64,000 nt of DNA from Octopus sinensis (Eukaryota). The translations under genes were made by a program, and so were the position numbers. The notes under the pieces were generated by a model. That model saw nothing but the letters and a program-made list of their open reading frames with translations, was not told the DNA's origin and searched no databases. The stretch lies in NCBI RefSeq assembly GCF_006345805.1, contig NC_043007.1:55490001-55554000 (forward strand). Direction: 5' to 3'. Shown one piece after another: positions 1 through 64,000 of this stretch (its first letter is position 1; every line of letters begins with the position of its first letter).

Positions 1-1220
1 CCTTGTCACCGATATCAAAATGCAATTTTTTCCAGAAACACCTCGCGCAATTTTCGAAGTTTCCTTCTAGGTTTCCCTATTTTTCTTCATGTATCTGTAT
101 TAATTATGGTGATATCACTGCAGTTGTAATTTGATATTCACATTATTCCTTTTTATGGACGCAAATTTTCTTTCCTGAGCCTCGCTTAGGATTTTGTTAA
201 CAATACATTCTTTCTAGATTTTTCTTTGTTTGATCCTTTTTTCTGTTTTGCTATACAATGCGAGCTTTTATGTCCACCTTTTCCACACTCAAAACATTTA
301 CGACTTTTAAAAGGAGAATTACTTCTAAAATGTAAACCTCCGCACGCATAGCATGGATTTGGTCTTGACGTTCGTTTTTCTTTTTTCTGAACGAGTATTG
401 AACAGGAAATTTCTTTCACCGAAAATTCTCGAAACAAATCTCATCTGGTTTCTTCGGCAGAATATAATTACAGTATTTTTCGTGTTCGGCAGGGGATAAC
501 TTTCTTAAAAGTAGTTGCAGCTTCTTCTCGTCATTCCAATGTTTACATTCTTCTTTGAAGATTTCTTCATATCTTCTAAATCATGCATAAAAGTAGTACC
601 TTCTGGGTTATAAATAAATTCTCTAATTGAGTTTGGTACGCCGTCAAGTATTTTCAGACTTCTTCAACATTAATTCCAGTAACTGTTGGTATTGTTGTGT
701 ACTCGTTGTTGTAACTGCTGTTGTTATAGTTGCAACTGCACCACGCAAGCCAATAAGTCTTCCATGTTAATGATTTTTTTCTTTGATTTCATACCCCCCC
801 CCCCCAAAAAAAAATTGTTAACGTCCGAAGCAAGCTTCGAATATCTCGTCGCCACTTTTGCATCCTTGACATCTCGCTGCCAGATATTGTAACGTAATTG
901 TTGCCCAACACTTAGGTAGTATTGTTCGTTGCACACAGCACTCTTGATTTTCGTTGTACTAAGCACTCTTGTTAGCAGTCTTCTTTTTCGCTCGCGATAT
1001 TTTAACCCAAGAAGACATTTCCACTAGCTGCTTAAAAACTGCACGGCAACATCCGATATATTGTGAGCAGGGGAATCGAATCCCTCCAACATTCTAGCGA
1101 CGGGATCAACACACAATAATTCGAACAACTACCATTACGGCAACTTACAACTTACAGCTTCGGCAACTTACAGCTTCAGTTAGTTCATTCTTCCAATCCC
1201 CCAAGGGTATCAATAACACA
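1..1220 (-). mobile_element. Ty3/Gypsy LTR retrotransposon 5' remnant (possible LTR, PBS, disrupted gag, start of protease)
   Basis: Minus-strand pieces: MEDLLACVVQLQL*QQQLQQ (gag start), EECKHWNDEKKLQLLLRKLSPAEHEKYCNYILPKKP (gag core), CYACGGLH.../CFECGKGGHKSSHC (CCHC knuckles) and KLQL..SDITII (decayed protease site near 110-140). Stops and frameshifts throughout. The LTR boundary (~859-1220) is tentative. Confidence 0.8.
845..854 (-). promoter_or_regulatory. Primer-binding site TGGCGACGAG
   Basis: Follows ...ATGCA-AAAG and precedes the gag start; complementary to the ...CTCGTCG-CCA 3' end of eukaryotic tRNA-Ser(GCU). Confidence 0.65.
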
Positions 1221-1934
1221 CGCCACAACACGTACACGTTCGCATACATACGAAAAAGATGTATTCATAGATATTATGTATGTACGTATACATGAAAACG
1301 AAAACACACCCCTTCACTCACTCTGTCTGTCTGTCTCTTTCACACACACATACACAAACACACACACACACACATCCATAAATATATACAAACGTACATA
1401 CAGAATCATACATGTGCGTGTGTGACTGATTACAAAGATATAGAGGGGAACACAGCGTGCAAAAATTAAATTAATAAACATTTTCTTACAGAATTTAACG
1501 AAATGTGCGAAAGAATGCCAAACTGGCAAAAGAATGCCCAGCTAGCTGGTACTGAATATTTAAATTTGTGAACTTGAAATATTCAATAATAAAAGGAAGT
1601 TCAGGAAGTAAATTTTCCTGAAAACTTCAATTTATAAAAAATCTCACTTGTTTAGTATATATTTCTTTCAGTAATTTATCGTAGTTGTAATATATCTGTA
1701 ATTTAAAGAAACGTGAAGGTAAGCCTAGCTAGAAATAGCAGCGGTCACATAATTATTATTGTAAGGCTTATAGCGTTCCAAACAGCCATACCAACAAAAT
1801 CACTTCTTAATTATACTGTCATGGAAGTCTCAAATTTATACAGCTATTTTGTCTAATAGCATTCATTCATTCAATAAATATTCTTTTTTTACATTGCGTA
1901 TATAGAATAAAGTGCGGATTAATGAAAATAGAGG

Positions 1935-1935
<1 letters not shown>

Positions 1936-2007
<72 letters not shown>

Positions 2008-2082
2008 TATAAAGAGAGAGAGTGAGGGAGAAAGGGAGAGAGAAAGAGAGGGAGAGGGAGAAAGAGAGAGAGAGAGAGAGAG
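1936..2082. repeat. (GA)n microsatellite
   Basis: Direct reading; the ORFs across it are ER/SL low-complexity artefacts. Confidence 0.95.
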
Positions 2083-2660
2083 ACTGTTGCAAATGAAAAC
2101 AAAAAATTTCGCCTGCAACAAGTTAATGTTATTTACTAAATCTACTCTGCAGTGAATGCAACGAGTCTTTAAATTAGTGAAAAACCTGTAGTTCAAATAT
2201 TCAATAAAGTCCAGAAATCGAAATTACAGGAAATTTCTTGTAACATGAATTTATAAAAAAATTATAATATACAAAAATTTCCAGACGGGCAAACCTCCAA
2301 TAGTTGCTTTTCATTAGTAACTGTTACATACCTAATTACTAATCAGCTTTCTCCATTATAACACAGAATACAGGTGATACGCGATAATTCGATTGAAATG
2401 ACGTTTCACTAGATATCCTTAAATATCTCTCAATGTATGCTGACCTTTCTTAGGATTGTCTTAGGATCTGAAATTCTTTTTTCTGTCCCTCTTTCTCTCT
2501 CCTTGCTGGATTTCATGTAGTTCTCTCTTCTCTCATTCACAGCATCCCCCCTTTCTCTCTCTCCATCCCTCTCTCTCTCCTCCCCCCTCTCTCCCTCCCT
2601 CTGTCTTCCCCTTTTCCCCTCTCTATATATATGTATATGAACATGTATGTTATATGTATA

Positions 2661-3906
2661 CAGACATGCAGGAAGTAAATAGACATCTTTAATTTTCAAA
2701 ATTCCTGATCTAAGCATCTTAAGCTGTAGAATTTACAATGTAATTATTCTTTTTCATTCCAGGTGCCATTATATTAAACATTTGTGAAGAGTAACCATGC
2801 CACGCACAAAACATTCAGTAGAACTGTTAGATTTTCAAAGAGGTCGTATTGTTGGGCAATCTGAGGCTGGTCTTAGCCAACGAAAAATTGCCGAAAATCT
2901 TCAAATTCCTCTTGCTACTGTTAATAGAATTATAGTGCAATTCAAAAGCCAAGGAAAAGAATCAACAGATTCTCGTCCCAGCCGACCTGGGCCCTCGGAA
3001 AGGAAGCTTCACTGTTTGAAGAGAATTGTGGAAAACGAACCCAGTTCGAAGGCTTCTGAAATTGCAAAACAGCAATTAGTCCAAGAACGTGTGTTGCATA
3101 TCTACATAAGCTTGGGTATTATGGACGAGCAGCTAAAAGAAAACTTCTCCTTCAACCAATTAATATCACGAATAGAAAGAAATGGACTAAGGAGATGTCA
3201 GAAAATCCAGTTCATTTTGGGATAGAGTGATTTTCTCAGATGAATCTAGATTTGCAATATTTTCAGACAGTGGACGTGTTTGGGTTTGGAGGCTTCCCAG
3301 TCAAGAATTTGGTTCGAAACGACTCCAACCAACAATGAAGCATGGCGGTATCTTTGTAATGGTATGGGGAGCTGTCACCAGCAATGGTCCTTCTGAGCTG
3401 ATCGAATGTGTTGGAACCATAAACTCTTAAATATACACCGAAATACTTAAGCAAGGACTACTTCCGATGTATTCACACGATAACACAACGAAAAATGAGT
3501 TTTGGAAGATGGGGCTCCATGCCACACAGCGAAAAGGAATAAAAAATGGCCGACTGAAAATGGGATCAAAAAGCTTCCTTGGCCGAGCTAATCTCCTGAC
3601 ATGAACCGAATTGAAAATCTTTGGAGCATACTAGATAGAGCTATACGAAAAAATCGACAGAAACCTAAATCTAAATATGAATTGTTTCGATTGTTATGTG
3701 AAAAGTGGGCAGACATTCCACAAAAGACAATCACAGAGCTCATCAGTTGAATGCTAAAAAGAGTTTCTGAATTAAAAACTGCAACAAGAATGTCAACTAA
3801 ATACCGTATGTAGTCCTACCTATCGATTACAATTCAATTGTTCGCTTTGCGTATTAAATAAAAGATTTTGAAAATTAAAGGTGTCTATTTACTTCCTGTA
3901 TGTCTG
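2661..3906 (+). mobile_element. Tc1-family DNA transposon (full-length fossil)
   Basis: ~41-bp TIRs (cagacatgcaggaagtaaatagacatctttaattttcaaaa at 2661-2701, inverse at 3866-3906 with 2 mismatches). Left flank TA; right flank TG. Confidence 0.92.
2797..3813 (+). pseudogene. Tc1 transposase, DD34E, disrupted
   Basis: HTH-like N-terminus ([21 protein letters not shown]), FSDESRF, VWGA, EDGAPCH ... WPS*SPDMNRIENLW with 34 residues between D and E; frameshifts and stops. Confidence 0.9.
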
Positions 3907-3916
3907 TGAATGTATA

Positions 3917-4280
3917 TTCTTTTATTCTTTTACTTGCTTCAGTCCTTTGACTGCGGCTATGATGGAGCACCGGCATTAGTTGAACAAATCGACCTCCAGA
4001 CTTATTCTTTGTAAGCTTAGTTCTTATTCTATCGGTCACTTTGCTGAACCGCTAAGTTATGTTGACGTAACTACACCAACACTGGTAGTCAAGCAATGGT
4101 GCGCACAAACACAGACAAGCACACACACACACACACACACACACCATGGGCTTCTTCACGGTTCCGCCAACTAAATCCACTCACAAGGCTTTAAACGACC
4201 CAAGGCTATAGCAGAAGGCACTTGCCCAAGTTACCACGCAGTGTAGCTGAATCCGGAACCATGTTGTTGGGAAACAACCT
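3917..4280 (-). mobile_element. tRNA-derived SINE body and tail; its head is displaced to 8436-8470
   Basis: Same family as 25071-25447 and 26398-26808. The sequence stops at ggaaacaacct (4270-4280) and resumes at 8436 (ggaagcaagcttcatacaccataaccactcctg). Confidence 0.85.
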
Positions 4281-6307
4281 CTTTATTTCATTATATTGGC
4301 CATAAAGGCCTTACATAGAGAAAGGAAGCTGCGGGCTGGACATAGACATAACGTTTATGAAATGGAAAATGAAAATGATTATTAATGAGGGTAAAACGCG
4401 ACGCCCGCCGATCGTTGTTTACCCGAGAACATTGATCTTTTATAATACATTCATGAGGCAACAAACCTCTTACATTGTTCACAATATTCAATAACAAAAA
4501 CAAAACGAGGCACTAAGCCTCTTACGTTTTTTTCCCAATTAGGAACTTTCATGCCCGACAGGCATCTCGCCTAATTCAAGCACCTGGACGGTGCCAAGTC
4601 GGGCCACTTTAACATAAACTAAATGTATCCTCGGGGAAGGAGTTCATTACCCTGCACAAGTCGGTTTCCCATATGACCTCCGCAGCCACCTGCGTATGCC
4701 AGTTAGGGTCCTCAGTGCAGGATAGAATCCCTTCCCTCCGGCCTTTCTTTTTAAACTTCTTCACGAAGTTTTCTAACGTCCCTTCCTTATGGAAGAGGAT
4801 CACAAATTCTTCATCCGCCGCATAGGAAGGGCCCACAGTTTCCTCCTTCGATGGCACAATTCCCACCGACGAGGTTTCGGGATATGCCGGCAGTGTGTTA
4901 CGAACCGCCAGCAATGTCCCGTTTTTCTTTTTTTTTTTCCTTGAGCCACGGAAGGGTGAGATTCTTCTGTTTTGTTCGGAAGATTTTCCTTCCCTCCCGC
5001 AGCCTTCGGATCCTTCGATGGGCAACCATCGTTGCCCATCTGTCTTCTTTTCCTTTTTTCGAGGAGGACTCCACCTCCTTGATTGCCTCCATCTCTCCCT
5101 CCAATGGGGGAGAGGGGAGCGTTGTTTTATTAACTGCTCCAGGACCTTACTTTGGTCCTGGGAAGTTCTTTTTAATGTGGCCTGGTCCCAGGCACAGGTG
5201 ACACTTGGTGGGGGCGTCCCTCAAGCAACACAGGATACCTAGAGCCGGCCATTCTAAAAAAATCTGGAAATACCAGATTTTTGGCTGATTGGGTCCACAG
5301 AGTCAAAACCGCATTTGATACCTTCCAATCAGCCGCAGGCAAAATTTTTACATTGAAGAGCTTGGATCCGCTGCCACCCAGACCCCGGTAGATAGTGTCC
5401 TCTGTCCACGCGGGTTCTATTCTGGGTGGCAAACCACACCCAAGCTCTCTAGTCAACTTCCTCCCACAATACGTGGGAAAAAACAAAATCTCTCTGCCCT
5501 CCAAGGTCTGGCTCGCAAATTTGCGAGCCCCCTTAAGGGTGTCAAACAGCAACCACGCCGTCGCATATTTGCCCCCCACACCCTGGAGATGAATTTAATA
5601 GTTGGCAGATACTCTGTCAACTCCATTTCTATAGCAGTCCTTTCAAATAGGGCGATAGTGTCGAGCGACTTGGAGTAAGTCCTCAACACAACCGTCCTCA
5701 CTTCAAAGTCTTTCAACCACTGTTTGGATGGGACAATTTCCCACTCCAAAACATTGTCCTTGTTCTTTGCCATGTTTTTTAAGATAAAATGTTCCAAAAC
5801 AGCTCAGATAAAAAAATTTTTTAAATGAATGAAGAAAAAGAAAGAATTCAAAAGAAATTCACAATAAAAAGGAAGGAAGAATAAAACAATAAAAAGAAAG
5901 TCACAAAAAAGGATAGAAGAAGGAAAAAACAGTCTACACTTCAAAAAACACAGAAAGCAAAAAATCTTCAGGCCAGTTGTATATTCAATAAATTCTCACA
6001 ATTTTTGAAAAATAAATCTATTCTCTAAAAGTGAACAAATTTTTGGAAGCGAGATATGCCCCCCAAAACGACAATTCTTACAATTAAGTGAGAAAATCTA
6101 TTCACTCAACTGTAGGCAGACCAGAGTCCAGAATCCAGTGAGGGCTTCTTGTTTGTACAAAAATAATTACGGCAAATAACAAACCCCCACTGGACCCCCA
6201 AAAAACAAAAGTCTTACCTAACAGTTGAGCTTCAATTTTCGCCCGCTGTAAACTAGCGTGACGACTACTATTCAGTGGTACGAACAACACTGACAACACG
6301 CCTGCGC
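4281..6307 (-). mobile_element. ORF1-only non-LTR element, copy 1 (RRM-like plus CCHC gag-like protein, frameshifted; no RT)
   Basis: ORF pieces at 5453-5797, 5172-5579 and 4609-5025; AWLLFDTLKGARKFA (RNP1-like) and KCHLCLGPGHIKKNFP (knuckle). The 3' end is AATGAAATAAAG. Confidence 0.75.
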
Positions 6308-6318
6308 GGAAGCAAGCT

Positions 6319-8435
6319 CCTTTATTTCATTTAATTTGCCACAAGGGCATCACACAGAAAAAAGCTTTGCGGGCTGGACACGGACATTAATGGGATGAAT
6401 GATAATGATGCAAAAATGATGATGATGGGAGAAGACGAAAAGCGCCCGCCGACCCTCGCTTCTCTAAAACAATGTTCTTTTTTCCTTTTTCTTTTTTCCT
6501 GAAGCAATAAACCTCTTACATAAAAAACACAACGTTCAGAATTCTTTCTTTTTTTCTTTTTTAAAACACAAGGAGGCTATAAACCTCGTACATTACACAA
6601 AAAGTCACATATTTCACATTTTGTAGAAACGTTCAGGTTATCCGGCCGACCAGTCTCCTTGCTTCATTGAAGCATGTACTCGGTTCCACGCCGGACCACA
6701 CAGACTTAAATCTGTAGGAGTCCTCCGGGAAGGAATTCATGATCCTGCACAGATTACTATCCCATAGGACCTCCGCAGCCACCTGCGAAGGCCACTCAGG
6801 GTCCTCCGTGCCGGACAGAAGCTCCTCCCACCATTCTTTCCATTTTCTTGATTTCATTTTCTACGGTTCATCCTTTGTGGAAGAGGACTACAAATTCATC
6901 CTCCAGCGGCACACCCGCCGAAGGAGAATTGGGACACGCCGGCAGCGTGTCACAACCCACCGGCAATGTCCTGTTTTTCTTCTTTCTTTTCTTTTTCCCT
7001 TGGGCCGTGGGAGGGTGACGTTCCTGTGATGCGTGCAGCCGGTCCTCCTTTTCTCCCGCAGCCCTCAGGTCCTTCGGTGGGCAACCATTGTTGCCCACCT
7101 TTCGGTTTCGTTTTTTCGAGGAGGTGGAAACCTTCTCGTCATCCTCCTCCTTCTCTCCCTCCATTGAGGGAAAAATTGGTGGGAAGAAATTATTGAGGGC
7201 TTGGGTCTGCGGTTTGCCACCCGGAATTGAGCCCGAGTGGATAGAGGACTCTATCCGCCGGGGTCTGGGTGGTAGCAGTACCAAGCCTCCATCTCTCCCT
7301 CCAATGGGAGAGATTCCACTATTAACTGCTCCAGGATCCTATTTTGGTCCTTGGGGAGTTTTTCTTAATGTCGCCGGTCTCCAGGCACAGGTGACACTTG
7401 GGGGGGCGGGCGTCCCTAAAGCATCACCGGATACCTAGACCCGGCCATCCTCAAAAAATCTGGAAAGACCAGACTTTCGGCTGATTGGGTCCATAGGGTC
7501 AAAACAGCTTTTGACCCCTCCCAATCAACCGCAGGCAAGATTTTCACATTAAGCAGCTTGGTACTGCTACCACCCAGACCTCGGCGGATAGAGTCCTCTA
7601 TCCACTCGGGCTCAATTCCGGGTGGCAAACCGCAGACCCAAGCCCTCAATAATTTCTTCCCACAATAGCTGGGAAGGAACATGATTTCCTTGCCCTCGAG
7701 GGGCCGGCTTGCAAAATCGCAAGCTTCTTGTGGGGAGTCAAATAGCAACCAGACCGTTGCATACTTTTAATGGCTGGCATGTACTCTGCCAGCTCTTTCA
7801 AAATTGTGGCCTTCGGGAAGACGGTTATGGTGTCGAGCGACTTTGAATAAGTCCTCAGTATCACCGTCTTCCTTTCGAGCTCTTTCATCCCTTTTTTGGG
7901 AGGTGTTAAACCCCACACAAGTAATTCCTTCGCCATTTAAATGAGTTCAAATATAATTCAAAGTGTAAAATAAAGAAAGACACAAAAAAAGAAGGAAAGA
8001 CACAACAGAAGGGAAGAAATAAAATAAAAATAACAGTTCAAATAAAGTTCTTTTTTTTTAAAAAATAAATGATAGTGTGAAAAGAGTTCAAATCCTGGCA
8101 AAGAAATTAATCTTCGGCCGAAAAGGTACTCCTGGCCAATAATCCACAAGGAAAAAACAATTCCTCACAATTATGTGAGAAAACACTCACGTCTCCACCG
8201 CAAGGCAGACAAAAAGCTCCGAATCCAGTAAGGACTCCTTGCTAGTACAAAAAAATAAACCTACAAGCAACAAATCCTACTGGACTCAAGGAGCAAAAAG
8301 TCTTACCTTACAGTAGAGCGTCTTTCAGTTTTCGCCAGCTGCACACCAGCGTGACGTCTTCAATTCAATCTTCGCCAGCTGCACACCAGCGTGGCGACTT
8401 CAACAGGCGAGTGAAGAACACTAACGACCGGAACC
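6319..8435 (-). mobile_element. ORF1-only non-LTR element, copy 2 (diverged relative of copy 1)
   Basis: Colinear with copy 1: VILRTYSKSLDTI, LFDSPQEACDFA, AWVCGLPPGIEPEWIED, KCHLCLETGDIKKNSP, TEDPEWPSQVAAEVLW. Same 3' end. Confidence 0.75.
7179..7286 (+). repeat. 108-bp inverted copy of 7556-7663
   Basis: Near-exact reverse complement; absent from copy 1. Confidence 0.9.
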
Positions 8436-8470
8436 GGAAGCAAGCTTCATACCACATAACCACTCCTGTA
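8436..8470 (-). mobile_element. Detached 5' head (A-box part) of the SINE at 3917-4280
   Basis: The minus strand reads caggagtggttatggtgtatgaagcttgcttcc, matching the intact head gcaggagtggctgtgtggtaagtagcttgct at 26401. Confidence 0.75.
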
Positions 8471-9580
8471 TCTCATTACAATACATTTTCTATTCCTTTT
8501 TTTTACAATACTCCTTTATTTTTTCTTTCAATCGCTTCTATATTCCTATCCTCACCATCTTATCCATTTATTTAATTTTTTAGATCTTGCTATTTGTCAT
8601 TTTCTTTATTCCAATCTCCTACTCAAATTTCCTTTACTTGAAACCTCTCATTTTGTTCATGCCATTATTTTCCCCGTCCCCTCAATCTTTTTCTCCCTTT
8701 GCGCTTATTATTTCTACATTTATCGTTCCCTGTTTGACTCATTCTACAATGTCATTTCTTATACTTTAGTTATTCTCTTCTCTACATTCTGTCATGTATC
8801 ATAATTTCTCATATTTTTCTTTCTATTTCACTCACATCTTGTTTTACTAAACATCAATGTTTAGACTGTTTACTAAATATACATCTCTGCCCATCTCCAC
8901 GTACATGATAATGAACTGTATGGAGATATCTGTATATTATAAAAATTGAAGAGAAAGAAATTGCATAGGTTATAGGTTATTTTTCTAAGAATAATACATG
9001 ATGGGTCTTAGACAAATAAAACAGATTTAAAAGTTTACAAGAATTAACCTTTAAAGTTTTTCTCATTAAATAACATTCAAGATTTCCTTAATTTGAAATT
9101 GCCTTTTATAAAATTATATTATCTTTATTTGATTTAACATTCAAGATTTTCTGAACAAAGCAGGAATCTGATATTAAAAATAATTTGAATATTTCTTCAC
9201 CATATTGCACATTAACTGTATATAAATTTCATCGTGTTAAAATACCATGGTAATTTTTTTCTATTTGCAGTATCGTTTCGTCTAGCTTAAAAGTTCCTCT
9301 CCTTATGAATTTCCAATCGCATTTAGCACCCTTCCTGCATAACAATGCGATTAAAATTTTACTAATTTAAGGTTCCATGTTAAAATTACTATTTCTGGAT
9401 ATACATTTAGCGAAAAAATATAATCATTGTTTCCCTTATCTTAAATATAGCAGGGAATTCATTGACACATATTTCATTAAACTGAGTTCAAACTGTTGCC
9501 TAGGCAAACTTGAAAGGTTAAAGCAATGTATGTGTTATGCATTGTTGACAAGCCAACAGGTTTTCAAAGTTTATCTAATA

Positions 9581-10686
9581 GTAGGTTTTTTCACATGAAA
9601 TGCTGTATCTGAAGGGTAGCAATACAATTTTTAGAAGAGTTAGAGAGCTGATTTATTTAATCAAAGTATGATCCATAGTAATTTATGACGTTTACCCAAC
9701 GTTTCTCTATGTCATAATTTTCATCCTTAAAAAAATTTCGTCTTTTGCTCTGATAAACTGTCCGAATGCTTCAATTACCTCTTATCTATTTAAGAATGTT
9801 TTATTGCTTATGAAAAGCTCAAAATGCTTAAATAAGTGATGATCTGTAGGAGAGAATGGGGAGGATGTTGCAAAATCTCATAATGCCGGATTTGCAGCTT
9901 TTGGATCGTAGCTTGAAGAGTGTACGGACGTGCATTGTCGTGGAGCAAAATTGGGTCATCTCTATTAACTAGTCTAGGTTGCTTCTTTTTCAAATTCTCA
10001 TGCATACAATCAATTTCCTGGCAATACGATGTTGCTGTTACCGTTTTTCCTTGTTGCAAATTAATTGCTGTCCTGTTCTCCTGCTGTTGTCAAAGAATAT
10101 CCATTTCTCATCACAAGTAATAATTTCATGCAAAAATGGTATTTTTCCAATCGAGAAAGCAAAAAGTTCACTTCGCGGCGTCTGTTTTTTTAAATCTCGT
10201 TTAACTTCTTGATTTTTCCAATTTTTTACAGGTGTCCAAAAAACAGTTATGCAAGTTGTTTGGAGTTCTGATGAAAATTTTCGAACCTTTATTCGCGGAT
10301 TTTGTTCAACCAAAGCTTTAAATCCATCATGCCGAATAACTGATTTTGGTCTATCCCTAGGTTTATATTGAAGGCTATCATCTCCTGAACGAGAGCTTTG
10401 GAACCATCTCTGAATAGTTCCGATGTCAACAAAACCATTACCAAAGGCCTGCTTGATATTCTGTAGAGCTTCTGCAGCAGAGCGACTAGTTTGTACTCAT
10501 ACGAGAAAAACACTCAACATAGTTTGGTTGTTATCATTTTCATAAGGTCTGTGGGTACGAATTTTATATACGGATATTGTTGGGAAAGAAAGAGTCAAGA
10601 TTAAATGCAAGGTATACATGATTGAGTTTTTAAATGACTGAAATAACAAGTAATTAAAATGCGACAGTTCATGTGAAACAACCTAA
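9581..10686 (-). mobile_element. mariner-family transposon, internally deleted and decayed
   Basis: TIR-like ends (gtaggttttttcacatgaa at 9581; inverse ttaggttgtttcacatgaa ending at 10686), both flanked by TA. Peptides FLHEIITCDEKWIFFDN and ILLHDNARPY...HPPHS. Confidence 0.85.
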
Positions 10687-11129
10687 TATTTCAATGCTTG
10701 AGCATTAAAAAACAATTAAAAAATAATTATACGATGACGAAAATGTACTATTAGTGACGATAAATATTTGTTAAAATATCCCAGCAAATACAGACGACTA
10801 CTCCTGATCTATTTAGGCCTTATCAAATATCTTCAATGAAGAAGTGATTCACCGGGCTTAATGCAGCAATAATGAGAAATTTATAACGGGTGTAATTTGC
10901 ACATTTGTAATAACATAAAAATAAAACAAACAGTTATGTATATATGTGAAGACTTGCGGCATTCAATGCAAGGGGTATTGCGATGTATAACAACGTCTGA
11001 TAGTTTGGTTGGTCATGTGATCACATACAGACACACGCACACACTCTAACACACACTCGCACACACGCACACACATATTAATCGTTAAACTGAATTCTTT
11101 TGCGGCTCTGGCAAATTATCTACCAGTTT

Positions 11130-11810
11130 CCGCATACCTTCAATACTGTGGGCAACCAGTTCACTATCATTAGCGAAGAGTCCCTGTAACAAGAAAGCAC
11201 CACTATTAGATATAAAAGGCTGGTCAAGTGCAAAGCATCCAAATAACTAGGAAGCACTATTTCAGATAATGCACGACTGAACAAGGAAATCATATACAGA
11301 ATTAGCAGAGCTAGTGCTTCATTTGGCAGGCTACATGAGAGGCTGTGGAAAATAGGCATGTTTCTATACGTGCCAAATGTAAGGTGAACCAGCTTATAGT
11401 GCTTTCTTCCCTGCTGTATAGATTTGAAACCTGAACAGTCTGGAAAGCTCAACTAGACAAGGTATACGCATATGATGAGACAGCTACGACGAATTGTGAA
11501 TATCACTCTCTTTGACAAGATCAGTAATAAAGAGATTTTACAGCGTGCTTGTCTGCCTCCCATTACAGAAATCCTCATTGATAGAAATTTGCGTTGGTCG
11601 GAACACGTACACAAGATGGACGACAGCAGACTCCCCAGAAAATTCATTACTCCCAATTATGCAAGGGGAAAAGAAACCATAAAAGACCTAAACTGATTTT
11701 CAAAGATACTGCGGCAAACTCAAGCGAAAAACCGACCAGTATGGAGAAAGCTTATCAAGTAACACCAAAGCTATGAACAGTCATAGGCGCGACGACTGAC
11801 TGCATAATTG
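11130..11810 (+). mobile_element. RTE-clade LINE 3' fragment
   Basis: SRASASFGRLHERLWK and MRQLRRIVNITLFDKISNKEILQRACLP...LRWSEHVHKMDDSRLPRK; frameshifted. Confidence 0.8.
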
Positions 11811-12248
11811 TCTATTTGTGTGTCAGTATTATTTGGTGGTAAGACCAGCTTGATTGTTTCTCTGATTCTGTTATTACTATATGATGCCTATATGTGTTTT
11901 CCTAATATGATTTTCTTAATTTTGAAGAAAGTCGGTACATATAATTTTATTCGCTGCCGACTATAACTGCGCTTCGCGGTGGCTTTGGAAAATTATAATG
12001 TATAAAGATGAGACATGTGCTGTCTTTATGTCCTATAATTACACGTTAATTGTAGCGCCTTTGTAGCGGATAACAAATTATTTTATTAGTTCATTAATGT
12101 TTGAAATCTAGGTACAAGTGGTAACTATTGAAAATGTTTTTATTTTTCATCCCCTTCCAAATTACTCTTAACCGTGGTTTGAGCTTTGATTGCTCCTTTT
12201 AGCATGTAAGGTGTCCTGTTAGGGTCACCTGTTTTGTTTATAAATGTA

Positions 12249-12297
<49 letters not shown>

Positions 12298-12584
12298 CAT
12301 TACAGATATAGGGCGAAAGATAATTAATTTAATAAAATCAACAAATTTCACCTAGTAGTATTTCGGTATGGAAAAGGACCATATTCGGTAAAAACTTATA
12401 TAATTATAACAATAAGGCTTTTGCAACAAGTTGCTTGACCACATACTGAAAATTTTAGAAACAGCAGCCAAAGAACTACTATTTTCTTTTTCTACAAAAA
12501 TATGTCTCTACATACAACATTTGTAACTCACATATGGCAAAAAAAAAGGAGAAAAACAATGAAATCAAACAGTCTTCAGTTAAT

Positions 12585-12639
12585 TATGGACGTACGTTTC
12601 TGGATTAGAATCATAAGATTCATTTCCTTCGTCGACATA
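12585..12639 (-). ncRNA. Type I hammerhead-like motif with variant core UCGACGA
   Basis: UAUG-UCGACGA-AGG..CCA-GAAA-CGUACG-UC-CAUA; palindromic stem III ACGUACGU; GUC site. Confidence 0.55.
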
Positions 12640-13302
12640 TATTCCGATAAATAAATCTAGAAATGCTAGGAAAACTTTCCCCTTATATTTCTGCCCAAGC
12701 GTCATCGGAACATATAAAAGCTAATCAGCATATCCACAATTATATAGACAAGTGAATTCGTATTTCCCTCCAAAATGTTTTCTACCATGTGAGTCACAAA
12801 ATAGTACTGCTAAAAAGATTCGTAGTTTTGTCGTAGGGGAGTGAAATAATCATTACAGATATAGGGTGAAAGATAATTGATTTAATAAAATCAACAAATT
12901 TCACCTAGTAGTATTTCGGTATGGAAAAGGACCATATTCGGTAAAAAAACTTACATAATTATAATAATAAGGGTTTTGTAACAAGTTGCTTGACCACATA
13001 CCGAAAATTTTAGAAATAGCAGCCAAAGGACTACTATTTCCTTTTTCTACAAAAATACGTCTCCACATACAACAATATTTGTAACTCATGATTATTTCAC
13101 TCCCCTACGACAAAACTACGAATCTTTTTTCGGCAGTACTATTTTGTGATTCACATAGTAGAAATAATTTTAGAGGGAAATACGAATTCACTTGTCTATA
13201 TAATTGTGGATATGCTAATTAGCTTTTATATGTTCCGATGACGCTTGGGCGGAAATATAAGGGGTAAGTTTTCCTAGCATTTCTAGATTTATTTATCGGA
13301 AT

Positions 13303-13361
13303 ATTATGTCGACGAAGGAAATGAATCTTATGATTCTAATACAGAAACGTACGTCCATAAT
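13303..13361 (+). ncRNA. Type I hammerhead-like motif with variant core UCGACGA (inverted copy)
   Basis: AUUAUG-UCGACGA-AGG..ACA-GAAA-CGUACG-UC-CAUAAU; 6-bp stem I. Confidence 0.5.
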
Positions 13362-13540
13362 TAACTGAAGACTGTTTGATTTCATTGTTTTTCTCCTTTT
13401 TTTGCCATTTGTGAGTTACAAATATTGTTGTATGTGGAGACATATTTTTGTAGAAAAAGGAAATAGTAGTCCTTTGGCTCATATTTCTAAAATTTTCGGT
13501 ATGTGGTCAAGCAACTTGTTGCAAAACCCTTATTGTTATA

Positions 13541-13576
<36 letters not shown>

Positions 13577-13604
13577 TATATATATATGTATATATATGTA
13601 TATA

Positions 13605-14487
13605 CTAGCTGACGTACCCGGTAATTTCCGGGAAAGCAGGACTAATCCCTTGGTTCTGTTCTCATAGTTGTTTCGGTAATCCAATAACAGCCATACAAAG
13701 TATGAAGCCATTAAAACGTTTTTTGTGCAATTACAGAGAATATCGAACTGTCTTACACAGGATCTTGTTTTTAGGAATTCTCAATAAGTTATGTATACCC
13801 AAATTATGAAGTCAGTTTTGTAATAACATGTAATTAGTTATCCGATAGAAAGAATTCAAATAAAGTATCACCGAAAAGGGCTTTAATACGTTCCCAGAGT
13901 ATGTAGAACATAGGAGGGAATACTAATAAGGTATGTATCCTAAAATCGTGAAGCATGTTACGTAATAACAGACTAATCAGATATGAGATAATAATAATTC
14001 AAAGAAAATAACTCTGAAAAGGGCTTTTGTGCATTCCTAGAGAATTTATCCTCAGCGGCGCTATGTTGGTGTATTCGGGAATAAGTCACTAACAGAAATA
14101 AGTGAATCCATTGTTTAGGAAAATACTATTTACTTGTTTCACGGTTTTACTGGATACATTGAGAAAATAACTCTAACAGTTGAAATCCTAAGAAATAAGC
14201 ATATTCAATTTGATTAATACCAAATGATTTAGGAAAATGAAGGGGTTACTTCCCTTGGCTATTAATATGCAGTATATTATATATATATATATGTATATAT
14301 ATATAAAGATCCCTTCCAGGGGCACTATTATTGATTTTTTTCAACAATCTGAGTATGTGATGACGTTTCCAGACATGAATTCTACTCACGTGTCAAGTTT
14401 CATCAAAATCAATAAAATGGTGTTTGAGGATTAGCTAACAACTCCACAAACACACCCACAGACAGAATTTCCCACATATGTAGTAGA
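13605..14487 (-). mobile_element. Non-autonomous Helitron
   Basis: The minus strand starts A|TC (14488/14487) and ends CTAG|T (13608-13605), with hairpin cccgg-n6-ccggg (13617-13632) just upstream of the 3' end; no TSD. Confidence 0.8.
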
Positions 14488-14504
14488 TGTATCTATATAA
14501 ATGC

Positions 14505-15680
<1,176 letters not shown>

Positions 15681-17771
15681 AAGCCAATGATTGACGGTAT
15701 TGTTCTGTGTCAACATAATTGATACTCTTCAAGTGATCCTGGTCACGCACATGTATACACACACACACACACACACACACATACACACCCTTACAAATAT
15801 ATATACCATACCGCAACAAGATTCATATTTTGTGTCCCAGATTATTTACACACGTACACACACTTGCATACTGAAAGGCAGTTGATTCTACACCAATACC
15901 TCACAAACAATGATAACATACTCACCAGAAATGTTAAACACACTCACACTCACTTATATATGTGTGTATATTTTCTAGAATACTCGATTGTGTGAAAGAT
16001 ATGAAACAATTTGAATTAGTTGGAAACGAGGCCATGGAACTCTGAGTAATGACAGAGAGTAGATTCACTACGCAAACACACATGCGTACGTGCGCGCACA
16101 CTGCGGGCATCATTCGCTGTACAAGACTTCTTGGTATCAGCTTGTATCTTATTAATCGTACATGCTGATAACCATGTAGTTGCGAGTAGACATCTCGACA
16201 CTTCTCCCCCGAAACACAAGATCGTCAAGATGTGTTAGCTTGAAAGAAAGGGATGACATAAATAGATAGAAAGACAGAGAGAGAGATAGACAGACAGACA
16301 GAGACAGAGAGAGACAAAGAGAGCGAGAGAAAGAGAGAGAGAACGAAAGAGAGAGAGAGAGAAAGAAAGAGAGAGTGAAATTAAGGGAAGGTACTGTATT
16401 TATTGCCTGTGGATGGATGAAAGTTGTCTCTCTTTGAGATTTCAACTTTGAGCACAGATAACTGAAATATATATTGCAACGTATTCTATACACGACTGTT
16501 ATAATTCAGCCAGTTGACGGCCTATGCATAAGATTCAATAAATAGCTCACCAAAGAACTCTGAAACGGTGCATGAATTTTGAAATGTCGCTTTGTTTGAA
16601 GATAACACGCGGAAAAGAACAGTGATAAAACAGAAGCAAGAAAAGGTGTATATTATGTGCAGAAGTAAATCTAGGTTCACCAGGCACATGAAGTGTCACA
16701 ATATCAATTTGCAGCAATCTTAACAATAAAATCAAGCATTTCCCTGACATCTGTGTAGACAAAATTTTGCAAATCTCTTGCTGGACAAGAGTCATTTCCA
16801 GTCAGATAATATATATGTTATGTGACTGTCTTGTAGTAATATTTTAATCTATAAAATGTTCTTATCAATGGTTCTGAATCAAATTAGATATAACTGTTGC
16901 GTATCTATTAATTTCTATAGATAAGTATGTGATGATTAATTACTTATATTATTATATAACTATATATGTTATATTCACTACTGTTAATATTATTACAATC
17001 AATTGAAAACGAGGAATGGTATTTAAACATGGCTGTCTGCTGACTAGCCAGGATTATGTCTAAAGCTACTACTGACGGATACCGTACTCTCGTTCTTAGA
17101 AGAGTAAAGCCTACTTACGGCCATTTTTTTCAGCCTCGTGTATTAACGAATTTGAGAATTGCTACACTACTGCAAGATAATTTTTGAAATATTCATTTTA
17201 ATGATTTCATTATCTTTAGACATTTTATTCTGTTTGTATATAAAAATAATTAAATTGTAAATATCATTGATGTCGCTAAATTAATGTCTAAATTTATATT
17301 CTCTGTGTATTACTTGTGCAGTTGTGTGTCGGTAGTTTTAACTAGTTTAGTGCCCATGTATATGTACTCTGTCAGCATAAAAATTCATAAGGGAAAAAGG
17401 AAACACACGTTACTAATTATATACAACCAGCAATATACTGCTCGACGATATATATATATATATATATATATATTGAGAAAAAGGAGGCAGTCAGGTTTTT
17501 GGATAATCCTTTAATAGCGCTTTCTTTCAATTTCGAACTCATCAAGACAAAATTAAAATGTTAAAAACAGAACGTTTCGCTGTTCATTTATATAAATCGA
17601 GTATTTTTGTTTGTTTAGAAGAGGAGAATATTGTTTTGGGTTTTTCGTTTGGGGAAAAAGGGAGAGAGAAAAAATGGCAAAGCGGTGGGGAAATAGAAAG
17701 AAAGAGCGGTATCAGGACAATCAAGAAAGAGGAGAAAATAATACTAATAATAATATTGGATGCCGAAAGGG

Positions 17772-17819
<48 letters not shown>

Positions 17820-18066
17820 GAGGTTTCTTTTCATTTTGGTGTGGTCAATTCATTGAAATTTCATTACAAAGTATTTTTCTTTTTTTCTCCTTTCTTTTTT
17901 CTTTTCCCATTATATACCTATTAGCATATTTGTAAATGAACACATTTTCTCACAAGGGCTGGTGACCTTTCAAAGGTGTCAGTTTTAGGAAGTAGGATGG
18001 AATAAATAAGAAAAGGAGGGTGCGGTCATCACTTGCCATATTGCTCTGTAACAGTATCCCTGTTGT

Positions 18067-18128
18067 AAATAACCCATTTATTTATACCACAACTCATTTA
18101 TTTATAGCACCGACTGAACTATATGTTT

Positions 18129-18181
<53 letters not shown>

Positions 18182-18330
18182 GAGAGAGAAAGAGAGAGAG
18201 ATGAATAGGGAGGGTGAAATTGAGATTGTACCTCGTGGGAGGAAGTTTTGTCGAGAAATGAATTAAATTCGTGGAAGGGAAAACTAAATTCAAAATCTTA
18301 ATTTAAGACACAAGAGTTTCGGAGACATTT
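18067..18330 (+). repeat. ~260-bp dispersed repeat, copy 1 (copy 2 at 20078-20340)
   Basis: Shared blocks ataacccatttatt, atgaatagggagggtgaaattg.gattgtacctc, gggaggaagttt and ggagacattt; offset 2010 bp. Confidence 0.85.
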
Positions 18331-18336
18331 TGCGAA

Positions 18337-18450
<114 letters not shown>

Positions 18451-18469
18451 CACACACATACACACACAC

Positions 18470-18508
<39 letters not shown>

Positions 18509-18534
18509 AAAAAAGCAACAAAAATGGATCAATA

Positions 18535-18623
18535 TTTCGGTACAATTGTTTCGTACGAAGACCGCTTTATTAAGGCTACAAAAATTGCAGTAAATATAAG
18601 TGACCCGTACTCATCAGCCGAAA
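18535..18623 (-). ncRNA. Type I hammerhead ribozyme (canonical)
   Basis: Reverse complement of 19692-19780; identical sequence. Confidence 0.88.
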
Positions 18624-19691
18624 AAACATCTGAGATCTCCAAACATCAAAGGGGGTGATGTTACACTCATGAAACATCATGGAAAGTTCTATAAAAATGA
18701 AATTTAGATAACAAATGGACTTCAAAAAGTTCTTTTAGTATTGCACAGTCATATATCAGGTTTAAAATTTTTTTTAAACCTCTTAGTTTTCCAGAAAATG
18801 AAGATGAAAGTGAAGATGTAAATCTATCCATATTGAAGAAAGTTTGATTCCTGGAGATATGATGAGAGGTATCATACTCACAGAATATGTATTTATCCAT
18901 ATATAGTCCATAGTAAAGTGTGATTCAAGATGTGTGATGATATTTTGGATACATTTGTGAGAGTTTCTCAAAACTGCTCTGTTAGAATTCGAAAATGTTG
19001 GAGGGTCAGTGAAGCGTAGAGACAGTCTTTCAGTGGAGAAGAACTGGCTGATATAGAAATCTGCAAGAATCACAGAGCTTAAAGGAGGAATGTTAATTTT
19101 GACCACCTACTGTTGTTAATTACTATATAAAGAGGAAATGGGAAGGTAAAAGGGGGGGGGGGGTCAAAGTTTGTTTCTTTAGGAAAACATCTTAGCGTAT
19201 TCAGTGCAAAGAGGTCATTTAAATTTATTTCTTTATTTATTAATGTTATTATAAATACATTGCCAGGTTATGGGACTACAATAAGGAGTCAGAAGAAAGG
19301 AATTAGAGTTATTTTTCATAATGAAAAACCGTTATAATAAATCTGGGATTAGCAAAATTTATTATTACTACTAATAAATGTATCCAAAATGTATCCAAAA
19401 TATCATCACACATCTTGAATCCCACTCTATTCTGTGAGTATGATAGCTCTCATCATATCTCCAGGAATCAAACTTTCTTCAATATGGATAGATTTAAATC
19501 TTCACTTTCATCTTCATTTTCTGGAAAACTAAGAGGTTTAAAATTTTTTTAAAACCTGATATATGACTGTGCAATACTAAAAGAACTTTTTGAAGTCCAT
19601 TTGTTATCTAAATCTCATTTTTATAGAACTTTCCATGATGTTTCATGAGTGTAACATCACCCCCTTTGATGTTTGGAGATCTCAGATGTTT

Positions 19692-19780
19692 TTTCGGCTG
19701 ATGAGTACGGGTCACTTATATTTACTGCAATTTTTGTAGCCTTAATAAAGCGGTCTTCGTACGAAACAATTGTACCGAAA
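19692..19780 (+). ncRNA. Type I hammerhead ribozyme (canonical)
   Basis: UUUCGG-CUGAUGA-GUACG[long hairpin]CGUAC-GAAA-CAAUUG-UA-CCGAAA: 6-bp stem I, 5-bp closing stem II, palindromic stem III ACAAUUGU, GUA cleavage triplet. Confidence 0.9.
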
Positions 19781-19926
19781 TATTGATCCATTCTTCTTGC
19801 TTTTTTCCTATTTATAATCACCCCACATTATCGTATGGTTAACACCATATAGATTTCTGGTGCATCTAAGTTAAGTACCATATTCATGTGAATTCAACAG
19901 AACTCACTTGAATCTTAATTGCTACC

Positions 19927-20005
<79 letters not shown>

Positions 20006-20077
20006 TATATTCGTGTATTACAATGTTAAAAGTTTAGCTTACGAATTTTTCTCTGGGACGTCCTGAGATGTAAATAT

Positions 20078-20340
20078 ATAACCCATTTATTCACACCTGC
20101 AACTGAACTGTATATCTGTGGAGAAGGAGTGTGTGTGTGTGTGTGTGTGCATGTATGTGTGTGTGTGTGCGTGCGTGCGCGTGTGTGTGTGAGAGAGGGA
20201 AAGAGATGAATAGGGAGGGTGAAATTGTGATTGTACCTCACGGGAGGAAGTTTCTGTTGAGAAATGAATTAAGTTTGAGGACAGGATAATTCAATTCAAA
20301 TCTAAATTTAAGACACATGACAAAAGTTTTGGAGACATTT
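20078..20340 (+). repeat. ~260-bp dispersed repeat, copy 2
   Basis: See 18067-18330. Confidence 0.85.
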
Positions 20341-23300
20341 CTTATATATATATATAGGTGATATATCTGATGAAGATATATCATCGTATAATTTTGTATG
20401 CATGTAGCTCCCCGAAACAGTTCTATGCCCAAAGTAAAATATATACTTTCATTTACGCAAGAATGCAAATATCTAACATCTTTAAGTAGTCATAAACATG
20501 TGTTTATGCAAACATACAGATGTATAATGAAACGTTTGCTCACACTTAATGAGATTCTTATGCTCATCCTTATATGGATTTTTGCGCCACTACTTTACAT
20601 ATTAGTAATCAATAGAATGATGTCCAGTATATGATTAGTAACTTATGTATCGAGCGTGGAGGTATATATGGCAAAGTTGACACTGGTGTCATTTTAATTC
20701 AAAATGGAGATGGACATAACATAGACATTATTCCATTTCTGCCATTTGGTGTCATCATTGTTAAAACGAATTTAAATGGAACTTATATCTATATTGCGCC
20801 AGAGAATGATAGCTTAATGCAACAATAGATATAAATTCCATTTTATAACTTACATAATAGACATAAGTTATATGTATATAGTCCAGTTCCTGGCTCAATT
20901 TTATGTAAAATTTTATTACTTATGTAATTTAATTTCTTTTCTTTAAAATATATCCTGTTAACATGCTTTGAGTTGAAGTCAGAGTACAATCATGATGAAT
21001 GCTGGTTCCCTTTAGTTAAATCACAACACATGAGGGATTCAGGAACTCTTTTGTTATCTAAAACCAATGAAAAAGATCTAATTTCACTTCAGTCCAACCT
21101 GAAAGGCTAACAAGTTTGACACCCTAGCTCAATGGATATAAATGTTGTAAAGCTTTGAATGAAATAAAGATTTAGCCGTTTAGTAATAATCGAAGCATAC
21201 ACAGAGTAGATATGATATTTGATGAACTAAAATCAAACGGTTTGAAACGTAATAATCGACAGAAGAGACAAAATTGAAAATTGGAATTGGATATTCACAG
21301 TTGAACTCGAGATTAGTCAAAGTGCATAAAATACTACGCTCTTCCTATTTAGTTTTCATTCTCTTCCTATTCCTTAAACTTCGCAATATTGTTGCTGTTT
21401 GGTAATTGTTGTAGTGGTAACGAAAGTCAATTACTCTCTGTATTTTATCCCTTTAGTACATTAATCTTTATCTTGAGCGAGATCCATCTCAGTCAGGTAA
21501 GGCTGTCAGAATTCATAACAACTGGATACATCAACAATAAAGAACATAATAAAGGGAAACCGTAAGATATTTACTCCAAATGTTTCTGCAGATGTAAAAA
21601 TGATACCCGCAAGATAAAAAATATATTAGAACTCTTTCTCGGTTCTTTTGCTATTTCATTTAAACCAACTCCAGACATCTGGTGAAAGCGTTTGTGTATT
21701 ACACCGATTTTTCGAATGATCTTTGTTTCCGTATAATAATCGAGTAATTCAAGTAAAAATATGTTGGTTAATTTGGAATGTCTTAGTGGTGTAGTAGTGG
21801 TATCTTACCTGGAGGACGTGGTCTTTAAACAACAAAATGTTGGCAAAGTCACTAATTCGGTCTTACAGTACTATTTTACTGTAATCATCCGGTTCCGCTA
21901 AATCATCATCAATATCGACATCGTCGTTGTTTACTACTACTACTACTACTACTACTACCAGCAGCAGCAGCAGCAGCAGCACCACCACCACCACCACCAC
22001 CACCACCACTACTTTTCAATCATATGTATTATCATTAATATCATCAATATTCACTCATTACCTCTTTCACGCCCCTGTCACTACAATTAATACTATCAGT
22101 CTCATCAATATAATCGATGTAATTAATATTGCCATGCACATCATCACCGAAACCATCATTATCATCATAATGATCCTCATCATTATCAGCATCGCCAGAA
22201 TGCCATATGGCCACCACAATCAATAATGCACCACAGCAACCACTACCATCATCACAACTACCAACACAATCACCGCAACCACTACCACCACCACCACCAC
22301 CATCATACTAACACTATATCTTTCCCAATTCTCACTCACGATTTCTGTTTCTCATTCCCCTCTCTTCTCATTTTCATCTTCGTTCCAATGACTGACTATA
22401 ATGTTTGACAGTATCTAGTATCGAAAAAGTGATTATGGTCATGTTGAAGGTAATTAATTAGAAGTGAGTAAAGCTGTGTAGAAGAACTGCATTTCATTAA
22501 GTGCTGGAAAATGGTCACCCATGTTTTTCAATAGCCAAACTTTTGCAAGCTGATGTTTGTAGAACACACATGCAAGCGTTGTGAATTCCAGATGCTTGAC
22601 AAATTGAGGTAAAACGGATTGAGCAAATGATCAGTGTGGTACCAAGGATAAGCGGACACCAAAATTGAGAAAAGCAGAAGTGAATGAGTGATGATGCTCG
22701 AGTGGAAATGGTGCAATGCCGGTCGGTTCCGAGGAGAGAAGCTATTGTAGTAGCGGCAGACAGCATGTCAGTAGGATTGAGGCTGGTGTGTTTGCGAATG
22801 GCAACCAATAGGCGAATTTTACACTAATGCAATCAAAATGTCCCTGTGTGTAGCAGTAGCACCGTACCGAGCGTGGGAGCATTACTCCAAGATGGATTTC
22901 ACTTCATTCTGTTCAGATTTAGTAGATGATGGATGCTCAAATATTTTGAAAGCGGGAAGAGAAAATCCAGTCATTGAAATGTTCTTTTTGCTATGTTAAA
23001 AATGTGCACCTATCAGAAGCTATTCTCTTTGACAGTGAAGTCTAACATTAATTAATGCCTTCTATCCCAGAGAAACACGAAAGAAAATAGTATGCCTGTA
23101 GCGCAACACGAAATTATGCATAAAAAAAACGATATCCTGACATAACCAATAAACCTATGTATTTTAAAAAGCTGACGTGGCAAGGAACTGCTGGGAATAG
23201 TAAATTGTGTCGTGCTGTTTTGGATAGGAAGGAGAAGAAAAATAAACAAACTGGTTTGAAGACTAAATAACTGCTATGAAGAGGAATTATTACCAATATC

Positions 23301-24769
23301 AGGTGAAAGAATTCAACAATAGAAAAGTTATAAGTTCGCCAGTTATTATCTTCCACACCTCTTTTTTCTCATCATTATAGCCATTTTTGTACATTTTAAT
23401 GTTTTTATTTTATATTAATTTTTCACTTCCATGAGGTAAAAATTTATTTGAAAGGAATTCGTTTGAAGGATTTGAAGGATACAAGAAAGAAACCAGAAAG
23501 AAAAAAGAGAAACTAGAAAAAAATGAAAACACCTCAAATTTTCTGAATTCAGTTGTTCTAAGCTTGAAGCAAACATCTCGATATGCAGGTAACACCTGCA
23601 TAACGGCAGCCTCAGGCTACGGAGTTATGCGCTTGTGGGAATTGTTAAGCATGACCACTACTTTTGGGAAACTGTCTGTTATATCGCTCTTGAAATTGTA
23701 AGACAGAGATTTTGTCTGTTATATCACTCGGTAAAATTGTTAAAAGTTTAAAAACTACTCGTCTTTTTAGCAAATAAGTCGGTTTTCGGTGTTTTGCCTA
23801 ACGTCAAAATAGTTAGTTTAAAACTATTTTAACACACCTAAGCACACATATATATATACACACACACACATATACACATACATACATACATACATACATA
23901 CATACATACATACATACATACATACATACATACATACATACATACATACTAATAGGTAAATACGAAGCAGCGATCCAAGTATAGGAAGTTAGTAAGCTTC
24001 GAGCATTTCTGCAGCTAGTACAGATTACAAAAGTTGGATAATATACTATAAACAAGGTTATTAACATCGCAAGTTGCACGATTCGTCCCATATTGAAATT
24101 AAAAGGAATATCGATAAGGCGACGGTCATCATACTACTCACTGTTTAGCAACTAAAGTTACTAAAATGCGAATAAAAAAAGAAAGGAATAAAATGGTTAA
24201 AAACGAACTATGAGCGCTTCATAGAAATGCGATGCTTGTTACATAAGCTGTAACTTACATAAAACTAGCTTAGCTGATCTTCAGGTCTTATTACCTCTAT
24301 GTTTTTTACATTGTCACGCGAAAATGAGCAACTGAATTATTAAACTAGCCACAACACTAATCAAAGTCAAATGACCAGTGAAAGTGTTACAAGAAAGAAA
24401 TTTCCCTCGTAATTTTTTTCTGTTTTCTTTCTTTTTTGTCTACAGTTTATATGTTTATATTAACAATTATTTACTGTTATTTGTTGTGAACATTAATATT
24501 TAATATATGAACAATTGTAGCAATGTCTGAAGCGAGTAAATAACAATATGGCCGCTCAAATTCAAGATCTTTAGCGAGACACCACTTTATGGATGAATGT
24601 ACTTGATGTAACAATGCAACACAATATGCACAGCATCTCACCAATAAGATATTTGTTGCTTTTTTTCTGCAATTTCTGCAATTTCAACCAATCTAATTTC
24701 AACCAGTCTAATTTCAACCAGCTAAATATCTACAATGTCTTGTACAGAATTGGCAACTAAAACCTTAAC

Positions 24770-24950
24770 CGGTAATAGTCGGTTGTAGTTGTAACTGGGC
24801 TTCATGCACCTGTGCATGTCGTTTAAGTCCTCCTGCCGAATTACACTCTCTTCCACATGCCCGACAGCTATGATTAGTATGGTGTGTAATCCCACCACTA
24901 TTGGCCAGGTTGTCACTCATCTGTTTCGCTTTATGACTACGAAGATGACT
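24770..24950 (-). mobile_element. RTE-type LINE extreme 3' fragment (C-terminal C2H2-like motif)
   Basis: SHLRSHK...CRACGRECNSAGGLKRHAQVH; 5' side truncated at a (TACA)n array. Confidence 0.6.
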
Positions 24951-25070
24951 CACATACATACATACATACATACATACATACATACATACATACATAATAC
25001 ATAATACATACATACATACATACATACATACATACATACATACATACATACATACATACACACACATTCT

Positions 25071-25279
25071 TTTATTGTTTTATTGTTTTACTTGTTTCCG
25101 ATAGTTGACTGCGGCCATGCTAGATCATCGCCTTGAGCCGAACAAATGGACCCCAAGACTTATTCCTTGTAAGTCTAGTACTTATTCAATCGGACACTTT
25201 TGCCGAATCGGTTAGTTATGGGGACGTATACACACTAACATCGGTAGTCAAGTGATGGTGGGGGGACAAATACAGACAT

Positions 25280-25334
<55 letters not shown>

Positions 25335-25447
25335 TATCTATCTATATACACACGCACACACACACTTGCCCAAGGTGATACACAGTGGGACTGAACCCGG
25401 AACCATGTGGCTGGGAAGCAAACCTCTTATCACACAGCCACGCCTGC
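25071..25447 (-). mobile_element. tRNA-derived SINE
   Basis: Head gcaggcgtggctgtgtg...ggttccgggttcagtcc, internal (TA)/(CA) tract, tail gcatggccgcagtc...gaaacaagtaaaac. Confidence 0.9.
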
Positions 25448-25552
25448 TAGAAATAAGAGCTAAAATACTCTTAATGCTCTAGGAAAAGCACATAAATGTA
25501 TACATATATGTTGACGGGGTCTGCAATCGTCCCAAACACCGACTAGATAATT

Positions 25553-25604
25553 CTTTAGACTGAACGTTCAATTTCGGCTAATTCCATAGCCTTCTCCAGT
25601 AAGG
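25553..25604 (-). ncRNA. Decayed type I hammerhead
   Basis: CCUUA-CUGGAGA-AGGCU..AGCC-GAAA-UUGAACGUUCAG-UC-UAAAG (core A6 mutated). Confidence 0.55.
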
Positions 25605-25903
25605 ATCGCTCGTTCGGTAGATTCCGGGCCAGTAAGCATATATGTATTTACCATAAAAATTTATGGATGATTATATTTTTGTGCTTTTCCTACAGCATTA
25701 AGAGCATTTTGGCTCTTATTTCTAGAAATGTAAGTATCTTGACCCCATTTGTGACGTTCAGTGGTGATTGTATTTTACTTGTATGATATCACATTGCACC
25801 TAGTTGTTTATAGTAATTTTTATATAGACATTAACCATCCGCTAAATATTCCATAAATTCTTATGGTTAATACATAAGGTCCGGAATCTGCCGAACGAGT
25901 GGT

Positions 25904-25954
25904 CCTTAAAGATGAAGGCTACGGAATAGCCGAAACTGGACGTTCAGTCTACGG
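25904..25954 (+). ncRNA. Decayed type I hammerhead
   Basis: CCUUA-AAGAUGA-AGGCU..AGCC-GAAA-CUGGACGUUCAG-UC-UACGG (core C3/U4 mutated). The consensus of the two copies is near-canonical. Confidence 0.55.
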
Positions 25955-26101
25955 AATTCTCGAGTCAGTGTTTGGGGTGATTGCAGCCCCTGTTAGCAAA
26001 TATGTATACATTTTTGTGCTTTTTTCTAAAGCATTAAGAGGATTTAGCTCCTATTTCTAGCATTGTAGGCGTCTGTACAACCTTAGTAACGTTCAGTGAC
26101 G

Positions 26102-26137
<36 letters not shown>

Positions 26138-26363
26138 GGTATGTAGAAAAATACAACATGGACAAGAACGTATAACTCATAGAAGACGATACAATAAACA
26201 TGGACAGGACATTCGAACCCCTCAGTCTTCAGTCAAGAACCGGATCATCGTAGTAATTTCGGCTGATTAATCTTGAGATTACTAGATCACGGCCAGCCCT
26301 CCAAGAAAAACTAAGCTGGAAGCGTAGATTTCCTGGAAGAAGGATCGAATGCATACGAACACC

Positions 26364-26397
<34 letters not shown>

Positions 26398-26399
<2 letters not shown>

Positions 26400-26808
26400 C
26401 GCAGGAGTGGCTGTGTGGTAAGTAGCTTGCTAACCAACCTCATGGTTCCGGGTTCAGTCCCACTGCGTGGCATCTTGGGCAAGTGTCTTCTGCTATAGCC
26501 TCGGGCCGACCAATGCCTTGTGAGTGGATTTGGTAGACGGAAACTGAAAGAAGCCTGTTGTATATATGTATATATATATATAAGTATGTGTGTTTGTGTG
26601 TCTGTGTTTGTCCCCCTAGCATTGCTTGACAACCGATGCTGGTGTGTTTACGTCCCCGTCACTTAGCGGTTCGGCAAAAAGAGACCGATAGAATAAGTAC
26701 TGGGCTTACAAAGAATAAGTCCCGGGGTCAATTTGCTCGACTAAAGGCGGTGCTCCAGCATGGCCACAGTCAAATGACTGAAACAAGTAAAAGAGAAAGA
26801 GAAAGAGA
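26398..26808 (+). mobile_element. tRNA-derived SINE, full length
   Basis: A-box-like tggctgtgtgg, B-box-like ggttcagtcc, tail ggcggtgctccagcatggccacagtcaaatgactgaaacaagtaaaagag. Confidence 0.92.
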
Positions 26809-26883
26809 TATATAGAGTGGTTGTATACTGTCAACTTAACATGACAGTAAAGGAATTACACCACCGCTGTTTAGCCCTAGGAA

Positions 26884-26940
<57 letters not shown>

Positions 26941-26943
<3 letters not shown>

Positions 26944-27409
26944 ACAATTGAGGGTAAAATTAATTAATTAATCAATTTCACCAAGTGTTCAGTATGTAAA
27001 AGGACCATTTAAGGCGAATTCAAAATATTACATTATATAATTAGGGCTTAGTAAAATAAATTACTTTGCCACATACTGAACTTAGTAGAAATAGCAGCCC
27101 AAAAAAATTTTCTTAGCATTTCTACTACTTAAAGAAAATTTCTCTCAGATAATGTTTACTCCAGACAGCTCACGAAGGTTTGGAGGTAAATACAGAAAAA
27201 TATCACAAGTACATAGATCGTTTGAGTACGTCAACGTTTCAAGATTAGCCAAATAAAATCAGCATTTCTTTCGTCAGCTCAAAATTTCTTAATTTGGATT
27301 TGGAAACACTAAAAAGAAGGAACTTTACCTATCAGCGAACTTGTCGCTTCAGATGAACCACTCCAACTAACAGTGTCAACAAATTCAATTTATTTTACTA
27401 AGCCCTAAT

Positions 27410-27421
<12 letters not shown>
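26941..27421 (-). mobile_element. Hammerhead-bearing element between two (TA)n arrays; distant relative of the 553-bp unit
   Basis: Shares aatttcacc...cagtatg.aaaaggacc...ccacatactgaa...agaaa.agcagcc with 12340-12475. Ends in a 31-bp inverted copy (27387-27417 vs 27032-27062). Confidence 0.75.
27221..27283 (-). ncRNA. Type I hammerhead ribozyme (canonical)
   Basis: UUUGAG-CUGACGA-AAGA..UCUU-GAAA-CGUUGACG-UA-CUCAAA. Confidence 0.85.
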
Positions 27422-27450
<29 letters not shown>

Positions 27451-27521
27451 GTATATATATATATAAGTATATATTATATATATATATTATATATATATAT
27501 TATATCTATATATATATATAG

Positions 27522-27559
<38 letters not shown>

Positions 27560-27592
27560 TATGTATGTATGTGTGTGTGTCTGTGTGGGTGT

Positions 27593-27862
27593 GGAGGCGC
27601 AATGGCCCAGTGGTTAGGGCGGGACTCGCGGTCGTAGGATTGCGGTTTCGATTCCCAGACCGGGCGTTGTGAGTGTTTATTGAGAGAAAACACCTAAAGC
27701 TCCACGAGCTCTGGCAGGGTGGTGGTGGCGATCTCTGCTGTACTCTTTCACCACAACTTTCTCTCACTCTTTCTTCTGTTGGCCTGCTCGCTTAGCCAGC
27801 GGGGTGGCGTCATTTGAAGGCTAAAACAATGTCAAGCGCATTGTGACCAGCGACGTGGAACC
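27593..27862 (+). mobile_element. Second tRNA-derived SINE family, 3'-truncated
   Basis: A box tggcccagtgg (27603-27613) and B box ggtttcgattcc (27644-27655). Confidence 0.8.
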
Positions 27863-28308
27863 GGTCGCGGTGATATATATATCATTTTTTGATTTTATTT
27901 TACCTTCGCTCTCATTCATTCTTTCCCGCACTTATTCCATTCCTTTCTTTTCTCTCTTTCTCCTCTCTCTCTTCTATTCCCTCACTCACAACTCTTATCT
28001 GTCTATCATGATGTTTGTCTTTCTCACACTATATACCCACATGGACCATTTTCATACTAGCTAACCACTTGATCTATTCCTTCAAAATGAACGCAGCATT
28101 CAAAATACTGCCTGGATTTATTTAAGGATCTATACCTTCACGGAAGTACGGACCAACCTCCATACCCTCTGGAAGAAGATGAGCTGTGAAATTTATTCTC
28201 CTGTCTGTATTCTTCTATCTGTTGCTTTACTCTTTATTCTTCTATCTACAATTTTATTCCTTTATGAACTGTAGATTCACTGTCTAGAACTTTCTTACAT
28301 ATTCAGCC

Positions 28309-28385
28309 TGTCTCTGATGACGGAATACCAGTTTACAGAGATGCTAACCTATCACTTGAGATATCCCAGAAACAGCTGTAAGACA
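28309..28385 (+). ncRNA. Type I hammerhead motif, partly decayed stem II
   Basis: UGUCU-CUGAUGA-CGGAAUA...UAUCCCA-GAAA-CAGCUG-UA-AGACA. Confidence 0.6.
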
Positions 28386-30164
28386 TCCAATAACCAATTA
28401 ATTAACTAATTAATTGATTAATTACCTCAAGTTCACCTTACTCTAAATATTCTAAATGATTTGAGATACTCGTCCTGCCTTGGCTTTTGCTGCCCTTCTT
28501 CTTCTAATATATTTGTGTTTATTAAGATTTAACAAAGGAAAACCAAGAGCAAAATTGAATAACTAAACTGTTGGAATTATCACATTATTTTCAGATGACA
28601 TAGGAATAGAATATAGCTAAAAGAAATGTTCGTATTTAAGTGTTTAACGTGGAAAATCAGTTTCCGAATTCAGAACCTGTGTATCAACGGTCTGTCTCTA
28701 ACTCTTTTGTTCGACACAAAGGAAGCTACCAAGGATTAATGGAAGCGTATCATACGAAGGTGCTATGACTAAAGGTAGATGGACTCAAGAAGATTATACC
28801 AAACTTAGAAAAATATGGCAGTCGGAAATCTCCTTTTATAACAAGACAATGCATTCGCAGTGGGACTGATCCGTAGAGGAAATCCTCTCCATAGACATTA
28901 AAATCAGTAAGATCCTGACTTCATCTGGAAACTAGACAGAAACAGTAATATTGACAAAGATTGCCAAAAAAAAAAAAGAGATAAAGGAACTCGAGGTTTG
29001 AAATTAGTACAAAGTAGCAAAAATAAATATAAAAGTAGGTGTTGAAAAGGGAACAGAACGACTCTTAAACACAATATAGACTCTACCTAACCCTTAAATG
29101 TATTCTCCTCTTTTTGTATATATCCGTCTCCCTTGATTGCTGGAGGTAGGTTAGCACCTTTGTCATGTATATGACACTTACGTAGGCATAGACAGGTTAA
29201 TCACTGTACACTTATCCCCAGGAATCATCCTGTCTATTTAGTTAATGACATGTCAACTTCGGAAGAATTCGTGATTCTTGAGATTATCTTCCTTTATCAT
29301 ATCAATTGATAATTTTACACACACACACATACATACACACATACACACACACACACGCACAAACACACATACACATCATCATGATGTTGAACCGTTAAAA
29401 GTTACACTTTTTCTCTCTCCATTTATTCATTCTCTCTCCAATTTTTGCTCTCAACACTTTCTGTCGAAGAGCGTAAGATTTTCCCATTCTTCTCGAACGT
29501 CAAACTAATACACCTGCTTGCTGCTCCCTCACCTACTTTTGTCTTTTGTCTTATGTAAATTTGAACTATATATATAAAGGTTATGATATCATTTTTGAAA
29601 ATCTTAAATTTTATTTTTATACAGCATAACAATATTGTTTATAAACAATCACCCATAGTTCCCCCAAATAAAATTTCCTCTGTATTAACATTTTAGGTTT
29701 CTTAGCATCTTACCCCTTTTAACTGGTAATTTGCCCCTTTTAGATGGTAATTAACATGATTTAAAGTCTTCCCCTACCAAGCATATTTTTATAGACAGAA
29801 ACTTTATATCTGATTGACTACTTCTAATGTCTTCTTTCCTCCCTGAGGAAAAGGGATACATATGACAATATTTATGACCATATCTAGCCATGAGCTGTCA
29901 ACTCACTCTTGTTCTTCATTCAAAATGGACACAGTCTTCTAGTCTTAGATTTAGTTATTGCTAAAGAGATAAATGTATTAGAAATAAATTACAATCCTTT
30001 ACAACACTACGACCCCAATAGGCTTCATGCGAGTTTTGGAAGTGTAGTCTATTCTTAGCTACAATAGCGACAGCATGAATTTCTTCCATCTTGTTCCTCT
30101 GTTAAAATATTTGAGAAAAATTATATTAATGTGTCTGACTGGTTAAATTCTATTTATTTATTTG

Positions 30165-30250
30165 TGCAGCTGAAGATGGTGCCGCATTTGAATTGATGTA
30201 ATGATTGCTTCGTTCAATTAAATGGAGCCACTTGAAACGGTCGTACTGCA
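30165..30250 (+). ncRNA. Type I hammerhead motif with 3 extra nt before GAAA
   Basis: UGCAG-CUGAAGA-UGG[CAUUU/AAAUG, AAUUGA/UCAAUU hairpin]CCA-CUU-GAAA-CGGUCG-UA-CUGCA. Confidence 0.6.
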
Positions 30251-30656
30251 TCACTACTTGATATCCTGTTGCCTATTTTGATTTTAGATCGATTTATACT
30301 ATCTGTTTTTAATTTTAGTTGTGACAATTTTACATTAATCTGATGGTTTATTTTATAATTTTGTAGAGTAGAAATTTATTATTCTTAAACAAAAATTTTG
30401 TTGACAGTAACATCGGAGTTTGGACCAGCTGAGCAATCGTCGGACATCACTCATATACATCAATAGATGACAAATATTGATAGATCGTTAGCTACTACAC
30501 ACATTTTTTCTCTCCTTGTTTTTTTCTGAGTATCTTTCTGTAAAAGAGCGTAGGCTCTAAACGTAAAAGACTTTCTATTCCTGAGCGCTATACTAATACA
30601 TTTGTTTGTTTGTACACCCACCTGCCTTCGTCTTTTGTTATTTTCGAAAACTTTCC

Positions 30657-30719
<63 letters not shown>

Positions 30720-30721
30720 AG

Positions 30722-30770
<49 letters not shown>

Positions 30771-31716
30771 AAAGGAAGAGAGAAAGTTAATGCTAAACTG
30801 GAAAGAATAAGAGAGAAATGAATATTTGCGACAGAAATGAATGGGATGTAGTGAAACAGAGCGTGTTGAAGTATAAATATAGAGATGGGTGTAGGAAGTA
30901 AAAGCAATAGAGGTGTAGACAGAGGAAATACAGGATATTCATTCACACATGTATACATATGCAAGATGCGTACGCACAGATAACAGCATAGACACACAGA
31001 CAGAATTAGATAGAGAATGGTAGAATGAAAGAAAGAGGGAGTGAGAGAGAATGAAGAGAAAATGAGAGCGGAAAATGTGGTGATGTGTATGCTTAGAGCT
31101 AACAACCAATTGTTATAGTTTTCTAAAGAAGAACGATTTCTTTTACTTGAAATCCCAGCAAAAACCGACAATGCTATAATGACAGCTTTTCTCCTCATAT
31201 CTTTTTCATTAATATTTTTTTTATTTTGCTTCGAAATTTTAATGTTTATTACTGTAAAACACATTGCTTCATTCTTCAATTTCCTTAATGTTTACCAAGA
31301 AGAATACGAAAGAATACCACTCAATATTCAATATTTAGGAGGTCGAAGATGATTGCGAAGACGGAAGTGATAGAAAGTTATGGGTAAATGATTTAGAATG
31401 TATAAATTTAGTAACTCTCGATTGATAGTCGAAATATTTCTGAGTTTATTTGGAGCTTGGTGGCTCAGATCAATCAGAATATATCAAGAATAAAGTGGAA
31501 TATCTCCATCAAAATCAAATAAAAATATAATCAATCGCAAATTTTTTATTGGTTTCATTTATCATTTTGTGTCCATGATGGAGTACCACCTTCAAGGACT
31601 TCAATCAATCATATCGACCCGGGCATAGTCTATTATTTATTTTACGGAACTCTAATACTTAATTTCACCCAGAGTATTACTGGTATAAATATACACATTT
31701 ATTCACACACACACAC

Positions 31717-31759
<43 letters not shown>

Positions 31760-32029
31760 ACACACACACACACACGTACCTACCTACGTACCTACTATGA
31801 CAGATTTTGTTTGAGAAAAAACATGAAGACGCAGCTCAAAAGTGAAGTGAATAACATGAATAACATCCTGTGGGTCGGTAGTGAACTCCTCAAGAAACAT
31901 TCAGTTTCTGATGAATTCCCCACGTGAATCAAGAAGTGCAGGATTAGCATAGCCCAGTAAAGACTGGGAAGAGAAACACTATACATACCACAAAATGTTT
32001 ATACATCTTAAGAAAGATGACAATATTGA

Positions 32030-32200
32030 TTTCAAATTTTGACACAAGGCCAGCAATTTAAGGGGTGGGGATAAACTGGTATTTATTTTATCGACTCTGA
32101 AAGAATGAAAGGCAAAGTTGACCTCGGCTGAATTTGATCTTGGAATGTAAAGACAGATTTTGCTCGAGTTGCTAATGATTCTGCCAGCTCGCCTCCTTAA
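32030..32200 (-). mobile_element. SINE fragment with a Meta-like central domain
   Basis: ctggtatttattttatcgactctgaaagaatgaaaggcaaagttgacctcggctgaatttga resembles the MetaSINE core in reverse orientation (from recall). Confidence 0.55.
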
Positions 32201-34829
32201 GGAGGATGATAATATTAACTAGAAGTGTTACCGTCTCTTAGACATGTGACAGCTACTTCACATTTCTTCTGAAAGTTACACTTTTGCAATCCAAGAACAA
32301 GATATAGCAGGACATGTATTCAGCAGCTGCCACAACAAAGTGTTATCAAAGTGTGACCTCACATCGCGATATACAATGTTATCTGCAGAAAAGACTGCCC
32401 TGAGACAAAAATCAACGAAACCTCTGCTGTTGAATACAAATATATATATCAACACAAGGAACATTGATGAAATATTCATATCAAAACATAACCAATTTGA
32501 TATAGATATTGCAACAGAAGAGAAAAATATCCTATACGGTCAAAAAGAGGAGAAGACCAAAGGATGTAATCATCACTTCTGAAGTCAGCGAAAAAGAGAA
32601 TAGGTATGGACAACTTCTTCGAAAGCTATAGCTCCTCTAACTTGATTATATACTCACATTAATACCAATAATTATTGGTGCACTTGGTTATATTATGTAT
32701 AAGTGACAATCTGTGAAAGTTAGGATTTCCGGATTAGGAAAGAGATTCGATAACACACTTTACAGGCACTGTCTGTGAGAGAAACAGTATAAATATGCAA
32801 GACGTTTCCTAAGTTCTACATGTAACACTTGTTGTTTTTATCTAAATTCCAGCGATGCAGCTTTAGCGCAACGAGTCCATTTCCCTGAATATGTTAGAAG
32901 ATAAGTTCCCTGTCACGTATGGGAGCTGTGGAGTGCTTCAGCGTGGGGGATTCGCTCATGAAGAGAAACTCTATGCTTCCGAACTGTTTCCTCCTGGCCA
33001 CGTGATCTGATTTAGGCCATATTTCTGTGAGGGCTCATTTCACGTGGATGTGTGTCGTTGCTACTAGGCATCGTGTTGTAGCCAACACACAGTGATACCC
33101 CACCGTCTCAGCAGTTGCTGCCAAACGTCAACTGGAATGACAACTTGTGCTTTCTTCCCATTATCTTTAAAAATTGTTTCGTTCGTGTCAGCGTGTCAAC
33201 TTGTCGTTTATGGAAAGCGAGAAGTATTGTTCATTTTGCTGCTATTCCAGCAAAGGATTACCTACTCGTGTTGTCACCTCCATCAATTACTTTGTGCTCT
33301 TTATACCGCTATTGTAGTTGTTGTTGTTGCTGTTGTTGCTGATGCTGATGCATTTATCGTTGTTGCTGCTGGTGTCGTGTTGTTAAAATTGCTTGCTTAT
33401 TTTTGTTTGCTCTCGTGCAAGCTTGTTGCATTGTGAGAAAATTTTCCCGCCACTTCCTCGTTGAATCTGATGGTGAGTGTTGTCGCCACCTTTATTCCAA
33501 ACAGACGAAAAGAACAGATGGAAGCCAATAAATATTCCGAAAATTGTGTTCTTTCATCAAAAAATCTGAAAAAAGGACAACTATATCCACGTTTCTAAGG
33601 CCTGTTCATTGGAATATAATTTAGATTATCTCCTTTACTTTCCACTTCAGCACATCTTTCTAATTCTGCTACTAATTTCACTTGGTACGGTGCTGCTCTA
33701 CTGAACGTTAATTAAAAAAAATATAATGTGTGCTTTAAAGTGTCTTGTCCAAACGACACAAAAACTGAACGAAATAAAGTGAAAGAGAAAGTGGCGTTGG
33801 GTTTAGTATCAAAGAAAAAATATAATCAGCCATGCCAGTCCACCCTAACAGAATAACAGTCGACCATTTTCAACATTCTACAACCCGTGGCCTACTACTA
33901 AGCAGTATGTATCACATTCTTCTGTCAGCATGAGTAGATGATCAGATGTGCAGATGCCCAGATGCTATTGTAACATCTGAGCATTCGACTAAAGCTCTTC
34001 CACTAACAAAACCTCCTAGATGAACAAATCCTTTCATACAATTGGCCTGATCAGTTTTTTGTCTGGAAGACTACATATATTTAGAGGTGATGACTCACGA
34101 AAAAGTAAACAAAGTCAGTGTATTAGTATTTTATACTGTGAGGATAAATCATAAGTTTTAACGTTTCGAACAAGAAGCCTTTAGCCAAAATAAATAAGAA
34201 ACAAAAACAAAAAAAGAAAAGAAAAAGAGAAGGAAGAAAAAATCTTCCTGCAGTTGAAGAACTATTCATGTTTTTTATTCTCTCCAACAATTATACATCA
34301 ACAATTCAAAAATACCATAAACTGTATTACACCTAGCAATTTGTCCGAATCCATTGAATTTAGAATTGTCTGGAATGTGCTCTGTTTCACTTCTCTCTCA
34401 TAACCCTACCTCTTCAGATATCTTAATACGATGTTGAACCATTCAGTACTTCTTGCTCAATGTCTAAACAGCTCTTTTTTTATTAGTGCTGAGACGAATA
34501 AAGAAATTAAGTAAGGACAATGAAATTGATAGGCTTGGAATGAAAGGAATATGTGATTACTTATTTACATGTCTTTGATGTTGTTCTCCAAAATTGTCAT
34601 CAGAAAGTTATTCTCTTGCCATTGATGAAATGTAATTTCTCAAGAATTAAGTGGCTTGAAAGAAATTAACAGGAACTTTTATCTCGAAGTTAGGACCTAC
34701 TGGCAGATTCCGTGACTTCCCATTCCTTACAGTCACTATGAACGTGTTGTAAAGCCTAGCGAAAGTGTTAAGTATTTCACTATCTGGATAGGTCCGATAG
34801 TTGATGATGATAATTTTGTTGTTTTTGTT

Positions 34830-34998
34830 GTTGCGTTGTTGTTGTTGTTGTTGTTGTTGTTCTTCTTCTTCTTCTTCTTCTTCTTCTTCTTCTTCTTCTT
34901 CTTCTTCTTCTTCTTCTTCTTCTAAAAAACCCAGCTTCTGTCTTATTCCTTGTAGGAATTATGTAGATAGCGGGTTACTACCAGTAACCATAGGTCTA

Positions 34999-35062
<64 letters not shown>

Positions 35063-35075
35063 GATTATTATTATT
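34830..35075. repeat. (GTT)n(TCT)n and (ATT)n microsatellites
   Basis: Direct reading. Confidence 0.9.
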
Positions 35076-35200
35076 ATTTTTATTTCTCTTTATCACAGGT
35101 TTTGTTGGAGCTCCTGGAGTCTTGCATGCGTAGCTGGCTTGCTACCTGCAGCCTACGGTACCATGCTATCTGTTCTCTTCAGTTATCTAATACTTCCCTG
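35075..35200 (-). mobile_element. Short 3' end of a Dong/R4-type LINE (family D; longer copy at 62835-63380)
   Basis: gagctcc...cttgcta.ctgcagccta.ggtaccatgctat shared with 62876-62940. Confidence 0.6.
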
Positions 35201-35217
35201 ATTATTATTATTATTAT

Positions 35218-35695
35218 TGAGTGAGAGAGCAGTTCATGCCATCAAAGTGACACTGGGGTAAAATATACGAAGCCCAATATACCCATCATGACTACCCGTC
35301 TGATAAAGGTACACCAGGCACATGCATCACAACCATATGTGCGCGACATGGTGATCTCATATCAAGATAAACAGCACATGACCTTGCAGGTGGGGCCCAG
35401 TTAGAATTTTCTTCAGGTTGAGTAGCCCATCCCGCTCAAACGGTCCCTGAATAAGGGTTGTTTAAGGATGTTGAAAGAACCACCCATGTTTCAAGAGGTG
35501 AACTATTCAAACCCCAAAGAATCCCTCTCAACACATGGCTATGATGCTCCCCCACTATTTCTGCTCGTGATCAGAGATGCACATATCGCCAGTCACTAAG
35601 GGACATGCTCAACTGGTTAAGGTCAAACAACTGACAAGCAAATCTGTGGTATTGAGCAGAATATTTGCTGTAGCCCATCTTTTATACCATCTTTT
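35218..35695 (-). mobile_element. ~480-bp non-coding (TAA)n-tailed interspersed element, copy 1
   Basis: Homologous to 36155-36562 and 45527-46052; bounded by (ATT)n. Confidence 0.8.
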
Positions 35696-35714
35696 ATTAT
35701 TATTATTATTATTA

Positions 35715-35751
<37 letters not shown>

Positions 35752-35765
35752 AATAATAATAATAA

Positions 35766-35798
<33 letters not shown>

Positions 35799-35870
35799 AG
35801 TTGTTGTTGTTGTTGTTGTTATTATTATTATTATTATTATTATTGTTATTATTATTATTATTAGACTGTT

Positions 35871-36140
35871 GTAAAAGAACAAATCCTAACATCAGGCTAC
35901 AACAAGTAACCTTAGCTGCCAAGAGCCCTCCTAAATATCCTAGCTGTCCCTAATAAGACTGTTTTCTGGAACTGTACTAAACTGGGTTTTATGCTTATTT
36001 CCTCTACCCATCTGTTCAAATTTTTAGGGATAGTTCCCAATGCATCAATAACTGCTGGAATGCATTTTACCAGCGCTTTACATAGTCTCTGTAATTCAAT
36101 GGTTGGTTCCTGCTACTTTGCTATCTTTTCTATGCCTCTC
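35871..36140 (-). mobile_element. Dong/R4-type LINE 3' fragment (family E)
   Basis: VKCIPAVIDALGTIPKNLNRWVEEISIKPSLVQFQKTVLLGTARIFRRAL*. Confidence 0.75.
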
Positions 36141-36154
36141 ATATTATTATTATT

Positions 36155-36562
36155 ATTGAGTGAGAAAGCATTGCATGTCATCAGAAAAGGGTACACCACG
36201 TGCATACATCACAACCATATGTGAGCAACATTGTGATCTCATATCAAGATAAACAGCACACGACTTTGCAGGTAGGGCCCACTTAGAATTTTCTTCAGGT
36301 CGAGTAGCTCATTCCGCTCAAAAGGTCACCGAATGTGTTGTTTAAGAACGTTAAATGAAACACCCATGTTTCTAGAAGTGAATTATTAAAACCCCAAAGA
36401 TTTCCTCTCAACACATGGCTATGATGCACTCCCACTACTTCTGCTCGTGATCAGAGATGCACATTTTGTCAGCCACTAAGGAACATGCTAAACTGGTTAA
36501 GGTCAAACAACTGACAAGCAAAACTGCAGTATTGAGCATAATATTTGCTGTAGCCCATCTTT
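36155..36562 (-). mobile_element. (TAA)n-tailed interspersed element, copy 2 (internal deletion)
   Basis: Homologous to 35218-35695. Confidence 0.8.
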
Positions 36563-36574
36563 TTATTATTGTTG

Positions 36575-37130
36575 TTATTACCTCTACCTTAGTGAAGGCG
36601 GAGATATTATTTTCAGTCCCGTTTGTTTGTCCGTGGACATGATATCTCAAGAACAGTTGGATGGATTCAGATGAAACTTTCAGGGATGTTTGGCCTCGTG
36701 ATTGGCACGAACTGATTTTGTGATCGATTCGGTACCGGACAAGGATTCTGGATTATTTGTAATATTTTATTCCCTTACGATCTTATGTTAACTTTGAAGT
36801 CTTTCTCAATTATGTCCCTTTAGGCTATAACTATTTTGAACGGTGAATTTGTTAACTATTTATTACTGTTACTAAGTTTTCTACTGCCACCTTCATATGC
36901 CATATCTACCATTGGGATCGATCATGTACCGGGCAAGGATTCTTGAATATTTTTCCGTTTTTTTTTAAAATTAATTTTTGGGAGCGGTCGGGTTCATTTT
37001 TAGTATTCTCGTTTGTAAAAGCAGTCGAGTCTATTTAAGTTATTCTCATTTTAAAAGTCACCTCTGACTATTCGTTAAGATGACGTTGGTGTTGCCTTGG
37101 CGGACCTTTGTGCTCTCTGACTACCCTTCT
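36575..37130 (+). mobile_element. Helentron-associated non-autonomous element (HINE/DINE-1-like)
   Basis: 5' attacctctaccttagtgaaggcggag (subTIR plus inverted repeat), internal duplicated gatcgat..gtaccgg.caaggattct, 3' ccttggcggacc followed by a decayed stem-loop; T-rich flanks. Confidence 0.65.
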
Positions 37131-37145
37131 TCTTATTATTATTAT

Positions 37146-39562
37146 TCCTTCGTATCACAGTGTAGGTAAAAATGCACCGGAGTCTTTAGTCATTTGTCAA
37201 GTCACAACAAGGATCTCAAACATAATACTTTCTTCAAGATCTGCGCTATGCCCATTAAGGCAGCTCTTTGCATGACATCAATCTTGCATGGGATTTCCAG
37301 TTGCCTTAAGAAGCCCTGAAATTTCAATGAGATTGAACCCAACGCTCCAATCACCACTGGTATCACTTTTACCCTCTCGCATTCCATACAGTTTTGCAAT
37401 TTCCACTTACAATTCGGAGTACTTGGTGATTTTTTCAACTTCTATACTCACAACATTCATATCATTTGGTATGGCTACATCAATGATCTGACAGTATTTG
37501 TATCTCTTATTCAATATGACAATATCTGGCAGAGAGTGTCCCAGTGTATCGTTACTTCTCCCTCCTCCTGCATAATTTTACTTGGTACATGCTCAAACCA
37601 GTTCTCTGTTACTTCATATTGTACTTACAGCATAAGAGCCAATGAAGATACACAAACAATTTATAGTGGCAGCGCTTGTATTATTTTTGTGCAAGGCTCT
37701 CACATCCCCTTACCAAGTGGGTCACATTTTCCAAACTCTTTCCACAGTGTCTACATTTCTTGGTCTCAGAACTTTTATAGATGTTATACGTCACTGAATT
37801 GGTAGAGATTGCCTGGTCTTGTGCAGCAATAATCAAGCTTTCGGTGGTACGCTTCAAATCACCTCTCTCAAGCCATGTCCACGATACTGCGTTTTCCTGA
37901 ACGTCTTGTATATTCCTTAAAAACTGTACATGCATTCTCATTTCAAGGTCTTCTTTTCTCTTCTCCTCAGCTCTTTGGTTAAACTCTTCCTTGCCCATCA
38001 TTTCATTTGTATTTACAGCCATATCTTTCGCATATTGTAGCTGGTTTTCATCACTGTTTATCAAATACAGGTCCAGATACTGCAACAGCTTGGGTTTCAG
38101 AGGACCACAGCTCTTTAACATCCTCCCTAAATGCCTGAGAGACTTACATGGTGTGGATGTGGGTTTCCTTAAAACTAAACAGGATCTCTTCTTGTCGGGA
38201 GTCCCAGATGAACCTACCTCAGGACAGGAGACGCAGATGCGGGCAGCAGCATCGAACTCCCTTGTTGATCAAGTGCCACGTATCAGAGGTGGATTCACAT
38301 ATTAGTGTAGCTCATTCAGCGGTGGTGCTCCAGCATGGCCGCGGCCTTCGGGCTAAAACATTTTTATGGATTTAAGGATTTACTCGGTAAGTGCTCTCCT
38401 TTCACTCATTATACAATGGTCTATACTAATTAGTCCTCTGCACCATTCTTTCTTTTCATATACAGTCTGTTTACGTTTGTTTTAGGGTGTAGCTCCCCAT
38501 GCAGCGTCATCAACTACCTCCTCCTTCTATCTAATATTGATATTTCCTCTTAGTCCATTTGAGGATGGACGCACTATATCTGACCACCGTAACTGCCCAG
38601 ATATTCATTGCGGTAAACAAATTCTTGGGATTCAGGCTGGATTTCAACACCGCCTTCACCCTTTTTGACTCCCGCCGCTGACCTTGATTTTATTTCTCTG
38701 CGTAGAATGTCTTCCAGCTCCAAAATCTATATCTATACCTACTACCATCAGGTTCATCCATAGTCTCTCCTGATGGTAACCGCAACCCTCTGCAGGATGC
38801 TTTCTTCCCTCTTTTCATATTAAGTACTGAGCATTTGGTAATCTCAATTTCCACACCGATGTCCCTACCACACTTCTGGACTGCTTTGGGTTAAGGAATC
38901 TATCTGTTTTTCAGATTTCCCAAACAATTCCAGATCACCCATAAACAGAAGATGCTTCAATGATAGGCCTTTCCTCCCACATAGGTAACCCATCTTAACT
39001 TTCCTAAGTGTCATTGTTATGGGTATTAGTGCAATTACATATAGTAACGGAGAAAACGAGTCACCTTGGAAGCTTCTCCTTTTAATATTAACTTCTCCAA
39101 GGAATACATTACTTGAGTACAATTTGGTTTTTCACTCTTTCATGGTATGCATCAGAAAATATGTGATGTTGTCAGCAATACCAAACATATGCAGGCATTC
39201 AACAATCCAAGATTGAGGCATCATATCATATGCCTTCTTAAAGCCAATGCAAGCCATAGACATGTTAGTATGATGTTTTTTACAATGCCTTAAAACTGTT
39301 TTATCGATTACCAGGTAATCCTTGGTACTCTTGGTACTATCCTTTTCGTTCCTTGGTAGTATTTCTTCCTGTGCCAGAAATGTGTATGTCTTTGCCGCAC
39401 ATATTCCAGTAAGTATCTTCCAGATTATGTTTAGGCATGCTATGGGACAGTAGTCTCCTCACAATATTCCCCTTTCTTCTATCTTTCATTATAAGTATTG
39501 TTCTCCCTGTCACCATCCACGCGGGGATTGTGCTTTTCTAGACACTCAGTCAATTGGGATGC
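37146..39562 (-). mobile_element. Dong/R4-type (REL-endonuclease) LINE, family A, 5'-truncated
   Basis: FQGDSFSPLLY, LLFMGDLELF, IIAAQDQA...CRHCGKSLENVTHLVRGC, VIPVVIGALG; multiple frameshifts. Confidence 0.85.
38068..38381 (+). mobile_element. CR1/L2-group LINE 3' end nested in the Dong copy
   Basis: RSRYCNSLGFRGPQLFNILPKCLRDLHGVD...AAASNSL, matching the C-termini of the two long LINEs; tail ccagcatggcc...gcta.aac. Confidence 0.9.
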
Positions 39563-39595
<33 letters not shown>

Positions 39596-40614
39596 GCAGT
39601 AGTCTTGTTTTTATCATGTGTTTTCACTGCACTACCGAGCGCAGCTCTGTGTGCCTTGGGTATGTGCTGTGGTTTGTTGTGATGTTCTTATTTTTACTGC
39701 ATTGAAAGAGTTTTACTATGATAGGAATTGTTTTTGTTTATAGACTCCACATTCAAATTACCTCTATTTACAGATCTGAGAAATATTGTCATCTGTTGAT
39801 ACTAATACATCGATCAGAAAGCATTTTTGCTTGGTGATCTCTGACAACTGCATCTGGCCTATTGGCCTTAATTATTTTTCTGTGTGTATTGACATATCTC
39901 AGGGTATGTTTGCTTTCTCATTTTCTGTGACCTTTTCTGGTGTGTGCCTATACTATCTTTTTTCTGTTGTTATTCCATAGTGTTGGCATAGCTTCCAGTG
40001 TATATAGGTCCCAACTCTGTCGTGTCTGTGAATATATTCCTTCTTAGCCAGGACTGGACCACCAGAGATAATATGATTTATTGTTTCTTCTCCATCCCTA
40101 AATATTCTGCAGTTACTTGTATTTCTTTTCATTACATGTTTTTGGTAATTTCTACTGCAATTAAAAATCCTTCTGTCTCTGCTTTGAGTCCTGAGCTTCT
40201 CAGCCATTGTTGGGATTTCGCTTTGTCTATTTTTTTTCTGTTTGGTTTAATCTAATATTTACCATGAAAAGGCTTTTCTTTCAATAGCTGTTTCATGACC
40301 CGTTGCTGTTCCAGTTTTAGTTTGGATTTCATTTGTCTTACAACTTTTGTTGTTTCATCTTTTTCTTCATAGTTAGGTAGTATGACTTTGTTTATATGTA
40401 TTTGTCAGCTTCCTTAAAGACTGAAAACGGTTTTTTGTTTTGTTCGTGTTTTGTGGCTATTTGTATTAGATTTCCTTGCTTCTGAAGTAGGTGTTTCTGT
40501 TGTTCTATGGTGGTTATTTTGTAATAGTTTTCTAGCTGTATAAGAAAACTACCAGCTTCGATACGTTGTATATATAACTTTTCTATATAAGATTTTGGAT
40601 GGTTCATTATTTTT

Positions 40615-41122
40615 CTTGGAGTAAAGATTGTTTGCCAACTTAACATGGCAGTCCTGGTTTAGGACGAATGTTGCTGTAATTCAGCTCCAGGAGATATCGT
40701 CTCCAGCTGGCTATACGACACGATCTGTGTCCTTATTTTTTCGAACAAGGGAATCTAAGACTCCCACTCAGCTCAAAACAATATCTGTGTATCGCGATTT
40801 CCGGGTTATTTTCCTTCATCAGCACAGAATAATTGTTCGGCTAGAGGTGGCGCTGTCAAAATCCCGTTCGAAATATATAGTTTTCGAAGTGACAACTTGT
40901 TACTGATCTATAAATTAGAAAATTACTATTTTTAAAGCTCACAACGAGAGATATTCAGCAAAGTGTAAGATGGATGAAATGCCACTAAGAATTTTCTCTG
41001 AATTACAGCAACATTCGTCCTAAACCAGGACTTCAATGCTATGTTGACAAAAAATCTTTACTCCAAAGAACTGTTATTGAATATCTCTCGTTGTGAGCTT
41101 TAAAAATGGTAATTTTCTAATT
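40615..41122. mobile_element. ~353-bp hammerhead-bearing monomer plus an inverted junction-spanning piece, inserted in the Dong LINE
   Basis: 40998-41065 is the inverse of 40617-40684 and 41078-41122 is the inverse of 40913-40957. Flanked by attattttt (40606-40614 and 41120-41128). Confidence 0.75.
40784..40828 (-). ncRNA. Minimal type I hammerhead motif
   Basis: UCUGUG-CUGAUGA-AGG AAAAUAAC CCG-GAAA-UCGCGA-UA-CACAGA; palindromic stem III AUCGCGAU; weak stem II with an A.G closing mismatch. Confidence 0.7.
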
Positions 41123-43530
41123 ATTTTTTACGTTTTCCTGTCTATTTTGATTAGTTCATTTAGAGTCAAGTTAAGAATATTGTAGCTATAACTTATAACT
41201 GGGACGGTTAGAGGGTTGATACCTATTATCTTGTTTTTCGTATTGAGCTCTGTTTTCAGTATTAAACTAATTCGTCTAAAGTATTCTTTTCTTATCTCTT
41301 CTTTCATTTGTGTGTGCTGTATCATATCTAGCTCATGGATTCCTAAGTACTTGTATGTCTGGGTTTGGTCTTAATCTTTTATTTCAGTTTCTTTATCTAG
41401 TGTGATGTTGCTGCTCTTAACTAGTTTTCCTCTTTTCAAGATTGCTTTGGCACATTTTTCTAACCCAAATTTCATGTTCGTTTCTTTGGTAAATCCATGT
41501 AGTATTTGTAGTAATGTTTCCAGCTGTTTATCATTTGTAGCGTACTATTTTAGATCATCCATATATAAGAGGTGGCTGATTGCTTTGCTGTAACAGTTGT
41601 ATCCACATCCAGTTCTTTTTAGCATGTCAGATGAAGGTGCCATTGCCAGCCAGAAAAGGAGTAGAGACAGCGTGTCTCTCTGGAATATTCCTCTTCTAAT
41701 GGGAATGGCTTTGATTTTTATGAGTCCCTCTTTTTTCTGGAGCTGTAGCACTCTGCCATTTATTCATGGAATGTTTTACATATTTTATGGTTATTGGTGT
41801 TACCTTGTTATTTGCTAGTGTTTCTATGGTCCACGTGTGGGTAATACTATCAAAAGCTTTTCGGTAATCGATCCAGGCCATACCTAGACCTTCATTGTTT
41901 CTTCAGTTATGGCTTTATTGATCAGTAGCTGATCTTTACAGCTGTATGACCTCTTACAGCATCGTTTCTGTTCTTCTGGAAACAGGTTGTTTTCTTCCAG
42001 ATGCTTGCTCATCCACTGCGATATTATTGCAGTAAAGGCTTTGTAAATTGCAGGCAGACAAGTTATCGGTCTGTAATTTTGTGGGTTTTCCGTTTCAGTG
42101 GATTTGGGAATTAGGATAGTTTTCCCATCCGTGATTCATTCAGGCGTTGTCTCTGGTTCTGCTAGTATTTCATTAAATTTCTCAGCCAGCTTTTTATGTG
42201 TTTCTATTAAGTATGTTATCCAAAAGTTGAGAATCTTGTCGTACCCGAGTACCTTCCAGTTGCTTAGTTTTTGAAGCGTCTGGGTGACCTCTTCAGTTGT
42301 TATAGGGGCCCAGAATTGTCCAGGTGCTGTGTTCGTTGTTTTCATAGATCTTGTCAGAGGTTGTTCGTTGCCGACCATATTTCTTTTCAAAATTATTCCA
42401 CTTCTTCTGCTGTTGATGCTACATTGATGTTTATTTTATTTTTGCCAAGTTCTTGATAGAATATTTTAGGGTTGGAGCTGAACTGTTTGTTTTGTTCAAA
42501 GAAGCGTTGGCATTTCTCATTACGGCGGTTTCTTTGTGCTTTGGCGAGGATATCTTGCTTTAGCTGTTCTTTAACCACAGGTATTCTTCATTCAGTAATT
42601 TTGTATTTACATAGTATTCTTCTTCTCTTCTTGTTGCTTAGTAGTGTTGATTGTCTACTGGTTTCATTAAGGATTGACAGATCCTTTGTCTTAATTTCTT
42701 TTTTTTTGCTGGATATTATTTATCCACAGGATTTGTTTGGGTGGTGATACTCCTGTTTGGATGGGTTTTAGTGGGTATCTAGCTTCTTCTGTGGCCACAG
42801 AAGTTGCTGCAAATATTACAAAATTTAGCCTCATCATATTGACATTTGTTTCTGTAGCTATTAGTACTGTGTCGGCCAGGTTCATGCTATTCATTATTGA
42901 TGTTGTTTTATTATGAATTTTAATTTTTGAGAGGTATAATTGGTGGTTCATACTGAGATCTGTGGTTTTCAATTCTTCGATTATGTTCATTTTTAGAGTA
43001 TCATAATCATTAGTTTTACCTTCACTGTTTCCAGGTTTTAGATTTGTGTTTTATTTCCTCTCATTCATATTTTTGTTTGTGGTGTTCTTGTTTGGTGCAT
43101 TTTGCACATCATTATGCATTCCTATGACCTGGATTTGTTGTCTTTCGTTGTTTACTTCGTTTTTGTTGGACATGTTACATCTGTCTCCATATTTTTCAGT
43201 CTCAGTGCTTATGATATTATTTGGCATTACTGTGTGGTTACCATCTACTTTTTCCTGGTGTATTTTTCCTTTTAAGTGTTCTATTTCTAATATTTGTTTT
43301 TGTTTTGAGAATATACCTCCGTTTGTTAGCTAGTTTATTAGGATTAATTGCTGTATCCAAATCTTTAGGTTATTTTTCTTCAGATTTTACATGTATACAT
43401 TGTTGTACTTTCGTTCTGTAGGTAGGACACTGCTGTAAATTAAGCGTGTAGGATTGAAATATATTCCTCACTTGTCCATTTATGCTTTATGATTTTATAT
43501 GCGGGACCTGAGGAATAACGTCCGGACCAA

Positions 43531-43574
<44 letters not shown>

Positions 43575-43575
<1 letters not shown>

Positions 43576-44727
43576 CATTTTCTTTTCTTTGCACAGCTTC
43601 TAACGCTGGAGAGGTACTATGATGTTAGCTGTTCACTACCAGTGAACTAAAGTAAGACCCCTTATTTTTCGAGTACACTCCGGAATATTTTAGCGGTTCC
43701 AACTAGTGCTGTTTTCTGCAAGTACTCCACCCTTGTTGCAGCCACTATTTGTTCCATGTACTTCTCAAAACCTTTATTCACTGTTCCCAGGGCCCCGGCA
43801 ATTATTAGTACCGCTACCACCTTTTTCAACGACCACAACTGCTTAACCACCCAAGCTAACCTGTTATATCTATCGACTTTTCTTTCATCGTTATGGCGTA
43901 CCTTGTTGTCAGCTGGACATGCTATATCTATGACCCAACATCGTTTACTTTCTTTCTCAATTAAGACTATGTCTGGTTTCCTATTCTGTATCTCATGATC
44001 GCACTGAATCATAAAATCCCCTAAGATATTCGCATTATCATTTTAGATGATACCTTCGGGTTTATGTTCGTACCACTTTTTGCTTGTTTCAAAGTGTCCA
44101 ATAGACAATCCTTGCTATGTTGTGATGACGTCTCTTATATTCCTTCTGGGCTAGTGACGTACATTGACAGGTAATATGCCATACAGTCTCACCATTTTGT
44201 CCATAAATTCTGGACTTATCACTTTCTGATGTGCTGTCTATTCCGTATTTGATGTGATTGCTTTTGGGCAGCAGAGATTAGAGTCTCAGTTTTCGGTTTT
44301 AAATCACTTTTAGTCATCCTAGCCATCTTTTTCTCCGTCTGTCTTATCTTCAACATCCTTATGAAATTGTCCATGCATTCTTTTCTTTATCCACCTGTTT
44401 TCAATTTCATTCATTCTCACGTGCTTTTACAGTGCTTTATCTTTGCAATCTTCCATCCTACACAAGCCTGACCTTCTTACTTCTATTAATAGCGTTTCTG
44501 TGGCATTTTCTACATATTATGCTACGTTGTTTTCTTCTACTCTAATGCTGTGTTCGCATTTAATCAGTCCTCTTCCCCTTCTTTTTCTTGGTACGTGCAG
44601 ATCAGTGGGGACAGGCAGTCCACTTGGAAGATGCGTCTGCTGATTTTTATTGTCCCTAAACTTCTATGTGCTATTATTTCCGCCATCCACTTTGCAATAA
44701 TTTTTTCAAGCAAACTTTCAACATTCG

Positions 44728-44729
<2 letters not shown>
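43575..44729 (-). mobile_element. Dong/R4-type LINE 3' fragment, family C
   Basis: RKPDIVLIEKESKRCWVIDIACPAD...KVDRY (PD..D REL motif) and LIIAGALG. Confidence 0.88.
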
Positions 44730-44780
<51 letters not shown>

Positions 44781-44790
44781 CATTATTATT

Positions 44791-45466
44791 CAGTAGTATA
44801 TTTTTTATATCGTGCTTTCACTGCACTACCGAGCACAGCCCTGTGTGCCTTGGGTATGTGCTGTGATTTATTGTGATGCTCTGATGGTTATTGTATGGAA
44901 AGTGTTCTGCGTAGGATGTGTGCAGTGCCTAGTAGTGCAACAATTTTCTGTATGTTATATGTGTTTGTAAGTCCTGGTGTTTTTGTTATGTATTTGTCTG
45001 CATATTTTTTTATCATGCCTAATGCACCTATTATGATAGGAATTGTTTCTGCTTTTAGATTCCACATTCTGGTTACCTCTATTTCCAGGTCTTTGTATTT
45101 TGAAAGTTTCTCCATTTCTTTTAGAGACACGTTGTCATCCGCTGGTATTGATACATCAATTAGAAAACATTTTTTTTCTTCATGATCTCTGACAGCTATA
45201 TCTGGTCTGTTGGCCTTAATTTCTCTATCTGTGTGTATTGGCATATCCCAGAGTATGGTTGCTTTCTCGTTTTCTGTGACCATCTTTTTTTCTGTTGTTA
45301 TTCCATAATGTTGGCATAGTTTCCAGTGTATGTAGGTCCCAACTCTGTCGTGTCTGTGAATATATTCCTTCTTAGCCAGGACTGGGCAGCCAGAGATAAT
45401 ATGATTTATTGTTTCTTGTCCATCTCCACATATTCTGCAGTTACTTGTTATATTTCTTTTCATTAG
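44791..45466 (-). mobile_element. Dong/R4-type LINE 3' fragment, family B (younger copy)
   Basis: ORF 44888-45463: CRICGDGQETINHIISGC...NRPDIAVRDHEEKKCFLIDVSIP...KLSKYKDL...IPIIIGALG; 3' UTR shared with 39600-39700. Confidence 0.92.
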
Positions 45467-45519
<53 letters not shown>

Positions 45520-45526
45520 GATCATC

Positions 45527-46052
45527 ATTGAGTGAGAGAGCAGATCATACTAACAAAGTGACACTGGGGTAAACCATATGAAGCCCAGAATACCCATCAT
45601 GACTACCTGTCTATGGGTACACCAGGCACATGCATCACAATATATGTGCGCGAATGGTGATCTCATATCAAGATAAACAGCGCTTGACCTTGCAGGTGGG
45701 GTCCAGTAAGAAATTTCTTCTGGTTGAGTAGCCCACTCCGCTCAAAAGCTCCCTGAATAAGGATTGTTTAAGGATGTTGAACGAACCACCCATGTTTCCA
45801 AAGGTGAATTATCCACACCTGCAAGAATTCTTTTCAACACAGGGCTATGATGCTCCCCCACTACTTCTGCTTGTGGTCAGAGATGCACATAACGTCACCC
45901 ACCAAGGGACTTACTCAACTAGTTAAGGTCAAACAACTGACAAGCAAATCTGTGTCGCCCATACCAAGACAAAACAATGTACATGATAATACTTCCAATC
46001 AGTTAAAATCAGAAGCCATGAGAGCCACTGTCTAGTTCTACATCAGGACATA
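45527..46052 (-). mobile_element. (TAA)n-tailed interspersed element, copy 3 (different 5' head)
   Basis: Body homologous to 35218-35650; the 5' ~110 nt are unrelated. Confidence 0.75.
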
Positions 46053-46053
46053 A

Positions 46054-46114
<61 letters not shown>

Positions 46115-46350
46115 GTTATTATTATTATTATCAAAATCAATAGATTGGGATGATTGATTTTTTTTACATCGAATAAGAATTGGAACATTTAGAAATTCTG
46201 GAAGATACCTAAACAGTCCGGTGTCTAAGGAAAATCGTAAAGTAAATTACAGCTCTTGCGTTTTATTCCTTCATACATTTGCTTGTCAACCCTTTTAGTT
46301 TCGCTAGAATCCAGTGTTGAGCCAAATCCTGCGCCAATGGATTTTGTACT

Positions 46351-46600
46351 ATTCAAATACGAATCAGAGAATCAGTTAAAAAACTTAATCGTTTTCATGC
46401 TAAAATCAAAAGTCATTTATCATTTCTGGAAACATACAAACTAGAAAAAGTTATACCGGACAGTCTTACATCAAATATACCGATATGTGCATCACAGGCT
46501 GACGATTCATTGCTTCAAAAGTTTTAATTGATTTTCGAGCGCAATTCATTTCACAGAATGGAAGCTATTATTGAACACTATCGTTCAAAATTAGTATTGC
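46351..46600 (+). pseudogene. Possible Penelope-like ORF N-terminal remnant
   Basis: IQIRIRESVKKLNRFHAKIKSHLSFLETYKLEKVIPDSL resembles the PLE N-terminal H..FL..C....IP.GL motif (from recall). Confidence 0.45.
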
Positions 46601-47089
46601 TTGATGTAGACATTAAGGAGATATTTAGTGTCCTTGAACAATTTTTTCGGAGATGTTTATGTTTATGACAGTTTGAACTTACTAGTACCACGGGAACTAA
46701 CAGCACAAATAACAGTGCCGTACTCACCACAAACAAACGTGATTCCTACAGTTCAACAACTTCATATTACTAATCTCCAAATTGGCGCATATGATCGAGG
46801 TCCTTTTCCCTGGTGTACGCATTTGAACTGGTTATTGTAAACGTTCCAAAGAAGTTTTTATTTGATCAGTCGAAAATGCAAGAACATTTAATATTTGGTC
46901 TCGAAAACAATAAATTGGTTTCTTTCCCGAAAGTAAAAAAATTTCAAATGCCTACAAAAACCACAGAATTCACTCACTTTCTATCAGTGCAAAGACACAA
47001 TCTCTCAAATAGAACGCTTAAATAAAGAAAATTTTTTCATTGAAATATACAAAACGCGTCTTAATATGCACGCATAACCAACTTTTATA

Positions 47090-47945
<856 letters not shown>

Positions 47946-48021
47946 TACTCTTTTACTCTTTTACTTGTTTCAGCCATCCGGCTGAGGCCATGCTGGGGCA
48001 CCGCCCTTGTTGCTACCTTCT

Positions 48022-51018
48022 CTAAGTCCAGTTTGCCGTGGCTGGCCACTGATCTAAGAGAGAGTTTGTAGCTGCAGCCCTTAGGTTACCTTCGTACCTT
48101 GCAGTGGGTTCATCTGGGATCCCGGAAAGCAGCTTGTCTAGATGTTTTTTGAAAATGTCCACATCCGTATCATGTAGATCTCTTAGTTTTCTTGGCAGTT
48201 TGTTGAAAAGCTGAGGGCCCCTGAACCCCAGGCTATTACAGTATCTGCTCCTTACCCTGGATGTGGAAGACGGGATCTTTGGCACCACACAGTGACGTCC
48301 TGTACGGGGATTGGAACAGCTCTCAATTCCAAAATTTGGTGCTAGTCCCTCCAGGATTTTCCATATGTATATCACTGCATATCTCTCTCGTCTTCGTTCC
48401 AAGGAGTACAAATTGAGTTCTCTAAGCCTCTCCCAATAGTTCTTTTCTTTCATGGTGGAAATCCTCTTGGTGAAATGTCTTTGGATTGTCTCAAGCTCTG
48501 TGGTTAGTTTGACACTATGCGGTGACCACAGTTGGGAGCAGTAGTCCAGGCGGCTTAGGACAAATGTCCTCCATAGTGTCAACATGGTCTCGCAGTCTCT
48601 TGTCTGGAATGTCCTCAGGATCCAGCCAGTGAGTCGTCTGCACATTGTCGCCACCTTCGCGATGTGTGAAGAAAAAGATGCATCGTCACTCATGTCTATC
48701 CCCAGGTCCCGTATTGATTTCGATACTGGGATTTCGATCCCTCCTGGACCAGTATAGTTGTGTTGTAATGTATATGTGTTTACAGCTTGATATTGTAAGG
48801 CTTGAAATTTACCAGCATTAAATTGCATGTTGTTGTCTTCAGCCCATTTGTATATGGCATCCAGATCTTGTTGTAAAAGGTCAGCATCAGCTGGGTTTTT
48901 GATTGCCTGTGCTACCTTTGTGTCATCAGCATAGCTAGTGAGGGATGTTGTTTGTGCTACCAAGGGCATGTCAGAGAGCGCCACCAAAAACAGCAAGGGT
49001 CCCAAGACTGTGCCCTGTGGCACCCCGCTTGCTATTGGTGTCTTTCCCGAGAGGGCTCCATTGGCTGCAACCATCTGGCTTCTGTCCTTCAGGAAGTCAT
49101 GTATCCACTCACCTACTTTTCCTGTTATGCCGAGTCTGAGTAATTTGTGACATATCACTCCGTGGTCGACTTTGTCAAAGGCCTTCGCAAAGTCGAGATA
49201 TACCACATCCACCTGTGAGCGATCCAGTAGTTGTTTCAGTACCCAGTCGTAGTGTTGTAACAGCTGCGTAAGGCAGCTTCTTCCTGGGCGAAAGCCATGC
49301 TGTGTGTCAGTGAGACGGTTAGTTTCTTCGAGGAACGTGATCAGTTTTTTTCTGATGATTCGTTCCATGACCTTACTTATGTGTGACGTCAGGGAGACTG
49401 GCCTGTAGTTTTTGGCCTCTGCTCTACTCCCTCCTTTGTGGATAGGGCAGTTTACCGTTAGCCAAGGAACCACTGAAAAGCCTCTTCAGTGGTCCCGCTA
49501 GGGCATGCCTGCATGTTTTTAGGAGGACTGCTGGGAATCCATCTGGTCCAGCAGCTGAGTTTATTCTCATTTCTTCTATGGCAGATATTACATCCCTCTC
49601 TGTTATGTCTATGTGGTCGATGGTTGTTGTTTGGTTTTGGAGTGTTGTGGCATCAAAGAAAACTTCTGGGTTTGTGATTTGCATGTGCCCCAGAGGGGGG
49701 ATGTGAACACACTTTTATACTGTTCCTTTAGTATTTCACTTATCCCTTGGGGGTCCTCAGTTAGAGAGCCCTTTTTATCAAAGAGTGGGCCAATCTTGCA
49801 GTGTACCGAGGTGGTTTCTTTCGCAAATTTAAAGAAGGCTTTAGGGTTTGTTTTAATATTCTCTATGGCCCTGGCTTCTCTCTCTGCCCTCTCCTTCTCA
49901 TAGGAAAGTTTGAGTGCAGTTTCCGTTTCAAAAAGTTTCAGGTGGAGTCCCTCATTGTTTCTCTGCCGTGCATTCAGTTGCTTCGAGAGCTTAGCTCTTC
50001 GCCTCATAAGTATTTTCCTGTCTCTGGGAATAACGTTCCTATGCCCGCTGGCTTTTTTCTCCGGGACAAACTTATGGCATATGTTCTGTATTGTTGTCAT
50101 GAAATGTTGGAAATGTGTGTTGGTGTCTTGTGTGGTGATGAAGTCACTCCAGTCATGTTTTCGGATCTCTTCGTTGATCTTCTTCCAGTTTGCCTTATGG
50201 AAGTTTAGACTGGATAGGCCTGTGGTATTTTCTAATGGCTGCGTCTCAACTAACTCTCTCATACCATATATCATTACCTCTACTAAGTTGTGATCTGAGA
50301 GAATTGTTAGTGTTACCATTATGTTGTGGATGAGCATCGGGTTGCTTGTGAAACAGAGGTCCAAGACATTCTCACCTCTTGTTGGCCAAAGCACTGCTTG
50401 CTCCATGAAAAACTTGCGTGTGAGAGCCAACAAGGACTCTGTCTGTCTCTGTTCAAGTGATGTCATTCCAGGGAGGAGATGGCCATCTGGCCATTTGACT
50501 TTCGGAAGGTTAAAATCTCCCAGCAGTAGAATGGTGTTACCCTGGTCCAGTTTGTCCAGGACTTCTTCTATTCTTCTGAGGCTATCTTCAAACACTCCTT
50601 CATGACTAGGGGTGTCTGGTGGCCGATATGTGACACATATTACTATTTTCGGTTGTTTCATGTGTACTATCAGTGTGTCACAGACTGAGTTTGAGTGTGT
50701 CAACAGTACTATGGGTGTGACATCTTCACGGACGTACAGGGCAACCCCACCATGAGTTCTTTCCTTCCTGTCCGACCGAAAAACAGTATACTTCGGTATG
50801 TGTATTTCTGCATCTGCTATACTGCTTGACAGGTGCGTTTCAGTCAGCGCTATGCATATTGCACGGTTGCTTGTGCTCAAGTCCCTAAGGTAAGGAATTT
50901 TACCCATATTAGTGGGTTTCACCAGACCTCTGACATTCAGCAGAAGCACTGGTGAGACACCCGGGGTGTCAATAAAGGCTGACGGTGTGGCACCTGGGCC
51001 GGCGTCAGCGGTGGCCAC
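48022..51018 (-). pseudogene. LINE-A ORF2 (APE endonuclease plus reverse transcriptase), frameshifted
   Basis: LLLNVRGL, ALTETHL, YRPP, LLGDFNLP, SDHN; YLDFAKAFDKVDHG, SGVPQGTVLGPLLF, YADDTK, YSLERRRERY. Confidence 0.92.
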
Positions 51019-51872
51019 CCTGGGTCCCTTGATTGTGGTGGTCTTGAGTGCTGTTGTGAGTGCCCCTGGCTCTGAAGACGATGTATCCAGGCCAGTTGTC
51101 CCACAATTTTCTCTGCTATTTCCACAAAATTTCTTTGTTCTGCTGCCGCCGTCTGCATTTCCTCTGCAAATGTGCGCCTTCTCCTTGTTGGGGCATTACG
51201 CACTATGTCTGCATATTTCTGGGGCAGCTTGTATTTGTTCTGGTTTTGGTTAAGGCATTTTGGTCGAGTGGGTTTGATGCAATTTCCATAGGGCCTGGGA
51301 TGAGCGAACCTGCATCCTTCCCCTGTTTCTCCATGCCAGCAGGTTCCATTCCGGAAGAATTTGCATGTTATCTGGGTTTTCTTGTCCCCAGTTCCTCTCT
51401 GTTTTTTCTTCCTCCGTTGGACGGTTGTCCACTGGTTCCTTTCTGCATAGGTCTTTTCATCCGGGTGGTTATTTTCTGTTTCCCCATCGCCGTCTATCTG
51501 TTGTTTGCCCTGCTTGCCTTCTTCGACTGTGGCAGTGGGCGTGTCATTTTTTGACACTCTGTGGTTGGTGTTTCCTGTTTCCATCTCTCTCTCTTTGTCT
51601 TTGTCCACCTTGAGGACTTGGCTTAGCAAAGCCATGTGTGGTGCAATGAGAGTGTAGGCCCTTTCGACTTCTCTTTTCTTCCTCTCTACTTGCGCCAACG
51701 TCCTCATAAAGCCATGGCTTTTCAGGGTCGCCGCTATGTTTTTAGTTGGTTGCGATCTGTCGGCCGAGGTCCATCCTCTGATGAAAACTTCCAGCTCTAC
51801 TTTCGTCCAGTTACGCTGGCTTTTGTTGACGCCAGTGTTTGCATTCACCTCTAATTTTTGCATGTTGTCCAT
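50937..51872 (-). CDS. LINE-A ORF1: Myb/SANT (trihelix)-like N-terminus plus CCCH zinc finger
   Basis: 311 aa open; RNWTKVELEVFIRGW...IAATLKSHGFMRTLAQVERK and CKFFRNGTCWHGETGEGCRFAH. Confidence 0.8.
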   Translation of the reverse strand: MDNMQKLEVNANTGVNKSQRNWTKVELEVFIRGWTSADRSQPTKNIAATLKSHGFMRTLAQVERKKREVERAYTLIAPHMALLSQVLKVDKDKEREMETGNTNHRVSKNDTPTATVEEGKQGKQQIDGDGETENNHPDEKTYAERNQWTTVQRRKKKQRGTGDKKTQITCKFFRNGTCWHGETGEGCRFAHPRPYGNCIKPTRPKCLNQNQNKYKLPQKYADIVRNAPTRRRRTFAEEMQTAAAEQRNFVEIAEKIVGQLAWIHRLQSQGHSQQHSRPPQSRDPGWPPLTPAQVPHRQPLLTPRVSHQCFC

Positions 51873-52404
51873 TCCGTTGTAGCGGGGAGAGAGAGAGAAG
51901 CTGTGAGGGAAAAAGGGAGAAGGGAGGAGAGAGGAAGAGATTGTGATTGTGAGGAAGGGAGGAATTATATTATATTATATTATATTAATTTATATTAATC
52001 TAATAGTGCAATAGGGGGTAGGGAGAAAGTAGAGAAAGGGAGCGTCTATGTACTTAAGGAGAAATTGGGAGCCGAGAGTAAGAGAGAAGAGGAAGAGGAG
52101 AGACCGAGAGCTGAAGGAAGAGAGAGAAAGCGTCTATGTCCTTATATGTATCCGAGAGAGGAGAGTAAGTTAGAAGAGAGAAATGGAGAGACAAGGAGAA
52201 GCGGGAGAGAAACTGAAGAGATAGAAGAGAGTAATGGAGAGACAAAGAGAAGCGGGAGAGAAACTGAAGAGATAGGGAGAGAAGGAAGAAATATAGAGAG
52301 AATTTATATATTTGAAAGAGGGGAGTAAGATAGAATGAGAGCTATGAAGAGACAAGGAGAAGCGTGAGTGAGAGAAACTGAAGAGACAGACAGAGAGAGA
52401 GAGA

Positions 52405-53040
52405 GAGGGGAGAATTCTAAGCGAAGCTATTTGTACACACACACACACGCGTATACATACATACACATACACACATATACACATGTGTGCACACGCACAT
52501 ATATAAACAGTAGTACCAAGTGAGTATATAAAGAAACAATAATAATAATAATGAAATAGCTGAAAGAAAACAATCCAAGAGATTTTACAGAATTTAAGCA
52601 GAGAAAAAGAGAGGGGAGAATTCTAAGCGAAGCTATTTGTACACACACATACACGCATACACATACACACATATACACACGTGTGCACATGCACATATAT
52701 AAACAGTAGTACCAAGTGAGTATATAAAGAAACAATAATAATAATAATGAAATAGCTGAAAGAAAACAATCCAAGAGATTTTACAGAAATTAAGCAGAGA
52801 AAAAGAGAAAAGAAAATATGTATTTGTCGCTACAGACAATGTATTCTAAAATAAAAAATAAAAACTAATTGCGACTATACTTTTAACACACACATATACA
52901 TACACATAGAGATTTTACAGAATTTAAGCAGAGAAAAAGAGAAAAAGAGAAAAGAAGATATACATTTGTCCGTCGCTAAAACAATGTCTTCTAAAAATAA
53001 TTGCGGCTATACTTCTAACACACACATATACATACACATA
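52405..53040 (+). repeat. Two overlapping local tandem duplications (~205 bp x2 and ~135 bp x2)
   Basis: gaggggagaattctaagcgaagc starts at 52405 and 52611; the agagattttacagaa...catacacatag block occurs at ~52774 and ~52907. Confidence 0.85.
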
Positions 53041-53479
53041 GATATATTATTATTTTCTGTTTGAAAGAACACTAATGATAACAAAATAAGTAATATTTTT
53101 TTTTTCTTACCTTACCGGCTGAGAGAGAGTACTTACGCGATTCCTTTTTATGAGAAAGGAAGATAGATAGACAGGACAGACCTTTTATTCCCCAAGCGCA
53201 CTTTGTAAACAAAAGGGATTTGAGTTTCGATGTAGCACGTGCAACAGGTTGAGGAATACTTTCTGTATTTCCCTAAGCGATTTGGTATTAAGCAGCAAAT
53301 TTTCAGAGGCTTTTTTCAGAACACGCAGATATACATCAAAAACGAAAATATCCTGTGTCTTGTTGATTCACAGACGAAGAATAAAATTCACTTCGATTTC
53401 GGGAAAGTAACACACGTGCGTTTTAACACGTGTATTCGCGAGTATGTTCTAGTTGCAAAACACTATATCAAAAGCGAAA

Positions 53480-54815
<1,336 letters not shown>

Positions 54816-54968
54816 CCAATTAAGGACTGAACACGAAAAGTGGACAGTCAACATGCTAGATATAGACGTCAAATCGCCATTCACCACAAAAGATTATGTT
54901 CTCAGATCAAACTCAACACAAAACCATAGCAATAAAAAAGTGAAAAATATACGAAATAAAATAATTAC

Positions 54969-55033
54969 CCATGTACTAAATTAGTTTCAGCTGTTATTTT
55001 CCGCAAGGAAAACTGCAGCCATCATCAGCATGG
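54969..55033 (-). ncRNA. Type I hammerhead (left arm of the palindrome)
   Basis: Reverse complement of 55140-55204. Confidence 0.78.
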
Positions 55034-55139
55034 TCCGTCATAAATGTAATTTGATGGACTAGATGCAAACACGATACCGAAATATCGATATTTCGGTATC
55101 GTGTTTGCATCTAGTCCATCAAATTACATTTATAACGGA

Positions 55140-55204
55140 CCATGCTGATGATGGCTGCAGTTTTCCTTGCGGAAAATAACAGCTGAAACTAATTTAGTAC
55201 ATGG
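55140..55204 (+). ncRNA. Type I hammerhead (right arm of the palindrome)
   Basis: CCAUG-CUGAUGA-U-GGCUG[CA GUUUUCC UUGC GGAAAAU AA]CAGCU-GAAA-CUAAUUUAG-UA-CAUGG; one extra U before stem II. Confidence 0.78.
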
Positions 55205-55450
55205 GTAATTATTTTATTTCGTATATTTTTCACTTGTTTATTGCTATGGTTTTGTGTTGAGTTTGATCTGAGAACATAATCTTTTGTGGTGAATGGCGAT
55301 TTGACGTCTATATCTAGCATGTTGACTGTCCACTTTTCGTGTTCAGTCCTTAATTGGTATATATAAATATTTTAATCTTCGGATTCTTTTTTAATATGCT
55401 AGACCACTGGTCTTAATTGATAAATATCAATTTCTACCCTTAATTAATTT

Positions 55451-55484
<34 letters not shown>

Positions 55485-55492
55485 ATGTATAT

Positions 55493-55737
55493 AAATAACG
55501 TTTTTACCCACAAACTTTAATATTGTTAATATTAATAATACTCTATCCTCTAATTAGCCTTAAGATTAAATTACGTTTTTACCCACACTCTAATATAATA
55601 TTAATATTGCTAATATATTTTCAGATACTCTATCTCCTAATTAGCCTTAAGATTAAATAACGTTTTTACCCTCAAACTTTAATATTGTTAATATTTTTTT
55701 TTTCCAAATACTCTATCTTCTAATTAGCCTTAATATC
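55493..55737 (+). repeat. Three imperfect ~75-85-bp tandem monomers upstream of LINE-B ORF1
   Basis: Each unit reads aaat(a/t)acgtttttaccc...tactctatc..ctaattagccttaa. Confidence 0.85.
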
Positions 55738-55794
55738 TTCTTGTCTTCTCTCGAACATATTTAGATAGATAAACAAATAGACAGATCATCCAGC

Positions 55795-56700
55795 ATGTCC
55801 AGAGCATGGAGACCTGACGAACTAGATTTATTCGTACGAGCCTGGAAGTGCGCCGACGGAGATAGCCCTAGCGAGGTGATTGCGGCTGCGCTGAAGGGCA
55901 AAGGCTACAAGAGGACAGCGGCTCAGATGGAGCGAAAGAGACGGGAATTCGTGCGCTCATATGCGCTTATACGGTCGCACATTGGCGCACTTGATGCCAT
56001 CTTTGAGAACGAGCGGGGCAAAGATGGCAAGAATGGAGACGATGAAAGAAGTCACCCCCACCTGGTGGACGCCCGGGAGGAGGTTTTGAATGAGAAACCT
56101 GCCCGGGAAGTGAACCCAGGTGCAAGTTCTCCAGCCGGCAGCAAGGGCCATGGAGACGGAGAACCCGGTGAAGAGGTAGAGGGAGGAGGAAGAACTAAAA
56201 GAAGGGCTGGAAGAGCTAAAGGAAAAGCTCAAGCAGGACCAAAGGGTGAAAAAACCAGGAATAGAAGTGGAACCGCAAAAGATGGAAACAAACAGCGCAC
56301 ACGGGTGTGTAGGTTCTACCTTAGAGGTTCCTGCTGGCATGGAAAGCAAGGTGCAGGCTGCCGCTTTGCACATCGGGGACCCTGCCACAGAGACACGAGG
56401 CAGATGGACAAACCATCAACACAAGGAAAAGGGATGGACCACGCACCACTTGCCCCAAAGCGGAGGTACGCAGATGTGGTGCGTGCCACAAACCACCAAC
56501 ATGATGTTGTCGAAAGGGCAGCTGCTGAGCAACAATCTTTTTTGTGCATGGCACAAAAGATTGTACAGCAGCTGACCTGGCTTCATCAAACCCAAGCTCG
56601 CAGGTGGGACTACCCACTGTATACCAGACCACCACAGCAAACAGACCCAGGATGGACACCACCGGCAACAACGTACACCTCACCTCGATGCTCCTACTGA
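55795..56700 (+). CDS. LINE-B ORF1: trihelix/Myb-like domain plus CCCH zinc finger
   Basis: 301 aa; RAWRPDELDLFVRAW...IAAALKGKGYKRTAAQMERK and CRFYLRGSCWHGKQGAGCRFAH. Confidence 0.85.
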   Translation: MSRAWRPDELDLFVRAWKCADGDSPSEVIAAALKGKGYKRTAAQMERKRREFVRSYALIRSHIGALDAIFENERGKDGKNGDDERSHPHLVDAREEVLNEKPAREVNPGASSPAGSKGHGDGEPGEEVEGGGRTKRRAGRAKGKAQAGPKGEKTRNRSGTAKDGNKQRTRVCRFYLRGSCWHGKQGAGCRFAHRGPCHRDTRQMDKPSTQGKGMDHAPLAPKRRYADVVRATNHQHDVVERAAAEQQSFLCMAQKIVQQLTWLHQTQARRWDYPLYTRPPQQTDPGWTPPATTYTSPRCSY

Positions 56701-59648
56701 ACATCAGAGGACTGCAAACACTCAGTAACAGGACAAAAATCCCGTTCCTGAGAGACTTTGTTGCATGCAATCAAGCCTTATGCATAGCACTTACGGAAAC
56801 GCACCTGAAACCGGATATAGCAGATGCGGAGTTACACATACCACAGTATGCTGTACTACGGACCGACAGGAAAGAAAGGAGTCATGGAGGTGTTGCTATG
56901 TACATCCGTGAGGACCTCACACCCCAGGTCCTCTTGTCATACTCAAACTCGGTGTGTGACACACTAATTGTACATATTAGGCAACTTGATGTAGTTGTGT
57001 GTGCTACATATTGCCCTCCAGATGCCCCAAGCCATGTGGGCAAGTTTGAAGACTGCCTTATAAAAATAGAAGAAGTTCTAACCACATTAGAACAACACAT
57101 AAGTGTACTTCTTATGGGAGACTTCAATCTGCCCAATGTCAGATGGCCCGAGGGCCTTTCTCTCCCAGGAATGACAAGATGTGAACGAGGACAGGCGAGG
57201 TCCCTCCTGAACCTCATCAACACCCTGTACATGGAGCAGGTAATACTCCAACCAACCAGGGCAGGTAACACACTGGATCTCTGCTTCACAAATGACATGG
57301 ATCTCATCCATAATGTGAAAGTGACACTGACACTACTCTCGGATCACAACATGATAGAGCTGACCATGTACGGGTCAAAAGAGAGCACGGACATGCAGCC
57401 TGCAAGAAACCCTCAGAATCTTTCCAGCTTGAACTACCATAAGGCAAACTGGAAACAAATTGAGAAAGAGATCCTCAAACAAAACTGGCCTAAATGTCTC
57501 TCCTCGCCAGACATCGACGTGAAACTTCAACAATTCATGTCGGTAATGCAAGCCATATGCTACAAATGTGTCCCAGAGAGAAAGGCCACTGTACACAAGA
57601 ACAAAATCCCCAGAGAGAGGAAAATTTTAATGAGACGGCGTACAAAATTTTCAAATCGCCTAAACAAACAGATTGAAAGCAGTGAAAAGTCCCGCCTAAA
57701 AATAAAACTGTTGGAAATCGAAAGATGTCTGCAACTCTCCCATGAAAAGGAAAGAGCAGACAAAGAAGCCTGGCCTATAGACAACATAAAATCTAACCCC
57801 AGAGCTTTCTACAGGTATGCCAAAGAAACAGCTACGGTGCACTGTAGAATAGGGCCACTCCTCGAAAAGGATGGCACACTTACAGGAAAACCAATGAGGG
57901 TAAGTGAAATACTGAATGAACAATTCAAGAGTGTTTTCACTCCACCCCTTGGGCATTTCCAAATCAGCAATCCAACTGACTTCTTTACCACTGCAGATAT
58001 AGAATCAGAGGCGACGACGATAAATTACATCGATATAAAGGAAGACGATGTAATAAAGGCTATAGATGAAATGAAAACAGACTCAGCTACTGGCCCCGAT
58101 GGATTCCCGGCAATCCTCCTAAAAGCATGTAAGAGAGTCCTAGCAAGACCCCTGCAGTTCCTCTTTCAGAGCTTCCTTGCAGCTGGCAAACTCCCAAGAA
58201 AACGGAAGGAAGGTAAAATATGCCCCATTCATAAAGGAGGTAGCAGAGCGGAAGCCAAGAACTATAGACCTATCTCTCTGACCTCACACATCAGCAAGGT
58301 CATGGAATTAATAGTCAGAAGGAAGCTGATCACCTTCCTTGAAGAGAATGACTTGCTGCCCGACACCCAACATGGTTTCCGACCAGGGAGAAGCTGTTTA
58401 ACTCAGCTCCTTCAACACTATGACTGGGTGCTGAAACGGATGCTCAACCACTCAAATGTGGAAGTGATATATCTCGACTTTGCAAAGGCCTTTGATAAAG
58501 TCGATCATGGAATGATATGTCACAAACTGCGTGATCTCAACATAGTTGGAAAACTGGGAGAATGGCTTCATGACTTTCTGAAAGATAGAAGTCAGGTGGT
58601 AGTGGCCAATGGGGCCACTTCCATTAACACGCAAATAGTGAGCGGTGTTCCGCAGGGCACTGTTCTGGGACCACTACTGTTCATAATGGCCCTCTCAGAC
58701 ATGCTCTCAGCCACGCAGAGAGCCACGATCACAAGTTATGCAGATGATACAAAAGTTTCACAGGCAATACAGAACCCTGAGGACACTAAACACCTGCAAT
58801 GTGAGCTAGACAAAATATACAAGTGGGCCGAAAAGAATAGCATGCAGTTCAATGCTGAAAAGTTTCAAGCTCTATACTATCAGCATGCAAAACTAAATGC
58901 AATACCCAATGAATACATTGGACCCGGAGGAATAGCAATCCCAGAAGCACAATCAGTGCGTGACCTAGGTATTTACATGAGTGATGACGCGACCTTTCGT
59001 GTACATGTTGCTAAATTGGCAATGAAATGTAGACGACTGGCCCGATGGGTCCTCAGAACCTTTAGAACAAGAGAACAAGAAACCATGATGGTCCTCTGGG
59101 GGACACTTGTCCTAAGCCACTTTGACTACTGCTCTCAGTTATGGTCACCATCCAGTGTCAAGTTGATCACAGAGCTCGAGGCGATCCAACGTAGCTACAC
59201 GAAGAAGATAGCCTCTATGCAGAATGTAAGCTACTGGGAAAGACTCAAGAGATTAAAACTATATTCCCTGGAGCGTAGGCGGGAAAGATATGCCATAATA
59301 TACATCTGGAAGATCCTGGAGGGACGTGTCCTGAACTTTGGCATCGAGAGTTACGCAAATGCCAGAACTGGGCGCCACTGCGTGGTGCCTAGGACTCCAA
59401 ACTTGCCATCAAGATGTAGGACAAGATTCTGTGATAGCCTGGGCTTCCGAGGCCCACAGCTCTTCAATATCCTCCCGAAGAACCTGAGAGACCTGCATGG
59501 GGTGGATGCAGATGTCTTTAAAATGAAGCTGGATCTCTTCCTGTCAGGTGTCCCAGATGAACCAACTTCACGGCATGAGGGGCAGATGAGGGCAGCTGCA
59601 TCGAACTCTCTCATGCACCAAATGGCAGTTGCTAGAAAGCTTTCGTGA
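56544..59648 (+). CDS. LINE-B ORF2: APE endonuclease plus reverse transcriptase, uninterrupted
   Basis: 1034-aa open frame (true start may be a later Met) with LLLNIRGL, ALTETHL, LMGDFNLP, SDHN, YLDFAKAFDKVDHG, SGVPQGTVLGPLLF and YADDTK. Confidence 0.93.
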   Translation: MHGTKDCTAADLASSNPSSQVGLPTVYQTTTANRPRMDTTGNNVHLTSMLLLNIRGLQTLSNRTKIPFLRDFVACNQALCIALTETHLKPDIADAELHIPQYAVLRTDRKERSHGGVAMYIREDLTPQVLLSYSNSVCDTLIVHIRQLDVVVCATYCPPDAPSHVGKFEDCLIKIEEVLTTLEQHISVLLMGDFNLPNVRWPEGLSLPGMTRCERGQARSLLNLINTLYMEQVILQPTRAGNTLDLCFTNDMDLIHNVKVTLTLLSDHNMIELTMYGSKESTDMQPARNPQNLSSLNYHKANWKQIEKEILKQNWPKCLSSPDIDVKLQQFMSVMQAICYKCVPERKATVHKNKIPRERKILMRRRTKFSNRLNKQIESSEKSRLKIKLLEIERCLQLSHEKERADKEAWPIDNIKSNPRAFYRYAKETATVHCRIGPLLEKDGTLTGKPMRVSEILNEQFKSVFTPPLGHFQISNPTDFFTTADIESEATTINYIDIKEDDVIKAIDEMKTDSATGPDGFPAILLKACKRVLARPLQFLFQSFLAAGKLPRKRKEGKICPIHKGGSRAEAKNYRPISLTSHISKVMELIVRRKLITFLEENDLLPDTQHGFRPGRSCLTQLLQHYDWVLKRMLNHSNVEVIYLDFAKAFDKVDHGMICHKLRDLNIVGKLGEWLHDFLKDRSQVVVANGATSINTQIVSGVPQGTVLGPLLFIMALSDMLSATQRATITSYADDTKVSQAIQNPEDTKHLQCELDKIYKWAEKNSMQFNAEKFQALYYQHAKLNAIPNEYIGPGGIAIPEAQSVRDLGIYMSDDATFRVHVAKLAMKCRRLARWVLRTFRTREQETMMVLWGTLVLSHFDYCSQLWSPSSVKLITELEAIQRSYTKKIASMQNVSYWERLKRLKLYSLERRRERYAIIYIWKILEGRVLNFGIESYANARTGRHCVVPRTPNLPSRCRTRFCDSLGFRGPQLFNILPKNLRDLHGVDADVFKMKLDLFLSGVPDEPTSRHEGQMRAAASNSLMHQMAVARKLS

Positions 59649-59993
59649 AGTGAAACCAAGTAGCAACACCAAATGGCGGTGCCCCAGCATGGCCACAGCT
59701 CATAAGCTGAAACTAGAATCAATGAATCAATCAATCAATCAATCATGTACTGTGTCTATTAAATAGTATTTATCTCTCACCATATGGAGTAATTGTTGTT
59801 GATCTATCACGGCAATATAAAAAGCTGAAATTCAGTTTTACGTTGTTGTAGATACCTGAGCACAGGCTTTAGCAGAAGGCAAAAACACAACGTGAAATGA
59901 AACAGAAGGTAAAAACAACGGAAGGCAAAAACCAACCTGGGTAAATCGTACAAATTGTAAACTCATCCTCATCCTGCAAAACACAACCTAAAC

Positions 59994-60041
59994 ATTATTA
60001 CGTTAGATCTTGTAATCTAACGTAATAATAGATTACAAGAT
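59994..60041. repeat. Nested short inverted repeats
   Basis: 15-bp perfect stem 59994-60008/60015-60029; 60030-60041 is the inverse of 60007-60018. Confidence 0.85.
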
Positions 60042-60479
60042 ACAAAGTAATTAGCAGACCCAATAATTTAAATTTATGGAATATCACTTGTGCAATTATT
60101 AAGTGGTTTTAATGGCATTGAAGAGAGACACCACAATTATTATTCAATTCGATGACGCTGATTATTATTATCTACACGAAAGGGCATTCTGTATTGATAC
60201 CAACCCCTTGACCAATTCACCTTCCACTTCTCAAACATGTGCGACATGTGAGAATTTATCGCCAACCAAATCCTACGCAACACCTCATATTCACACACAA
60301 ACCATACACCCTATGTCTCTCGAAATACAAATTTCTCAAACACTTCACTGCCCATGATTCACTTTATTTGAAATTCATTCCAACAGGCAGTGCTTGTACG
60401 CATGAAGGCTCCTGTTTTTCTGTTTCTCAACTTCCCCTCCTGGATTTCAGAACCTTGTATGAGTGAAAATCTCTTTTTT

Positions 60480-61320
60480 CCCCTCTTTCATGCAGTCTCT
60501 TCCACCAAATATTTGCTTCCTCTAACGCTCTCTAGACTCCTCAAGCCACCAACAACTCTTTGACCATATCAAACTTGAATTGCAGACATTGGTCTCATCT
60601 GTCGTCACTCCTGTGGTGACTTCAACAGCATGATAGTCACACTCAATTTACACAGATGCTGCCGAAGCCAGATGTTTTGCTATTCTCATTTCTTTATCCT
60701 AGCTTGTTAACGAGTTTCATCTTGTCGCATTCCAGATCGAGACACAAACATCCCAAACACATGCAGCCTCTTTCTTCAAACCTAGCATTTACCTAATCAT
60801 ATTCGTCTCTGTAGACATCGACACTTCCGACCACTGCCATACTGAAACTGCCCAACACACAATCACATACAAGACAATACCCCAATCACCTTACTCTTTG
60901 GCACTCCAAGACAGTCGACTTGGAGTTCTGCCAATTTCATACCACTTTATACTCTTCATGTGAATATTGTTCCCTTCTGTTACTACCACTACGGCTTCCG
61001 CAGAGCCTGTCTACTAGAGACATACTCTCTTGTGTCACTCGCCAGCAGGCTTTATTGATGGAGCTGTTTCTACTCTAGTCTTAACTCTGGTGTTCCTCAA
61101 CGCTCGGTTTTCTCCGTCAATGGCTTCTAATCCTCGGAGTTGGCTGATCTTGTATCTCCACAAGTCAGGCATTCGACTCAATCGTCTTTCCACACCAAGT
61201 CAGCCTTGATGCATCGAACTTCACCGGCCTCGTACTAACCATTACGATTTGTTTTACCTCCTTTTGCTGTCTTTCCTGCTGGTAACAGTTTAAATGGAAG
61301 CTTAACAACATCAAGTTCAC
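60480..61320 (+). mobile_element. Highly decayed APE-RT LINE fragments
   Basis: Residual CGDFNS (~60612) and NSGVPQRSVF (~61083) motifs. Confidence 0.45.
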
Positions 61321-61356
61321 CAATCTTGGAGTGTTTGCAATGTGTGTGCTTGTATA

Positions 61357-61419
<63 letters not shown>

Positions 61420-61469
61420 GTATGTATTCATGTATGTATGTATGTATATACATATATATACATATATCT

Positions 61470-61530
<61 letters not shown>

Positions 61531-61714
61531 CGTGTATATATATACATATATATATACATATAAATACATACATACACACATAACTAGTTTCTATGTATAT
61601 GCATTCATACAGTGACATTAATACAACATTAACACTTACATATACATAAATACATACATTATGCACACACACACATTCGTAAATGCATAATATACATACA
61701 TATATATAGATATA

Positions 61715-61780
<66 letters not shown>

Positions 61781-61993
61781 GTGAAATAGAAAGATGAATA
61801 ATCTTGTAGTAGATTAATCAAAAGTTTAACCGATACCTTAGTAGCAAAAATCACAGCAGTAAACAGCACGGTTGGAGGTACAACCATCTGGCGTTGCAAC
61901 CGTGCGTTGGTGCGGATAATTGAAATTAAAACATTATTGGTGAATTGAAGAAATGGAGCTGAACGCAGATTGAACAGAAATCGTTTTATTTCA

Positions 61994-62073
61994 TTCTACA
62001 CGTGTTTCGAAAGGCACAAATTACCAAAATCCGATTGAATAATGGGACCATATTGTGTCTTTCTCATCAGGAA
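61994..62073 (-). ncRNA. Type I hammerhead ribozyme (canonical core)
   Basis: UUC-CUGAUGA-GAAAG A CACAA...UUGUG C CUUUC-GAAA-CACGUG-UA-GAA; palindromic stem III ACACGUGU; short stem I. Confidence 0.8.
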
Positions 62074-62523
62074 GAAAAAAGGAAATCCGTTGGAAACACA
62101 AAAACAGAACAGAGGCGGAGCAAAAAACAAATCGAACTGTGCTCCTAAGAGCCCATGGCGAAACTGTTTATCAGTGTATGTTGAGAACCGGTGGCTGAAG
62201 AATTCAACGGGTCAGGCATCGGTCAATCATGTGGGTGAGGGTGTATAGATGTTCTTTGTGACCGAGAATAAAGTTCTGACTATTTAAGGAATATTGGATG
62301 TTTTATAAGGGGCGAGAAAAAATCTACTTAGAGACGTGTGTGTGTGTATACTGTTCTATATATGTGTGTGTTGGCGTAGGGGTAGAAAACATTTTTTGTG
62401 TACGTGTGTGCGTTTGATCGTTCGGCTGTCAGTGGCTACTGCCGTGATAACCGTTGGGTGGCAAAAAAAAAAATAAAAAAATATATATATATTATGTTTT
62501 ATGTGTGTGTGTGTTCATCTGAG

Positions 62524-62567
<44 letters not shown>

Positions 62568-62834
62568 AACGTGTAATATAATGTGCACTATTTCAACTTC
62601 TCTATAGATAAGCACACAATTAATTGATTTGCTAAGACCTCTTTATACTTTTGATCTTCTACCATACTTTTTTCTGTGTAATAATTGGAATTTTAAAGAT
62701 GAAATATCGAAAGAATTTCATTTCTTTTGTCTTAGAAATCGTCAACCGTCTTGGATTTCTTCATTTCATTCTATATTCCTCTCTCCTTCTCGCGCATAAA
62801 CTGTACTGTTACTATTACTATCATCTTCATCATC

Positions 62835-63380
62835 ATTATTATTGTTGTTATTTCGCTTTAGCACAGGTTTTTTTAGAGCTCCTTGAGACTTACACGCGTA
62901 GTGGCCTTGCTATCTGCAGCCTATGGTACCATGCTATCCATTCTTTTCAGCTATCTGATACTTTCATGATTATTCTGGGCATGCCAAGGAGGTAAACCTT
63001 TTGTAACAGTTTTACTTGGCACTCTGTTCAGATTTCCTTTATACCCACCTTGATATTTTCTGATACTGTTCCCAAGGACCCAACTATAATTGGCATTATC
63101 TTCACCTTCTTCATTTTCCATAGCCGGGCTATTTCGTACTTAAGAATCTTGTACTTATCAATTGTTTCAACTTCCTTCTTGACTATTCGTGGTCAAAGGG
63201 GCATGCAACATCAACAAAATATCATATGTGGTGCATCATGTCTTTAAACATCGATATGTTGAATTTTCCCTTATGAATCTGCTACTAATGTATCAATACT
63301 TTACCCTTACCATTCATTTCTCTAAACGCCTTTCTCTTGTTTTCCTGTTAGGCTTGATAGGAATAAGTTCAGTGATTTAG
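62835..63380 (-). mobile_element. Dong/R4-type LINE 3' fragment, family D
   Basis: Minus frame KIMPIIVGSLGTVSE; the 3' UTR matches 35075-35200; tail of irregular (TAA)/(TGA) repeats. Confidence 0.7.
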
Positions 63381-64000
63381 CCAAAGTATCACACAAGACA
63401 TCTACTAATGAGTAGTTCAATCGTTATTTGTGACTAGAGGACTACGAGTTATCTAACTGGATCATTGTGATATACTGTTGATGTTATTTATTACACTAAT
63501 TCATTAAGTTTTGATGATCTCAATACCGAAATCGAATCTTTTCTTTATACGGAAATCAACATAAGCATCCAGAGAAATCGCTCTTAATTAATCGTGCTAT
63601 GAATTTGCTATTAGTTATTAGCTAAGATCTTGATAAAAGATGGTAATATGGATTTTATCACGGTTAGATGATTTGCTGATTTTATGCAACATTTTCTTTT
63701 AATTACGTATTTATAATGAAAGTATAATTAATCTAATATTCTAATTTAAATGAATTAAAAACCTTTGTTTTAATACTCTCAGAAATGACCTTATCTTTCT
63801 ATTCAAGTTAACAGTAATATTGAAACATATGACAGACTGGATAATTTATAGGCTTCTTGGTAAAATTGATAAGTTGCTTATGAATCTTGTGTTTTTATAC
63901 TCTAAATATATAGATTATTTACATTATTTACAATTGACGGATATTTGTCCTCAACTTTTCGGCTGATATACTCTCCAGCCTTCATCCCGTGTCCTGGGAA

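What the first reader, a model, noticed from the sequence alone, without database searches (positions are those of the whole stretch)
4270..8470. Two diverged retroelements stacked at the identical 11-bp site inside a tRNA-SINE head: a SINE-targeting element
Seen: a minus-strand SINE is split 4.15 kb apart. The motif GGAAGCAAGCT occurs three times, at the left junction (4270-4280, decayed GGAAACAACCT), between the two inserts (6308-6318) and at the right junction (8436-8446). It lies between the SINE's A and B boxes. The two inserts are co-oriented but clearly diverged, so a recent tandem duplication is unlikely. Established: Tx1-clade non-LTR elements can be sequence-specific (Dewa at tRNA arrays, Keno at U2 snRNA, Tx1L in another transposon). 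Inference: two independent insertions at one target, each regenerating the TSD, i.e. a family that uses a high-copy SINE (or its parent tRNA gene) as a landing site.
Basis: partly seen in the sequence, partly recalled or inferred. Interest (0 to 1): 0.85.

Follow-up and report, generated by a model that had tools for sequence, protein, structure and literature searches.

The report
SINE-targeting ORF1-only retroelement, inserted twice
Two diverged copies of a 2-kb octopus retroelement that has only an RNA-binding gene sit back to back at one 11-bp site inside a SINE, and two more copies elsewhere in an octopus genome start at that same site, so this family appears to home to a SINE; this adds a new target to a known kind of site-specific element.

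Summary
A minus-strand octopus SINE is split at one point. The 11-mer AGCTTGCTTCC (GGAAGCAAGCT on the + strand) occurs once in intact SINE copies. Here it occurs three times: at both outer junctions and between two co-oriented inserts of 2117 and 2027 bp.

The inserts are about 74% identical in the ORF. They are not a local tandem duplication:
- ins1 is closer to a copy on another O. sinensis chromosome (80.8%) than to ins2 (74.0%; bootstrap P=0.001).
- ins1–ins2 divergence shows dN/dS = 0.25, so it arose in protein-coding lineages.

Two further copies in O. sinensis (L001, L002) begin directly after the same ...TTGCTTCC of a SINE head.

The element has no LTR or TIR, and AATAAA sits at its very 3' end. 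It carries one ORF (two RRM-like domains plus a CCHC knuckle) and no RT or endonuclease. Remote ORF1 homologues and a shared 3'-terminal motif link it to octopod LINEs with APE, RT and zf-RVT domains.

Best reading: an ORF1-only, trans-mobilised, site-specific non-LTR family that targets a SINE. Tx1 membership and the autonomous partner are untested. It is a new member of a known kind, of moderate interest.

The parts
8447..8475 (-). SINE head upstream of the insertion site, including the A-box-like TGGTTATGTGG
   Evidence: Aligns to the first ~26 nt of intact SINE copies. The A-box resemblance is by eye only; no tRNA call from ARAGORN or Rfam.
8436..8446 (-). Target 11-mer copy a (AGCTTGCTTCC on the minus strand), at the junction of the SINE head and the ins2 5' end
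   Evidence: Exact match. It is part of the SINE sequence.
6319..8435 (-). ins2: a 2117-bp ORF1-only retroelement copy. Leader with a 2x40-bp tandem duplication at 8324-8403; decayed ORF 6633-7936; CCHC remnant 7355-7396; internal inverted duplication 7179-7286 / 7556-7663; 3' motif GCCCTTGTGGCAAAT 6334-6348; AATAAA 6321-6326
6308..6318 (-). Target 11-mer copy b, between the ins2 3' end and the ins1 5' end
   Evidence: Exact match. No other SINE sequence lies between the two inserts.
4281..6307 (-). ins1: a 2027-bp ORF1-only retroelement copy. ORF 4609-5773 with frameshifts; CCHC knuckle (last Cys changed to Phe) 5162-5203; 3' motif GCCTTTATGGCCAAT 4295-4309; AATAAA 4282-4287
4270..4280 (-). 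Target 11-mer copy c, decayed (AGGTTGTTTCC on the minus strand, 2 mismatches), at the junction of the ins1 3' end and the SINE body
3918..4269 (-). Remainder of the split SINE: B-box-like GGTTCCGGATTCAGC, body, (CA)n at about 4118-4148, and the 3' part ending ...GTAAAAGAATAAAAG
   Evidence: 77.8% identical to positions 36-396 of the intact copy at 26399-26795
26399..26795 (+). Intact reference copy of the same SINE family (unoccupied site AGCTTGCTAACC)

Best explanation
The two inserts are separate copies of a non-autonomous, ORF1-only non-LTR retroelement family of octopods, about 2 kb long. Each copy has a leader, one ORF encoding two RRM-like domains, a CCHC zinc knuckle and a C-terminal domain, and a 3'UTR of about 330-400 nt. 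There is no RT, no endonuclease, no LTR, no TIR and no poly(A).

The family integrates in one orientation at one position of a high-copy SINE, between its A-box-like and B-box-like sequences, leaving the 11-mer AGCTTGCTTCC on both sides.

After a first copy had inserted, a second copy from a different, long-diverged lineage of the family inserted into one of the two regenerated 11-mers. That gave head-11mer-ins2-11mer-ins1-11mer-body.

Shown:
- The site is the same in four copies at three loci.
- The two window copies are not sisters.
- Their divergence arose under purifying selection on the ORF.
- The ORF is homologous to ORF1 of an octopod LINE that has APE, RT and zf-RVT domains.
- The last ~30 nt carry a motif found otherwise only at the 3' ends of two such LINEs.

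Inferred:
- Reverse transcription and the site-specific nick are supplied in trans by an autonomous LINE of that group, not yet found, that recognises the shared 3' module.
- AATAAA lies 1-2 nt from the element's end. Transcripts of a resident copy should therefore run into the downstream 11-mer and SINE sequence. That read-through tail could pair with the nicked bottom strand (...GGAAGCAAGCT-3') of a new SINE target. This would give the exact 3' junction without a poly(A) tail, as described for R1-type elements (from my own knowledge).
- Staggered nicks 11 bp apart would give the duplication.
- An insertion splits the SINE's internal pol III promoter and would silence that SINE copy.
For: **Triple 11-mer and empty site.** The 11-mer occurs three times here and once in intact SINEs, and the empty site reconstructs without gaps.

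**Same junction elsewhere.**
- L001 9464-9489...GGTAAGTAGCTTGCTTCC|TGTGCATGCG (O. sinensis CM016886.1).
- L002 15715-15740...GGTAAGAAGTTTGCTTCC|ACTGCGCATG (CM016865.1).
- All four 5' ends are homologous and start within a few nt of each other.

**Not a tandem duplication.**
- Over 620 well-aligned ORF columns, ins1-L001c identity is 80.8% against 74.0% for ins1-ins2.
- Informative sites grouping ins1 with L001c number 19, against 6 grouping ins1 with ins2.
- Bootstrap P(ins1 nearer ins2) = 0.001.
- Nei-Gojobori dN/dS for ins1-ins2 is 0.25 (pS 0.505, pN 0.185, 193 codons). The synonymous excess has binomial P = 4e-9. All six pairs give 0.16-0.33.

**Retroelement nature.**
- No TIR or LTR.
- AATAAA at the extreme 3' end and no A-tail.
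- An AF2 model of the L001 ORF (pLDDT 80) matches tandem-RRM proteins.
- A CCHC motif is present in the ORF, and Pfam zf-CCHC is found in homologues.
- 47 remote homologues were found; the ten whose source was looked up include six octopod proteins.
- One homologue (P0003) is followed by Exo_endo_phos + RVT_1 + zf-RVT.

**Shared 3' module.** GCCNTTNTGGCNAAT occurs only at the ins1 and ins2 3' ends in the window (0.17 expected) and only at the 3' ends of the L003 and L006 LINEs in eight loci.

**ORF1-only architecture is ancestral.** The ORF ends at about the same place in ins1, ins2 and L002c, with no ORF2 remnant.

**Precedents.** Tx1 families target other transposons (PMC4494074). Tandem insertions separated only by the TSD are reported for target-specific Dada elements (PMC3706591).
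Against: - Only four copies at three loci could be examined. L001 and L002 were found through the element's own ORF.
- The L001 and L002 copies lack their 3' ends and the SINE remainder. They break off at microsatellite-like sequence, so only the two window copies show a 3' junction.
- No RT or endonuclease partner with this target was found.
- All four copies have broken or truncated ORFs, so current activity is not shown.
- The 3' read-through pairing is pure inference.
- The tRNA origin of the SINE head is not confirmed by covariance models.
- The shared 3' motif is short (about 25-30 nt) and BLAST alone does not score it as significant.
Confidence: 0.78

Rival explanations
1. A single insertion was later duplicated in place, by unequal exchange or slippage between its two 11-bp TSDs. 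The two copies then decayed to about 74% identity.
For: The structure 11mer-E-11mer-E-11mer is what such an exchange would give. The host SINE is itself old (77.8% identical to a near-consensus copy), so there was time for much decay.
Against: - ins1 is closer to a copy on another chromosome than to ins2 (80.8% against 74.0%, bootstrap P = 0.001).
- Only 6 informative sites group ins1 with ins2, against 19 and 12 for the alternatives.
- dN/dS of 0.25 between the two copies (P = 4e-9) does not fit neutral decay in place.
- Private changes are unequal: 60 against 38 in the first part of the ORF, 146 against 75 overall.
Confidence: 0.04
2. The SINE head is carried along by the element. One ancestral insertion into a SINE was followed by amplification of a 'SINE head + element' composite through 5' transduction. 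The shared 5' junction in L001 and L002 would then reflect descent, not repeated targeting.
For: L001 and L002 show the SINE head upstream but no SINE body downstream. Tx1 families carrying snRNA-derived heads at their 5' ends are known (PMC4494074).
Against: - In the window, ins1 is preceded by only the 11-mer and not by a SINE head. At least one of the two window copies therefore integrated on its own at that exact site.
- The heads in L001 and L002 start exactly at SINE nucleotide 1. That fits ordinary SINE copies. Read-through from an upstream pol II promoter would bring extra flank.
- Pol III transcription of a 2-kb unit rich in T-runs, with the B box displaced, is unlikely (inference).
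- This model still needs site-specific insertion to explain the window.
Confidence: 0.1
3. The 11-mer is not duplicated target DNA made by staggered nicks. It is copied from a target-homologous 3' extension of the element's RNA, or is the element's own terminus, and integration occurs at a flush site. This concerns only the origin of the repeat, not site specificity.
For: AATAAA sits 1-2 nt from the element's end. Transcripts must therefore end in downstream SINE sequence. Sequence alone cannot tell a TSD from an RNA-templated copy of the target.
Against: No direct evidence either way. An 11-bp stagger is within the range seen for APE-type LINEs (from my own knowledge).
Confidence: 0.25
4. The inserts are non-autonomous DNA transposons of a small-RNA-gene-targeting kind (Dada-like) that recognise the tRNA-like SINE head.
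For: Dada elements lack TIRs, target tRNA and snRNA genes at fixed positions, and occur as tandem insertions separated by the TSD (PMC3706591).
Against: - The flanking repeat is 11 bp, not 6-7 bp.
- There is no DDE transposase or remnant of one.
- The ORF is homologous to a LINE ORF1 that is followed by APE/RT.
- The 3' end shares a motif with LINE 3' ends and carries AATAAA.
- No sub-terminal inverted repeats.
Confidence: 0.02

Closest known systems
Target-specific Tx1-clade non-LTR retrotransposons that insert into other transposons (Tx1L in piggyBac Tx1D; Tx1-Mar in Mariner-N4_AMi; Tx1-9_AMi in Harbinger; Tx1-8_Crp in LTR elements; Kojima 2015, PMC4494074)
   Same: A retroelement family integrates at a fixed position and in a fixed orientation inside another interspersed repeat. 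Non-autonomous passengers share the target (SINEU with Tx1-Mar). Relatives of the present element have APE + RT + a C-terminal zinc-binding domain and lie within simple or satellite repeats.
   Different: The target here is a SINE, which the papers read here do not list as a target. The copies seen have no ORF2, and no RT is available to place the family in the Tx1 clade. The flanking repeat is 11 bp.
HAL1 (half-L1), the ORF1-only L1 derivative of mammals
   Same: Leader + ORF1 + 3'UTR without ORF2. The ORF1-only architecture is shared by diverged copies, and ORF1 evolved under purifying selection (dN/dS 0.16-0.33). This implies a long-lived lineage that uses its own ORF1p and a partner's ORF2p.
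   Different: HAL1 is not site-specific and its ORF1 is of the coiled-coil/RRM/CTD type. Here ORF1 has two RRM-like domains plus a CCHC knuckle, and integration is at one site.
R1/R2-type rDNA-specific elements and their non-autonomous derivatives (SIDEs)
   Same: Strict site and orientation specificity in a multicopy target. No poly(A) tail. The proposed use of read-through target sequence to set the 3' junction follows R1 (from my own knowledge). Non-autonomous derivatives share the site.
   Different: The target is a selfish SINE, not a host gene. R2 uses a restriction-like endonuclease and has a single ORF without an RRM/CCHC ORF1. No ribozyme or co-transcription signal was seen here.
Dada DNA transposons targeting tRNA and snRNA genes (PMC3706591)
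   Same: Fixed insertion point within a pol III-type small-RNA-like sequence. Tandem insertions of two families separated only by the TSD.
   Different: Dada encodes a DDE transposase and makes 6-7 bp TSDs. The present element has a LINE-type ORF1, a LINE-type 3' end and an 11-bp repeat.

Membership tests
Sequence-specific non-LTR retroelement (general) | Independent copies lie at the same nucleotide position of the same target sequence | tested here: met
   Four copies at three loci follow ...TTGCTTCC of the SINE head. Both 3' junctions that could be seen are followed by the 11-mer. The sample is small.
Sequence-specific non-LTR retroelement (general) | Fixed orientation relative to the target | tested here: met
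   All four copies are co-oriented with the SINE.
Sequence-specific non-LTR retroelement (general) | Non-LTR hallmarks: no LTR or TIR, LINE-type ORF1, 3' end defined by RT recognition, flanking target duplication | tested here: met
   No terminal repeats. The ORF is homologous to a LINE ORF1. A tandem-RRM fold plus CCHC. A 3' motif shared with LINE 3' ends. An 11-bp flanking repeat.
Sequence-specific non-LTR retroelement (general) | Encodes its own RT and endonuclease (autonomous) | tested here: not met
   No RT or endonuclease in ins1, ins2, L001c or L002c. The ORF ends before any ORF2. The family is therefore non-autonomous.
Tx1 clade | The RT domain groups with Tx1 in a non-LTR RT phylogeny | not testable with these tools
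   The element has no RT and its partner was not found. The relative in L003 has APE + RVT_1 + zf-RVT and only weak similarity to human L1 ORF2p. No reference Tx1 RT set was available.
Tx1 clade | APE-type endonuclease | tested here: inconclusive
   Absent from the element. Present in the ORF1-homologous LINE of L003 (Exo_endo_phos, E = 7e-8).
HAL1-like ORF1-only non-autonomous LINE derivative | ORF1 retained and conserved, ORF2 absent, in a lineage that kept propagating | tested here: met
   The same architecture in three copies with pS about 0.4-0.56 between them and dN/dS 0.16-0.33.
HAL1-like ORF1-only non-autonomous LINE derivative | Shares its 3' end with an autonomous partner LINE | tested here: inconclusive
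   A 3'-terminal motif of about 25-30 nt is shared with two octopod LINEs (L003, L006) that sit in other targets. No partner with an identical tail and the same target was found.
Dada DNA transposons | DDE transposase (or a derivative of an element that has one) and 6-7 bp TSD | tested here: not met
   No transposase. The flanking repeat is 11 bp.
tRNA-derived SINE (the target) | tRNA-like head with A and B boxes | tested here: inconclusive
   A-box-like TGGCTGTGTGG and B-box-like GGTTCAGTCCC are visible by eye. ARAGORN and Rfam give no tRNA match.
tRNA-derived SINE (the target) | 3' tail shared with a partner LINE | tested here: met
   The SINE tail ...GGCGGTGCTCCAGCATGGCCACAG...GACTGAAAC matches the 3'UTR of the APE/RT LINE at window 55795-59735.

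The most novel reading that the evidence does not exclude
An ORF1-only retroelement lineage has kept strict homing to one 11-bp site of a SINE through deep divergence (pS about 0.5). It does so either because its own RRM-CCHC protein, or the read-through target-homologous 3' RNA tail, contributes to target choice, rather than only the partner's endonuclease. On that reading a non-autonomous element would guide a borrowed RT to a safe harbour inside another parasite and silence that SINE copy by splitting its pol III promoter.
Probability: 0.12. Interest if true: 0.75.

Novelty: new member of a known kind. Interest (0 to 1): 0.5.

Why it matters
Site-specific non-LTR elements are studied as natural examples of 'safe-harbour' integration and as leads for targeted gene insertion. 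Their known targets are rRNA, snRNA and tRNA genes, microsatellites, DNA transposons and LTR elements.

A family that homes to a defined site in a SINE making up roughly a tenth of an octopus genome (11.6% SINEs in O. vulgaris, PMC13282606) would add a new class of target. It would be an instance of one parasite living on another and inactivating the SINE copies it enters. It would also supply a very large natural set of target sites for studying how the partner endonuclease reads its target.

The ORF1-only architecture under purifying selection is a second example, outside mammals, of the HAL1 strategy. It also bears on octopus genome annotation: split SINEs and 2-kb 'unknown' repeats would be resolved.

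Tried and rejected
- **Pfam on the raw ORFs and on P0001** gave nothing. The domains were recognised only by motif, remote homologues and a structure model.
- **I first read the ORF's C-terminal stretch as a remnant of the APE N-terminus**, which would have made the element an internal-deletion derivative. I rejected this because ins2 and L002c are colinear there and all three ORFs stop within a few codons. There is also no similarity to the ORF2 of L003 or L006.
- **Search for more copies or the partner through proteins.** Only P0001 and P0002 are close. The window's own ORFs are not on record.
- **Remote ORF1 families** (L003, L004, L005) are not at the SINE site.
- **ORF2 relatives** found with the L003 RT gave no informative names. 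The two short ENA contigs tried do not reach a 3' end.
- **Exact 3' 12-mer hits elsewhere** (window 21158, L002 31201) are chance matches.
- **The two other LINEs in the window** are not the partner. The 55.8-59.7 kb copy shares its tail with the SINE instead, and the 44.9 kb fragment ends in (AAT)n.
- **A SINE tail fragment 9.7 kb downstream in L001** showed no evidence of being the missing remainder of the split SINE; no matching TSD was found.
- **Similarity of the element's end to the SINE's own 3' end** (...GAAATAAAG against ...GAATAAAAG) is too weak to use.
- **Which insert is younger** could not be settled. TSD state favours ins2, private substitutions favour ins1, and both scenarios need two mutations in copy c.


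Full report
**1. What is in the sequence**

The region 3918-8475 is one SINE on the minus strand, interrupted once. All sequences below are read in the SINE's own orientation.

- The SINE head ends ...GGTATGAAGCTTGCTTCC (8446 down to 8436).
- A 2117-bp insert follows (ins2, 8435-6319).
- Then AGCTTGCTTCC again (6318-6308).
- Then a 2027-bp insert (ins1, 6307-4281).
- Then AGGTTGTTTCC (4280-4270).
- Then the SINE continues CAACAACATGGTTCCGGATTCAGC... to about 3918.

The exact 11-mer occurs only twice in the 64 kb, at the two junctions. About 0.03 matches are expected.

Intact copies of the same SINE carry the 11-mer once. These are window 26399-26795, window 25086-25447 and three in L002. The two flanks joined with a single 11-mer align without a gap to five intact copies. 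The 11-mer is therefore SINE sequence that is repeated at each element boundary.

The site lies between an A-box-like TGGCTGTGTGG and a B-box-like GGTTCAGTCCC. This is by eye only. ARAGORN and Rfam do not recognise the head as a tRNA.

**2. The inserts**

ins1 and ins2 are colinear from first to last base and are co-oriented with the SINE. Identity is 68% over all columns shared by the four copies and 74% in the first 620 ORF columns.

They have no terminal inverted or long terminal repeats. Each ends ...AATGAAATAAAG(G) with no A-tail, so AATAAA sits 1-2 nt from the end.

Each carries one decayed ORF of about 390-420 codons. The ORF contains a CCHC knuckle: KCHLCLGPGHIKKNF in ins1 at 5162-5203. 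Pfam finds nothing in the raw ORFs.

ins2 has two private rearrangements:
- a 2x40-bp tandem duplication in the leader (8324-8403);
- a 108-bp inverted copy of its own ORF segment (7179-7286 against 7556-7663, 99% identical).

**3. Copies elsewhere**

A frame-corrected ins1 protein found only two close proteins among 5.8 billion, both from Octopus sinensis. Their loci were fetched.

- In L001 (CM016886.1) the SINE head ...GGCTGTGTGGTAAGTAGCTTGCTTCC is followed directly by TGTGCATGCGTTG..., the 5' end of a third copy.
- In L002 (CM016865.1) ...GTGTGGTAAGAAGTTTGCTTCC is followed by ACTGCGCATGTGCG..., the 5' end of a fourth copy.

The four 5' ends are homologous and start within a few nucleotides of one another. 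Both external copies break off inside the element at microsatellite-like sequence. The rest of the SINE is not found downstream, so they contribute 5' junctions only.

SINEs make up about a tenth of an octopus genome (PMC13282606). The same nucleotide and orientation at three loci is therefore far beyond chance.

**4. Two insertions or one duplicated insertion?**

The host SINE is itself only 77.8% identical to a near-consensus copy, so an old duplication in place had to be excluded by other means. Two tests speak against it.

- *Relatedness.* In the best-aligned 620 ORF columns, ins1 is 80.8% identical to the L001 copy but 74.0% to ins2. Informative sites group ins1 with L001c 19 times, with L002c 12 times and with ins2 6 times. 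In 2000 bootstraps ins1 was nearer to ins2 in 0.1%.
- *Selection.* The differences between ins1 and ins2 are strongly biased to synonymous sites (pS 0.505, pN 0.185, dN/dS 0.25 over 193 codons; binomial P = 4e-9). All six pairs give 0.16-0.33. Decay in place would give a ratio near 1.

Most of the divergence therefore arose while the ORF was under selection, in separately evolving active lineages. The two inserts are independent arrivals. Since ins1 is preceded only by the 11-mer, at least one of the two integrated on its own at exactly the site used by the other.

Which came first is not resolved. The perfect copies a and b against the decayed copy c favour a younger ins2. The larger number of private changes in ins2 points the other way, or to a more divergent source.

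**5. What kind of element**

An exhaustive HMMER search with the intact L001 ORF (P0001) found 47 remote homologues at 19-36% identity. Ten were looked up by source; six of these are octopod proteins (Octopus, Argonauta). Several of those scanned have Pfam zf-CCHC.

An AlphaFold model built with those homologues (mean pLDDT 80, above 90 over residues 10-200) matches tandem-RRM proteins such as SFPQ, NONO and hnRNP A1 UP1. The ORF is thus two RRM-like domains plus a CCHC knuckle plus a tail. From my own knowledge, this is the layout of one common class of LINE ORF1 proteins.

One homologue (P0003, locus L003) is followed directly by an ORF2 with Exo_endo_phos, RVT_1 and zf-RVT domains, with weak similarity to human L1 ORF2p. 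That is an APE-type LINE of L1/Tx1-like architecture.

In ins1, ins2 and L002c the ORF stops at about the same place, followed by the 3'UTR. No ORF2 remnant was found. The ORF1-only layout is therefore ancestral to lineages that differ by pS of about 0.5. This is a HAL1-like strategy.

**6. A shared 3' module**

The last ~30 nt of the element are:
- ins2: GCCCTTGTGGCAAATTAAATGAAATAAAGG
- ins1: GCCTTTATGGCCAATATAATGAAATAAAG

They resemble the 3' ends of two octopod LINEs:
- L003: GCCCTTGTGGCCAATAAAAAGAATTAA
- L006: GCCCTTGTGGCTAATAAAGAAATTG

The pattern GCCNTTNTGGCNAAT occurs in the window only at the two insert ends (0.17 expected). In eight fetched loci it occurs only at those two LINE ends. 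It can form a small hairpin with one compensatory change between ins1 and ins2. That rests on two sequences and is weak.

The L003 LINE is flanked by (ATT)n on both sides. The L006 LINE fragment lies inside a 31-bp satellite. These are single cases but suggest that this LINE group tends to sit in repeats.

I infer that the 2-kb element borrows RT and endonuclease from a member of this group. No partner at the SINE site was found.

**7. Mechanism proposed**

*Shown:* a fixed site, a fixed orientation, an 11-bp flanking repeat, no poly(A), and AATAAA at the very end.

*Inferred:*
- The partner's endonuclease nicks the bottom strand at the left edge of AGCTTGCTTCC.
- The element's RNA, which must extend past its terminal AATAAA into the downstream 11-mer and SINE sequence, pairs with the freed ...GGAAGCAAGCT-3' end. 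This sets the junction as in R1-type elements.
- A second nick 11 bp away gives the duplication. Each insertion thereby regenerates two potential targets, which allows stacking.
- The insertion separates the A-box-like and B-box-like sequences and should silence that SINE copy.

**8. Comparison and novelty**

Target-specific Tx1 families that insert into piggyBac, Mariner, Harbinger and LTR elements, together with their non-autonomous passengers, are described in PMC4494074. Tandem insertions separated only by the TSD are described for Dada (PMC3706591).

I found no report of a SINE as the specific target, nor of this family, in the octopus repeat papers searched. That is an absence in a limited library, not proof.

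Membership of the Tx1 clade could not be tested because no RT is available. I rate the finding a new member of a known kind: a site-specific non-LTR element living in another repeat. Its two unusual traits are the SINE target and the ORF1-only lineage under selection. Interest is moderate.

**9. Limits**

- Four copies, two of them incomplete.
- No partner found.
- The species of the window is not identified. It is Octopus-like by its SINE and by the protein hits.
- All mechanistic steps beyond the junction anatomy are inferred.

Noticed in passing
window 55795-59735 (+), 48022-51872 (-), 26745-26795: Two copies of an APE/RT LINE: ORF1 with a CCCH-like zinc motif, and an intact 1034-aa ORF2 in the + copy. 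The 3'UTR of the + copy (...GGCGGTGCCCCAGCATGGCCACAGCTCATAAGCTGAAAC..., then an (AATC)n tail) matches the 3' tail of the octopus SINE. This LINE, not the 2-kb element, is the likely mobiliser of the SINE.
   Followed up: partly
window 7179-7286 vs 7556-7663; 8324-8403: ins2 carries a 108-bp inverted copy of its own ORF segment. It is 99% identical and is flanked by a ~24-bp direct repeat CCCATTGGAGGGAGAGATGGAGGC. ins2 also has a 2x40-bp tandem duplication in its leader. The near-identity of the inverted arms contrasts with the decay of the rest of the copy; a recent template switch or gene conversion could explain it.
   Followed up: partly
L003 7700-13375; L006 8057-11110: Two LINEs that share the element's 3' motif sit in repeats. 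The 5.6-kb L003 LINE is flanked by (ATT)n on both sides. The 5'-truncated L006 LINE lies inside a 31-bp satellite (AGATGTTCCATCACAGTTGTCACCAGTCTTC)n. The whole LINE group may be target-specific.
   Followed up: partly
window 4455-4531 and 6501-6593: Each 3'UTR holds two copies of a 21-25-nt motif (sense strand ATGTAAGAGGTTTGTTGCCTC and variants). The motif can form a small GAGG...CCTC hairpin and loosely resembles the target 11-mer. Its meaning is unknown.
   Followed up: no
window 6190-6215 and 8290-8310; L001 9585-9600; L002 15830-15845: A conserved CTGTAAGGTAAGAC block in the leader of all four copies looks like a splice donor. L001 has a polypyrimidine tract plus AG just before the ATG. 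A retained intron in the leader is possible but was not examined.
   Followed up: no
L001 10960-11010; L002 17640-17810: Both external copies lose their 3' part at microsatellite-like sequence: (CA)-rich/(TA)n in L001 and (TG)n in L002. The SINE remainder is missing downstream. The cause could be deletion, an assembly problem at microsatellites, or an unusual integration; this is not resolved.
   Followed up: partly
L003 7090-7350: A ~260-bp palindromic (MITE-like) insertion sits inside another copy of the SINE, at ...ACTTAGCGGT.
   Followed up: no
window 2797-3225 (+); 44888-45463 (-): A Tc1/mariner-type HTH ORF (HTH_SB, HTH_23) lies just beyond the SINE's 3' end. Separately, a LINE ORF2 C-terminal fragment with a zf-RVT-like motif ends in an (AAT)n tail at about 44740-44800.
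   Followed up: partly
L002 10001-36638: The NCBI gene model for P0002 ('K02A2.6-like', with an rve domain) is a chimera. It uses the first 45 codons of the element's ORF as an exon.
   Followed up: no
window 26424-26434, 25414-25424; L002 5860-5870, 7551-7561, 12869-12879: Unoccupied SINE copies vary at the site (AGCTTGCTAACC, GGTTTGCTTCC, AGCTTGTTTAC three times). All three occupied SINEs have ...TTGCTTCC. The element may prefer one SINE subfamily.
   Followed up: no
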